Below are positions 1-64,000 of a DNA stretch of 64,000 nucleotides, in pieces. The position numbers were made by a program, and so were the translations under genes. Position 1 is the first letter of the stretch; every line of letters starts with the position of its first letter. The notes under the pieces were generated by a model, which had not been told where the DNA came from, ran no database searches, and saw nothing but the letters and a program-made list of their open reading frames with translations. The DNA comes from Gekko japonicus (Eukaryota): contig NW_015160837.1 of assembly GCF_001447785.1 (NCBI RefSeq), positions 261,415-325,414 on the forward strand, in the 5' to 3' direction.

Positions 1-1170
1 AAGCTTTCCTTTTTTTCTTCTTCACAAGGTAAAAAGAAAATGTGCCCACAAGGGAAGGAAAGGAGGGCCCAATCCAGGCATGCCCCCAGCTTCTGCAAAA
101 ACCAAGAAACTTCCTATATAGGAACTGAGAATATTTCAACACTTGGCTTTCAGCTCTGAAGACAGAAGGAAAAACTCTGCAGGAACTCTTGAGAGAGAGG
201 CTAAAAGCATCTGTACTTATTTCCCCTGAGACTTTTTTTATGAAAAGTCAATAATTAAGCAAATTGCTTAACACTTGATTCCAGTTCCTGCATAATCTGG
301 AGTTTAAAAGTGTTTTTACTCCATTAATTTTCATGCTGCATTTTTTTTAAAAGAAAGTCAGAGGGAGGTCCTTACGAGAACATAAAAAATGCTCAGACCC
401 AGAACCAGCTTTGGCCCATCTTTTTATGAGACGTAGAAGCCAACTGAATGAGGTTTTAAACGAAGACCCGAGGAAGATGCCTGAATTCTTGTTTGCTTTA
501 CTTTTGGAGACTCTTATGTATAATTCTTTCAACCTGCCTACTTTCCAGCAAAAATAAGGTGTACAGATTTTGGTTCCTGCTACGAAAAGTCACATAGTGA
601 CAATTTTTATACATGTTGCTTTCTGACTTTTACCAGAGTGGGAGAGCAATCACTTGATGATTGATTTGCAAGTAGACATTTCAGATTTTTTTTTTTAAAT
701 CCCCGTTTTAGTTTAATATAATTTGCAATAAATGTACATATTGTTGTTTGTTTTATAAAAACATATATCACTTCTAAGTGGGTTTACTCCTGTGGTTCTG
801 TTGGAATATTCTAAAATTTTAATGGAGTAAAGACAGCCCGGTATTTGATTTTATAATGTTTTGTCACCAGATTTTTATTATTGATGTAAAAAATCAATTT
901 TTAAAAATAGTTGGACTTCGGCAGCTTTGTAAGGAACGTTTGGAAATGTTTAGGATTGCTCTCAATTTTAAGCATTTGTGCTGATTGAAAATAAGTCTGT
1001 TTCACGTCTTTGTCTTCCTATCCCAGCTCATTTTTAACGTTTCATTTAAAAGACCGTTGCATCGATATTAATTTTCCTGGCATTGTTTGGCATACTGTGT
1101 ACACTTTTATGTACACATTATCATATTTAAGTTTGTTGCATAAAATAAATGCTTCTAGGTGTCACGTGGT
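1..1170 (+). other. Distal 3'UTR and poly(A) region of a convergent plus-strand gene (probably PDS5A by synteny)
   Basis: AT/U-rich, repeat-free stretch with AATAAA at 727-732 and 1144-1149, and UGUACAUA at 733-740; TE-derived sequence begins just after ~1200. In mammals PDS5A ends convergently downstream of UBE2K. No coding exon is visible, so the identity is inference. Confidence 0.5.
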
Positions 1171-1199
1171 TATCATTTCGCTTACATCTCTGTAGAATA

Positions 1200-1320
1200 G
1201 ATCCTGGTGGGGTAGTCGTGTTGGTCTGAAGCAACAGAGCAAAGTTTGAGTCCAGTCGTGGCCCCTTTAAGACCAACAAAGTTTTCTTCGGGGTATAAGC
1301 TTTCATGGGCAAACAACACT
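1200..1320 (-). mobile_element. Penelope-associated terminal (pLTR-like) fragment
   Basis: GAGTCCAGT..CCTTTAAGACCAACAAAGTTTT..GGGTATAAGCTTTC is near-identical to the arms of the palindromic elements at 59063-59256 and 62352-62550. Confidence 0.6.
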
Positions 1321-1985
1321 CCCTGAGACATTCCCTGTAGAATGTTTGTTTTGCCTCTCTCACAGCATTTTATATATGCAGGACCAGGGAAATCCCCCCG
1401 AATCTAAAAACTGATCTTGAGACCTAGGATGTTGGCACTTTCCCAGTCTCTTCACGAAGCATGAATTAAATTTAACGGTGAGTAGGAATTTTAAACATTT
1501 TCTGTCCAGGCTGGATCTTAAGGGCTGCAGGGCATTAGACTGTGTGAGCAGAGCACATTTATGTTGGCAAAAAGCACTATGCTTACACGTGCCTCACAAA
1601 GTCCATTTTCTCTTTTCTCTCACTGAGAACCTAAAGCGCTTGTTGGAGAACCTGATTGAGTTGGCCCACGATAATGGTTGACTGTAGATCACTCTGATCG
1701 ACATTTTATTCTTGGTCTCATAAAGCTTACTGAATCGAAGGCATGCTGGACTCTCTGGCAGAAGCCATCTCAGTTTGACCAGGTCATAAAAATAGGAGTT
1801 CAGAAAGATTAGGAGTGGAGTGACTTTATTTTGTGTGTTTTGCGCCTGGATGGGTATTTGGTGTCGAGTTCAGAATGTAACAGTCTTAAGAACCTCAGCT
1901 TTTGTTCAAAGACCTCCATTTTCCTTCCTTTTGGTGGATTAAAATGAGGGCTGTGTGGGCCTGGGTGTCTCACAGCTCACTTGTA

Positions 1986-2259
1986 GAGGAGGAGGAGATT
2001 GGATTTATACCCCGCCCTTCACTCTGAGTCTCAGAGCGACTTACAGACTCCTTTCCTTTCCCCTCCCCACAAGAGACACCCTGTGAGGTGGGTGGGGCTG
2101 AGAGAGCTCTTGACAGAAACTGCTCTTTCAAGAACAGTTCTGAGAGAACTATGGCTTGCCCAAGGTCATCCAGCAGCTGCAAGTGGAGGACTATGGAATC
2201 AAACCCGGTTCCCCCAGATTAGAATCCGCGCACTTAACCACTACACCAAACTGGCTCTC
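1986..2259 (-). mobile_element. tRNA-derived SINE (Squam3/MIR-like, L2-type tail)
   Basis: Minus strand starts GAGAGCCAGTTTGGTGTAGTGGTTAAG (A box), then GGTTTGATTCC (B box), and ends GGGCGGGGTATAAATCCAAT(CTC)n. Several copies in the window. Confidence 0.85.
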
Positions 2260-2896
2260 CACTTAACCACTACACCAACGAGACTTGGGAGGAGAGAGAG
2301 AACTTAACCACTAAACTTAACACACTTAACCACTACACCAATCAGACTTGGGAGGAGCTAAGACCCTACTGAAATAAAATCAATACCCCAGGCATGGTTA
2401 AGGTTCTCAGCAACATCTTTATTGGCCCTGGTGGGTTGTGGTTACACCCACCGAGCCACTGGACATCTCCAAGCATGCTGCATTGTGGCTTTTAAGGCCT
2501 GATCAAGCAGTCAGCTCATTCCCACTTTCCCTTGAGCCCAGTCAGGCCCCCTGATGCCCGGGGGCATGCCTTCCCCACTTAGAACTGCTGGTGCCCATGA
2601 TCCACCCTTGTTCAACACCCTTCCAACAGTAATCTCCCTGCCTGGCATCCTGGATTCCAGCTGCCGGGGGCGGCGGCTGGCCGTATCACCTAGCCACTGT
2701 TCACCTGTTGTGCTTGGCCTACCCGGGCCGAGCTGTCCTGCCACTCATAGGGTCCCTTGGTTCAACTTGCGCCTTGAGTTTGCACCCAGTGTCTTCCACC
2801 AAGAAAGATAAATTTGGAATGCTGGCAAAGGATCATGAACGTATCCTTTTGCTTACCAGCACATTTTCCTCCCTTTTTAATTACATAATTTTTAAA

Positions 2897-3177
2897 GAAG
2901 ACGACGAAGAGATGGGATTTATACCCCGCCCTTCACTTGGAGTCTCAGAGCGGCTTACAAACTCCTTTCCCTTCCCCTCCCCACAACAGACACCCTGTGA
3001 GGTGGGTGGGGCTGAGAGAGCTCTGACACAAACTGCTCTTTTTCAAGGACAGCTGTGCCAGAGCTTGTGGCTGACCCAAGGTCACACCAGGAGGTGCAAG
3101 TGGAGGAGTGGGGAATCAAACCCGGTTCCCCCAGATTAGAGTCCGCACACTTAACCACTACACCAAACTGGCTCTCT
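2897..3177 (-). mobile_element. tRNA-derived SINE (Squam3-like)
   Basis: Full-length copy colinear with 1986-2259; A and B boxes intact. Confidence 0.85.
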
Positions 3178-3773
3178 CTTGAAATTTTGCCTTTCTGCAG
3201 TAGCATTCCTGTCCAACTTAAAACACTAAAAAAAACCCTCACCTACCTGTGCACTTAAGAACCAAAACAGCTTTTGGCACGAGCTAAATTCAAGACAAAA
3301 TTATATAAACGTTTCTTTTTAGTTTTGTTTTTAATAATGACCTAACTTAGTCTAAAGTGATTCCATTCTGTCTAAGTGCATTCATCATTCCTTGCGGTAC
3401 AAATTCCAAAAATACAATGTCAGAAGAATCATGGATTTGACCGTTCAGTGCCACGATTTTAAAAAACAAAAACTGAAGTCTGAAGAGAACTTTGTAAGCA
3501 TCTCTAATGTAAGAACACCTGGCGACCCTGTTTGGGAACTTCAGGCCCCTTTTGTAATATGTATGAAATTACACTTCGAATTTTGTTTGCTGTAATTATC
3601 CAATGGAAAATCTGTCTTGCATGCTGATCCCCCCCCCCCTCTACTTGTTTGTGGAATCAAAAACTGGTACTTTGTTGCTCCCTAAGGAAAACTCCCGGGA
3701 TCCAGGTTAGAGAAGCCCCTTTCAGCTTTCTTCCCTAAAGCCAGCTATTAATGACCTAGCGGTATCTAACACC

Positions 3774-4114
3774 GCTATCTAAGACGCTGACCTGCAGGCT
3801 GTGGAAGGTCGGTAGTTCAGCAGTTCGAGACCCGAGTGTGCCGCATGACGGAGTGAGCTCCCATCTCTGGTTCCAGCTCCTGCCAACCTAGCAGTTCGAA
3901 AGCAAGAAATTGCAAGTAGATAAATAGGTACCACTTCGGTGGGAAGGTAACAGCGTTCCGTGCGCCTTGGTGTTTAGTCATGCCGGCCACATGACCACGG
4001 AAACGTCTTCGGACAGCACTGGCTCTTCGGCTTGGAAACGGAGATGAGCACCGCAACCCTAGAGTCGGATTCGACTGGCTTTCGAGCAAGGGAACCTTTA
4101 CCTTTACTTTTTTA
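3774..4114 (+). mobile_element. Sauria SINE (BovB-partnered)
   Basis: tRNA-like head remnant, core CCAACCTAGCAGTTCGAAAGCA..TAGATAAATAGGTACCAC and (ACCTTT)n tail; 12-bp TSD GTATCTAACACC at 3762-3773 and 4115-4126. Confidence 0.85.
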
Positions 4115-6674
4115 GTATCTAACACCAGCTCTTCTAGTGTGCTAATTGGAATGAAGCCTGCAACAGGTAAGGACTTCAGCCAGCAATCGAATGAAACAGA
4201 AAAGCAGTTTTACGGACCCCTTTCAGTGAATTCACAGGTAAGCCAAGCTCTTGGGTTCCCCCCCACAGTGGTGTAAATAGTAGCATACAACAGCAGAGCC
4301 GCTCCACCTGGAGAAGACACAGCAGGAGTTTTAGCGCTTCAGCTCTCTGGGAAGAGCGCCTCCGCAGAATGTAATAGCCAAATCTTAATTCATTGCAAAA
4401 GAACTGAAAACCATTAATTGGGGCAGTGGAGGTTCAGGGCACTTCTCCTGGCCTGTTCCCTAATTTAAAAAGTGCCCTGATACGCTGGTGGTACAGTCTC
4501 TTCGAATCAGCGGTGTTCAAAGCCTTAAAATAACACAAGCAGTTGATAGGACACTTGAACTGAAGTATCTTCAGGGAAAGAAACGCAGTAGATCAAATCG
4601 GTTTGGAATAGGGGGGGTTCAGATCTGCCCCGTCCCACAGCAAACCATACGCGCAGTACGGGAAGCCAAGAAATCAGTGAGAACTGGTGAAGGAGAATTT
4701 GTTCACCAACCATTGAGGCTTATTTCCTTCACACCCAGTTCGAGATTGTGTCTGGAACTTGTCCCAGGCTACCAGCCCTTCCTGCAGTGGAACATATGAC
4801 TCTTGCCAAACTGGGTGACAGGGCTTTAGTTGAGGGACACTGCATCTACTAGAGAGCTTGCTTTGATGAAGAGCAAACACTAGATGAGGTGCTAAAACTA
4901 GAGCATTGTGCTATGACTTAAGCTGTCCCCAGTTGTCATATCAGTTATTAGAAAGTTTTACCCTTGAATTAACTGTCCTTGGAAAAGGGTGGAGTAAAGG
5001 GAATGGGCTGAAGCGGGTCCCTAAGCACACGGTAGATTTGGATGAGAACTTCCTCCCTGAGTACCTGACTTATTAATGTGGTATCTGTATTGGCTTTGAA
5101 TTGCTGTGGGAGCCAATTCCGAGCTGTAAAAATACAACACACTTCCATAACCACAGAGAACCCCCAGGCATTGAGGATCAGCAAACGGACCCCAGTCTAA
5201 AGTGTTGTATATCCAGTAAGTCCCTTAGTAGCTGGTGGAAAGCTTGTCAGACTCTTGAGAAGAGCAGTGTGGTGCTTTCAAAGGCCGTGTTTGGGCTAGT
5301 AATGGTTAGGACCCAAGGCACCTTTAAAGAAGGCCAAGCTGCACATAAGGGTGATACGATGCTATCGTGACACTCTGAATGGTTTAAAATTGCTCAGGTT
5401 CAAAAACAGTTCCAGTAGTCTGCTGCTAAGCCAACACGATGCTTTCACGACTTCCCATTTTAATCATTCTTTAAATTAAAAAGAATCAGACCATTCTTGT
5501 GCTGTGCAGTGCTCTTTCGACACACTGGGGTGGTCTTTGCAGCACAGTGCGTTCTCCTCCTTAGTGCTTTGATGCTGGTGGAAGTGGTCAAGATACATGC
5601 CGGTGTCTGTCCATGTGTAGAAAAATACAGAGGCAAGCGCTCTTAAACATCTCTCGTGCAAACTGGAAGGCTGACATTCCAACGTTTTGCCTTGTAAGAT
5701 GGGGACATATCCAAAGGGTAGATTGGAGAGATTCCTTTGGTTCCCCCCCTTCCCTCCGCCACTTGGAACAGACAATCTGAATGGTCCTTGTTAGTTGGTG
5801 GTGGTTGGGTTTTTTTTAACGCCTTCTCTGGTAGCAAGCATTGTGGAACCTGCCTCCTGGCCAAATACAAAAATCCACCCCATTGAGATAGAGAAGGGTT
5901 TTTTGAGGACCAGTATTCCGGCTTCCCAAAGTAGGTAGTTATGTTTACTCTAGCCTCAGCAAAAGGTACATACTAAACCCAGTAGCATACAAAGGAGATT
6001 CTCCAGCAGCCGAGGAACAATGTAAAGTTACCCACAATGAAGTTTAGTGATGCCTAATTGCCATGTGTATTCAGTGACCTGGCAAAATAAAGTATGTGCC
6101 TTAATATACCCCTCCTTCTCTACATCAGCATTCTTTTTAAAGTACAAGGGTTAGTCCAGATCCTATATACCTGACTGCCAAAAAAGCTTTTCTGCTCTTG
6201 AAAGCATGCAGCCTTTTCATTTTGACATGGAGCCCATGTAACACAAAGCATCTTGGGGGTAATCTCACTGTCCTGATGGGGCTGTCTTGGTTCACAAAAA
6301 ACAGTAAGAATATTACACATCTCAAGCATAGGGAATAGGACTCATGATACACGAGTTCACACAGGCTCTTATTAGAGGTCCTTTAGCCTCCGCCATGAAA
6401 TATACATACTTCCAACACCTTGTATTTGGACACAGTCAAAGATGGAATGGGGGTAGAGGTAGCCACTAGTTCCTAAATAACTGTGTAAGAGAACTACTAG
6501 TTTTCTTGAAAGGATTCCACATCCACACATACTTTAAAAGGTACAAGCTACCAGTTACCATTCCTGATCTATGAGACTGTTGCACCACTGTGCAGATGGG
6601 TTCCCCCCCCCCTTCTGAAAGCTATTCATTTCTAACAAAGTAAGATGAAAACTTTTTTTTCAGGGAAACATGCA

Positions 6675-6726
6675 TTTATTAAGCATTTGCAGTGGAAATC
6701 AACATTTTTTAAAATGTGTGTTTATT
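6675..6726 (-). terminator. UBE2K: Putative distal polyadenylation signals of UBE2K
   Basis: Two minus-strand AATAAA hexamers (plus-strand TTTATT at 6675-6680 and 6721-6726) at the edge of the repeat-free block. Confidence 0.55.
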
Positions 6727-9700
6727 TTTAAAAAATTGTGTACAAAAGTGTTGTGTAGTTTTTAATTCTCAAGAGACCCACACATCTCGATGCCACATTC
6801 TAACCCACTCATCATTTACAACAAAGTGGAACGCTCCCACTGAGAGCTTCCTACAGGTACCCTTTGTCCTCTCGGGTAGGAAGGGGAAAAAAAAACACAA
6901 CACAAATTGCTATGGAAAATGATAAATTGGCCAGCAAGGATGATCAATAGTTACAGAAGCCATTTTCTGAGAGAGGCATTCTCTAGCCACAAATGAGCAC
7001 CACGTTGCAAGTTTCATTGGACTAGGCTCTTATAGTACCTTAATTCTTTTTGGCATCGTTTGGAAATATTAAATGGCTACATTTAAAGCAGGTTCCCCCC
7101 TCCCTGCACTGGTTACAGAGCACATGAAGGCCAACAGAAGCAGAACAGTGACATGGACATTGCAACCCTTTGTGAATTGGGAATGGATTCAAATGTGGAG
7201 CAGCACACTCGAGTGGGCAAAAGCCCTTGAGCTTCCTTAGGGCACATCATACAAACAGGGAAGAGTGTGCATATTTTCAATGGGGCAGTTTCAGCTAATG
7301 TGCCATGTTCTGAGCATGAGCTCATCTGTCACGGTAATTACCTATCAAGGTAATCTTGGAGCATCTATAAAGATGCTNNNNNNNNNNNNNNNNNNNNNNN
7401 NNNNTTTGTGCATGCATGCAATCTGTAACCATATCACATTCTCTTCTGTAGTTTCTGCAGCTATGAGGGAAAGGGACTCTTGCAGAACTGGGTTGCCAGA
7501 TTAAACCCAATGCATGATGAGTTTCACAACCCCCCCTCGCCCCCCCCCCCCCCCCCCCGGCTTGGTAACAGTATAGCTGGCAGAAGTGTGAGGGGGGCTG
7601 GAGCCCATCACGGTTTGTGGGTCTTCAGAAAGTCCTGTTCCATTCATAGTAGGTACAAAAGCCACTTTGCTGAGGAAGGATTGGTAGACTTAATCCATCC
7701 AATGTGAAGGATACCTGCCAGTTCAGAAGAAGCCTTGCTTTCATGCCTCTTCTTGAAGAGGTGCTGTGTATTCTAGCCAGGTTCAACAAAAATGAAGTTG
7801 TAAGATTTTTTTTTTTTTTGGTTCTAATGAAACCAAGGTGCACAGTTCGTTCTTCCGACGAAAAATCCAATTATCTCCATTTAGTGAGAAATAAGTGACT
7901 TTATGTAGCTTTTCCCCCCTAAAGGTTAGGTATTCTTCTAAAGGTTAGGTGTTCTTAACTTGCCTCTGCATGATTTGTCTTCAAACAGAGCAAAGACCCC
8001 CTTCAGCCACCTCATTTTTCTTTTCATCAGAAAGGCTGGCTGTAGTTTTGTACCCAAGGTACTTCCTCTTTTAAATGGACCAATTGAAGATTAAGCCAGA
8101 AACAAACTCACACCACGGTATTTAAACCCAGCCGATCCGTAACTTCCACTGTAACCTTTCCATTGATTAAATGCTTCTGAAAAGCCTCACCTCTCTGCAG
8201 CCAGGAGCAGCTGGAATGTAAAATGATAATGCGCAAGTTGCTAGCCTGCATTTTCATTTACTAACAGTATTAGTGGCAGCTGGATAGAAGGGAGATAACC
8301 GATTAAGAGTTGTGGATTTGACTTTCTAGTAGGGATGCTGGGGACCCAGTTAAGTTGGGGGGGGGGAGTTGGCACTGACAACGACTTAGCAAGGGTGTAT
8401 CCTCTCTCTTGCCTCCATAATAAGGTAAGCGTTTATTGAAATCACAGAAAGCGAGATTCTTCTCGGTACCCAAAGATACCAATCCGTTCCAACAGATTTG
8501 CAAGACAAAATATAACAGGCTGTTTAAAACTCCCAGAAACGGGGTCTCTTGAGACCATCTTTACAACTGACAAGATTTCACAGCATCAGTGAATAGGGAG
8601 AATGAGCAGAGACAGTGGCAGTTCCTTCACTACAGGTATATAGGCCACAACAATAAGGGTACAGTCAACTTTTCACACTCACTCTATGAAGGTCTGCCTA
8701 CTGAATATACATCAGTCCCAAGCCAACTCAGTGGCAGTTAGTGATTCTGGGTGCCGTTACGCCCTTTTATTGACACTCGGCTTCCCAATTTGCCATTAAC
8801 CTCAAGGTACAGATTCCTACTCAGTGTAGGGCTTTCTGACTCCTGAGAAACCTCTACACTCAGATGAGCTGGCAAACCTATTGCCATTAGTAGAACCGTA
8901 AAAGAAGAAACTTAGCACCTGTACAATTATCTGTGTGTGTACACAGACACACACGAGTTCTGTAACCAAGGGAAAAACCAGAACTATGAGGTTCAGCATA
9001 AGCCTTTTCTCCTGTGTTCAAAGCCTTCCTGGTCTCATTTGACACAATCACAGAAAGCTTCCCTAGAAGGATTAGCATTATCCAGATGGAAAAGCAGAAA
9101 GACGTGTTATCCCCTCTTAAGCACTTCCGCATTCTTTCCTTTAATGAACTGCAAAGAACAAAGGGAAAATGTAATCCAACAGCCATTTACATAATTACCA
9201 CCAGGGTAAACAATGTTGCAGAGGAACTCATAATATATCGACCATTTTTTAAAAAGTACAAACACAAATGGCAGATCACCGGGGCTACGGTGGCCCCCGG
9301 TTATTATTCAACAAACTCATTGAGCAGCAGCAGCAGCTTGTTAAAAAAAATAAATAAATATCAAGGAATGACAAAAAAAGGAGAGAGATCACATTTCCTT
9401 TGGCATTTGAAAGTGATTTACATGACTGCAAGAAAAAGAAAAAAGAAAGCAACTATCACCAAATGCGTAAACTGGATGCAAAGAGATCCATATCATCCCC
9501 CCCCCCGCCCCGTGTGTGTGTGTGTCCCAGTAACTTGGAAGTCATGGATAAGCTTTGATTGCTGCAGAAAACAAACCCTGCGATTGGTTAAGCTTACGCC
9601 CATCTCTTCAATTTCTCTATTTTGCATCAGATGCTTGACGGTTATTGTTACATGACTGATCAGCAGAAGGAGTGATGGAGTCGTCGTAGTCCACTGTCTG

Positions 9701-10994
9701 ATCTTCAAAACGGACTGTATACTTTCCTATCTACTGTACAGAAGAAATATCGGAAAGCAAAACACTGTAGTCGCACTTGATATCATCCTCCGACTGTGCC
9801 CTCATATCTTTGCATTTTAGCTCAGAAGTAACTGATGCAGTTCCGTAAAGATATTGTAACTTCCAACAAAGATATGAGTGTTCGGAGTTTATAAAACTAA
9901 TGATTCAGAGGTTTTAGATCTCTCGGGATGAATAAAAAGATGGACTATATACAAGTGTTTTAGCAGACATCAATTCAGAAGAGACTTCTACTGGCTTTTA
10001 ACATATGTACAATTAAAAAGAAGACGACTTCCAAGTGTCAAACCACGGAAAATGCAGAGAGGGACATCTAAAACTCTTTATAAGCAACCCCTACCCAAAA
10101 TTATGTCCAAAATTCGACTAGGAAGCTATTACCAAAAATCTGATTGCACCACAGCAAATACTGGAGAAAACGGTGGCATTCTCAGAGTTAACAGAGAATC
10201 AGTTCTTCCCAGCAAAATTCATTCTATCCAGAATTTATTGGAAGAGGTTTGATTTCTGCGTAAGAAACAAAAGAGCAGCTCCACTTGTTTGTGCTATGTC
10301 CAAATATACCAAACCTTTATACAATAGTGTAGAAATTACAATGGTTGAAACACTTTTACTGGTTATTCAAAATATACCACCTGGAGTGGAAAGCTAGGCT
10401 ACTTTAAATGGCACATACCCACAAAATTCTGGAGAGGTTCTAGTGTGATATTGTAAGTTGCGTGTGCAGCTGGGCGTATGGGTGGGGGTGGGGGGGGAAG
10501 GGGAAAGGAAGAGGCGTGGGATTGCTATTCATCATCGGGCGGTGAAAACATTTCTGAGTAGGCCATCCTTTTGAACGATGAGCACGTCCGGAAAGTTTTT
10601 AGGAAAAGTTACAAGAATGAATAGTCAAGTACTTAAAAGGGTGCTCTGTTCAGTTTACCCTACTTTTTTGTTTTTTAAATGTCTAAGTAAAGTACAAGCA
10701 TGCAAATACAAGGTCAGTCCACAGGCACGCAGGATCCATTTTAAAAAACGGTTAAGGTAGCTGGGATGAGTGACATCAACAACTGATGACTATGGATACA
10801 ATCAAGTGACGTGGTTCTGAGTAATTCTTAAAGTTCAAAATCCTGACACAAATTCCTGCTAGTCTTGGTCACACCGCTAACTCTAAAGTAGGCATGTTGT
10901 CCCCCATTGTTTTAGCCAAGCTCAAGGAATTTACAATATTTAGTAAGAAAAAATTAAAGTATTTCCCCCTCTTTTTTTTAAATTTACACAGACG

Positions 10995-11010
10995 TTTAAT
11001 TAGCTTTATT
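10995..11010 (-). terminator. UBE2K: Putative proximal polyadenylation signals of UBE2K
   Basis: Minus-strand AATAAA (11005-11010) and ATTAAA (10995-11000), ~170 nt after the stop codon. Confidence 0.5.
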
Positions 11011-11175
11011 TACAGAGCATGTTTCTTTTTCAGTCTCCAATAGTGCCTAGATAGCATCAGGCAAGAATGCCAGTTTTAAAAGAGAATCTATATAGAAACC
11101 TAAAAATAAGAGATGGTGGTGCTGCTCCTCGAGAAAGGGTAAGCTGGACTACAGAAGCAGTTCTCTGCACATGGC

Positions 11176-11250
11176 TCAGTTACTCAGAAGTAGTTCTGTT
11201 GCTGTCTCTACATCCCAAGATTTTGATGACAAGGCCACTATTACTGCATT
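11176..11250 (-). CDS. UBE2K: UBE2K exon 7 (coding part, UBA domain, TGA stop)
   Basis: TTTACAG|AAT GCA GTA...AGT AAC TGA = NAVIVALSSKSWDVETATELLLSN*. Confidence 0.96.
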   Translation of the reverse strand, partial: NAVIVALSSKSWDVETATELLLSN

Positions 11251-14200
11251 CTGTAAAGAAAAAGGAAAAAAAGGAATCAGAGCATGCAGCTTTTCTTTAC
11301 ACAAACTCAGAACCTAGCCAAGAAATTACTCATATTATTTTGATCTCAGAAAATTAACCAAAAATCAAGCCTCAAATTAATTTCTCTGAACTTTCAGAGT
11401 CACCAAAAACTGTTCACCATGGTGTTAAGTGAGCAGAAAGGGGGCAGAGGGGGGATGAGGCAGGGTCAGCAAGTGCATCCTTGTTTGTCTGAGACTTACC
11501 CTATCGAAGCCCATAGCACAAAGGTTTTCTATCTTTTTGGTGTATTCTGGACTAGAAACTGGTGCTCCAGCATACACATGCGCCCAGAGTCGAGCTGTCT
11601 GTTTAAACATTTCTGGATTTTGTTTGTACTATGCCAAAGAAAGAGAGAAAAAGAAAAAGTGAACTCTTGTTCAAAAACACAAGGGGAACTTTTGCATTCA
11701 AACCAGCGACACCCGTTTCTGCAAGAAAGAGTCTTCAGTCTGGCATTAACCTGAGTATTAAGGAAAGATATTTCTTTGTTCATGAACTGAGGTTATTATG
11801 AGGTTTTCAGTCTGGGTGATTTGCTGCTTTTGATTCTTGTTGTTTCTGCAGGGTTTTTTTTTACTCTTTTATGCTTGATTATTTTATGCTACTTCTTTTA
11901 TTAGGCATGTTCTACAGGTCTCTTCAAATGACCATATCCTTACACAGCTATAATTTCTGTGTAAGTGTGTACGGACAGGGCCCCAGTGAACAGATGAGGG
12001 GAAATCCACCTGCTGCAACTTCACATTGACCAATTAGACACACGCATCACAGATTACTGTGAACACAGAAGCGATAGGCATGGAGGGAATTATCCCTGTA
12101 CAAAAAGCATCCTTTAGTTGAGTTCCGCTGCTGAGATCCTGAAAGTGCTCGATTGTGGGCTATTCTCAACTGAAACCTGTATGATCTAAGAGACCCGGAT
12201 TTGAAAAAAAAACCCCGCTCTGCCGCAGAAACCTGCAGGACGACCTTGGGCCAGTCACATAGTCTCAGCCTAACCCACCTCAAATGGTGGAGTTTGTTAG
12301 GAGAATGAAGTGTGCCTCTTTGGGTCCCCACTGGGAACACAGGTGGGGCACAAACGAAGTCAATGAATACACACTTCCGAGAGACACCGGCACATGAGAA
12401 CATCTGTGGAAGATACACAGGAGTTGTAGTTCCCCGCAGAATGGTTCAGCTCTGTTCAGTCGCACTGCATTTTGTATCCTAGCACTTTTCAGGCTGTATA
12501 GGCAGTCCGCTGGCTGCTCACTGCTTTACACAAGTCACTTGCAAGGCACAGCTTGGGCACAGTGATTAACTGGATTTACCCTGCAGGCTTACAGAAACGT
12601 ACTACTGAAAAATATTCAACAGCGTCAACATAACCTGGTGTAGGAAATTGCTCTTGTCTTAAAATGTCACACATATGATAGCAAAATTCCATTTCCACAA
12701 CAATGAAGATGCTAGACGATTGATTCCACGTTGCACGTGGCTACAAACCTGGTAGCAAGAATCGAAAGCTAATCTTAAGCAATTAGAAACCCAACAGTCT
12801 TATCGTGTTGGATGACACATTTCCCACATTTAAAAAAGAAATCTGTTTTAAGAACATAAGAACATAAGAGAAGCCAATGTTGGATCAGGCCAAAGGCCCA
12901 TCCAGTCCAACACTCTGTATCACACAGTGGCCAGAAATACCAGGTGCCATCAGGAGGTCCACCAGTGGGGCCAGGACATTAGAAGCCCTCCCACTGTTGA
13001 CCCCCCCCCCCCAAGCACCAAGAAGACAGAGCATCACTTGCCCCAGATCCCCTATCTATACTTTTCTGTCATTATCAGTAGAAGTGTATGCGCTTCAGTT
13101 ATTCTAAGAAATTGCCTCCTGAACCTTCCCCCTCCCCCAAATACAAAACTATCAAGTTAAAAAGACTTTGGGAGAAACTTTTTTCTAGTTTTCTGACCCC
13201 AGGACTGTGATAAAGAGACAGATATTTCAATATTGTACATTTCCAGCCTCCTCGTGCTCAAAACGGGAATTTATTTCACTAGCGTATTTCCTACTGATTA
13301 TACTTACTGTGAGAAAAAAACCAGGAAACTACACTCCTGATCAGCTTGGGAGCCGCCAGTATCCTTCTGGTGGGGGATATGGGAAATGAAGGAGGAGACC
13401 TGGGTTTTTAAAGCTGTACCTGATTTGCTACAACTGCATCTTGTGGATCATCGGGTTCTGCAGCTGCCAAGAGTGCCTGCAGTGATAACAACACTGTCCT
13501 TAGAGTCATTGCTGCTGCCCTGAAATGCAAGTTTGAAACCGTCATTTCTTCTACCATGTCACACAATTAGCACAAATGAGGTCACTTATCATACAAACAT
13601 TCAGGGCTATTTTTGGGCAGGAACGCACAGGAACGGAGTTCCGGCTGGCTCCCAAGTTGGCCACACCCAGCAGGAAATCATTAGCATAATAGGCCACACC
13701 CAACAGCAGGAACTCATTAGAATTGGCTACATTAGGGGTGTGTGGCCTAACATGCAAAGGAGTTCCTGCTACAAAAAAGCCCTGGGTTTTGACAACAAAC
13801 AAGGTAAACAGAATAACAAGCAAAAGGTGGGTGTGGCTGGATGACCACACTTCTGGTAACATGGGAATGCGGCCTAATATGCTAATGAGTGGTGCCGTCA
13901 GGGTGTGTGGCCTATTATGCTAATGAGTTTCTGCTGCTGGATGTGGCCTATTATGCTAATGAGTTCCTGCTGGACTTTTTCTACAAAAAAAGCCCTGCAA
14001 ACACTGCTAAGACTAATACTGCAGCCATAGAAGATATAACTGAGTATTTCAACACATCCTTGCAAGGGCCTGATGGCTCAGCATACGAGGCACAGCCCTT
14101 TCCCTAATATCAGAACTGCTGCAAAAGAGAGAGTGCAGGTTGCTTTGTCAATAATTGAAACAGAACAGCATCACAATGCTCCCTCTGAGGCAGGGGTGTC

Positions 14201-17200
14201 AAACACGCGGCCCGGGGGCCAGATCAGGCCCCCGGAGCGCTTCTATCAGGCTCGCAGTGGAACCTGCTGTCTTCTGCTTCTTCTTCCAGTTCCGCTGCTC
14301 CTGCGTCATTGTAGGTTTGCAGCTTACAGATACACACCTGAACAGCCTACTCTAGATTACAACAACACAGACATTTTGATGTAATAATCCAAAGCAAGAG
14401 GTGTCAGTTGTCAAACACTGTTAAACAAAATAGTGCCAGAGTGCTGTTTTAAGCATGTTTTTATTTTAAGTAAATAAAAGCCGTTTGTGTCCTTTATAAA
14501 GTTTATATCTCCGCTACCTGGCATTACATTTTATGACACACATGGTCCAGCCCAACAAGGTCTCATTTATGTCAGAGCCTGCCCTTATAACAAATGTGTT
14601 TGACACCCCTGCTCTAAGGTGTGGCGTCCTGTGAGCAAAAATCCTACTTTGTGAGCTCCTGGCATTAAAAGTTGTGAGTGAGCGATTTGACTGCTGCATA
14701 CATTAAGTTTGCTCTGGATTCATCCTTCCTGAGCTAAGACAAAAATGTGTGAGCTGGAGGCTAAAAAACGGAGCTAGCTCACACTAACTCAGCTTATAGG
14801 GAACACTGTGCAACAGGCCTCTGTGCAATAGCATTTGGGATACATGCTTTCACATTAGCCATCCAAAGGAGCTGGGGATCCATGAAGATTTGTGGGGAGC
14901 ATCTTGTTTCCCCCATTCTATCCCCCCTCCCCACAATGTTTCTTCTTTCACTCCCTTTGGCAGCCTCCATAACCTGTCTCCTTTCACTGCTTCCTATCCC
15001 ACTCGTACACCTTTATTCCCCTCCCCCAGTTTTCAGCTTTCCCCCATTCCCTGCTCCTGACAGCCTCCCCGGCTTTCTTCTCTCCCATCTACCTACCTTT
15101 TTCTGTTCTCCCTCCAGCTTCTTCTTCTCTCCCCCTTCCAATTCCTTCTTTCCCTCCACTCCATTTTTAACCTTTTCCATCCCTTCCACCATTGACTGAC
15201 AGCAACTAAAGTTGGGAGGCTTCAGTGATACTGAACATAGAGCCCCGTGGCCAGAAATGTTTCCTTGGGGGTATAAATAGGGGGCAGTTTAGCATGGTGG
15301 CCTAACCTGCCGGCAGTACCGTCTGCACGGTGGCTCCGCTACAGTGGCTTGCTCCAAAGGGAGCCATGGCTAAGCAGGAGGGAAGGGAGAGGGGCGGTTG
15401 CTGCGTGGCCTCACCGGATCTTCCTGCTTCCGCAGCCGGAAGGTTTGAAGGGAACATGCATGTTAGGAAACATGTCTGTTCAGGGCTGAAATCTGAGGAT
15501 CTGAAGCCTGCGCTACAAACTGCCTCTTCCCTTGCAAGACAGGGGTGGGAGGAGAAGGGCAGAGAGGAGAGCAAGCCAGCTAGCCAGTCTTCCTCAGTGG
15601 GATGGGGAAGACCTACCAGGAGCAAAAATCACTGAAGTACGAAAAGAGGCAACCTGTAGGAAGGCAAGGAGGGGGAGGAAGTTTGTGAGCTCGGTGGGGG
15701 CGGGAAGGGAAAGGGGGGGGAATGCTGGTCAGCCCAGGGCTCTTTGGCATCCTGCCCCCTCCCCCTTCCTGTTGTGTTTGCTCACTCACGCCCACCCAGC
15801 CTCCAGGCAGCACTTCACCCACCATCGCCTGGAAATGGTGACTGGAAACAGAGCTGCATGTGTGGGATTCACGGCCCATTGGAGTAAGAGGAGCATGACA
15901 CCCGAAACTGAGGAACCCCCACCTGCACGGGGTGTGTGTGTGTGGCACCCTCCAGGAGAGGGCAGGGCACATCTGTGAGGGGGCATTGCCTTTGCTAGGT
16001 CCCCCCCCCGCCCCCCAGGCCCCCCCCCCCCCCCCGTGGCTACAGGCCTGGAAACACAGTCTCCCAAAATCTCAGCAGGCATTCATCTCTTGAAGGCAAA
16101 GATGCTGTATCCGTTACTTTGGTTTATTTTTAATGCCCAACTATGTATTTTTTTAGATTTCAGGTTTTCCTGCAAATCAGGGACTTTCATTAGGTTTGCA
16201 GACAAACTCATCTTGTCTGTCCCTGGTCCCGTGCTGTGTATTTTCTCATCCACGTTCTCGAGGGAGGTTCAGAATTAGATATAGTGATTGTGGCCTGGTT
16301 CTCACTGTGGTCGTAAATCTACATCTGGCTGTGTACCATTTCAAACTGTAGACGGGGACCTGGAATGATGGAATACTTTGCGGGGGAGGCGGGGTTCCTA
16401 AGCAGAGGCAGGCAATGGCAAACCATCTCTGTTCCTCTCTTGCCTTGAAAACCTATGGGGTCACCCTAAGTCAGCTACGACTTGACGGCACTTTCCACTA
16501 CCATTGCTAATACATAAAAACTAGTATGTCAGGAAGAAGGCTAGTTTTCTGTAGTGGGATTGTACTGTATAGAAGAGCATTCCATCATGCAAGCCCTCAT
16601 CATCTGTACTGTAAATGGTTCCAGGCAGGTTCATCATATCAGTGAAAACTGAGCTAATACTGTATCAGAACCCAAGAGTCTGCCATGCAGTTTGAATAGG
16701 AGCATTTATTGATACACAGAACCAGATTCAGGCTAAGTTTTGTTTTGGTTTTTTTACTCCTTTGGTGCTACGCTAACCTCTGGCATGTGAGGAACACTAT
16801 TTTATTTATTTAAAATATTTTTAGCCCACCTTTCCCCAACAGAGTTTAGTCAACCTACAAAAAGACCCCCAAAGGCAGCAGCAATAATACACATCGATCA
16901 TTAAACAGTAAATACTGTATACTTGTTAAAAAGATGTGCTCTTGTATCTATGCTTTCCTTCCTTTTGATCTTATTCAAAATGAAGTTAAAGCAAGATTCC
17001 TACCTATAAGGACACAAACATAACCAAAATGAATGGTGAGAAACCCTATTATCAAAAGTGGCTTTACACAGGAACGTTCTGATAAAAGTCTAAAAAGCAA
17101 GATACCACCAGTCAGCATCTGGCAACCTTCCAACCTCTAACAAAGAATAGACCCATTGCTGCACAGTGTGACACTACTACACAGAGCACTCCATCTTGTA

Positions 17201-20200
17201 CAGCAAACAACCGTAACATTAAACAGCTCATGCATTCTAACGGCTTAAGCAAGAGAGGTTCAGTTCAGATTCGGTGATGCTCCTTCCACTGCTCCATGGT
17301 TCCCACTACCTATGATGTCCAAATTTTGCAGGGCTAAGATCCGTACTAACTTTCAAACCAGAGTTTGGGAGTCAAATCTAATCACACCTTGCCAACTTGG
17401 ATAGCCCCAAAACTATGGCTGGTGGAATCCAAGGAGCAGAGAAACCCATAAGCCACTGAACCGAACCACTAAATTTTTGTCAAGCCATTCAGTTTCCGTT
17501 ACCATAGCTGCACATCAGGTCTATGGTACTTTTTTTTCCTTTTTAAATGTCAGGTACAAAAGTATGTGGATCACATCCACAATATGTGGATGGGAGACCA
17601 CCAAGGAAGCCTGGGGTTGCTGTGCAGAGGAAGGCCATGGCAAACCACCTCTCTGCTCATCTCTTGCCTCAAAAGCCCCACGAGATGGAACTTCATGGGA
17701 TCACCCTGAGTTGGCTGCAAGCTGACACTATGCTTTACCTTTACAGAAGATGAAAATAAACAAACATGTCTGTCCCACAAATCACTTCTGCCTTATTCAA
17801 TATTTTGCTCTAAGAGACCATCATTTATTTTAAAATGCATCTAATGAAACTGCTGTTTACTTACCATTGATCTTTTAGGATGTCCAAGCATATAGCCCCA
17901 GTGACTGAGCTAATATTAGGATGCCATATTTTGGTGATAAACCGCACCTAGAACATTAAAGCTCTTATGAAAATAGCTGCTAAACAACATAACTGGAGCA
18001 TTCCAAACAGCTGCTATAAATTTTAATGGAAAACCTATATCCCAGTTCTCATCATCCTGTGTCTGGACTAGACTATTTCAGAATGCAGGGCAGGCTTCAG
18101 ACATTTAATGCACCTTCATATTTTAAAAAGCCCTGCAGATCAAAAATGACATGTCATGTGTAAAAGGGTTCTGCCCTCTCCTTTGTCTCAGTACAGTGCA
18201 GACACTTCAGCTACTGCTTGTGAGAAGTAGCAAACACGAAGCAGGTTATCTGGATTACTTTGGGGGTAAACACCTAAATTAAGAAGCCAGGGTTACATCC
18301 AGAGAGAACTAATGACCTGGTAGATAAGAATGGAACCTCTGGTTGCTTAGCAGGGCTTGCAGTGTAGCAAGGCCACAGAATCCAGCTATCTCTGCTACTT
18401 GCTAATTTCTTTCAAAGTTGTCANNNNNNNNNNNNNNNNNNNNNNNNNNNNNTGGCTTTATTCAAGAAGAAATATCCTTAAATAGATGGATATGATGTTT
18501 CTACTGTTAAGAAACTGGGGGCCACTCCATAAAGAGGAATACTGGCTAAACAAAATTCTACTAGTATACAACCTGAAAAACTTCATTCCTCATAAAATAC
18601 AGATGATCTGTCCCATCAGTCTAAAATCTGGCACAATGAAACAGTCAAGTTGTGTATTCTGCCCAAAATTGCAAAAAATTAAATGTGAAATTGTCAAGTG
18701 AAGGAAATTTTTGAAATCTGCCTTGCATTTGTAGTTGTAAAAGTTTATGGCCGTTTTTTTTGCACAGCTCTTTCCTGTTTAAATTACTTGAAAGAGTCAG
18801 AAATACACCACAGGCCCTTATTGGTTTACCGAAAATCCACTGGGTATTAAGTTATGAGATTTTTCAAGGTACCCAGTGTTTTGGGGGTTTTGTATTATAA
18901 TAAGGGCAAATGATGAGAATACCAAATATAGCCCCAATCCGAATACCTTACTGATATTTTACTAGGGAAATTCGGCATTTACTGATATTTTTCAGGTCTG
19001 ATTTACCCAAAGCTGAAAAATACCAGCATTTTTTTTTGCACACCCCTACTGAGAACCCATACCAGCAAGCAACCTTACTGCTGTGCTTCATGTGTCAAAG
19101 CTTCTGAACAGCCTTTGAATGCAGCCCCACATACAGCAGGCACACTGCAGTAGTCCAACCGAGAGGTGATGAGAGCTTGGATAACTGTGGATGCATCATT
19201 CCTCTCAAAGAAGGGTTGCAGGAAGCAAACCACAGAAGTTGAGTAAACACCACAAGGAAGACTTGAGGCTCAATCTGTAGCCACAGACCTAGTAGCACTC
19301 CCACCCTGAATTAGAATGTCTGCCAGTATCTACTTCACCAAACAGTGAGGAGGCAGTCAGTTGCAATAGTTGTGTAGGTTGAAGGATTTAAACAGAAAGG
19401 TGCTCTATAGGAAGAAATGGCCTTTCAGGCAATGTCAATATCAGAAAGCCTTTACTCTTGGCTTGTGGTGCCATTGTGCCACAGAAACATATTTAAAAAC
19501 CCTTCTAAAATAATTCTACTAGCCAAACATGCATAGCAGAACAATAAAAATGCCACAGGCACACATATAATGAGAAGGGAGATCTAGGAAAGGGCTTGTT
19601 CAGCAAATACTAATTTAAGAATTTTAAAGAGTTTTTTAGTTTGTTGTTTCTGTAATGCCTGAAAGAATCCCTTTACAAATACCAGCTCAATACAGGGCTC
19701 AAAGAATTTTCCAGGCAGGTTATTTCACAGATACTGCTTTCCCAAAATCTTGCTATATAAACATCTAATGGGTCTATAAAAGGCATAGAATCCCCCCCCC
19801 CACAACCACTTTAATGGATATCCAGACAGAAATTCTCCAACTGCAACTTCCTCAGTTTCTTGTTACAATACAGTATTTTCCCAACATTCACAACCCCTAC
19901 ATTGCAGCCATAAAAGGCACACCGTTTTAACTCTAAAGCATCAAAAGTGTAGCATCTGGCTTTGGCCAAAACTCCAAAAGATGAGGTAACCCAAATCACT
20001 AGTTATATATGAACTGAACAGCTAGTGAGAGGAGGAAGAGAGGCCCCTTTTGCTGGAGATTGTGGGCCCCAAGTGAACAAAAAGACATAGGATGGGGGCT
20101 ACAGCAAGAAGGGGGGAATTGGGCAAGGTCACATGATCTCCACCTGCACCAGCAGAAAAGCTGATTTAGAACTGAACCCAATTAATCTCTGCCTGGAAAC

Positions 20201-23200
20201 ATCCCTTGAGCCTGGAGCTGAAAGACCCAGGCAAAATGCAAAGTTTAATTTGTAAGCCAGCACAGTATAGAAGATTGAAAAATCTGTTTACTGCTTACAT
20301 GGCACAGAAGTTGAGGTAAGAAGACTTGCAATGTCTATGCATGGATGAATCCATAAGTACCTCTTAACTCCTCTCTTAAAACGGGAGTATTTCTGACTCT
20401 AGAGCCACATTGATCACCGTCGTTATCACAATCTATCTAGAATTCCATCCAAAGCACACAGAAATGAGCTTCATGTTTGTTACTGAAATAAGGGGGGGGG
20501 GGGAATGAAGACCTTCACAACAAGGTTACTTGTTTTCAAGTTCCACCAACGTTTTGTTTCATTTGGGGACCATGAACTACTGAGTGAGAGCGATTAAAGG
20601 AGAGTGAGTGTTCTCACTGTATGAATCCAAAAAAATATTGAAACAGCAATGCAGAACAAAATGTCTACTACACAAACAATTCTGAAAATTATGCACAAGA
20701 ATAATGCACAAGAATTTGCTTACAGTACCTTAGGAGGATTAAATGGATATGTTTCTGGAATTTTTATTTCTAGTTGATATCTTCCTCCTGCAAAAACCAG
20801 GATACAGGAATTATATTCTTCACCGTTATTATCCTACCAGAACACTCTGTCCTCATAAAAAGCACATCAAGTGGTATTTTAACATTTTCTCCTAGGAAAC
20901 ATAAGACATATCAACTAATTTAATTTCAGATAGGAGTAATCCTAAAATGAAGGATTCTAGACTCTAAGCCTCTGTTTGCAACGGAGGGTTCTCACAGCAG
21001 TAACCAGAGATTGTACCAGCACTCTTGCAGAATATTTCATTCTATTACAGCTTCACTGTTTCATCAGGGGGAAACCACCAATATATGACAAGGCATAATC
21101 CACCAAGAATTGCACCTACATGGTTTGCTTCAATGACACAGCAGTTCTTGAGAGACTGTATGTGTAAAATGCAACAAACCTATTAAAGCACAGATGCAAA
21201 AATAAGTCATGGTTCAAGGATACTGAGCACTCAAATATACCTTTTTAAACAAAAAACAAAAAAAACTGGAATTCTGGAAACAGAAAGCACAGTGTTTCAG
21301 ACCATAACCAAAGCATCTGGGAAATTACTACTTAATTTTTTTTCAAAGGATCAGTGCATATTCTTTAACACAGAAGACAAATGGTTATGGCAAGATGGGA
21401 AGGCAAACTTCCAAAGGAAAAGAACCCAGCCCCAAGCATTAGAATAGTCCTGGGTGTATTCTGTTCAGTAATATCATTACTGCCCCTAGGAAGAAAAAGA
21501 GGACCAAATGTTCACTGATGATAATTAGGTGACTGCCAGTGGTGATACAGGCAAAAACCTAGAAGTTAGCAAAGCCTGTTCATTCTGTGTAACAAACCAT
21601 TTTGCTGCACAACAAGTCTCATCTAGGATTACAGAAAGCAAGGACTGGGCCTCTGTCAATCACAGGTCCCAGGGTACAATTTGAAAGGACGTGGTACAGC
21701 TACCTTGCTCAACCCAAGTATGTATGGCTTTGGCCACAGTGGCTGGATGCAAGAGATCCAGCAAATTTTATGTACATCACCTTCAGTTGGATGAGGGAAG
21801 AAAGGCAGGACATAAATGTAATAAACAAAATGGCAACTATGAGCCACAAAGGTGAGGGAACAGCAAAGGCACATTTTTAAACGAACCAAGTACAGTAGTC
21901 CCACTAGAAGTAATCATCAATACTACTGTGAAGTCTATTGGTAAGAATCCTGCACCCAGTTTTAGATTCCTGTGTGCAAGTGGGCAAATTCCAAGATGGA
22001 TAAATGCAAAGAACATACTCTCTAGATTGAAAGGGGGGGGGGTTTCATGTGTGTGTGTGTGCGCGCGCACATGCGTGCATGTTTGTGCACCTGGAAGTCA
22101 TGGAGACCCCTGGTGACTGACCCCTACTGGGGGCCTGGAGGATATTCAGAGACGTGGCTGAATAAAGCCTGCCCCCACCTCCCGACTGCTGGTATTCCAA
22201 GGAGGTCTCCCATCCAAGTACTTGCCAGAGTCGACCCTGCTCAGCTTCCAAGATCTGATGACATCAGGTTTGCCTGGGCTATGCAGGTCAGGGCTAGACT
22301 GAAAGAGTTTTGTTCAGCTAAGTGGCTGCATAAACATTCTAGAAATATTTTAGATTGGGAAAATGGGTACAGTACAAAATATTGTGTGTCAATCTAGTAC
22401 ATTTCAAAAGGAGTTTCATTTTCCATTTAGTTTCTAGCTGTATTTTAACTTTATGAATGGCCTCTCAGGAGTGAGGAATCTCACAGATTCAAAACCAAAT
22501 AAAGGAAATCAGATCTCACACCTTTTGGAAATGGAAAGGTATTATAATTTTGAAACCTCCATATTCTGGTGAAGACATTCTCAACTAAAAACAAAATCAT
22601 AGGGGCAAAGCTGGCTCCTACCAGAATGTCATGAATAGGTGTCTACCAGTAGGAACAGAGCACTCTCTCTGACAGGGATGGCGACCACTGCCCCCAGAAC
22701 CTGATGCCGCTTCTTAGCTGCATTCCAGTTTTGCAAACAGCAAACTAGAATGAATTGGGCAATACATACAAACCAAATACAATCTTCTTCCTGGATTTTA
22801 TCTGTATAGTAGGTAGCATTAAGGTAAGAAACTAGAATGCAAGGCTTTCAAAAGAAAAAAAATAGGGGAATCAGAAAATAAGATAAAAACACAGCAACTT
22901 TACTGCAAGAAAACAAGTTATATATAATAAATGGAAATAGACTTATCTTGCTGTCTGTAAGGGAGGATTCGATATAACTTACAGTACTGAATAGGTGGTA
23001 GTGTCTATTATTTTGAAGATACCATGGATAGCTTTCCATTATGATTTATATAGTACCACAAAGGTACATGATGCCTTGCATCGCAAAGCAAAAGAGAAAG
23101 GTTTGAAGAGCAGAAATACCCTTTTGCGTTGTTTACCCATCAATAGGTAACCAGCCAGGGAATTGTGTTGCTACACTGTGTTAAATTGCTCAACACAAGG

Positions 23201-26200
23201 ACTAAAATGTCTAAACTTTCAAGTTGGTCTTTAAAATAATTTCTTTACCTAATGTACTGCCCTCATGAGGTAATGTTTAGAAAGCAGCCTTGCAGAACAT
23301 TTTTCCAGGGTGCTTATATCATCAATGTAAAACTGTGTATCTTGCTCTCACTTGATTTCTGCATTGATGGTGTTTGTATATGTTGTATCCATCTGCGTTC
23401 TAATTGATATATTAGGCACAGAAGTCTTTTCAGGTTCCCCAAAATTCCACGCACACCACAAACACTGCTTGTGTGTGAGAGAGAATTTATATAATAGTTG
23501 CTGCCTAGTTTGGGATGTTTCTTTTCAAGTTGACTTGTGCATATATAAAAGCACAAGCCAGTTTGAACCACAACATCCCACAAACCAGGAAGCAACCATT
23601 ATTCAAACTATGTGAATGGTTAACTGCAAGGCTGTACTAAAACATCTTAGTTCAGTAACACACATCAAAATGAAGCATAATTTACTTGGAGAAATTTTAG
23701 TGTTAAAGCAACAAAATTTGAAATGGTCCATGGCATACAAAATATTACTTGCCTTCATATGGTGTGTCCGGAGGTCCTGCTATTTCTCCTCTTAGTTCTG
23801 TAAAATTTTCATCTACAAGATCTACTTTAATCTGATTTTTGCTCGTCTTTAAAATAAAAACAGAAAAATTACAGTCAGATGCTAATATGTACTTGAACCT
23901 CTTTCCCCCCAAACTCAAAGAAGGCATTATAGCCAATTGCTACAACAACCAGTATATAGATTTACATAACAAGCTACATCACTTAATATGTAAAGATTCT
24001 GAAAATGAATTTATGCTGCCATTCAAGTAAACTCAGGAGAAGACACCTTGAGAATATCCATCTACAGACATATTTTTAATGCATTTGGGCACCAAACCCA
24101 CTCATTGAGTTTAAATCTCAATGAGTTTGAAGTAATCTGTATGCAGGACTTCAGTCCTGATTTTTACACTGACTACTTAAGATTACACACATACTTCCAT
24201 TATATCAGAAACACAAAAACAGACACTAACAAGGGTCCAATTAAAACTGGATGGTACATTTTCATTCAGAATAATAATTAACTTCAAAGCAATATATGAA
24301 ACTTCTAAACTTGTACACAATATTATTTTAAACCTCCATTCTAGACTAGTGCTTCTTTATTTAAATAACAAATTCCCCACCATAACTTAGTAGTGAAACA
24401 TCTATGTAATAATGGCAGGTACTACAGTATTGCTTTCTAACTATGCCCATGGTTACTTGTCAAAAAGAAAAAAGACAAGGTTCAGCCACATCCTCTCTCA
24501 TCTGACGTGCAGAGTTTCTATCTGAGTTCATGTATCACTTTCTTTTGGGGAGCAGATGAGCAAAGAAGAGAGCAAGGAAACAATAAAGAAAATAAGGTAA
24601 TGCACCTACGGCAACTAACATGTTGATAAAATGATGAGATCAAACACATACTTGTGTTTGAAGTATCCAGGTCTCCTATATAATGGGGCAATCACATGTA
24701 ATAGAAAGTTACTTTAGCAGTCTTTCCAAGCAAGCTGGCACTCTCAGGACTGAAAGAATAACCACAAGCTGTCACAAGAACCTTGGACCCAATATATTCT
24801 ACTTGTACTAACAGGGCTTTGGGAAAACTTGTAAGTAGGAGCAAAAAATATATGATCAGCGGTGGATGTTGAAGCACTGCACTAGCAGGAACTATCAGCA
24901 GTCACTGGAGAATAACTGGGGTGGGAGGAGAAAAATACTGTCCTTATGGGTACCAGGAGTCACAGCCAGCACCATGCAAGCTCCAGTTTAGGCACCGGCT
25001 GTTAACATCACCTGTAAAGAACCATCCACTTGCATGGCACTGGGTCTCTCTTGCTTCCCAACAATTATTGACTAGGACAGCCCTCGACTCCTGAATGGCA
25101 TGTGGTCATCACCAGAGGAACCGCCTCACCATCTACTTCTGCATGCAGTATCAGTACAGCCCTAGGTGTACAGTAGCATTTCCCTGTGCCTCCTTCCTAT
25201 CATATCATGTTGTCTATCCTAGCTATTTTCTTTTGGAACAAGTTGTACTGAACTAGAGGGACTTAACTTTGGATGGTGGGTTCTTAAGTTTCTCTGGCAG
25301 TCTCTACACTGTTGCAGTGCTGCATCTTCCTACACCGTGATAACATGAGAAGGCCCAGACCATGCAAGGGGAGCCCAAGCTATGGCCTTTTCCCCATGCC
25401 ACTCTTTGCTTTCCAGAAAATGGCTTAACCGTGTAGAAAAATAAATAATCCTTTGGCACTGTGTGTAGTATAGCCAAGAGATCCTAAGATTGTCTTGCAG
25501 CCTAACATTCTTTTTTTTTTTTTAAGTAGCGAGCTATAAGTGCAGGCTGTGGAAGGTCAGTAGTTCAGCAGTTCGAGACCCGGGTGCTGCATGATGGAGT
25601 GAGCTCCCATCTCTAGTTCCAGCTCCTGCCAACCTAGCAGTTCGAAAGCAAGAAATTGCAAGTAGATAAATAGGTACCACTTCGGTGGGAAGGTAACAGC
25701 GTTCCGTGTGCCTTGGTGTTTAGTCATGCCGGCCACATGACCACGGAAATGTCTTCAGACAGCGCTGGCTCTTTAACTTTGAAACGGAGAAGAGCACCGC
25801 AACCCTAGAGTCGGATTCGACTGGCTTTCGAGCAAGGGAACCTTTACCTTTTATACTTTTTTTTTTTGGGCTGAGAGAGCTCTGAAAGAGTTGTGACTGA
25901 CCCATGGTCACCCAGCTGGCTTCATGTGGAGGAGTGTGGAATGGAACACAGTTCTCCAGATTAGAGTCCGTCGCTCTTCACCACTACACCAAGCTGGCTC
26001 TCTAACAGTGTAGAGAGAAACTGCGACACGAGCTCTTTCCACATGGTCCAGGGGTTCTAATTCTACCTCTCACGCAACTACAGAAACATAAAAAACCAAG
26101 CCTGAGTAAAAAGGCCCAGGTCTGGACAGTGCATTAACAAAACAGAGACCACCAGGAGGGATGTAGTCCATATCCAAACTCTAGCTCTAAGTCTTATTCA

Positions 26201-29200
26201 TTCATTTTATCAGACTTGTATCCCGCCCTCCCCGCAAGCCAAAAGCAGCAAAGCAAAACCCATAGGATTTAAGTCTCCTTGTAAGAAAAGCACATGAAAG
26301 GGACTTAGAGGCAGTTTACACATCTTTCTACTTACATTAAACTGTGTGTGTGACGTACCATAAAGTCATTTCCAACTTATAGCAACCCTATAAATCAAGG
26401 ACCTCCAAAATGTCCTATGAACAGCATTACTCAGCTCTTGCAAACTGAGGGCTATGCCTTCCTTTACAGAGACAATCCATCTCATGTCGGGTCTTCATCT
26501 TTTCCTAGTATTTCTTAAAATATCAATTCTGGTACACTCACAGGCATACTTCCTTTTTTTTCTCCCAGTAGAAACCCAAAGTGGCTTGCAACAGTATTCC
26601 TTTCTCCATTTTATCTCACAACAACCCTGTGAGGTAGGTTGGCTGAGAGTGGATGTTGAAGTACTGCACTAGCCCAAGGTTATTTAGCAAAGCTTCCTTG
26701 GCAGAGTGGGGATTTGGTCTCCCAGATTTTACTCCAGCACTCTAACCACTTTACCACACTGGCTCTAATTTCCCCCCCTCTAGCTTAACGCATTATCTTA
26801 ATTCATAAGCAGACCCAAAATTTAAACTTTTGCTGCTTTCATAATGAAATTTAATGAGGGTCGTCCAGCCATTATAGAATGTATACACCTGAGCGCTTGG
26901 GGACATGTTGCTGTCTTGCCTCACACCCTGTCGGCTAGCATCTTTCTTGCCCACTCATTTTGACGAGGTGTCTGCCTAACTCAGCAAGCTTGTTTTTCAA
27001 GACATGCCAATCAAGTCTGACTTCCTTTAGACCAACTAGATGAGCTCATACCTATCTTATAAAGCAGTGGTGGTGCAAACAAGGGCCCAAGATGAGGGAA
27101 CTCCTTAGACAATCTGATCTCCACCTTCGAGCAGAAATACATATTGTGCTTTTGCTTCATACCCCATCGCCTCAGACATTTTACAGTCCTTAAAGATTTT
27201 TGCTCGAGTACGCGCTCCCTCAAGCATCTCCTTCTATGGAAAATTCTGTCCTTCCGGTACACTCAGACTTTCCTACTCCTGTCATAGCTCAGTTTCATGG
27301 AAAGTTAAATCTATCTTAAAATTTTAGTTGTATGCATCGTTCCAAGTGAGATATGCTTTTACAAAAGAGCTGACATTCTCAATGAATTCTCGATGACATT
27401 CACTGAACAGACAAAGAGCACAGGGAAGTTCCAGGATCAGGTAACAGATATAGAAATATTAGAGACAGTGATTATTACTAAATGGTGCCAGCTACATTAT
27501 AGAACTTGTGTGCTCATAAGCAGGTTGGGGGGAGGGGGTTGGGTTTTTTTACATTGTGTGCGTGTGTGTGTGTGTCCCCGTGCCTGGAAGTCATGGCGAC
27601 CTCTGGAAACTCCTGGGGCATGGAGGACCTTCAGAGAAGTGGCTTGATAGCCTGCCTCTACCTCCCGACCCTTGTATTCTCTGGAGGCCTCCCATCCAAA
27701 TGCTTGCCAGGGTCAGCCCTGCTTAGCTTCTGAGATTTGACGAGGTCAGGCTTCCCGGGGCTATCCAGGTCAGGGCAACAGCTGATATTCTCAAAAGGCT
27801 CATATGATGATGAATTTACACAGGACTCATGCTGAGAGCTCCAGATCCGTTAGTGAAGTTAACTCTTCTCACTTGATGGTACCCGCTAGCACAGATACAC
27901 ATTTGTGATGCCAGTCAGGACCCATCTGCAATACTTTTTTTACTTTGACACTAACGACTGTAAATTGACTGTATATCTGGACCATATACACTCACAATCA
28001 CAAACTGAATGTTGAATGGACACTGAAGATTACAATACAGAGCTACAAAGCTCCTGGTTGCTGTTAGTCAGATTATTCTTCAACAGATCACGCACCATGG
28101 CAGTTGGTTCACTTGCTTCACATGTTTGGTACCATCCATGAGTACCATTTTATAGTCCTCCCCCAGTCACACTTTGCCATACCTCAACCAGTGTTCCCTC
28201 TAAGCTGAGTTAGTGTGAGCTAGCTCACAGTTTTTTAGCCTCCAGCTCACATATTTTTGTCTTAGCTCATGAAGGAGGGCTCCAGAGTAACCTAATTTAT
28301 GCAGTAGCCAAGTTGCTCACTCACCACTTTGATGCCAGTCGCTCACAAAGTGGAATTTTTGCTCACAAGACTCCACGGCTTAGAGGGAACATTGACCTCA
28401 ACCCAGGGGCAGATTAACCATTAAGCCGACGAAACACGTGCTTAGGGCACCAGGGCCAAAGGGGGCACCACAAAGTTGGGAAAAGGGTGAAAAGCTTTGT
28501 TTGTACAGTATATCATGCTATCATATGAATAAATTTTTGTATTACTGCAACCTGCATTGTATATCTGGTCAGACAGGTCAACAGCTAAAATGGACTGGGT
28601 CAGTGTGGAAAGGAGGGGGGCACCAAGATTGGTCAGTGCTTAGGGCACCAGTGAGCCTTAATCTGCCCCTGCCTCAACTGATTCTTCCTTTGTCACAGAG
28701 TTGCCACCATCCTCTCAGTCGCATCACACCGTCTTTTTTCCTGAGTTGTGGGGTTTTTTTTCAACCACACAACCACTCCTGCCATGCAGCATCTTAATTC
28801 ACTCCTACTTCCTTCTTACAGCATGGTACAGTCTGGATATAGTAAAGTAATATATTTGTTGCAAAGTTAGCCTGCTAAGAGTGCAGTGGTACATGGAATA
28901 TGTTTAACTGGGAAAGAGACTTTCCCCCACGACAGTTTTGAATCTACACACCTAGCCAACAGACCAGAAAAATTCCACAGCTAGGATCTGCCACCATGGC
29001 CAGAAATACTCAACTGATGCCAAGAGGAAAAGCAACTACCTCCAATAACCTCACAAGAGTTCTGATGGGCAGCAAAGACTGAAGATCAATACAGAAAAGG
29101 GTGAAAATTAAACTGGAGATACCTTAATGAGCAACTTAAGATAGTTAATAAAGGGCTCTGATTCTGAAATGTTCACATACAGTTTCTCTCACTGTGATTT

Positions 29201-32200
29201 AAACTACCAGCAGTATTGTCAATAACTGTTAATAAGACTACATTTATGACATCCATTTGATTAAAAATAGTTACGCCTTTAAACAAAAAATCCACTGAAT
29301 GTATCGTATATTGATTGCACGTTATGTTCTTCAGAAAGCACCATGACTGAATTTCTGCAAGCATTTTATCCCTTAGATTACTTGCTTGGACAAAAAAGCA
29401 TGATGATTCCTCTCATCTAAAAGTACAGCTATATTTGAAAGCTTTCTAACAAGATGAAGGCCTCGTAAGACTTAAGGGGCTATCTTCTGCTCAAGCAAAT
29501 ATATTTTCTATAGATAACCAGCTGTCTTTTCCCTTTTGGCGCCTTGCCTGATGAACCAATTATTAAATCACAAAGTTGCAAGTTTGCTCCTCATACAAAC
29601 AGTTCCCCTTGGACAGCTATGGGAATGAAAGGTTTAATAAATCACTCTCTCCAAATTGATTACAGAAACACTAAAAACCACCACCATTATTGGCTAAAAA
29701 TCTGGATCCTGCCACACTTTTGATGGCCCCTCAATTGGTGTTGCCTGGCAGTATCACCACCAGAAGACTGAATATTTTCTAAGTGAGGAGAAGGGGGAAA
29801 GCAACACAGATTACAAATGCTGTATAACTTCAAGAAGGAGAAAAGAACACTGAATTTACTGTGAAGGGTCCTTCTGCTCTGAGGTCAGGAGAACATCTCA
29901 ACCATGGGTTAGCGGTAGGCCTTAGCATGAACTTCGTATCTCTGTCTCGTCAGAGTCTGCCCCAAGCCAGAGAAAAGACAACTGATTTTTGCATTAATAC
30001 GAAACACTGCAAATTACAACTCTGAAACTCTAAACACAGCTAAGCAGAGGAAAAACTCGACAGAGCAGAAAACACGGTTGCTCTGTAATGACTAGCTACC
30101 CATAGTAATTTTCCTCCCTTAATTTAGGATGGGGCAGATGCCCCTCTTCCCGCAGAATGGAAGGAACCTTCATGGTAAGTGCAATATTCCTTTTCTTACT
30201 AGCAGGCAGCAGAGGAATCCCAATAGATGTATTTCCCATTTCAGGCAAGAATGGCTGTCATATGTTGTTCAGACCACCTGTAGAATCATTTGACCAAAAG
30301 CTGCATCAGCCAATAGAGCATGTAGTTTACAATACTAAGGTTGAAGGTCATGAAGCTGCCCTGCAGATGTTTTTCTCCTGAAGCATTCAAGTTGGATGCT
30401 GCAGATGTAGCAATGCTACAAATAGAGTGGTCTGCAATTCCATGGGGAATAGGTTGTTTCTGTGTACTACAGGAATAAATGATACATTCTCTTAACCATC
30501 TGCTCAAGATAAGTTTGGAAAACTTCTTTAATCTCATAAGTGGATGATGGGATGGGATCAACTAACCAGGTTTTTAATGAAGATATCTACATAAATAAAT
30601 ACTTGGCTCTCTTTGGACATGTAGGTCAGGACTTCTTCTTGAGTTGACTCAGCTTTGGACAAAAGGATGGAAGATTGGTAAGAGGCACACTTCACAGAAA
30701 ACATCGTAGCCAATGCTGATACTTACCTCTACAGAATACTGGATCACAGCTTCTGATCCGGGCTAATCTGAAGAAACAGAAACATCTGTTGGATTGGGGC
30801 TTTCAATGGGTCTGGTTTCTTTCTTTTACACCAGCATGTATATGTTCTCCAGATGGTATCATGTATCCTGGATGCAGAGGACCTTCCAGAAACAGCATGA
30901 CCTGAAATACTTGTTCCATACAACCTAGATCTAATAGGTGTTTCTGTTCTGTTTCCAGATCATTACTAGCAGTCAAATGGAGTCTGGGTATAAAATTGGT
31001 CCTTAGGGTATCGTATCATGAATTCATCACTGACACCTACACAAGGCTAAAAAATGCCGGCTTGCAGTGCTAATGGGAAGGTATAAATATCAGTGATGCT
31101 TCCCCACCCCCCGCCCCAAGTTTCTTCATTAGCCTAGGAATCAGGGTTAAAAGTGGGGGGAAGTATACATAAGCTCAGGTGACAGTAGAGCATCCAGTTG
31201 TTCCATTGCCAGAGTCCAGAACCCTATCAAGAATCTTTTGATCTGATGATTCATGTCTGAAGAAAATATGTCTACACTTGGACTCCAAAACTGGTCATTA
31301 TTTCACGAAATATCATTTGTTTTAGAGCCTATTTCCATTTAGTTGTTGGCAACTGAGCCAAGCTTCTTGGATATTCTTGTATCTTTGTAGGCGTGCAGCA
31401 AAGACACAGTAGATAGCCCTCCTTTGCCCATGAGAAGAGATGCCTCTTTGTGTTTCAGCTTGGTCCCCTTTGTTAATATATGCTTTGGCTTTTATACAGT
31501 CTATCCTTACTATCACACAGGCATAGCAGGTGAAGGGGAAGAAATGACTGAGAGCTAGTACAATTGCTTTTAGTCTAACCAATTTAGATTACTGGCCTTG
31601 TGTCTCTTGCCCCAGATGTCTTGGGTGAAGACCCCCAAAGCAAAATGCTCTACAACCTTGGAAGCCAATTCTTGTGTTTTTTACAACTTCCACTTGGAGA
31701 GGTTGTATCTTCTCATCCATCACCAAAGACTCTATCAGAGGGGGTTCCAGAAATGTTGATCTGCAGGTTGCACTTCTCCATGACCCAGTACAGAGCCCAT
31801 CGCAATGTTCTTGAATGCAGTCTTGTCCATCGAACAGATCCACTTGAGTCCAGGAGGTGTGCTGACAACATGAAGTCAGCTGATTTTGATCTCACTGCCT
31901 GCACAGCTGACCTCATGATCTTTTGTTTGTTCCTCTCTCAGATGAAAAAAACCTGTTCTGAGCAGAATCTATTAGCACACTGAAATCGAGAATATTCAGT
32001 GAAAGGGTTGGCTGACTATCTTCTTCACTAAAAAAAACAAACCTGTTTTCTTTCAGGCACTGCAATGTTGTGGACACATCTCTCATTACTGGGCCTGCGG
32101 ACAATGGCTTCACCAGGAGATCATCCAACTATGGATGAATGTGTACCCCTCAGCTTTGGAGATCAACCACATGGTTTCACTCTGGAGAAAACTCTTGGTG

Positions 32201-35200
32201 CCATCACCAAATTGAACTGGGAATGGCTGATTAACTTAATAGGATGATGGTGGCACATGGAGATAAGACTTTACATCAATGCAAACCACTTAATTGTTCT
32301 GTCTCAGTGCTTCTACAATAGATCTATATCTAATCTAGAAGCATCTACACTTTACAGATTCTATACCCTACAGCAGTGGTGGCGAACCTATGGCACGGGT
32401 GCCAGAGGCGGCACTCAGAGCCCTCTCTGTGGGCACGCGTGCCATCGCCCCAGCCAGGCCCAGACCGTCATTAAAGTGTCGAATTCTCTGCCAAATAATT
32501 TTAAATCAATGGAAGCATTTGGGATTGCTTTCCTTACTTTGTTTGGATCATCTTAAGTTAGTGTATGAGTCGTTTTTTCTAAAGTAAAACCTCAGTATTC
32601 AGGTTAAATTGCCGTGTTGGCACTTTGCGATAAATAAGTGGGTTTTGGGTCGCAGTTTGGGCACTCGGTCTCTAAAAGGTTCGCCATCACTGCCCTACAG
32701 CGTTGTCGTAAGTCAGCTGTGACTTGATGGCACTTTCCACTACATTAATTTGTTGGAAGAGTGTTAGCAAATTCTATGAAGGAACATTTTGCAATTGCGT
32801 CCTTGACCAAGCCAGGAACTTGGGTTCGATTACATTTCTATTCTCAGTACTTGTTCCCTCTGGTACCTCTCTGGATAAATTCCTTGGTTCTGTCTGTCCT
32901 GGTTTGGCTTATTCTCTGTCTCAGTTCTAAGGCTAGGTAGGGAGTGTTGTGAGCAAAAGAGCTGAAAAGTATGGCCACGACCTTTGTTGTATTTAGTTTT
33001 TACCAGTATATCATTAAGACTGTCCCTGAACAACTTCTCTCTGAGAAAAGGGGATAAGGCCAGGTTCACCTTGGAGACAGCATTCACTATCCACGATTTA
33101 AGCCATCATTTGCGTTTGACTGGTATGACTGACGCCATGGCTCTAGACTCATCTAGGTTTGCATCTACCATAATGAGGCTTTGATTGACCATAAAACTCT
33201 CTCCCTGATGCTCGTGTTCCCTGCTGCTATTAGATGACCTTTAGCCATCCTTGGGGACTACTGTGCCTCAAACAAGAGTAGTTATAGGAATATTCATCAG
33301 AGGCATCTGTAAAAAAATCCATGGCATTATTAGGTAGGGTACAGAACCCTTATTTGAGTCTCAAAAGTTAATACCCTGGAAATCTTGTTGGTCTTTAAAG
33401 TACTAGTGGACTTGAATCTTGCTCTTCTGCTGTAGACCAACATGACTACACACCTGAAACTCATTTGGGGAGTGGGGCTGGCTAGTGTCACAGTACGCTT
33501 GTAGGAAACAGGCAGTTTCCAGTTCAAGAATTCAGAAAACTGGGAAACCCTCCCAGCACGTGTGTCTCTTGGGAACCAGCTCTTGTTCCTCCTGTGTGGT
33601 TCCGTCTTTGGGATCATTAAACACACCTGAAATCTCTAAAATTCTGAATGCTTTGGCCAAAATAGAAAGATCATCATGTGAAAAGGTATTTAAGTTGTTC
33701 AGTCTTTGTATCTTCTTCAGGAATTTCTGCATTCTCTGTCTGAGAAGTTATCTGAAATCTTGGATTCATCAATTAGCAGTCCTCATCCTGAGCTGCCCTA
33801 AGGCCCATATCTCTATGTTTAGCACAGATTTTTGTGCTTCCTTCATTGGCTAGGCTTTCCCAAGGTTTCTTTCAGTACAGATGCGCTTGTGGTGGTCTGG
33901 GCAGCCTTGCAGGCATATGTAGGGTTGTTTTGCCTTTGCCTGTTATTTCCCCGCCTGATTTTTGTGAAGGGGGGGGGAAGAGAGAGAGAATTTTTGCCTA
34001 AGGCATTTATGCCTCTGGTGACTAGTTGTGCTTCAGTCAACTGGAGACTAATTAGTTCTTTAGACTAATTAGCTCAGCCATTCCACAAATTCTAGAGAAA
34101 CATGAGTATATGACTGGAGGACCCCCTAATTCAGCATTTCTGCCCTCTACTGCCCTACAGCACTTCCGGGGAGGAAGATGGCTGGTCCTGTGCAGCAACA
34201 CTGACAAACGGACCTGTATTGTGCTCCTCTTCAAAGCAGCAATTTCCCCCGCCAAATATTCAAATGTTAACCTATAAACCTCTATTTCGATGGTACCTGA
34301 CCCCACATCAGCTGCATGGCATCAACCCCGCGATCCCTGACAGATGTTGGAAAAACTGTGGCGGCCGGGGCACCTATATTCATTGTTGGTGGGAGTGTCC
34401 CAAGGTCCGGGCCTTCTGGAGAGAAGTTAACGCCCAAATATTTCTAATTACAGGTTGCACCCTCCAACTGCAACCCTCCTTGTTCCTCCTGAATTATTGG
34501 AGCCATCCCGCCCCCAATGGGCTTATGAAAGAGCTAATAGAATTATGTCTTGCGGCTGCTAGGAATGTTATAGCATTTCTTTGGAAATCTAAGAAGACGC
34601 TGCTACTGAGAGATTGGTATCTGAAGTTGTGGGACGTTTTTCTACAGGACAAAGTTTCCACTAGTATCCTTCGATCTGAAAATCAACCTGTCCCTGACAA
34701 CCTCCAAGAAAAATGGATGCCCCTCTTAGAAGCGTCAGCAGCACATAAAATCGACACTTCCGTGTTTGCTCTGCATAAACATCAGGATTTGCTTTCCTAT
34801 TTTTAACTGTTCTTTTAAATTTTAAGTAAATAATTTTTTTTTAAAAATTCCCCCCCGCCAAAATTACTTCCCTTCTCAACTCCCTGCCAACACTAAACCT
34901 CTGAGATCAGCCTTCCCCAGGAATCATTCCCTGCCCAAGACTCAGAAAGGCCATGCACATCAATCCTGTCATGCAAGGAGTCTCCTTTGCTGTTAGGTTT
35001 TGGGGAGGTTTGACTGTGTTTCATCCTTGGAGGACATACAGCCATCCTTCCCAAGGATCTGCACTTCCATAGCCTTGGTAAGCTGACAGGCAAGATCAGG
35101 GAAATAAAAAGGGGAGCTGGTGGGGATCAAAACTGAGGAGAGAAAATAAGCAAGTTTTAAGATACTGGACTGGTAACAGTACAAAACGATGAGGTCTCAA

Positions 35201-38200
35201 GAAAGTCAAATATTCTCTAACCAACAAGGCAGGAAAAAAACTGAGAAAGAGGGTGACTCACACTGCTGGAGACCGAGAGTTAAAGATAGGACCTGACTCC
35301 TGACCTGATGGGAAGAACCATTCATAGCGAGAAGTATATATCCAGATCCTTCTCTCTCCCTAAGTCACCCTAGCAGTGGCTTGCTTGTGCAAGCTCAGCA
35401 TTCTTCAAACAATCACAGACCACTTCAAATCCAGAAGCATATCTGGGATTTGGGATTGCAGCACATGCTGTAACACACTCTTTCCCACCACTGATTATGT
35501 ACATCGTCACAAAGACCATTCTATAAGCCAGCAGTTGTCTCAAGAGACTATTTTGACAGCCCAAGTCTGTGTTATTTATTTATACCACCTTGTCTTCCAG
35601 AACTTTGTTTTTATATGATTGGACTGTACCCTCCAGGCTTTTACACATTAGCACAGGCACTGTATTACCGTCAAGTGTTACTGTAAGATAATGTAGGTAC
35701 ATACAAAGTCTGGTTAAGACCAAGTGGCTTTCCAGCTCAGTAGCACAGCTGACAGTGACCTTTACCAGATTTTACAGAGGAAGTAGATAAAAGCTTAAGA
35801 AAGTAATGGAGAATGTTATTCCCTATAGCCATCTAAGGTATAAGCAACAAGCAAAAATATGCCGCCCTTGAAATCCTAATGGATCCTCCTAGCTTCCATG
35901 AATTAGCTGACAACAACAGCCTGTTATCACCTCGCATATTATTAGAAAATACTATAATTGCACAATAGCTCCTTGTGAACTTGTAGAAGTGTGAAGAAAA
36001 TCACCTGATCAACTTAGGAAATATTCCTCATAGGCTGAAGAGAAACATACCTACTACTCTGAGCCCAGCTTTCTCTCACCTTCCCAACCTTTTTGACTAA
36101 TGTACTGGCCAGTGAAACAAACATTGATTGATTCAGCAGCCTATCTTGCACCTTCTCTCCACTTCAGATGGACGGTCTCTCATCAGTCCATTTCTCTCAT
36201 CAGCCCAATTAATTTCAAACACTACCAAGTTTACAGCATGCATCGCCAAACACGGACAACTCAACCTACCATGCTGCTCTACTTTGTGTGTGCACGTGCA
36301 CGTGCATGCGTGCTGCCAGCAGAGTGGGCTCTGAGAAGAGATTGGCAGATTTTCCAGAAATCAAAATCAAGAGGCATGTGTTACTTTAATATATCTATCT
36401 CTGAACCTCAAAACTGTCTCTCATCAGTGATAGCTAAATCGATCGATGTAGACATTAGCCCACCCTAAGGAACTACCATGTTTCCCCGAAAATAAGACAC
36501 TGTCTTATATTTATTTTTTCTCAAGAAGGCACACCAGGGCTTATACCACAAATGCATAGAAATCCTGCTAGGGCTTATTTTGGGGGTAAGTCTTATTTTC
36601 GGGGAAACAGGGTATACACACACATCCTTTTTTTGAGCCATAATGCAACAGAGCATTTTTGATGCACTACTAACTTCAGCAGTCATCCTGCTCCACAGAA
36701 AGAAGAGGGTGAACTTGCAACGTCACAGGGTTCAACCAATCAGCACTCTGCATGACCCACTTATACTTTCCAAACAGGCTCACCATTCAAATTATCTATG
36801 TTTGTATATAGTCAGTTCTGTGCAGCTTCCTTCTTCATCATCTATTCAATTGCCTTTCTAAGCCTCATCCTGCCACATTACAAAACATATTTATTTGGAA
36901 GCAAAACATCAGTTTCACAGGGAGCACAACATGAAGTGCCAATGCCATAACATATATTCTAACATAATTATACATGGAGTGGAGAAAAGCGGACAGTGGA
37001 AGCTTTTTCTTCCTCTCCCAGAGTACTGGAATTTGGGGGTCCTGTACCTATTACCTGTCAACGAAGTTGATGGGCAATACGTACAGGACAGACAAAAGGA
37101 AATACTTATTTACTCAATAAACAATTAAACTGTGGAATTTGCTGCCAATGGATGTAATAATGGCCATGAGTATGGATGGCTTTAAAATCAATTCAGACAG
37201 ATTCATAAAAGATAGGGTTCACCAGTGGCTGCCAGCCTCCATATTCAGAGGCGGTAAACCTCTGAAACCCAGTACTAGGAAGCAATGGGGGGGGGGGGTT
37301 TCCCTATGCTTTTTGGCCCTTCAGGGCAACTACTTAACCACTGTGTGAAACATGATACTGGACTAGATGGACTGATCACCTGATCCAGCAGGGCTTTTTT
37401 GTAGTATGTTCCTATCTAGTAGTACTCACTTAATAGCTCCTGGAGAGCCACATTCTCAATTATCATTAACCAAAACAGCCACATTTATTTCCATCCATGG
37501 TATGTAGTCTGCTCCTCAGGAAGGCTCTCAGCTTACCCATTTCTCTGGCAGGAGCTGTATCGAGGTGGGAACTACCTGCCAACGTGGTGCAATGACCTCA
37601 CCCACTTTCCTGAAGCATGAGATATACGGGCACATGCCACATTGGGCAACAGGGCTCAGAAAAGCCACATGTGGTCTTCCGGTTTTTGGCAACTCGCGAA
37701 TGAACGCACGCCATCGAGCTCCAATGAGTGCGATTCGGATCGAGGCTGCAGGGAGGGGGTTCGGAAGTCTTCGACCCCCCCCACGAAGCTCTTGGAAGGA
37801 GCTTCTAGCCTGGAGCGCTGGAGGAGCCGCTCCCGACGCCGCGGCTGAAGGATCAAGGCTCTTTTTTGCTCCTTAAGGTCCTGCTGCCCCAAGGCCAGCA
37901 ATGGCGTCCAGAGACGTTACCAGACCAGAGCACGCAAGGACTTAAGCAAAAGGACTCTCCCTATGGGATGACATCCAGCAAAAAAACAACAACCAGTGAG
38001 TTAATGCGTTTCAAAAGAAAGACAAAAGTAAAGTGGTTGGAAGAACTGACATGAGATGGCAAAGCCCCATAGAGAAAGGGGGGAGAACTCTTGGGAGGAA
38101 GAACCCTACCCTATAGCGCAAAAAGCAGCAAAACGGGAAGCAAGCCGTCAACAAGCTGTTAGAAACCCACCCAACCAAAGCGGATCGCAGCTGGGCTCAT

Positions 38201-41200
38201 TATTCAGTCTAGAGGGAAATCTTAGAACTTTTAAGAACTTTTACCTTAATGTAAACAATGTCACAACGTGGGGGGGAAATGGTGTCCAGAGGCACCACAG
38301 GAAGCACCAGCACATCATCACCAGTCATGAGACAGTAAACTACCACCAATTTAGCTGGTACGATCTCTGAAGCTTTGCATCCCCTGCTGGATCAGCTGAC
38401 GAACCTCAACAAAAAGTTTGATGATTTTCAGAAGGAGTTGAAGGAGACCAAAGATAAATCAAAGAAGACGGTCAAAAAGCTAATACAGGTTGAAACTAAG
38501 ACCAAAGAGATGGATCAAAGAATGGACATTGCTGAGAGAGAAAGAGCTTCTGAAAAACAACAATTACTACAATTGCAAGTTGAAAGATCCCTATATGTTT
38601 TAAGATTTCAAGGGTACCGGAAAAAAAAGATGAAAATTTAAGAGAAATCCTAAGCGAATCATTGGCCCCCTTGATCAACAGCAAACCTGAATTATTTTGC
38701 AAGCTGACACAGACATGATTTATAGAACTTATTCAGAGTTTGTGAAGAAAAATAATCTTCCAGGAGAAATATTTGTTAAATTTGCAAAAAGATCAACAAG
38801 AGACTTGATACTTAAAGCCTCTACTGCTACAACATTAAAAATCCAAGAGGAAGAGATAAAAGTACTGAAAGATGTACCATATGAAATACGTAAGAAGAGG
38901 AAGCAATACAGAAATATTACAACATTCCTTCAAAAGAACAATGTCTGATAACAACGGATTTTCCAGAAGGCCTTATATTCAACTACAAAAAGAAGGAAAA
39001 GATTGACTCTCTAAAGCAGACACATTCCTAAAGCAGTACCAAACTCCGATAAAAAGAGGAAAAAAGCAGAGGAAAAGAAGGTGATAGAAGAAAATAGCGA
39101 CCATCAAGTGTCAGCCACTGACAGCTCCTCATCTACTTCAGTGTCCCTAGGTGAAATCTTTGACTCTGACTTTGATTCCGATTTGGGTGCTGCTACACCC
39201 AGATCTTATAAGGTTAAAATCCCCTGGCAAAAGAAGAAGTGTAAAGACAAGAAGACATCCAAATGAAAATCGAAGATTTCTCTACATCAGAACTTAAAGA
39301 ATTTATATTATTGCTCATATGCGATACCAAAATTAAGAAATTTTTGTTCTTTCTATTTGAATACTTATTACTTAGTAATGTAATGGTTTATTGTAAACTT
39401 GATTATATAGGGAAATACCCAAAGTATAAGACAGATCATTATTGTACTTTGCTACTCTGAATTTGTAGTGTGTAGTTTTTGTAGTTTATAGTGAAAAGCA
39501 ATAAGAATTCTATTAAAAAAAAGAAAATAAAAGCCACATGTGCCTTCTGAGCCACTGAGTATCACTGTTCTTATCCTTATCACTGACATACTTTTTGTTG
39601 TGCCTTTCTGAAGTGGGGTGGTAGAAAAGAGTTTAAACCTCAAAGTTCATCACTTAATCACTGAAGCAGCTCTTTCAGGTTTTCCTATGCTTGTCCAGCA
39701 GCTTCTAGTATACTACTAGAGCCAGTTTGGTGTAGTGGTTAAGTGCACGGACTCTAATCTGGAAGAACCGAGTTTGATTCCCCACTCCTCCACTTGCACC
39801 TGGCTGGATGACCTTGGACAAGCCGCAGTTCTGATACGAGCAGTTTCTGTCAAGAACTCTCTCAGCCCCACCTACCTCAAAGGGTGTCTGTTGTGGGGAG
39901 GGGAAAGGAAAGGAGTTTGTAAGCCACTTTGAGACACCTTTGGGTAGTGAAGGGCGGGGTATAAATCCAATCCTTCTTCTTTTCTACTTATAATTGAACA
40001 ACATCCCTAGTTGTGAAAGATCCTCTGCAAAAATCTCTGACACTAAAACATGACGGCACTACAGAGAAAGGATCCAAAGAGAAGAAAATTTTATTAGCCC
40101 ACTTGCAGTTAATAATATAATTTAATTCATCATGCTAGATTTCTCTGATCTTCCTATTGCCTGGATTGAACATGAAGGAGAGAAGCCTAGTTTTGTATTT
40201 TTAGATACTCAACAGGAAGTTGTACTGTATTAAAAGAAACACTAGCAAAAACAGCACTCAGGCGTTCAAATTTCTTAACATTTTCTAGACAATAAAACTG
40301 ACTTTTTGCAATAATAACTCCTGTGCATCTACTAATATTCTCACATCCTTTCAGGGCTTGTCTACAAGTGATCACAACTTAAAGTAGCATACTAGAGACA
40401 CTGCATGCAGGTAGTCCTACTTCAGCTTTACAAACAATCTAGTTACTTATGGGAAAAACTGAAGCTACACAGAAGTTTGTAGCAATCTCAGTTCAGATTC
40501 TTTGAGACGGAAGTACAACTTGAAAAATGTAGGGTTTCCTTCTGATAAGCATATCGGTTTCTTGTTATGGTTACAGCTTTATATAATACCCAATCTATTT
40601 TACCATGACTCGCTTCTTGTCCTTCCCTCAACTGTTTTGAATTACAGTCTTCCTTATGGACATCTTCTATAAGCTCTGGAAATTCCTGTCACCTTAGGAC
40701 AAACACTAGTCTGCTGGGACACGAAATAGGCCACAGCACAGGAAGGGCAGGCAGTAATCTAGGCCTTCCTCTGTGTCATATGCAGGATTCAGAGGCCCTC
40801 CTCCAATCCTGGTATGCCAGATTCCTTCAGGCTGTGCCACTTGTGGCTTCCCTGCCACACACAGGTGACCCGTACTATAAAGAGAACCAGTACTGTTCAG
40901 TAGTGTAAAGAAGTTCAAATATTAATAGTTTAATTCTTGGCGAATGGAAAATCTCGGGCTACAGATGCTCAATAAAATTTGTGACTTTTCAATCATTTAA
41001 GTCAGAAAGTTAAGAGCAGGATAGGAACTACCCTGGTCAACCCCTGTACTTCTTAAAAGTATACATACCCTGTTTCCCCGAAAATAAGACCTACCCCCAA
41101 AATAAGCCCTAGCAGGATTTCTATGCATTTGTGGTATAAGCCCTAGTGTGTCTTCTTGAGAAAAAATAAATATGACAGTGTCTTATTTTCGGGGAAACAC

Positions 41201-44200
41201 GGTATACACCTGACTGTAAGACATTGAAATAAACCTTTTTGAGCATTCTTATCATACAGTTACTGTGACAATCATTCAATCATTTCTCCACTCAAAATAA
41301 CTTTTAATATACAGTATTATTGTATTTGCCTATAAAATATTGCTCTATGTTCTCCTATAAAAACTCAGAAGTAGAGCCTTCTGTGTCCGCTGACACCACT
41401 AATAGATTCCAGACTCTTCTCTGCCTCAGCTAAACTAGACCCTCACCCAACAAAGAGCTATACAAACACAGCTGACAATGAGCATGTCACAGGAGTTATC
41501 AAAGCCGCTTTCCAAACCTTTTCCCCCCCTATGTTGTGTGGGGGGGAGCTTCAAGGACCAGTATGTGAAAGTGGAATTCTCTGAGAAAACAGTAAATCCA
41601 GCAGCAACACCTGACTTGGGACATCCATATTATAACTACATTGCCAGCTCTGGGATAAGTAACAGAAACATTTAGTCCAAACGACATTATCAGCATAACA
41701 TAGGTTTACACATATCCCTGATCTGAATCAGGTCAGATACTACCACGGTGGATAAAAATCAATGTTTTTTTAAAGCAACATTCGATTTTTTAATTTGTTT
41801 TTAATTTGTCGGATTTATACCCCGCCCTCCCAGCCGAGGCCAGCTCAGGGTGGCTTACAGAGAGTAAAACATACGAATTACAATTTAAACCATTTGAAAC
41901 CAACTAAAACCATCTAACATAATAAAGTGCTAATAGTCAAATAGTGTTTAACGATGGCAGCCGTTAATCAATGGTCCCTTCTCCCAGTCGGCTCCTAGGT
42001 ATTCCCTTTAGGCGGCTGGCACAGGTGGCTGTTGTTGACGACTCCAGGGGGCAGGGCTCGCTATCGTCAGCTGTTAAAGGCAGCTCCTTAATTGAAGGCC
42101 TAGTGGAAGAACACCGTTTTACAGGCCCTGTGGGACTGGATGAGGTCCCGCAGGGCCCTGATCTCTTCTGGGAGCTCCTTCCTCCAGAACGGAGCCACCA
42201 CCAAGAAAGCCCTGGCCTTGATTGTAGCCAGCCTGGCCTCCTTGAGACCCGGAAGGACCAGTCGGTTCTGAGATGCTGATCGCAGTGCCCTCTGGGGAAC
42301 ATGTGGGGAAAGGCAGTCCCTCAGGTATGTAGGCCCCTGACCATAAAGGGTTTTAAAGGTAAGAACCAGCACCTTGAAAAGGATCTGGTATACTGTCAGC
42401 AGCCAGTGCAATGCTTTGGCACAGGCTGGATGTGCTCCTGCACAGGGAGACCCATCAAGAGCTTGGCTGCAGCATTTTGCACCAGCTGCAGCTTCTGGAT
42501 TTGAGACAATGGCAGCCCCATGTAGAGAACGTTACAGTAGTCCAGTCTCGACGTGACCATCGCGTGGATTGCTGTTGCCAAGTCGTTGCATTCGAGGAAG
42601 GGAACCAACTGCCTGGTCAGCCGAAGGTGGTAAAAAGCTGATTTGGCAGTGGCCGCTACCTGGGTCTCCAGTGTTAAGGAGGCATCCAGGAGCACTCCCA
42701 AACTCCTAACCTCCGGCGCTGTCAAAATACATATAAGTATTTTATATTTTTTCTTTTTAAAAATAACCTGGCTAAAATTAAATCTGAATACAAGTGCATT
42801 AAACCTATGCTCATACTCTCTTAAAACTGAAACAATGTCCCTGCTTTAAAAACATTGGATTAAGGGAGAAGTATCTTTTTTAGGTCAAGTATTTTAAATA
42901 TAGCACAATAGGTCATACACTATTGTTATTATGGTCTTGATAATGGGGGGAAGGAATGGCAAGAATATCACAAGCAACCCCTGGCTTGGGAAGATGCTAT
43001 CCTATCTCTCTTTATTATGCCCTTCTAAGTACCTGAGCACAGCAATTTGCTCAACTCTCAAATTATGCATATTTACCCTAAGCAAGCAATGAAAATTCCT
43101 GTCTTCTTATGAAAATAAACAGCTCTGCCTTTGCTCCAGAAAGTTCTGGGACCTTAGTTGCCTCTAAACAAAGAGGCATACCCAGCTACACAGACTACAA
43201 CAATCAAAATTTTTGGCTGTTAGCTAATTATGTTTCTGAGGTGGGGGCAGGATTGGTGCTACGGAACAGTGAAACAGAAAACAGCAACCCTGGGAAAAAG
43301 AAGTTGTTGTACATAAAGTATATGCTCTTTTTCAGTGATAAATTAATATGTTTTTAGAGGAAGATTAATCAGTTAGCAAACAAATATATAAAACACTATT
43401 AGGAAACCTTATTTAAATTAGTTTCTTTTTTCTTGTTCAATTAAGTAATGCCCATTTTATTTAATTCAGCCCATCCCCGACTATTATTTAGAACAGACAT
43501 ATAAAAAAACCAGATGCAGTTATGCATAATATTTATATAGCCCATTTAAAGAATTTCACATAAATTGTCTCAATAATCCTTACAATAACTACCACTGAGT
43601 ACTCAACGTGGGGAAAAGCTTAACACTTGCACTTTATCATAAAAAGGTCATGACGCTTTCAAAACCCACTGTCTCCAACATAAAACAAGCATGTCAATGT
43701 GCAGACATTATGCATAATCCTAAATAACTGGGATACTACTGAATGATCCAATGAGCTTGTAAATGTCTGGAAATCTAAAATGGACCAAGATTTGTGGGCC
43801 ATCTCTGAAATTCAAACATTCACTGCGATATATATTAATTAAATAAAACAAAGGACACATTCTAAAGGTTTTCTAAAATTATTTTGTTAACATATTTTGG
43901 AATATTTAAAGCACATTCTTATCTAGGAGAACTTTTGTAATCAAAAACTCACTATGAAGTCTACAGCACTGCAGCAAACAGCTTATACATTTATAGTCAG
44001 AATTGTGTAATTGTAGAACAGATGCATACTCTAGTTACTTGAAAATTTTACAATTGTACAAATGAACTAATGACTCTGGTCCATATGAAAATGCTACTGC
44101 ACATGCAGGAACATTAACATAGGCCTTCGTTTTGTCACCACCACACAAGTAAAATTTGGAATGAAAACAAGAAACTCCACATGCACAACAGCTGTAAAAA

Positions 44201-47200
44201 CGTTTCATGTTTTCTAGGCTAATTTGGCATTATTTTCTTTTTGTTTGCATAGACTAATAGAATTCATCACCAAGAGAAAAATTCCTATAAAACCTTTTCT
44301 TTCATCTTTTAAACTGTGAGACATTAGACCATCTTTCAAAGTTCAGCATTCAGCTTAATATTTTGCAGGAAAATACTCTGTCTAATCAGTGTGAATAAGA
44401 GAACAGAAACAACATGGCTATCTAAGCCTCTCTGCTAATAGTTTGCTTTTACCCCAATTGTTTCTAAGTTAAAAAAAATCATATTTGAAGCCGCTATTTC
44501 TAGCAATAATTACTGGCTGAGGTCTGGACAGAGGGTTCCATGACCAATGTTTTCAATGCAGGTCACCTTGGTCCAAATCCAACTCTTATCAGCTATGCCA
44601 TACTACGCTTAACCTTATGAGGTATGTTAAAGAGGGCTGTTTTAGAGAACGTGTAATTAATTTTGAAGGGTTGGTGTCATTAGTCATGGCTCAACTGGCT
44701 ATTTTATCACCACTATACAAGTGAGGATGTATGTCGAAAACACACCACTCACACAGAGTCCAGCCAAAATTGAGCTCTTACACATCACCAATTTCAACAT
44801 AAAAACTAAGCATGACACAACAGAACCTACCATTGGAAGGCTCACGCCACTGTGAAAACTAGCCCTTTAAGCTATTGGCACATGATTTTTTTTTAGTGTA
44901 AAGTCCAAATACAAAAAAAAAGGAAATAATGTGTGTGTAGCACAGATATGCTCATCAGGGTGCTGAGATTAACTGCAGCTTCTTGTTGAGTACATACTCT
45001 GACACAGATTTGCTTCATATAATGTGGTCTGCAGTCACACTGAAAACCTGTAGAACATGCTCCTGCCAAGCATGTTCAGAATGGTGAGAGTAACAACACT
45101 ATCAGAAAAAGGCAGAATAAGGGCTACTTTTTAAACAATATTTAATGACAGCTATTTAAGTTTGCATTTTCCCCAATAGACTATTTTCAAATTGCAAATG
45201 CATGACTACATACCCTCTGTCTGTCATTTCTGTCACATCCATTTACCCAATTTCATTTTTGTGCAAAATAAATTTTTGTATCTCCCAACAATATTTAAAC
45301 TCACAGCTATACCTCTTAACAAAAATGACAACACTAGATTTAAATAAACAGCCACCCAAAGTATCCTTATTAAGACAGCATGACATTTCACACAACTCAC
45401 TTGGAGTGCTTTTGACCTTCTCCCCTGCTGTTGGTGTGCACGTGTGAAAGACAGAAATACAATTTTATATAAGGGGACTTTAAACAAAAATCAATTGATA
45501 GCCATTTAGGAAGATAGACTTACAATCACATCTCAGCCTTTATGTCGCTTCTGCATCACCTGTCATCAGGTAAATANNNNNNNNNNNNNNNNNNNNNNNN
45601 NNNNNNNNNTGCGGTAACAGTATTTTCATGGTTTAATCTCTCTTCCTTAAACAGAAGTATGTCAGTGTGTGTGCTATATATGAAAATTTCCCCTTCTGGC
45701 TCTCAGGTGAAACTGACACGGTCAGGGGAAAGTCTTGCCAGTCTCACCCTTATTAGGAAAAGTTCATCTTTTCCTTCTAGCCAAGGGTGACATTCAGGGG
45801 CAGACTCAGTAGGTAAAAGAATTCAGGAGCAAACCAGGACAAGTGAACTCCATGACACCACAAGCCAGCACTGTTAAGGCCCACTCGGCTTAGACCTGGC
45901 CAGCCGCACCAAACAACTGTGAGCTCACCTGTTGCCTCCTCCAGCACTGTCACCAACCAAAAGCAATGGCGGAGAAGACACAACAAAACTGGCCGGGTCT
46001 GAGCGGAGTGGCCCCTGAAACACTGGCACAGCTCCTGGGGCTTAGCTCTGCTGACGCTCTGTCACTAGCAACCACTGAGGAAACTGGCCCACTGGGAGCT
46101 TCCCTCGTAACTTGAATAACCAGCCTACTGCTGTGGATAGTCAAAGGAGAAGTTTTATTTTAACTCAACAGGGGTACTGGATCATGGTTTAACACACACA
46201 CACCCCAAGAAACAATGCTTTCCTTCACTCCTGTCACTCTTGAAGGACATGAAACTGCAGAGTGGTTGGGTTAGAATGGATAAAAGGAAGTCCTTCTTCA
46301 CCCAAAGCGTGATTAACACATGGAATTCACTGCCACAGGAAGTGGTGGCGGCTACAGGCATGGACGGCTTCAAAAGGGAATTAGATAAGCATATGGAGCA
46401 GAGGTCCATCAGTGGCTATTAGCCACAAGGTATAGATAGGGGCTCTGGGGCAAGTGATGCTCTGTCTTCTTGGTGCTTGGGGGGGTCAGCAGTGGGAAGG
46501 CTTCTAATGTCCTGGCCCCACTGGTGGACCTCCTGATGGCACTGGTATTTCTGGCCACTGTGTGACACAGAGTGTTGGACTGGATGGGCCTTTGGCCTGA
46601 TCCAACATTGGCGTCTCTTATGTTCTTATGGCAGAGGGATCTAGACAGCAAAGAAATGGTGGTGGCACCAGGTGAAAGGATACCTGTGGGCACTCCCTCA
46701 AATCTAGCTGCAGGGCAGTACTGGCCAGCATCAAGGAGGTGGCCAACGAGTGGAGAGAAGCATCTTCTGCTGCAGCACTCACTGGGAAGCGCTGTGGCAC
46801 CATTTAAACCAGGGGAACACACGCGAGCGTGTGAAAGGGTCGGGTCAGCGTGTCCACTCCGCCGTCGGAGCGCTTTTCAAAGGGCACGTGCGAACCGGCC
46901 CATCCTCTTGGTTGGGCCTAGATGGGGACAGCCAAGCAGAGAGAAGAGGGGGGGGGNNNNNNNNNNNNNNNNNNNNNNNNNNNNNNNNNNNNNNGGCCCC
47001 GTCGTGCCCCCCTCCCCCCCCCCCCGGCGTCTCTTTCGACACTGCTCCCTTGCCCGGGGGGGGGGCGATCTCCTCTCTGCCCCCCTCAAGAGACGAAGCC
47101 TCCTCAAGACAACCAACCCCCCCCACCAAACTCCCGTCCACCGCCTTTCTCCTCTTCGCCCGTTTCACACGAAGAATAAACATCGGCCGGGGGAAATGAG

Positions 47201-47337
47201 GCAAAAGCGACCACGACAACCCCAAATCCCCGCTCCCCCCTTCCCCGCCCCGCGACTCCAGAGGGAAGCCTGACCTCCTCGCTCTTCAGCACCTCCTTGA
47301 ACTCCCGCTTAATCCTCTGCACCGCGATGTTGGCCAT
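11176..47337 (-). CDS. UBE2K: Ubiquitin-conjugating enzyme E2 K (E2-25K/HIP2), spliced 7-exon CDS, 603 nt / 200 aa
   Basis: Exons of 63+94+59+83+100+129+75 nt splice in frame to MANIAVQRIKREFKEVLKSEE-TSKNQ...[20 protein letters not shown]...MGFDRNAVIVALSSKSWDVETATELLLSN*. Contains the UBC domain (HPN motif, catalytic Cys) and a C-terminal UBA domain; matches the vertebrate protein as I recall it. Confidence 0.97.
11500..11628 (-). CDS. UBE2K: UBE2K exon 6
   Basis: CATAG|TAC AAA CAA...GAT AGG|GTAAGT = YKQNPEMFKQTARLWAHVYAGAPVSSPEYTKKIENLCAMGFDR (129 nt). Confidence 0.97.
12177..12350 (+). mobile_element. Degenerate Squam3/MIR-like SINE
   Basis: GACCTTGGGCCAGTCACATAGTCTCAGCCTAACCCACCTCA core shared with 59281-59455 and 62567-62785. 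Confidence 0.6.
12848..13057 (-). mobile_element. CR1 LINE 3' end
   Basis: (AGAACATA)n octamer tail; reverse complement of the 3'UTR of the CR1 copy at 46232-46630. Confidence 0.85.
13420..13519 (-). CDS. UBE2K: UBE2K exon 5
   Basis: TTTCAG|G GCA GCA GCA ATG...AAT CAG|GTACAG = (W)AAAMTLRTVLLSLQALLAAAEPDDPQDAVVANQ (100 nt). Confidence 0.96.
13602..13997. mobile_element. Non-autonomous hAT MITE with internal ~36-40-bp repeats
   Basis: TIRs CAGGGCTATTTTT / AAAAAAAGCCCTG; 8-bp TSD CAAACATT/CAAACACT; internal second end at ~13784; lies 82 bp from the exon 5 acceptor. Confidence 0.85.
14174..14808. mobile_element. hAT MITE (CAGTGTTCCCTCTAAG family) interrupted by another hAT MITE
   Basis: Ends CAATGCTCCCTCT / GGGAACACTG; body is the reverse complement of 28189-28394. 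Confidence 0.7.
14191..14611. mobile_element. hAT-Charlie-like MITE
   Basis: TIRs CAGGGGTGTCAAACAC / TGTTTGACACCCCTG; 8-bp TSD CTCTGAGG/CTCTAAGG. Confidence 0.85.
15240..16050. mobile_element. Possible old GC-rich non-autonomous DNA transposon
   Basis: Imperfect inverted ends GCCCCGTGGCCAG..GGGGG / CCCCCCGTGGCTACAGGCCTG around a GC-rich interior; no convincing TSD. Confidence 0.3.
16398..16500 (+). mobile_element. 3' part of 5S-derived SINE
   Basis: GAGGCAGGCAATGGCAAACCA..CTCTTGCCTTGAAAACC..GGGGTCACCCTAAGTCAGCTACGACTTGACGGCAC matches the tails of the other 5S-SINE copies. Confidence 0.7.
17580..17745 (+). mobile_element. Degenerate 5S-derived SINE
   Basis: 5S box C-like GGATGGGAGACC followed by the ATGGCAAACCACCTCT tail motif. 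Confidence 0.65.
17865..17947 (-). CDS. UBE2K: UBE2K exon 4 (HPN motif and catalytic Cys)
   Basis: TTCTAG|GTG CGG TTT...CAA TG|GTAAGT = [27 protein letters not shown](W) (83 nt). Confidence 0.97.
20729..20787 (-). CDS. UBE2K: UBE2K exon 3
   Basis: TTTTGCAG|GA GGA AGA TAT...CCT AAG|GTACTG = (G)GRYQLEIKIPETYPFNPPK (59 nt). Confidence 0.96.
22047..22295 (-). mobile_element. 5S rRNA-derived SINE (SINE3 type)
   Basis: Minus strand ..AGATCTTGGAAGCTGAGCAGGGTCGACTCTGGCAAGTACTTGGATGGGAGACCTCCTTGGAATACCAG resembles 5S rRNA box A/IE/box C; (CA)n-type tail. Confidence 0.8.
23753..23846 (-). CDS. UBE2K: UBE2K exon 2 (GC donor)
   Basis: TTTAAAG|ACG AGC AAA...TAT GAA G|GCAAGT = TSKNQIKVDLVDENFTELRGEIAGPPDTPYE(G) (94 nt). 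Confidence 0.95.
25541..25860 (+). mobile_element. Sauria SINE
   Basis: Near-identical to 3774-4114; (ACCTTT)n tail. Confidence 0.85.
25868..26002 (-). mobile_element. Squam3-like SINE 5' half
   Basis: Plus-strand CCACTACACCAAGCTGGCTCTC is the tRNA head read on minus; abuts the Sauria SINE. Confidence 0.75.
26340..26510 (-). mobile_element. Old RTE/BovB-type LINE 3' end
   Basis: Plus-strand AAGTCATTTCCAACTTATAGCAACCC..CAATCCATCTCATGTCGGGTCTTCATCTTTT is the reverse of an RTE tail and an RGRP..RW.D-like motif. Confidence 0.55.
26540..26766 (-). mobile_element. Squam3/MIR-like SINE
   Basis: CACAACAACCCTGTGAGGTAGGTTGGCTGAGAG core and CTAACCACTTTACCACACTGGCTCT head. Confidence 0.7.
27555..27776 (-). 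mobile_element. 5S rRNA-derived SINE
   Basis: Colinear with 22047-22295; AGCTAAGCAGGG and GGATGGGAGGCC on minus. Confidence 0.8.
28189..28394. mobile_element. hAT MITE
   Basis: TIRs CAGTGTTCCCTCTAAG / CTTAGAGGGAACATTG; perfect 8-bp TSD ACCTCAAC. Confidence 0.88.
28404..28671. mobile_element. hAT MITE (second family)
   Basis: TIRs CAGGGGCAGATTAA / TTAATCTGCCCCTG; TSD CCTCAACC/CCTCAACT. Confidence 0.85.
32374..32692. mobile_element. hAT-Charlie-like MITE nested in the DIRS element
   Basis: TIRs CAGTGGTGGCGAACC / GGTTCGCCATCACTG; perfect TSD CCCTACAG; near-identical copy at 49920-50238. Confidence 0.9.
34257..34846 (+). mobile_element. 5'-truncated L1-clade LINE (ORF2 C-terminal CCHC zinc knuckle), nested in the DIRS element
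   Basis: Open frame RWYLTP..RCWKNCGGRGTYIHCWWECPKVRAFW to stop at 34806; TSD-like AATTTCCCCCGCCAAA (34241-34256) and AATTCCCCCCCGCCAAA (34846-34862). Confidence 0.85.
36476..36612. mobile_element. Tc1/mariner (pogo/Tc2-like) MITE
   Basis: TIRs CCATGTTTCCCCGAAAATAAGAC / GTCTTATTTTCGGGGAAACAGGG; TA TSD; three near-identical copies in the window. Confidence 0.88.
36960..37415 (+). mobile_element. Old CR1 LINE 3' fragment
   Basis: TGTGGAATTTGCTGCCAATGGATG..GATGGCTTTAAA (WN.LP..V....DGFK-like) and CTGGACTAGATGGAC..CCTGATCCAGCAGGGC 3'UTR. Confidence 0.65.
37674..39528 (+). mobile_element. Full-length ORF1-only L1-derived retrotransposon (HAL1/'half-L1'-like), ORF1 disrupted
   Basis: 14-bp TSD AAAAGCCACATGTG (37660-37673 and 39529-39542); GC-rich 5' end starting GTCTTCCGG; coiled-coil and L1 ORF1 RRM/CTD-like fragments (LRFQG, LPGEIFVKF, KVLKDVPYEIRKKRKQY); ~250-nt 3'UTR and A-tail; no room for ORF2. 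Confidence 0.85.
39718..39985 (+). mobile_element. Squam3-like tRNA SINE
   Basis: AGAGCCAGTTTGGTGTAGTGGTTAAG head; GGGCGGGGTATAAATCCAATCCTTCTTC tail. Confidence 0.85.
41068..41202. mobile_element. Tc1/mariner MITE
   Basis: Same family as 36476-36612 in opposite orientation; TA flanks. Confidence 0.88.
41800..42722 (-). mobile_element. L2-clade LINE 3' fragment (ORF2 C-terminus and 3'UTR)
   Basis: VRSLGVLLD..SRLDYCN..KLQLVQNAAA and HWL..FKVLVLTFK..GQGPTYLRD motifs; the 3' end GGGCGGGGTATAAATCC is shared with the Squam3-like SINEs. Confidence 0.88.
46232..46630 (+). mobile_element. CR1 LINE 3' fragment
   Basis: RKSFFTQSVINTWNSLPQEVVAATGMDGFKRELDKHM ORF2 end; (TTCTTATG)n tail. Confidence 0.9.
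47275..47337 (-). CDS. UBE2K: UBE2K exon 1 (coding part)
   Basis: GAGATGG Kozak context; MANIAVQRIKREFKEVLKSEE followed by GTCAGG donor. Confidence 0.97.
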
Positions 47338-47364
47338 CTCCGCAGCGGGCTCCGCCAACCCCAG

Positions 47365-47388
47365 GCCGCCGCCGCCGCCGCCGCCGCC
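47365..47388 (-). repeat. (GGC)8 trinucleotide repeat in the UBE2K 5'UTR
   Basis: Eight perfect GCC units on plus, ending 27 nt upstream of the ATG. Confidence 0.9.
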
Positions 47389-48565
47389 TCTGAGCCGGGC
47401 CGAGCTCCGCCACCCGTCGCCACCGCCACCGCGGCTCCCGCTTGGTTGATCCCCGGCCCTGCCAAAATGGCGCCTGCGCCGAGCATGCGCGCTGCGGCAA
47501 CCGGGAGCCTGCCTCTTCCTTCCCGTCAGAGAAAGGATTTAAATAAATAAATAGAGGAGAGGGAAGGGGAGGGGGGAAAGTTTCTTCGTATCGCTTCAGG
47601 GAAACCGGCGGCGGGAGGTGGGGACGGGATCGGGAAGGGCAGACGGGGAGAAGAGCGCGCGGAGGCGGCAACGGTTGCGGCCGGCCGCGGCCCTCTGAAG
47701 CCCTCTGAGGAGAAGGGGCTGGCGCCGGTTTCACCCCCTCACATCTGGGGGGGGGGGAGGTGGGAGCCCTTCCCCACCCCTCGGGACGGGTCGCCCCTTT
47801 CCCTTCCCCTCCGAAGGACTGACTGACTGCGGCACGGCTGCCTGTCCTCTTTCTCCCCGTGTGTGGCCGCAGTTTGTTCTTAAAAACATGGAGGGAGCAA
47901 CCTGAGTTAGGGGTGCCCGTAAATGCCGCGGCACACACACGGCGGGGGGAGGGCGGGCTAGCCGTCATCGGCGGCGTCGGTTGTGATGCAAGCCTGCCCT
48001 ATTGTGTGATGTGTCACACACACACACAACACACTCCTGTCTGGCCCTGGCAACGCACACACGCAGCCCTCACGCTTAGTTTGACAAGGTGGCTCACGCA
48101 GCCCCGCTTTATTCCCGCCCGAGGGCAACAGACGCCTCTTTGGGGCGGGCTTGGGTGGTGCTGCGAAAGGCTGCCGGCTTCGCAACTTCGGTATTGCAAA
48201 AAGAGGGGTGTTTTCTTCCTCTTCTTCTGCTTCTTCCAATTTACCCAGGAAATAAACTCTCACCCAGCCCGGATGGAGAGGGATGGGACGCTTTCCAAAA
48301 TGGCCTCGGGACGCCGCGGAGGAAACGGGGAGAAGACGGAGCCCTCCGTGACCCGTCGCTCTTCTCGGGCGAAAAGGTCTTGGTTTAGGTAGTGAGACGG
48401 CTTTCAACACTTTTTCTGTGCATCCGGCACTTCTTGTTCTTTTTTTTGTTTTGTTTTCTGAAAGGGCAGTAAAAAAATTTGCCCCCCCCCCCCCCCAGTC
48501 TACAAGTGGCTTTTGAGAATCCCATGAAATAACATTACAGATGAAAAATCCTTATGGGAGGCACA

Positions 48566-49170
48566 CTTTTTTTTAAAAAAATCATCTTTATTAATTTTAA
48601 ATTAATGTATAATACGGCATAATACAGTGCATCCATCTGCAAGAATGTCATCTAAATGGAAAAAGTTGAAACCTACAAGGTTAACCACTTCAGATAAAGA
48701 GGGTTAGGGGGGAGAATATCTAGGATCTGTAAGTAGGAGACTACAGGGAACCAAGTTGACACAAATGTGGAGTGGTGTGGGGTATCTGATTGTGCACACC
48801 TGAGCGAATCAGCAATTTTTGCCATGACAAGGTGTTCCCATACCTTGTCCTGCCAGTCTGTCACTGATGGTGCAGCTGGAGATTTCCAGTTTGCAGCAAT
48901 AGCCAGGCGGGCTATTGCTACCATGTTTCCCCGAAAATAAGACACTGTCTTATATTTATTTTTTCTCAAGAAGACACACTAGGGCTTATACCACAAATGC
49001 ATAGAAATCCTGCTAGGGCTTATTTTTTGGGTAGGTCTTTTTTCGGGGAAACAGGGTAATAGAGTTGATGTGAGTTCTTTTTTATGATCTTGAATAGAAT
49101 CATCCCAGTGGTTTAACAGAAAGGATTCAGGCGAGAGAGACAGATTTTGAAGAATGCTGTGTTTTGTCCA
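48566..49170 (-). mobile_element. L1-clade LINE 3' fragment split by a MITE
   Basis: Removing the MITE and one TA restores ..HWDDSIQDHKKELTSTLL|AIARLAIAANWKS..DWQDKVWEHLVMAK..FVSTWFPV; AATAAA and A-tail on minus at ~48566-48592. Confidence 0.8.
48921..49056. mobile_element. Tc1/mariner MITE inserted in L1
   Basis: Third copy of the family; TA TSD at 48919-48920 and 49057-49058. Confidence 0.88.
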
Positions 49171-49824
49171 GCAGAAGTGGCTAGATTGGCATGGCCTTCT
49201 AAGGGGCTCCTGCATCATTACTGCAGTGCAATCCCATGCAGAGTTACTCTAGTCTAAGTCTGTTGGTTTCAGGTCTGTCTTGGGAAAGCGGCTTGTACAA
49301 GAGAGTCTCTCTTGGATGATTTCCCAAGTCCCATATACATAAAACTATCACTTGGAATACACTGCTGGAATTCAGAAGTCACAGACTTTTGACACCGAGC
49401 TCCTGCACTGAGTATAATTAAAATGTGATTCACTACATCAGCTGTAAACAAGTTCCGGGTACCGCTGACCTTAAGGTGTTTTGTATGTTTTGACCGTCAT
49501 TCATCCACCCAGATGCTGAGCCACATTCCAAGTTGCCCCCAAAGCTGCATCCGGTCTACTTGGTAGGGCTTAGATAAGCGACCTAATTGGAACGAGGAAG
49601 CACATTCAAAGTCACATCCACAGCACATGCTGTATGCTATTTATTTATTTAATTATTTAATTGTATTTATACCCCGCCCTCCCCGCAAACGGGCTCTTCT
49701 GCTGGATTAGGGCATTTGTTTTATAGGACACCTTGAGCACTCCAAAGTGTATAGTCAGTAACAGTACAGTACAATCTACCTTTAATTATCTGCTGATGTT
49801 TGCCTAGAAATTACCTGCTGTAAT

Positions 49825-50460
49825 GAATCATAGAATCACAGAACCATAGAATCACTGAGTTGGGAGGGCCCATACAGGCCATCTAGTCCAACCCTGCTCA
49901 GTGCAGGATCAGCCTAGAACAGTGGTGGCGAACCTATGGCACAGGTGCCAGAGGTGGCACCCAGAGCCATCTCTGTGGGCACGCGCGCCATCGCCCCAGC
50001 CGGGCCCAGACCCTCATTAAAGTGTCGAATTCTCTGCCAAATAATTTTAAGTAAATGAAAGCATTTGGGATTGCTTTCCTTACTTTGTTTGGATCGTCTT
50101 AAGTTAATGTCGGAGTTGTTTTTTCTAAAATAAAACCTCAGTATTCAGGTTAAATTGCCGTGTTGGCACTTTGCGATAAATAAGTGGGTTTTGGGTCGCA
50201 GTTTGGGCACTCTGTCTTTAAAAGGTTCGCCATCACTGGCCTAGAACATCCCTGGCAAGTGTTCCTCCAGCTGCTTCTTAAAGACTGCCAGTGAGGGGGA
50301 GCTCACCGCCTTCCTAGGCAGCTAGTTCCACTGTTGCACAACTCTGACTGTAAAAAAGGTTTTTCCTAATATCCAGCCGGTACCTTCCCGCCCTTAATTT
50401 AAACCCATTCTTGCAAGTCCTATCCTCTGCTGCCAACAGGAACAGCTCTCTGCCCTCCTA
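49825..50460 (-). mobile_element. CR1 LINE 3' fragment interrupted by a hAT MITE
   Basis: (CATAGAAT)n tail; GGCCATCTAGTCCAACCC 3'UTR; ORF2 end sequence beyond 50247. Confidence 0.8.
49920..50238. mobile_element. hAT-Charlie-like MITE
   Basis: Same family as 32374-32692; perfect TSD GCCTAGAA. Confidence 0.9.
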
Positions 50461-50599
50461 CATATCTATCTGCCATATCTACATGTATCCTGATTGTGTG
50501 GCCCAACCTACACTTTGATTGTGATGTCAGGTTTTTTTTGCCACTGTCAGGTTGCATCCCCAGTGTGTAACGACCCCGTAGGATTTTCTCCCCCCCCCA

Positions 50600-51405
50600 A
50601 AGGGGGATTTTTATTGCTTTTTCTATAAACTACAAACTACAACGAAAAAATAGGGAGGGAACATCTACATCTAAGGAGAAAGGAAAGAAAACCACTAATA
50701 GCTAAAACCCCAAGTATAGGAGATCATTACATCAGCTTATATAAATGTTAGTCTAAAATGCTTGCATTACATTGAACATAGTCGATTAAGCTAAATTATC
50801 TATCTTTTTAACCATTTTTGTTTAAAGACAACCCCCAGAGCATCATTTATGTCACATGCTCTAAGGCATCATTCAGAGTCCTTGAGCCTTCACTTTGCTT
50901 TATCTTTTCTAATCCTCAATTGGTATTCTCGTTTAGGGGCAGCCGCCCCCTTTTCTGAAGCAGAATCCTCGCCGGAAGACACAGAGTCCAATTCACCACT
51001 AGATTTGCTGTCATCTTCTTCTTTAGCGTCCTCAACTGGTTCTCCCAGTTGCAGTCTCAGGAACTCACGTGCTTTGGAATCAGAGTCAATTTTTTCTTTT
51101 TTTGTCCTGCAGTTTGAAAATGACGCATTCAGGGGTTAACCATCTGTAGGGAATGCTGTTTGTTTGTAAAAAAAAAAAAGGATTCAGTCTTTATACTTCT
51201 TCTTCCTTATTTCAAATGGTATGTCTTTTAAAATCCTGATAGTGGTGCCTCCGATTTTCAGGGGTGTTCCTGTAGTTGCTTTCAGGATGGAATCCCTCAC
51301 GTGTCTCTTCAAGAATCTAACCACTATCTCACCAGGCAGATTATTTTTCTTGATGTAAACGGAATAGGCCCTATAGACCACATCCATTTCGCTTATAAGA
51401 CCCTG
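50600..51405 (-). mobile_element. 5'-truncated ORF1-only L1-derived element (divergent relative of 37674-39528), inside a 5S SINE
   Basis: VYRAYSVYIKKNNLPGEIVVRF..RILKDIPFEIRKK, then YRWLTPE and an acidic tail with stop at 50890-50892; ~285-nt 3'UTR ending TTGTAGTTTATAGAAAAAGCAATAAA. Confidence 0.75.
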
Positions 51406-51535
51406 TATTTTCAAGGCCAGAGACATTCAGAGGTTGTTTGCCATTGCCTGCCTCTGCACAGCAACCCTAACCAAGGCTGACCCCACTTAGCTCCCCAGAT
51501 GAGATTAGGCTAACCTGGGCTATCAAGGTCAGGGT
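51406..51535 (-). mobile_element. 5S-derived SINE (remainder at ~50563-50590)
   Basis: TTTTCAAGGCCAGAGAC..TTTGCCATTGCCTGCCTCT..CTGGGCTATCAAGGTCAGGG; its GACCCCGTAGG piece lies on the far side of the ORF1-only insertion. Confidence 0.7.
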
Positions 51536-52034
51536 GTGATCACACTAAGGCAGTTTTTTTCTTTATTTCAGAATCATGTTGAACCACACAGTAATTTAGG
51601 AATAGGTTTACAACTGCAAAAGAAAACATGAATGGTTATCTTTCCTGAGTCAGATTCTGACAAGAATGCACAGGTACTTTAAGTACGTTGTGGTTTTCAT
51701 CTACTCACAATACAGTCCTAAACAGAGTTATACATTGACTTCAACGTATGTAGAAGGATGTAACTCTTCTTAGGACTGCATTGTTGGTACCCTTTCCTAG
51801 TTCTCTTACTTGAAGAAAAAGAAGCATTATTCCGGTATCGTAGAATAGCACCAAAATTATACATGGCTTCCAAACTTCTAGGGATCCAATTCCATACCAA
51901 ATATGCCTGCTTCATCCCCTTTATTACATTGGGACCAAATGCATCAAACTACCCAGAACTGCCGCTATATAATGCAGAGTCCTGTCCAGCTTTAAAGGCA
52001 GTCATGCCATTTAATGAATGCACATGGGAAAAGC

Positions 52035-52036
<2 letters not shown>

Positions 52037-52081
<45 letters not shown>

Positions 52082-52286
52082 GTGCCCTGAAGTCACAGCT
52101 GAATTATGGTGACCACCGTAGGGTTTTCAAGGCAAGAGACAAAGAAAGGTGGTTTGCCATTGCCTGGCTCTGCATAGCAACCCTAGACTTCCTTGGTGGT
52201 CTCCCATCTAAGTCCTAACCAGGGCTGATTCTACTTAGTTTCCAAGAACTGACAAGACCGGTCAAGCCTGGGCCATCCAAGTCAGA
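52037..52286 (-). mobile_element. 5S-derived SINE with (GT)n microsatellite tail
   Basis: (GT)~21 at 52037-52078; GGTCTCCCATC box C complement. Confidence 0.8.
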
Positions 52287-52730
52287 TCCCTACCACCACA
52301 TATCTCCTTGTCATATTACTCTCATTCTGCTGCTTTTTAATGATATTAGGTTTTTCCAGACTGTCTTGTCGCTGTTCCAAGTAATGTCTGCAACTTATTA
52401 TTTAACCATAACCTTATAAAACTGAGCCAATTATGTTGCTCACAACCTCTCTGTCCTGAAATGCATCTCTGTCATATTAGCAGTTGTTCACTTCAGATAA
52501 TGAGTTACAGTATTTTGCAGTGCAATATTAAACAGCGTTATATTCTTGTAAACCCACTGAAATCAATGGGTTTAGAAGGTACAACTCTTCTTAGAATTGC
52601 ATAGTTAATTTCTCTCTTTAAAAGAAACTGCTAGGGGACTATTCATAAAGCACACCACACCTTTAAAAGGCTTCTTTATCTCGTCACAATTTGTCATTCT
52701 AGTGCAGACCTTTCACCAATTACAGAAATG

Positions 52731-53114
52731 CAGGGCTATTTTTGGGCAGGAACGCACAGGAACGGAGTTCTGGCTAGCTCCTGAATTGGCCACGCCCAGC
52801 AGAAACTCATTAGCATAATAAGACACACCCAACAGCAGAAACTCATTAGGATTGGCTACATTAGGGGCCTAGCATGCAAAGGAGTTCCTGCTACAAAAAA
52901 AGCCCTGGGTTTTGACAACAAACAAGGTAAACAGAATAAGAAGCAAAAGGTGGGTGTGGCTGGATGACCACGCTTCTGGTAACATGGGGGTGTGGCCTAA
53001 TATGATGAGTGTTGTTGTCAGGGTGTGGCATAATATGCTAATGAGTTTCTGCTGTTGGGTGTGGCCTATTATGTTAATGAGTTCCTGCTGGGCTTTTTCT
53101 ACAAAAAAGCCCTG
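52731..53114. mobile_element. hAT MITE with internal repeats (family of 13602-13997)
   Basis: Same TIRs; perfect 8-bp TSD CAGAAATG. Confidence 0.9.
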
Positions 53115-53149
53115 CAGAAATGTATACATACGATGATAGTGGCGAAATC

Positions 53150-53452
53150 CTTTTTTTTTGTTGTTAACTTTTTTATTTTTAAAGACAAAGCATACATAGA
53201 GACAAAACTAACATAAAAGAGGGGAAATTATTCTTACACTTCCTTGTTTAACAGACTCATGCCTAATTTATTGTACGTGTATACATTTCACCTTGTATCA
53301 TTATGTATATCTCTTGCAAATATATCAAAATTGTACTTTGTATGTCCTTAGAACGTTTTAATTGTCTGTATGGTTTATTTATTATTGTCTTCAAACCACT
53401 TATAAAATCTTGACCATGTATTATCAAATGTAGATTCTGGTTGTCCTTTCAA
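53150..53452 (-). mobile_element. L1-clade LINE extreme 3' end
   Basis: Minus frame ..STFDNTWSRFYKWFEDNNK*, 3'UTR and poly(A); TSD AGTGGC(G/T)AAATC at 53138-53149 and 53453-53464. Confidence 0.7.
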
Positions 53453-53499
53453 AGTGGCTAAATCTTTCACGTGCAGCAGAATGCAGGGCAATGAACTGG

Positions 53500-53963
53500 T
53501 AGAACAGACTGTGCCACTCAGGCAGCAGTAGGGGATATTATTTTCTGGATGCTCCCGTAAGTTAAAAATATCGCCCTGCCAAGTAGAAAATCAGCAGAGA
53601 AGACAGAGGTCTGCCTTGAAACTGCCTCTCCTCTATGCTAATTTTGTTCTGGCAGGGAGCATCTTCAGTCTCAAGTGGTTAAGACGCTGAATTGCAGGCT
53701 GTGGAAGGTCAGTAGTTCAGCAAAAAATATAATATATATATAGAACAGACTGTGCCACTCAGGCAGCAGTAGGGGATATTATTTTCTGGATGCTCCCGTA
53801 AGTTAAAAATATCGCCCTGCCAAGTAGAAAATCAGCAGAGAAGACAGAGGTCTGCCTTGAAACTGCCTCTCCTCTATGCTAATTTTGTTCTGGCAGGGAG
53901 CATCTTCAGTCTCAAGTGGTTAAGACGCTGAATTGCAGGCTGTGGAAGGTCAGTAGTTCAGCA
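53500..53963. repeat. Direct duplication of 223 bp with an 18-nt AT filler
   Basis: 53500-53722 and 53741-53963 appear identical by eye; separated by AAAAATATAATATATATA. Confidence 0.9.
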
Positions 53964-54245
53964 GTTCGAGACCCGGGTGCCGCATGACGGAGTGAGCTCC
54001 CGTCTCTAGTTCCAGCTCCTGCCAACCTAGCAGTTCGAAAGCAAGAAATTGCAAGTAGATAAATAGGTACCACTTCGGTGGGAAGGTAACAGCGTTCCGT
54101 GCGCCTTGGTGTTTAGTCATGCCGGCCACATGACCACAGAAACGTCTTCGGACAGCGCTGGCTCTTCGGCTTTGAAACGGAGATGAGCACCGCAACCCTA
54201 GAGTCAGACTCAACTGGCTTTCGAGGGAGGGAAGCCTTTACCTAC
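53910..54245 (+). mobile_element. Sauria SINE
   Basis: CTCAAGTGGTTAAGACGCTGA head; near-identical to 3774-4114. Confidence 0.85.
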
Positions 54246-55842
54246 CAACAAGGACTTTACACCACACACTGATAGGACCCACACATTGTTAAATATTGTG
54301 CCATTATAATTATTCACCACCTTTTTCCTGTCTAGACAGAAAAACCCAAGTAGTGAATGAGACACAGTAGCACAATATCCAACAAGGTGTTTCAACACAC
54401 ATTGACATGTTTCAGACATAACACCCAATCATGTTTTGGTCCCACTTGAATGAGGCTGGAATGAGCCTCAGGGTCCCCATGCATTGAATTAACTTGTTAC
54501 TTCCTAGTTGCGCTACCAGACATCTGTAACTGCACTCTCGTCAACATGAGGTCTGCACGAGTGCTTGTCCTGAGCCCTGTCAGCATTTATAGACATTTAT
54601 AACTGTTAAATGAATCCTTAAGGTTTCATATTTTGCTGGGAAACATCTTTTTTTTTGCCTGGTTGTTTTGCAGAGATGTTGTCAGTGAGAGCAGTCAGTA
54701 CTGAGCTATATGGACCAAGGGTGTCTGTACAAAGCAGCTACATGGAGCAGGAAGCAAAGAGGAACAGAAAATAACCAGATCATGGTAGGATAGAGGAGAC
54801 AGAGTAGTATGTACAAAGTTTAAGTAAAATTGGACATTGTGCGAAAAAGAAACGACTCGAATCACTCAAATAACAGCAATTTTTAAAAATTATTTTTATA
54901 ACCATAAAATATAATATATATATATATTTAAAACACCTTTTTTGTGTTCAAGCTCTCTGTTGCAAGGTACTCTGGAACATCATAGAATCGTAGCATTAAT
55001 TCCTAGCCCGTGTCATTAAATAATGTGAGTAACAGGCTGCATAATAGTAGAGAAGGAGAAATACAGTACTACAGTTACATCACATTTCAACCAGTAGCAT
55101 CTCTCCCATGAGACAACTTTGCTGCCTCCTCCCCAAACCCCAGATGTGAGGGGTGTTACACATTATAAATGTGGCTTTGCTGTTCTGTTAATAAGAGGCT
55201 GAAAAGCAGGTGTAACACTGCCCTCTGCAGGATGGCATATATCATCACGTTCATAAAACAGACCTATTCAGTTGATCACAACATCTCATTCCGAGCTCTC
55301 AAGGAAACTAAGAGTTTCTTTGTGACGCAGCTTAGACAGAACGGTGGGATTTAAAAAAAAATCAGATATACTCTACTAGAGCACAAGTATTATTTCAGTG
55401 CAGAATCCAGGATAAGTAGCAGCTCTGGAGGGGGTAATTGACATCAGAAAACCAATGCAGGCCATTTTTCAAAAGTACCTCCCAGAGTGCCGGACTTCTG
55501 ACCCTACCTGCTTCTCTTTGGCCGCAATTAATAGACATTTAAAGAGATGAGCCATCTGATCTCCTAGCGCAGCCCCTCCAGGAGATCATTATATACCTTT
55601 CAGCTAGACAGATCAATGGTATTACATTGTTTTTGAGAGCAAAGCAGTGCATATTGGAATAAATGGACGTAATGACACATTTTCACTGATAGGTTCTGAA
55701 TCGGTGGTAATTACTTGGGTAAGAAATGTTAATGGAAGTCTCAAAGAAAAGACCTTAGTGTGATTTGTCTTGGTGTGGGAGAATTATTACAGAAGGGATT
55801 ACAAATGTAATAGCAATCATAATCATGTGATTGTATAAGTTT

Positions 55843-56162
55843 AGAATCCCCTGAACTGCAAGGAGATCAGATCAGTCCATCCTAAAAGAAATCAGCCCTG
55901 ACTGTTCCCTGGAAGGCCAGAGACTGAAACTGAAGCTCAAATACTTTGGCCACCAAATGAGAAGGGAGCACTCACTGGGGAAGGCCCTGATGCTGGGAAA
56001 GACTGAAGGTCAAAGAAGACGGGGACGGCAAAGGATGAGATGGCTAGACAGTGTTGTAGAGGCAATGAACATGAAATTAAGCAAACTCGGGAGCACAACG
56101 GAAGACAGGAGGGCCTGGCATGATGTGGTCCATGGGGTTGCAAAGAGTCGGACTGAACAACA
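55843..56162 (+). mobile_element. BovB/RTE LINE 3' end
   Basis: SILKEISPDCSLEG..LKYFGH..GKTEGQRRRGRQRMRWLD..VHGVAKSRT; CTGAACAACAA tail. Confidence 0.9.
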
Positions 56163-56317
56163 AATATATATTCTGCTTACTGCATTCTTTTAGGGTTTCT
56201 GGCATTGTTATTTGTAGTCTGTTGATCTCTCTGAAAGTGGTGTGTTCCTGTGACTGGATTGGAGATTGATGTTAAATAGCACGGGAGTCTTTATGACTCT
56301 TTTTCTGTTACAAACAG

Positions 56318-56470
56318 GTGGAAGTGACGTCAGCATGCTGAGGATGTTGCACAGCAACCCTCTTGTTTTTGGGCAAAACTCTATGATTTGAGGGTGAATT
56401 TACCACAGGGTTTTGCCCGAAAACAACAGCATCGCCATGCAACATCCCCGACATGTTGACATCACTTTCG
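56318..56470. mobile_element. Palindromic core of a MITE related to 62803-63196
   Basis: GGAAGTGACGTCAGCATG..TTTTGGGCAAAACTCTATG / CACAGGGTTTTGCCCGAAAA..CATGTTGACATCACTTTC inverted arms. Confidence 0.6.
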
Positions 56471-56556
56471 AGTGACATCAGCATGCTGTGGCACTCTGCT
56501 GCACTCATGGAAAGTTCCCTCCCATCCCCCCCACTTGTGCGGCATTTGGACCTGTG

Positions 56557-57232
56557 TGTCACGGTAGAGCCAGGGAGGCAGGCAGACAGGGGGAGTCACA
56601 ATACAAGTCCAAAGGTCAGCCAGGAGAGCAGTCAGCAGAGCATTAAACAAGTCCCAAAACACCAGACAAAGCTGTAGTCAAACGTAACCAGAGGTCAGAA
56701 TACAGGGAGCAAAGCCGAGGGCATGGTCAGGTTCAAAGCTGGAATTCAGGAGCCAGAGCAGTCCAAACACAAGCCAAGGCCAAAAAGCCACCGAGTCAAA
56801 CAGGAATCAAGGTGCAGAGCTTCTGGTTCTACAAACGAGGTTGCCAGCACAAATTGCTCATGGCCAGAGGCCCTACTAAATAGTGCTCTGGCCCATTAAC
56901 TCATTAGCATCTTTGTGTGAGGTCCTGGCTGCTGTTAAAACTCAGGGCTCAAGGATCTCCGCCCTCTTGAACATGCTTCTTTTCGTCGGCTAGCCAGCTC
57001 CTNNNNNNNNNNNNNNNNNNNNNNNNNNNNNNNNNNNNNNNNNNNNNNNNNNNNNNNNNNNNNNNNNNNNNNNNNNNNNNNTCGTGTAGTTGACTCAGAT
57101 TGCTGTGTATCGTCCTCAGTACTTACAGTAGGTACAGATCCTGATGTTTCTTCAGCTCTTAAAGGCACTGAATCCTCCCCTCTTAGGCTGCCAGGAGCTG
57201 GCTCTGGGGCTGAGTCAAGGGCAGGCATGACA
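56557..57232 (-). mobile_element. Solo LTR (Gypsy-like)
   Basis: TGTCA..TGACA termini; 5-bp TSD CTGTG at 56552-56556 and 57233-57237; contains an N gap. Orientation inferred. Confidence 0.75.
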
Positions 57233-57272
57233 CTGTGTCGCATTTGGACCCTAGTTTAAAGGGTTTATTACC

Positions 57273-57629
57273 TTGCTGGAGAAGACTCTTGAGAGTCCCT
57301 TGGACTGCCAGGAGATCTAATCAGTCCATCCTAAAGGAAATCAACCCTGACTGTTCCCTGGAAGGCCAGAGACTGAAGCTGAAGCTCAAATACTTTGGCC
57401 ACCAAATGAGAAGGGAGCACTCACTGGAGAAGACCCTGATGCGGGGAAAGACTGAAGGTCAAAGAAGACGGGGACGGCAAAGGATGAGATGGCTAGACAG
57501 TGTCATAGATGCAAGGAACATGAAGTTGAGCAAACTCAGGAGCACGACGGAAGACAGGAGGGCCTGGCATTATGTGGTCCATGGGGTCGTGAAAAGTGGG
57601 ACTCGACTGCAACTGAACAACAACAACAA
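57273..57629 (+). mobile_element. BovB/RTE LINE 3' end
   Basis: CWRRLLRVPWTARRSNQSILKEI..RRRGRQRMRWLD; (CAA)n tail. Confidence 0.92.
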
Positions 57630-57974
57630 ATATGTTTAGGTAGTGACCGCATGTGTGAAATTATTTTAGTTCAAACTTTAGGGGGGGAAAGCCTACAGCA
57701 GAGCTGGACGTAAGGTTACCACCCTCCAGGTATGGTCTGGAATTCTGGAATAACTGATCTCTGGATCACCTGTGTTCTTGACCCTTGCCTTTCCTGGCTG
57801 ATAAAAGCTGTCAGATGGGGACTGGCTAAGTGGATAAGGGGAGTGGTAAAAATTTCCTTAAGAGTGGGAGTTACACCACCTACAACCAAGTAGGTAGTAT
57901 TGAGACCCGTTCTGAAAATACCCTCCCTGAGCCCTACTGTGTTGGAGAACTTCCGGGCACTAGACAGGGGGAAT

Positions 57975-58345
57975 GTGACCCTGCTAGTCCTGCTAGATCT
58001 CTCCGTGGCCTTTGTATCCTGCTGAGCAGCTTCTCAGCTCTGGGACTAAGGGGCACCATGTTATGGTGGTTCAAGTCCTATCTGTGGTGGGATTCCTGCT
58101 CTAACCCATGGCTGTTGGTTTGTGGGGTTCCACTGGGTTCAGTCTTATCCCCCATACTATTTAATAGCTATGTAAAGACACTGGGAGAGGTCATGCGGAT
58201 GATACCCAGCTCTGCCTTTCTTTTCCACCTAATTCCGAGGATGCCATTGATGTTCTGAACCTGTGCTTGGTATCAGTATGGATCAGGATGAACAACCTGA
58301 AATTGACAAAACAGAGGTTCTCTTTGTTAGTAGAAAGGCGAACCA
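57975..58345 (+). mobile_element. Internally deleted L2-clade RT fragment
   Basis: LVLLDLS.AF-like, WFKSYL, CGVPLGSVLSPILFNSYV, (Y)ADDTQL and KTEVL-like motifs joined across deletions. Confidence 0.7.
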
Positions 58346-58356
58346 GGATCTGTTCT

Positions 58357-58786
58357 TGTTAAGTCTAATATCCCATCCTCGTCGCCAATTGTTAAGTCGC
58401 TCGCTTAACAAAGAAGTCGGAGAGTGATTCAGCAAGAACACAGCTTTATTCTTCAACTCAAACACAACTCCAACACGGATCAACATTGATAGCCAGAACA
58501 GACAGTTCCAATTCTACATTGCAGTTCCCCTGCTTTTAAACTCTCCCGGCTAATGTAGCCACACCCACTGTACAAATACCAACCAATACGGTTGTTCAAA
58601 TAAGGACCAATCACAGACATTCCCGCTCGAGGAGCTTGCTGTAAAGTGATTGGCTAGGTGCTTCCTGGGCTAGCAATACGATTGGATTGATTTGGATCCT
58701 AGCCCAGGACGAAGCTTAACATAGCTTTTCAATCAGATGTTTCACAACACATAATGCATTCAATGGCAGCTTATGAATACATTACA
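58357..58786 (-). mobile_element. Gypsy-like LTR with attached tRNA-Ser primer-binding site
   Basis: 5-bp TSD GTTCT (58352-58356 and 58787-58791); minus strand TGTAAT..AATAAA..GACTTAACA, then AT-TGGCGACGAGGATGGGAT (PBS 58370-58387), then ATTAGACTTAACA. Confidence 0.8.
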
Positions 58787-59062
58787 GTTCTGCTAGCAGA
58801 GGTACTATCCTTTGAATGGGAGGAGGAATACGAGTAGTATGGAAAGAACGACAGGGAAACCAGGACCTCAACTAAGTACATTAAAAATGATAGGCAGCTG
58901 GGTTTTGGTAAATAAAGCAATATTCTGCCTTGTAACCGGATCTCACGATGCCTTCTAGTGTAATTTTTTAAGGGTTAGCTAAATACATGGGGGGAATAGG
59001 CTTGTCACTGCAGGCTATGACATCACAGCATATACAGAGATAGTTAACTTAAAAGAGGTAGA

Positions 59063-59256
59063 ACAAGGTTTGAGTCCAGTGGCACCTTTAAGATCAACAA
59101 AGTTTTATTCTGGGTATAAGCTCCACTTCAGATACACGGTGTGCGTGCACACAAAAGCTTATACCCAGAATAAAACTTTGCTGGTCTTAAAGGGGCCACT
59201 GGACTCACACTTTGTTCTGCTGCTACAGACCAACCTGGATACCCACCTGAATCTAT
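59063..59256. mobile_element. Penelope-type inverted pLTR remnant
   Basis: Inverted arms GAGTCCAGTGG..GGGTATAAGCT / AGCTTATACCC..CCACTGGACTC; 15-bp direct flank CTTAAAAGAGGTAGA at 59048-59062 and 59257-59271. Confidence 0.7.
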
Positions 59257-59280
59257 CTTAAAAGAGGTAGAGCGTCAACG

Positions 59281-59455
59281 AGAGTCAGTGCGGTGTAGTG
59301 TTTAAAGTTAGTCAGACTATGATCTGGGTTCAGATCCTCATTCTTGCATGCAAGCTCACTATGTGACCTTGGGCCAGCAACTTTCTCTCAGCCTAACCTC
59401 AGGATGGTAATGGTGCAAATAAAATGGAAGCAGGGATAACTCCTGTAAGCCACTA
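59281..59455 (+). mobile_element. Old Squam3/MIR-like SINE
   Basis: AGTCAGTGCGGTGTAGTG head, GGTTCAGATCC B box, GACCTTGGGCCAG core. Confidence 0.65.
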
Positions 59456-59612
59456 TCAGGGCTGTAGGGCACCTGAAGCCAGCATCATGCTGTGTTCATG
59501 CAATGTATTTTTTTAAAAAAATCATAATGCAGTTCTGACTGCAGCCTCTAGGGGCACAGGGAAGGCAGAACCTTTTTGTAAACCAAATTTGTGGTAGGGT
59601 ATGAGCTTTCCT

Positions 59613-59668
59613 AGGAGTTGCGGTGGCTCAAGTGGTTAAGACGCTGAACTGCAGGCTGTGGAAGGTCG
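59613..59668 (+). mobile_element. Sauria SINE tRNA head only
   Basis: GGAGTTGCGGTGGCTCAAGTGGTTAAGACGCTGAACTGCAGGCTGTGGAAGGTC, truncated at the ERV-like segment. Confidence 0.75.
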
Positions 59669-61110
59669 TGAAATCACGTCCTCATAAAGTAACATGAAAG
59701 GAAAGTGAGTGTTCACAGAGACAAAAACAGACGATTCTGGCAACTTAAAAGAAAGAAAGTGAGTGCTGGGGCAATCCTGTAAAGGCCATTCAGAGGGCCA
59801 TGCAGAGAAACTGATTACAGGAAAAAGACGTCCTATGCTAGTAGTTAATCCTACCAGAGGGTCTGTAGAGCCAAAACCAGCGTCACCTCGCTCCCTGGCA
59901 CTCCCTCCTGCAGAAATAAGTTGCGCAGGAGAAGAACCTCCTGGGAAGGTCTGAGGAAGATTAGTCCATAATTGAACTTGAAGAATTCCAGTGTAATCTG
60001 GGTCTATGACTCCAGGAACAGCAAAAATCCCTTTTTTGCTGTTAGATGAGCGTGGAAGAATAAGTCCCACATGCCCAGCAGGAAGTGGACCAGAGATTTT
60101 TAAGGGTACCACTATAACTTCTCCTGGGAATTTAAAATGCACTGGCTGTTTTAAAATCAAGTCAATTCCAGCGCAGTCTTTGGTGGCACTGGGTGTAGTC
60201 AAGACAGAGCTTCCCCCTGAGGAGGATTTGGCTTCACGCTCACTGTCTATACTCTGTAAGCTCATGTCCTGAATTCCCTTGCGCGATTCTGTTAAAATAG
60301 GATAGGAAATGGGTTGGTATTCCACTGTGTTAATCCCACCTTCATCTTGGTCTCTAGTGAGATGCACTGGACACACAGATAACATTTCAGAAATCTCTTT
60401 ACTTTCTTCCAAGTAAGGGTTCTGATTTTTTAAATGATCCATAAGAACACTTTGTGGAGAAGGGTGTAAGGGTGGAGGAGTTTTATCTGGTGGAACCACA
60501 GGTGATGGCTGTTGAGGCACTGAGAGTAAAGACTCTAAAATTGTTGGCACTGAAGATTCTAAGGCTTTTGGTGCCAAAGGCANNNNNNNNNNNNNNNNNN
60601 NNNNNNNNNNNNNNNNNNNNNNNNNNNNNNNNNNNNNNNNNNNNNNNNNNNNNNNNNNNNNNNNNNTTCTGTTAATTCTTCAAGATCCCCATCCCCCTCC
60701 TGTAATTTAGTCTCTAGGACTTCTCTAACAACCCGACCAGGAATCTGAGATGGTCGGCGTGGGGTTAAAGCAGAAGGTGTAGAGGAATCATCAGACCTAC
60801 TGGCTCCAGATTCCCACTCCCAATGATAGGCTATTTACATAAAATTACTTCTTGATTGGTTACTTCCAGAGTCCTGGTGGGCTATTGTATTTGGGCTCCA
60901 AGCTCAGCCAGTCTCTGGTAGAACAGTACTGGGATGTTTCAGTCCCAATACATAACAGCTAGAATGAGAGTCCATCCATCCTATGTATTCGAAAGTGGAG
61001 TGATTTCAGATGCCAAATGACTTTAGCAGGCAAATAGAAATAGAAGGTGTGATATGCAGAGAGGTAGTAGGCGTGGACAAATCAGCCTTGGTAATGAGAC
61101 AGGAAACTTA
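59669..61110 (-). mobile_element. Internally deleted class II (betaretrovirus-like) endogenous retrovirus relic
   Basis: Open frame 59636-60577 contains proline-rich gag, capsid-start-like PV..EYQPISYPIL.E.RKGI, dUTPase and protease-like VIS..AWPSEWPL. CCAAT and TATA-like motifs on minus at ~60830-60860 suggest an LTR U3. Outer limits uncertain. Confidence 0.75.
59864..60196 (-). CDS. Retroviral trimeric dUTPase domain within the ERV frame
   Basis: All five dUTPase motifs in order: AGIDL, GLILPRSS, GVIDPDYTG, AQLI, RGDAGFGST. Expression unknown. Confidence 0.85.
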
Positions 61111-61112
61111 GG

Positions 61113-61260
61113 TCTCAAATCAGTCCAGGAGGATGCGTTGTCTTGAGCTTCGTTATCAGTTGCAATTCAGCAGTCTCTTTTTCTAATCTCCTTTTGGCAT
61201 TCCTTTGAAAGATAACTGCTACCTTTAGGTCAGCAACTGAATGTCTTGGAAGGTTAAAAT
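61113..61260 (-). mobile_element. Penelope-like element, GIY-YIG endonuclease C-terminal fragment
   Basis: FNLPRHSVADLKVAVIFQRN..RLEKETAELQLITKLKT..PPGL resembles the HF...H..D.KV..E..I..L.T..P.GLN end of Penelope endonucleases. Confidence 0.7.
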
Positions 61261-61466
61261 CAGGGCTTTTTTTGTAGAAAAAGCCCAGCAGGAATAGCAT
61301 AATAGGCCATACCCAACAGCAGAAACTCAGTAGCATATTAGGCCACACCCCTGACATCACAGTTTATTAGCATATTAGGCCACACCCCCATGTTATCAGA
61401 AGTGTGGTCATCCAGCCACACCCATCTTTTGCTTCTTGTTCTGTTTACCTTGTTCGTTGTCAAAAT
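61261..61466. mobile_element. Partial copy of the internally repetitive hAT MITE
   Basis: CAGGGCTTTTTTTGTAG end, three repeat units and spacer; truncated by a TAGGGCTGCCA-type element at 61467. Confidence 0.75.
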
Positions 61467-61886
61467 AGGGCTGCCAAGCCGCGGCGGGGGATCCATGCAT
61501 CTTCACAGAATCCCTGCCACGGGGGGACAGCGATACGCGTTGCACCGCCATCGCCAGGATGTGACGCTACACGTCGCTCTGGCAACGGGACTCCAAACAG
61601 CCCCATTGCATAAGTGATCAGTAACTCAGGAAAGCTCAAAGGTACGTGCAAAACGCCCGATCTTCACATGCTTGCCCCGGTCAGCGACTCTCAATCCATA
61701 CGGTCACACAGCAGCAGCAACATGCATTTTGAAGACTTCCCATGGAATTTGTACTTATTGGATCTTTTTTGCCAAAAGGAGATTTTTTTTGCCAAAAGGA
61801 GATTAGAAAAAGTCCCGCTAGGCCTGAGGCTGAGCATGTGATGCATGTTGGCTCAGTAGCAGTGCCATCCTAAGCAATGTTATAGC

Positions 61887-62281
61887 CAGGGCTCTTTTTG
61901 TAGAAAAAGCCAGCAGGAACTCATTAGCATAATAGGCCACACCCAACAGAAGAAGCTCATTAGCATATTAGGCCACACCCCTGACAGCACAGCTCATTAG
62001 CACATTAGGCCGCACCCCCATGTTGCCAGAAGTGTGGTCATCTAGCCACACCCACCTTTTGCTTGTTATTCTGTTCACCTTGTTTGTTGTCAAAACCCAG
62101 GGCTTTTTTTGTAGCAGGAACTCCTTTGCATGTTAGGCCACACACCCCTAATGTAGCCAATCCTAATGGGTTTCTGCTGTTGGGTGTGGCCTATTATGCT
62201 AATGAGTTCCTGCTGGGTGTGGCCAACTTGGGAGCCAGCCGGAACTCCGTTCCTGTGCGTACCTGCCCAAAAATAGCCCTG
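61887..62281. mobile_element. hAT MITE with internal repeats (inverted copy of 13602-13997)
   Basis: Both TIRs and the internal end present; TSD not evident. Confidence 0.85.
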
Positions 62282-62351
62282 CATAGAACTGTTATCATTC
62301 GTGGCAGATGAGAAACTACAAATATTACTAGAATAGATGTAGAAAAAAGTA

Positions 62352-62550
62352 AGTTCAGTAGCACTTTAAAGACTAATAAAACTTGTGGAAGGGTATGAGC
62401 TTTTGTGAGTCACTGCTCACGTCTTCAGCTATCTGAAGAAGTGAGCAGTGACTCATGAAAGCTCATACCCTACCACAAATGTTAGGCTTTAAGGTGCTAC
62501 TGGACTCTTTTCTACTTTTACAAACAGACTAACACGGCTACCCAACTTCA
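62352..62550. mobile_element. Penelope-type inverted pLTR remnant with hammerhead motifs
   Basis: ~155-bp palindrome centred at ~62430, then CAGACTAACACGGCTACCC tail. Confidence 0.75.
62430..62470 (+). ncRNA. Minimal type I hammerhead ribozyme motif
   Basis: UAU-CUGAAGA-A-GUGAG(CAGUGA)CUCAU-GAAA-GCUC-AUA: CUGANGA and GAAA core boxes, stem II, palindromic stem III and short stem I. Confidence 0.6.
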
Positions 62551-62566
62551 TCTAGATGAACAGAAG

Positions 62567-62785
62567 TGTGTGTAGTGGTTAGAGGGTCAGACCAGGATCT
62601 TGGAAACCCAGGTTTGAATTCCCACACTGCCATGGAAGCTTGCTGGGTGACCTTGGGCCAGTCACATACTCTCAGCCTAACCTTCCTCACAGGTTTGTTA
62701 CAAGGATAAAATGGAGGAGAGGAGAACAAGATAAATTGATTGGGGTCTCCCACTGGGGAGAAAGGTGGGGTATAAAAGGTATGTA
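62567..62785 (+). mobile_element. Squam3-like tRNA SINE
   Basis: GTGTAGTGGTTAGAG A box, GGTTTGAATTCCC B box, GGTGGGGTATAAA tail. Confidence 0.8.
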
Positions 62786-62802
62786 ATCCTATGCCCTGGA
62801 CG

Positions 62803-63196
62803 TAGGATTGCCAGGCCCCTTTTGCCTGCCAGCGGGGGGATGGGGGGGGACATTCCAGAAATGGGAAGTGACATCGCCCCCCCCATTCCCCCCGACACAG
62901 TGACGCTGCACGCGACATGCCTGCATCACCCAGAAGTTATGTCGGCAACGTTGGTGGTGACGCTCTGGATTTTGGGCAAAACTCTATGGTAGAATTGGCA
63001 TCAAACCATAGAGATTTGCCCAAAATCCTGAGTGTCACCCCCCAACGTGCTGATGTCACTTCCAGGTGATGCCAGCACATCCTGTGTGACATCGCTATTG
63101 GTGGGCGATTCTCCCCCTCTGGCCAACTGGCCAGCCGCGGGCAGGAGCCCACAAAATCAGGAAATCTTCTGCCCCACCAGGCAAATGGCAACCCCA
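62803..63196. mobile_element. hAT (Blackjack-like) MITE with long internal hairpin, inserted in a 5S SINE head
   Basis: TIRs TAGGATTGCCA / TGGCAACCCCA; TSD CCTGGACG/CCTGGATC; central palindrome GATTTTGGGCAAAACTCTATGGT..ACCATAGAGATTTGCCCAAAATC. Confidence 0.75.
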
Positions 63197-63400
63197 CCTG
63201 GATCACCCAAGCTAGAGGTGTCTCATCAGAACTTGGAAACTAAGCAGGGTGAGCCCTATTTAATATTGAGATGGGAGACCACCAAGAAGGTCCAGAGTTG
63301 ATGTGCAGAGGCAAACAATAGAAAACTACTTCCATTTGTCTCTTGCCTTGAAAACCCTATGGCGTCTCCATAAGACAGCTGCCAATTGGCAGGACCTTCC
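63197..63400 (+). mobile_element. 5S-derived SINE (head begins ~62793)
   Basis: AACTAAGCAGGG..GATGGGAGACC..CTCTTGCCTTGAAAACCCTATGG. Confidence 0.7.
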
Positions 63401-63521
63401 ACCATGTAATCCTATTCCGCACTGAAGAGGCTTTGGAAACTAATGGATTGGAATATGGAATACATAGGTGTGTGGCTAGTCTCAAAATGAATGTGCATTC
63501 ATTTGTATACATGTATATGTG

Positions 63522-63870
63522 CAGGGCCTTTTTTGTAGAAAAAGCCCAGCAGGAACTCATTAGCATAATAGACCACACCCAACAGCAGAAACTCATTAGC
63601 ATATTAGGCCACACCCCATGTCTTCCCTTGGCTTGCCTGGGCGCCCTGCGGCTGCAGGAAGCCCGGGCAAGCCGGCCCTTGGACAGGCCAGGGAAGGCAC
63701 GGGGAGGCATTTAAATGCCTCCCTGATCCTTCCAGGGGCCCCCCGGCCCGCCCGCCTTGGAGTCACCAGAGGGGGGGATTGCTCTTCAGGCTTTGGCTGT
63801 AGTGGCCGCGGCCAACTCTGAAGCCAGCCGGAACTCCGTTCCTGTGCGTTCCTGCCCAAAAATAGCCCTG
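63522..63870. mobile_element. hAT MITE variant with GC-rich replaced interior
   Basis: Same two termini as 61887-62281 but a different ~200-bp middle; flanks TATATGTG / TAATATGTG. Confidence 0.8.
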
Positions 63871-64000
63871 TAATATGTGTATATTCCTCCTGATAATTTG
63901 TAACCAAAACAGCAAAAGGTCTCATAGCACCTAAAAAACACAATTGATTGTGGCATAAACTGGTGTAAGCCAGAGACCACCTTGGCCACTTTTACATTCA

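Follow-up and report, generated by a model that had tools for sequence, protein, structure and literature searches.

The half-L1 (HAL1) elements of mammals were reportedly described by Smit in 1999 and by Bao and Jurka in 2010, and elements of this type are cited as a mammalian oddity. As outlined in other accounts, HAL1 is a non-autonomous L1 derivative that encodes ORF1p only (PMC5753468, PMC5786205, PMC8535693, PMC13756887). Two further bipartite non-autonomous LINEs that have kept ORF1 and depend on a foreign reverse transcriptase (RT) are summarized in one of these accounts, HeT-A of the Jockey clade and Ag-Sponge of the CR1 clade (PMC5786205). L1TD1, in outline, is a fixed host gene with ORF1-derived coding sequence under purifying selection and without ORF2. 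A literature search, not extending to Repbase or Dfam, found ORF1-only LINE-1 elements in mammals only and none in reptiles.

The window analyzed here, a stretch of 64,000 nucleotides from Gekko japonicus (contig NW_015160837.1, positions 261,415 to 325,414, forward strand), contains an inactivated copy of a small gecko retrotransposon whose only remaining LINE-1 protein is the RNA-binding one and which works in HAL1 fashion, a known kind. Our main reading, with a probability of about 0.87, is that this is a dead full-length ORF1-only LINE-1 derivative of one old, many-branched gecko lineage, likely moving on ORF2p from autonomous L1s. As far as the published outlines of HAL1 go, both have ORF1p only, a promoter (predicted in the gecko), a 3'UTR, a poly(A) tail and target-site duplications (TSDs), and both are short enough for the promoter to survive insertion. 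Unlike HAL1, the gecko element has a reptile host and its ends and ORF1 appear to be of the lizard clade-1 type, which makes it likely that it originated separately; an identity of 22% to human ORF1p and the lizard-type 5' end likewise argue against descent from mammalian HAL1 (the tree holds no HAL1 sequence). Set beside HAL1 as outlined, the gecko lineage is one clade that has diversified into numerous families existing side by side, and its depth is about that of the autonomous L1s of its host.

Based on the portrait of Anolis clade-1 L1s available in PMC5381506, the resemblance lies in the 5' terminus GACTTCCGGT, the CpG-rich 5'UTR, the coiled coil-RRM-CTD order of ORF1 and a T-rich 3'UTR ending in AATAAA plus poly(A), whereas the gecko element is devoid of ORF2 and has a 5'UTR of ~0.6 kb instead of ~1.3 kb. 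The RhxxhE motif, outlined there for 2/12 lizard L1 families (PMC5381506), was read by eye in 11/16 aligned ORF1s of the gecko half-element clade. HeT-A and Ag-Sponge, as summarized in PMC5786205, differ in LINE clade and host, and HeT-A is telomere-targeted while the gecko copies are dispersed. In contrast to L1TD1 as outlined above, the gecko families are multicopy and mobile and their copies decay neutrally.

Structure of the Element and Its Insertion Site

The features of the locus, in window positions, are as follows.

37660..37673, + strand: left TSD, 14 bp, identical to 39529-39542; a second species is empty there
37674..39528, + strand: complete ORF1-only L1-derived retroelement, 1855 bp; own-genome copies have the same two ends
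37674..38278, + strand: CpG-rich 5'UTR, likely an internal Pol II promoter (predicted); its terminus agrees with the consensus of lizard clade-1 L1s as given in PMC5381506
37996..38001, + strand: GTGAGT, candidate splice-donor-like motif, ~300-316 nt from the 5' end
38279..39266, + strand: L1-type ORF1, inactivated, with predicted coiled coil, RRM, CTD and an acidic then basic tail (profile, fold, intact relative)
39267..39514, + strand: 3'UTR, AT-rich, containing TGTAG/T-rich repeats and, at 39500-39505, a mutated poly(A) signal, read from the sequence; no ORF2 remnant
39515..39528, + strand: A-rich tail, read from the sequence; all family copies end alike
39529..39542, + strand: right TSD, 14 bp, identical to 37660-37673
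50581..51453, - strand: 5'-truncated copy within the same ORF1-only lineage but of a distant family (ORF1 identity 43%)

The first-pass annotation had described a perfect 14-bp TSD bracketing 1855 bp, a CpG-rich leader, a single frameshifted L1 ORF1-like gene, a 3'UTR of ~250 nt with an A-tail and no endonuclease or RT, a description that was borne out in all these parts. The TSD, AAAAGCCACATGTG, shows 14/14 identity between its two copies, and in a second, related species (run X15) one contig of 544 nt joins window positions 37382-37675 to 39560-39717 with 11 letters between them; this contig is the empty insertion site. The 5'UTR terminus is of the (G)GACTTCCGGT type and reads GTCTTCCGGT in the window copy, the leader of which begins GTCTTCCGG, the family majority beginning GACTTCCGG. 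GC content drops from 0.56 in the leading 400 bp to 0.28-0.31 in the 3'UTR, 12 CpG fall within the first 100 nt of the family majority sequence, and GTGAGT stands at the same place in 5/6 family majority sequences checked. ORF1 carries five frameshifting indels (near 38611, 38691, 38962, 39006, and 39063) and, in the majority frame, three stops (38336, 38946, and 38949). From its end, ~235 nt lead to the mutated signal AATAAG, with the A-rich tail next, and no ORF2 sequence was found in the window element (best tblastn E 0.22, against eight family majority sequences). A GACTCTG-like motif after the stop was dropped, being present in 4/17 half-element UTRs and 5/31 autonomous UTRs.

The window element diverges by 4.9% (K2P, non-CpG) from its family majority. 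Raw RNA reads cover it at depths of at most 28 per orientation in X21 and at most 4 in X22; they occur in both orientations, are mostly 90-95% alike and are uninformative on its own promoter.

The ORF1 Protein and the Selection Acting on It

The family encodes an L1 ORF1p, an assignment that required profile and fold, Pfam being blind to it directly. A profile search with ORF1 matched human ORF1p (2ykp, E 9e-16), and the predicted fold matched human L1 ORF1p (E 6e-10; 22% identity), which accounted for all top ten Foldseek matches. A single-sequence PDB search with ORF1 gave no match, and Pfam on the window fragments and the intact copy returned coiled-coil noise only; of the Transposase_22/L1 ORF1 profile check proposed in the first-pass annotation, what held is that 13/102 aligned relatives match Transposase_22, without any direct Pfam match for the window family itself. 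An intact ORF of 329 aa is kept by one natural copy (L012:2096-3082). As a lead only, the ESM Atlas lists L1 RRM clusters at 0.93.

An ORF1 free of purifying selection had been the second outcome named at first pass as speaking against the ORF1-only reading. Instead, purifying selection acts on ORF1 from one source element to the next, whereas inserted copies decay neutrally. Between families, dN/dS was 0.07-0.37 in the 21/28 pairs that were not saturated, and indels in the ORF were multiples of 3 in 4/5 family pairs, those in the UTRs being mostly otherwise. Within the window family, with CpG excluded, private changes gave a dN/dS of 1.09 (381 N, 98 S) and shared changes 0.26 (46 N, 72 S), and these shared substitutions point to successive source copies. 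A plain pooled control (copies vs their own majority, NG86) gave 0.28-0.58 instead of 1, and a value near 1 was reached only with CpG sites removed and private and shared changes separated; private dN/dS was still 0.59-0.75 in three smaller, protein-selected families. Families F4, F13, and F24, with a broken majority frame, were left out.

Copies and Families in the Genome

Thirty own-genome copies have both ends in common and 24 of them carry their own TSD. A flanking duplication of at least 10 matching bases was present in 24/30 copies vs 17/870 mismatched flank pairs, thus the TSDs are not due to chance; they are 12-24 bp long and start purine-rich, the strict TT/AAAA site being found in some copies only. 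Among the copies recovered with the 3'UTR, 18/30 retain at least 1300 nt upstream. The copy at 50581..51453 terminates in AATAAA, a hairpin (CCCC..GGGG) and a short A tail.

The copy number of the ORF1-only clade is very roughly 26,000 (7,000-66,000), each search having sampled the best-scoring 150 of ~26,000 candidates in a fragmented assembly (191,500 contigs). The sampled half elements are mostly old, with a median nearest-neighbor identity of 89.8%. In a sample of 385,800 bases at fixed round coordinates, from which matches to L071 (another repeat) were left out, all four ORF1 matches were half-type. Three word-indexed protein searches for relatives gave 1, 2, and 0 matches.

Other copies running on into ORF2, as in a prematurely polyadenylated L1, had been named at first pass as the outcome that would speak against an ORF1-only element. 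An endonuclease followed ORF1 in none of the 122 distinct, best-scoring loci found via the element or its ORF1, and the end of ORF2 lay upstream of the 3'UTR in none of the 60 loci found via the 3'UTR, where ORF1 sequence adjoined it in 59/60; the window-family 3'UTR had ORF1 upstream, and never the end of ORF2, in 30/30 copies it found. As a positive control, a post-RT ORF2 piece led to four loci with same-strand upstream ORF1 (L088, L090, L092, and L099), and all four showed endonuclease next. Eight true duplicate loci were left out, and L044 is absent from the trees and dN/dS, yet within the 122.

In the tree, 21 half elements and P0003 form a single clade (support 100/99) separate from 19 autonomous ORF1s, and a second tree agrees in placing the half ORF1s in one clade. 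Two ORF2 queries supplied the autonomous ORF1s, so that further L1 clades may have been missed; L153_F6 (a duplicated autonomous ORF1) was left out. The half ORF1s are 27-40% identical to the autonomous ones of this genome over long alignments. Within the ORF1-only clade, the ORF1s of different families are 38-93% alike and every family has UTRs of its own, and the depth is about that of the autonomous L1s. The window family is one tip of this deep lineage with many families, which probably arose by ORF2 loss from a lizard clade-1 L1. Of the "independently derived squamate family" proposed at first pass, independence within this genome was supported, given the separate ORF1 clade and the lizard clade-1 5' end, whereas the scale had been understated.

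Mobilization and Alternative Explanations

A poly(A) tail and TSDs of 12-24 bp are hallmarks of target-primed reverse transcription in the L1 clade. Autonomous L1s with intact ORF2 are present in the genome, some of them young (99.5-99.9% pairs). Half elements are nested within L1 ORF2 (L063, L024) and L1s within half elements (L306, L307). L063 was rejected as an autonomous element, being a half element with its own TSD nested in an L1 RT, and L251 and L254 were rejected as L1/half chimeras, being L1s inserted into full half elements. L150, a candidate chimera, is a TSD-flanked L1 whose 3' end consists of a fragment of a half element, and this fragment ends in poly(A) within ORF1. The poly(A), the TSDs, the reciprocal nesting and the one candidate chimera suggest that the half elements are likely mobilized in trans by L1 ORF2p.

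In the mechanism that we propose, an ancestral lizard clade-1 L1 would have lost the whole ORF2 with both ends retained. The 5'UTR would drive a polyadenylated 1.8-kb RNA, which would be coated in cis by the element's own ORF1p, presumably an RNA chaperone and probably trimeric. An autonomous L1 would supply the ORF2p, which would bind the poly(A) tail, nick an A-rich site and copy the RNA by target-primed reverse transcription. Since the short unit would often be copied whole, the promoter would be kept and new source copies and families could arise.

A partner L1 was sought at the 3' ends, and 23 comparisons identified none. The best likeness, to the L086/L087/L091 family over ~55 nt (p 0.005-0.01 each, of the 23), is of low complexity, and the AATAAA that closes both sequences is there by construction; a terminal hairpin is present in 4/7 half families and 5/23 autonomous copies. 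A search with an autonomous 3' stretch gave 11 candidates and was uninformative, and an ORF2-only partner family was rejected, L136, L138, and L151 being plain 5'-truncated L1s.

The half copies might instead be by-products of rare, unsampled autonomous L1s from whose RNA ORF2 is lost time and again by splicing or deletion, never propagating themselves, in which case selection on ORF1 would have acted in the full-length parents. The splice-donor-like motif in the 5'UTR, the fragmented assembly and the restriction to best-scoring matches leave some room for this improbable explanation, but it requires a hidden parent for each of many families when none of the 122 loci reaches an endonuclease, and 5'-truncated copies of such parents should join the end of ORF2 to these 3'UTRs, which 0/60 do; the matches at fixed coordinates, 4/4 half-type, also speak against it. 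An ordinary L1 shortened by premature polyadenylation right after ORF1 would accord with the richness of lizard L1 ORFs in potential poly(A) signals, as described in the available account (PMC5381506), and with the L150 tail. Autonomous L1s of this genome, however, have almost no ORF1-ORF2 spacer, hence ORF2 codons would come after the ORF1 stop, and the 250-nt tail has no similarity to ORF2. The identical placement of the 3' end in all copies and families, together with the missing ORF2, already refutes this origin, barring a long-spacer parent, and we give it next to no credence.

Purifying selection, poly(A) and TSDs would also suit retrocopies of a host gene that, like L1TD1, had been domesticated from ORF1. 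Such processed pseudogenes are hardly conceivable here, in view of the many coexisting families (ORF1 38-93% identical, each with its own UTRs), the shared within-family substitutions indicative of successive source copies, the L1 terminus at the 5' end and the sparse coverage by RNA reads. Finally, a self-propagating ORF1-only element could have its helper in another LINE clade (CR1, L2, or RTE); no family of L1 could be assigned as the partner, and weak RT matches (25-31%) in the fixed-coordinate sample may belong to other LINE clades. The poly(A) tail with 12-24 bp TSDs, the L1-derived ORF1 and apparently L1-derived ends, and the candidate chimera L150 make such a helper very doubtful.

A broader formulation, for which we see slightly better than even odds, is that ORF2 was lost once, long ago, and that this loss gave rise to a stable gecko ORF1-only lineage. 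Its coexisting families would by now be many, would reach as deep as the autonomous L1s of the host and would outnumber ORF1-bearing L1s by tens of thousands of copies, and the lineage would survive L1 turnover by means of an ORF1p of its own, kept under selection, and a generic poly(A) end, with which it takes ORF2p from whichever L1 is active. A deep and abundant lineage in a reptile would mean that ORF2 loss can found a lasting L1 parasite. The lineage supplies many diverged, selected ORF1p variants, some intact in natural copies, for asking how ORF1p in cis serves an RNA that competes for ORF2p despite the cis preference of L1. With regard to annotation, such copies would count as truncated L1s, and Pfam misses the window-family ORF1. 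Protein databases contain gecko L1-type ORF1 sequence labeled with host-gene names.

Structure and copies of the element

The ORF1-only L1 derivatives (half elements) of Gekko japonicus represent a single deep, abundant and selected lineage in a reptile that works like the known mammalian half-L1 (HAL1). The element that led to this lineage (37674..39528, + strand) is flanked by an exact 14-bp target-site duplication (TSD; 37660-37673 = 39529-39542) with 1855 bp between, GC-rich in the first 400 bp and AT-rich in the 3'UTR. A contig of a second species joins both flanks with 11 letters between them, and this empty site corroborates the insertion proposed in the first-pass annotation.

A DNA search of the own genome with this 37674 element returned 1676 candidates, and most of the 40 copies scored showed 83-89% identity over the whole query. 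In 30 fetched loci, copies that were not 5'-truncated started at or close to (G)GACTTCCGG, and the copies were closed by a common A tail; 24/30 carried a flanking duplication with at least 10 matching bases (length 12-24 bp) vs 17/870 mismatched flank pairs with a comparable one. Among copies recovered by the 3'UTR, 18/30 were near full length.

In the 5' region, a short upstream frame (37901-37945) starts in an ATGGCG context that repeats the ORF1 start region and that may resemble a YY1 site. A splice-donor-like GTGAGT motif (37996-38001, ~300-316 nt from the 5' end) is present in five of the six family majority sequences examined, and the RNA showed no joint indicative of splicing.

Absence of ORF2

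The element was proposed to lack ORF2, a claim open to challenge if other copies continued into it. Of 122 distinct loci retrieved with the element or with its ORF1 as query (30 by DNA, 22 new and 20 more by ORF1, 30 plus 20 for a distant family), none reached the ORF2 start. ORF2 sequence was detected beyond the tail in 5/122 loci because the half element sits inside an L1, and in one of these (L063) its TSD was read directly inside the RT gene. As a positive control, a post-RT ORF2 piece fetched four loci with a same-strand ORF1 upstream, all four with the endonuclease after ORF1. In the reverse test, 3'UTR-only queries for two families showed ORF2's end adjacent in 0/60 loci and ORF1 sequence adjoining the 3'UTR in 59/60. 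Autonomous L1s (ORF1 plus ORF2) of this genome have little or no ORF1-ORF2 spacer, so a prematurely polyadenylated L1 would carry ORF2 codons after the ORF1 stop; none were found, and this source is very unlikely.

The ORF1 protein

The majority sequence of 30 family copies contains a single 334-codon frame (nt 601-1605 of 1866), from which copies differ by 6.5% on average and the 37674 element by 4.9%, the ORF1 of the latter having five frameshifts and three stops. A natural copy, L012, retains an intact 329-aa frame; a search of cluster representatives at E <= 0.001 gave it 314 relatives. Its assignment as L1 ORF1 was upheld by profile and fold and not by direct comparison, as L012 ORF1 was missed by Pfam and by a single-sequence PDB search. 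A profile of this protein and 101 relatives matched human L1 ORF1p (E 9e-16), and 13/102 profile rows matched Transposase_22. The AlphaFold model (pLDDT 81) displays a long helix, RRM, CTD and a disordered tail, and its top ten fold matches were all human L1 ORF1p.

An RhxxhE coiled-coil motif, judged by eye in the ORF1 protein alignment, occurs in 11/16 half-clade ORF1s; PMC5381506 describes it as rare in lizard L1s. P0002, P0005 and P0014, gecko proteins that carry the database names SYCE1 (low quality) or apolipoprotein A-IV-like, match L1-type ORF1 and are likely misannotated retroelement sequence. One autonomous ORF1 of the genome is nearly identical to a database protein named from Gekko japonicus.

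Selection on ORF1

Clustering of 128 half elements at ~81% identity gave 31 clusters, and all five with at least 8 copies had an intact majority frame. Between eight families dN/dS was 0.07-0.37 (21/28 pairs unsaturated), with 0.08 (95% 0.05-0.13) for the 37674-element family vs its nearest analysed neighbour. A plain pooled control that compared copies with the majority of their own family yielded 0.28-0.58 instead of 1. When CpG sites were removed, transitions and transversions handled apart and private changes split from shared ones, the 37674-element family showed 1.09 for private vs 0.26 for shared changes, and four other families had values of 0.59-1.09 for private changes. Indels in the ORF were multiples of three in 4/5 family pairs, and UTR indels mostly otherwise. 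This pattern indicates that copies die on insertion and that source elements needed ORF1, evidencing purifying selection on this gene.

Phylogeny and abundance

Further ORF1-only elements were detected at 45-65% and at 38-47% identity to the 37674-element ORF1; they share its 5' terminus and carry a poly(A) signal ~250-300 nt past the stop. A careful tree groups 21 half elements with one database protein in a single clade (100/99) that excludes the 19 autonomous ORF1s, and quicker ORF1 trees agree. The outgroup consisted of proteins without known context, and the autonomous ORF1s were sampled via two ORF2 queries, which may have missed further L1 clades. Root-to-tip distances summed from the careful tree are ~0.6-1.1 for the half clade vs 0.6-1.2 for the main autonomous clade. 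The initial view of one squamate family is therefore retained as to the ORF1-only structure and not as to a single family, since many families share this clade. One distant member lies in the window:

50581-51453 (minus strand): copy from a distant half-clade family, truncated at its 5' side and terminating in AATAAA, a CCCC..GGGG hairpin and an A tail

In 385,800 called bases sampled from 31 large scaffolds at round coordinates, four ORF1 matches were found, four half-type and zero autonomous. At this density of ~10 half-type ORF1s per Mb, the genome would hold roughly 26,000 copies (7,000-66,000 by Poisson range; scaffolds not random); a protein search gave 26,707 loose candidates, of the same order although not a copy number. 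Most half elements in the sample are old and one pair reaches 98.3%, while some autonomous L1s are 99.5-99.9% alike.

Origin and mobilization

At their 5' terminus, half elements agree with the lizard clade-1 L1 consensus (GACTTCCGGTG-N8-ATGGCG; PMC5381506, section 9), and autonomous L1s of this genome likewise start TTCCGG. The last 55 nt of the 37674 element have a weak likeness to the 3' end found in one of the autonomous families. A 5-7 bp hairpin between AATAAA and the A tail is found in basal half families and in 5/23 autonomous copies (L086, L087, L091, L096, L145), and is absent in the 37674-element family. The lineage likely arose when a clade-1 L1 lost its entire ORF2; transcription would start from the half-element 5'UTR, the element's own ORF1p would coat its RNA, and borrowed L1 ORF2p would perform target-primed reverse transcription at the poly(A) tail.

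Half elements are nested within L1s and L1s within half elements (L306, L307, L063, L024, L095, L116), L306 being a full half element that holds an 840-codon open ORF2 piece; this reciprocal nesting indicates that both were active over the same span. In a single candidate case, L150 (G000:C2815:425915-434615, minus), a young L1 with a 16-bp TSD whose ORF2 is intact and whose ORF1 has an internal deletion, 65 nt with 97% identity to a half-element ORF1 stand in place of the 3'UTR and are followed by poly(A), possibly a template-switch chimera.

Relation to known elements

PMC5753468, PMC8535693 and PMC13756887 present HAL1 as an L1 derivative with ORF1 alone that originated several times in mammals, and PMC5786205 presents HeT-A and Ag-Sponge as comparable elements of other LINE clades. 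The 37674 element works alike and shares the testable defining features of HAL1, but the gecko half elements likely had a separate origin. The terms HAL1 and non-autonomous do not occur in PMC5381506, nor HAL1, gecko or squamate in PMC5203782. Among the papers listed, no reptile half-L1 was found by title or abstract start, and a Repbase or Dfam entry may exist.

Neighboring repeats

Just downstream of the element, a very high-copy SINE-like repeat (39718-39970) reaches depths of millions among DNA contigs and of thousands among RNA reads. Upstream, 34120-34686 weakly matches L1 ORF2 in its C-terminal part. At 42294-42548 lies a dispersed 255-nt repeat that recurs in 4/40 sampled stretches.
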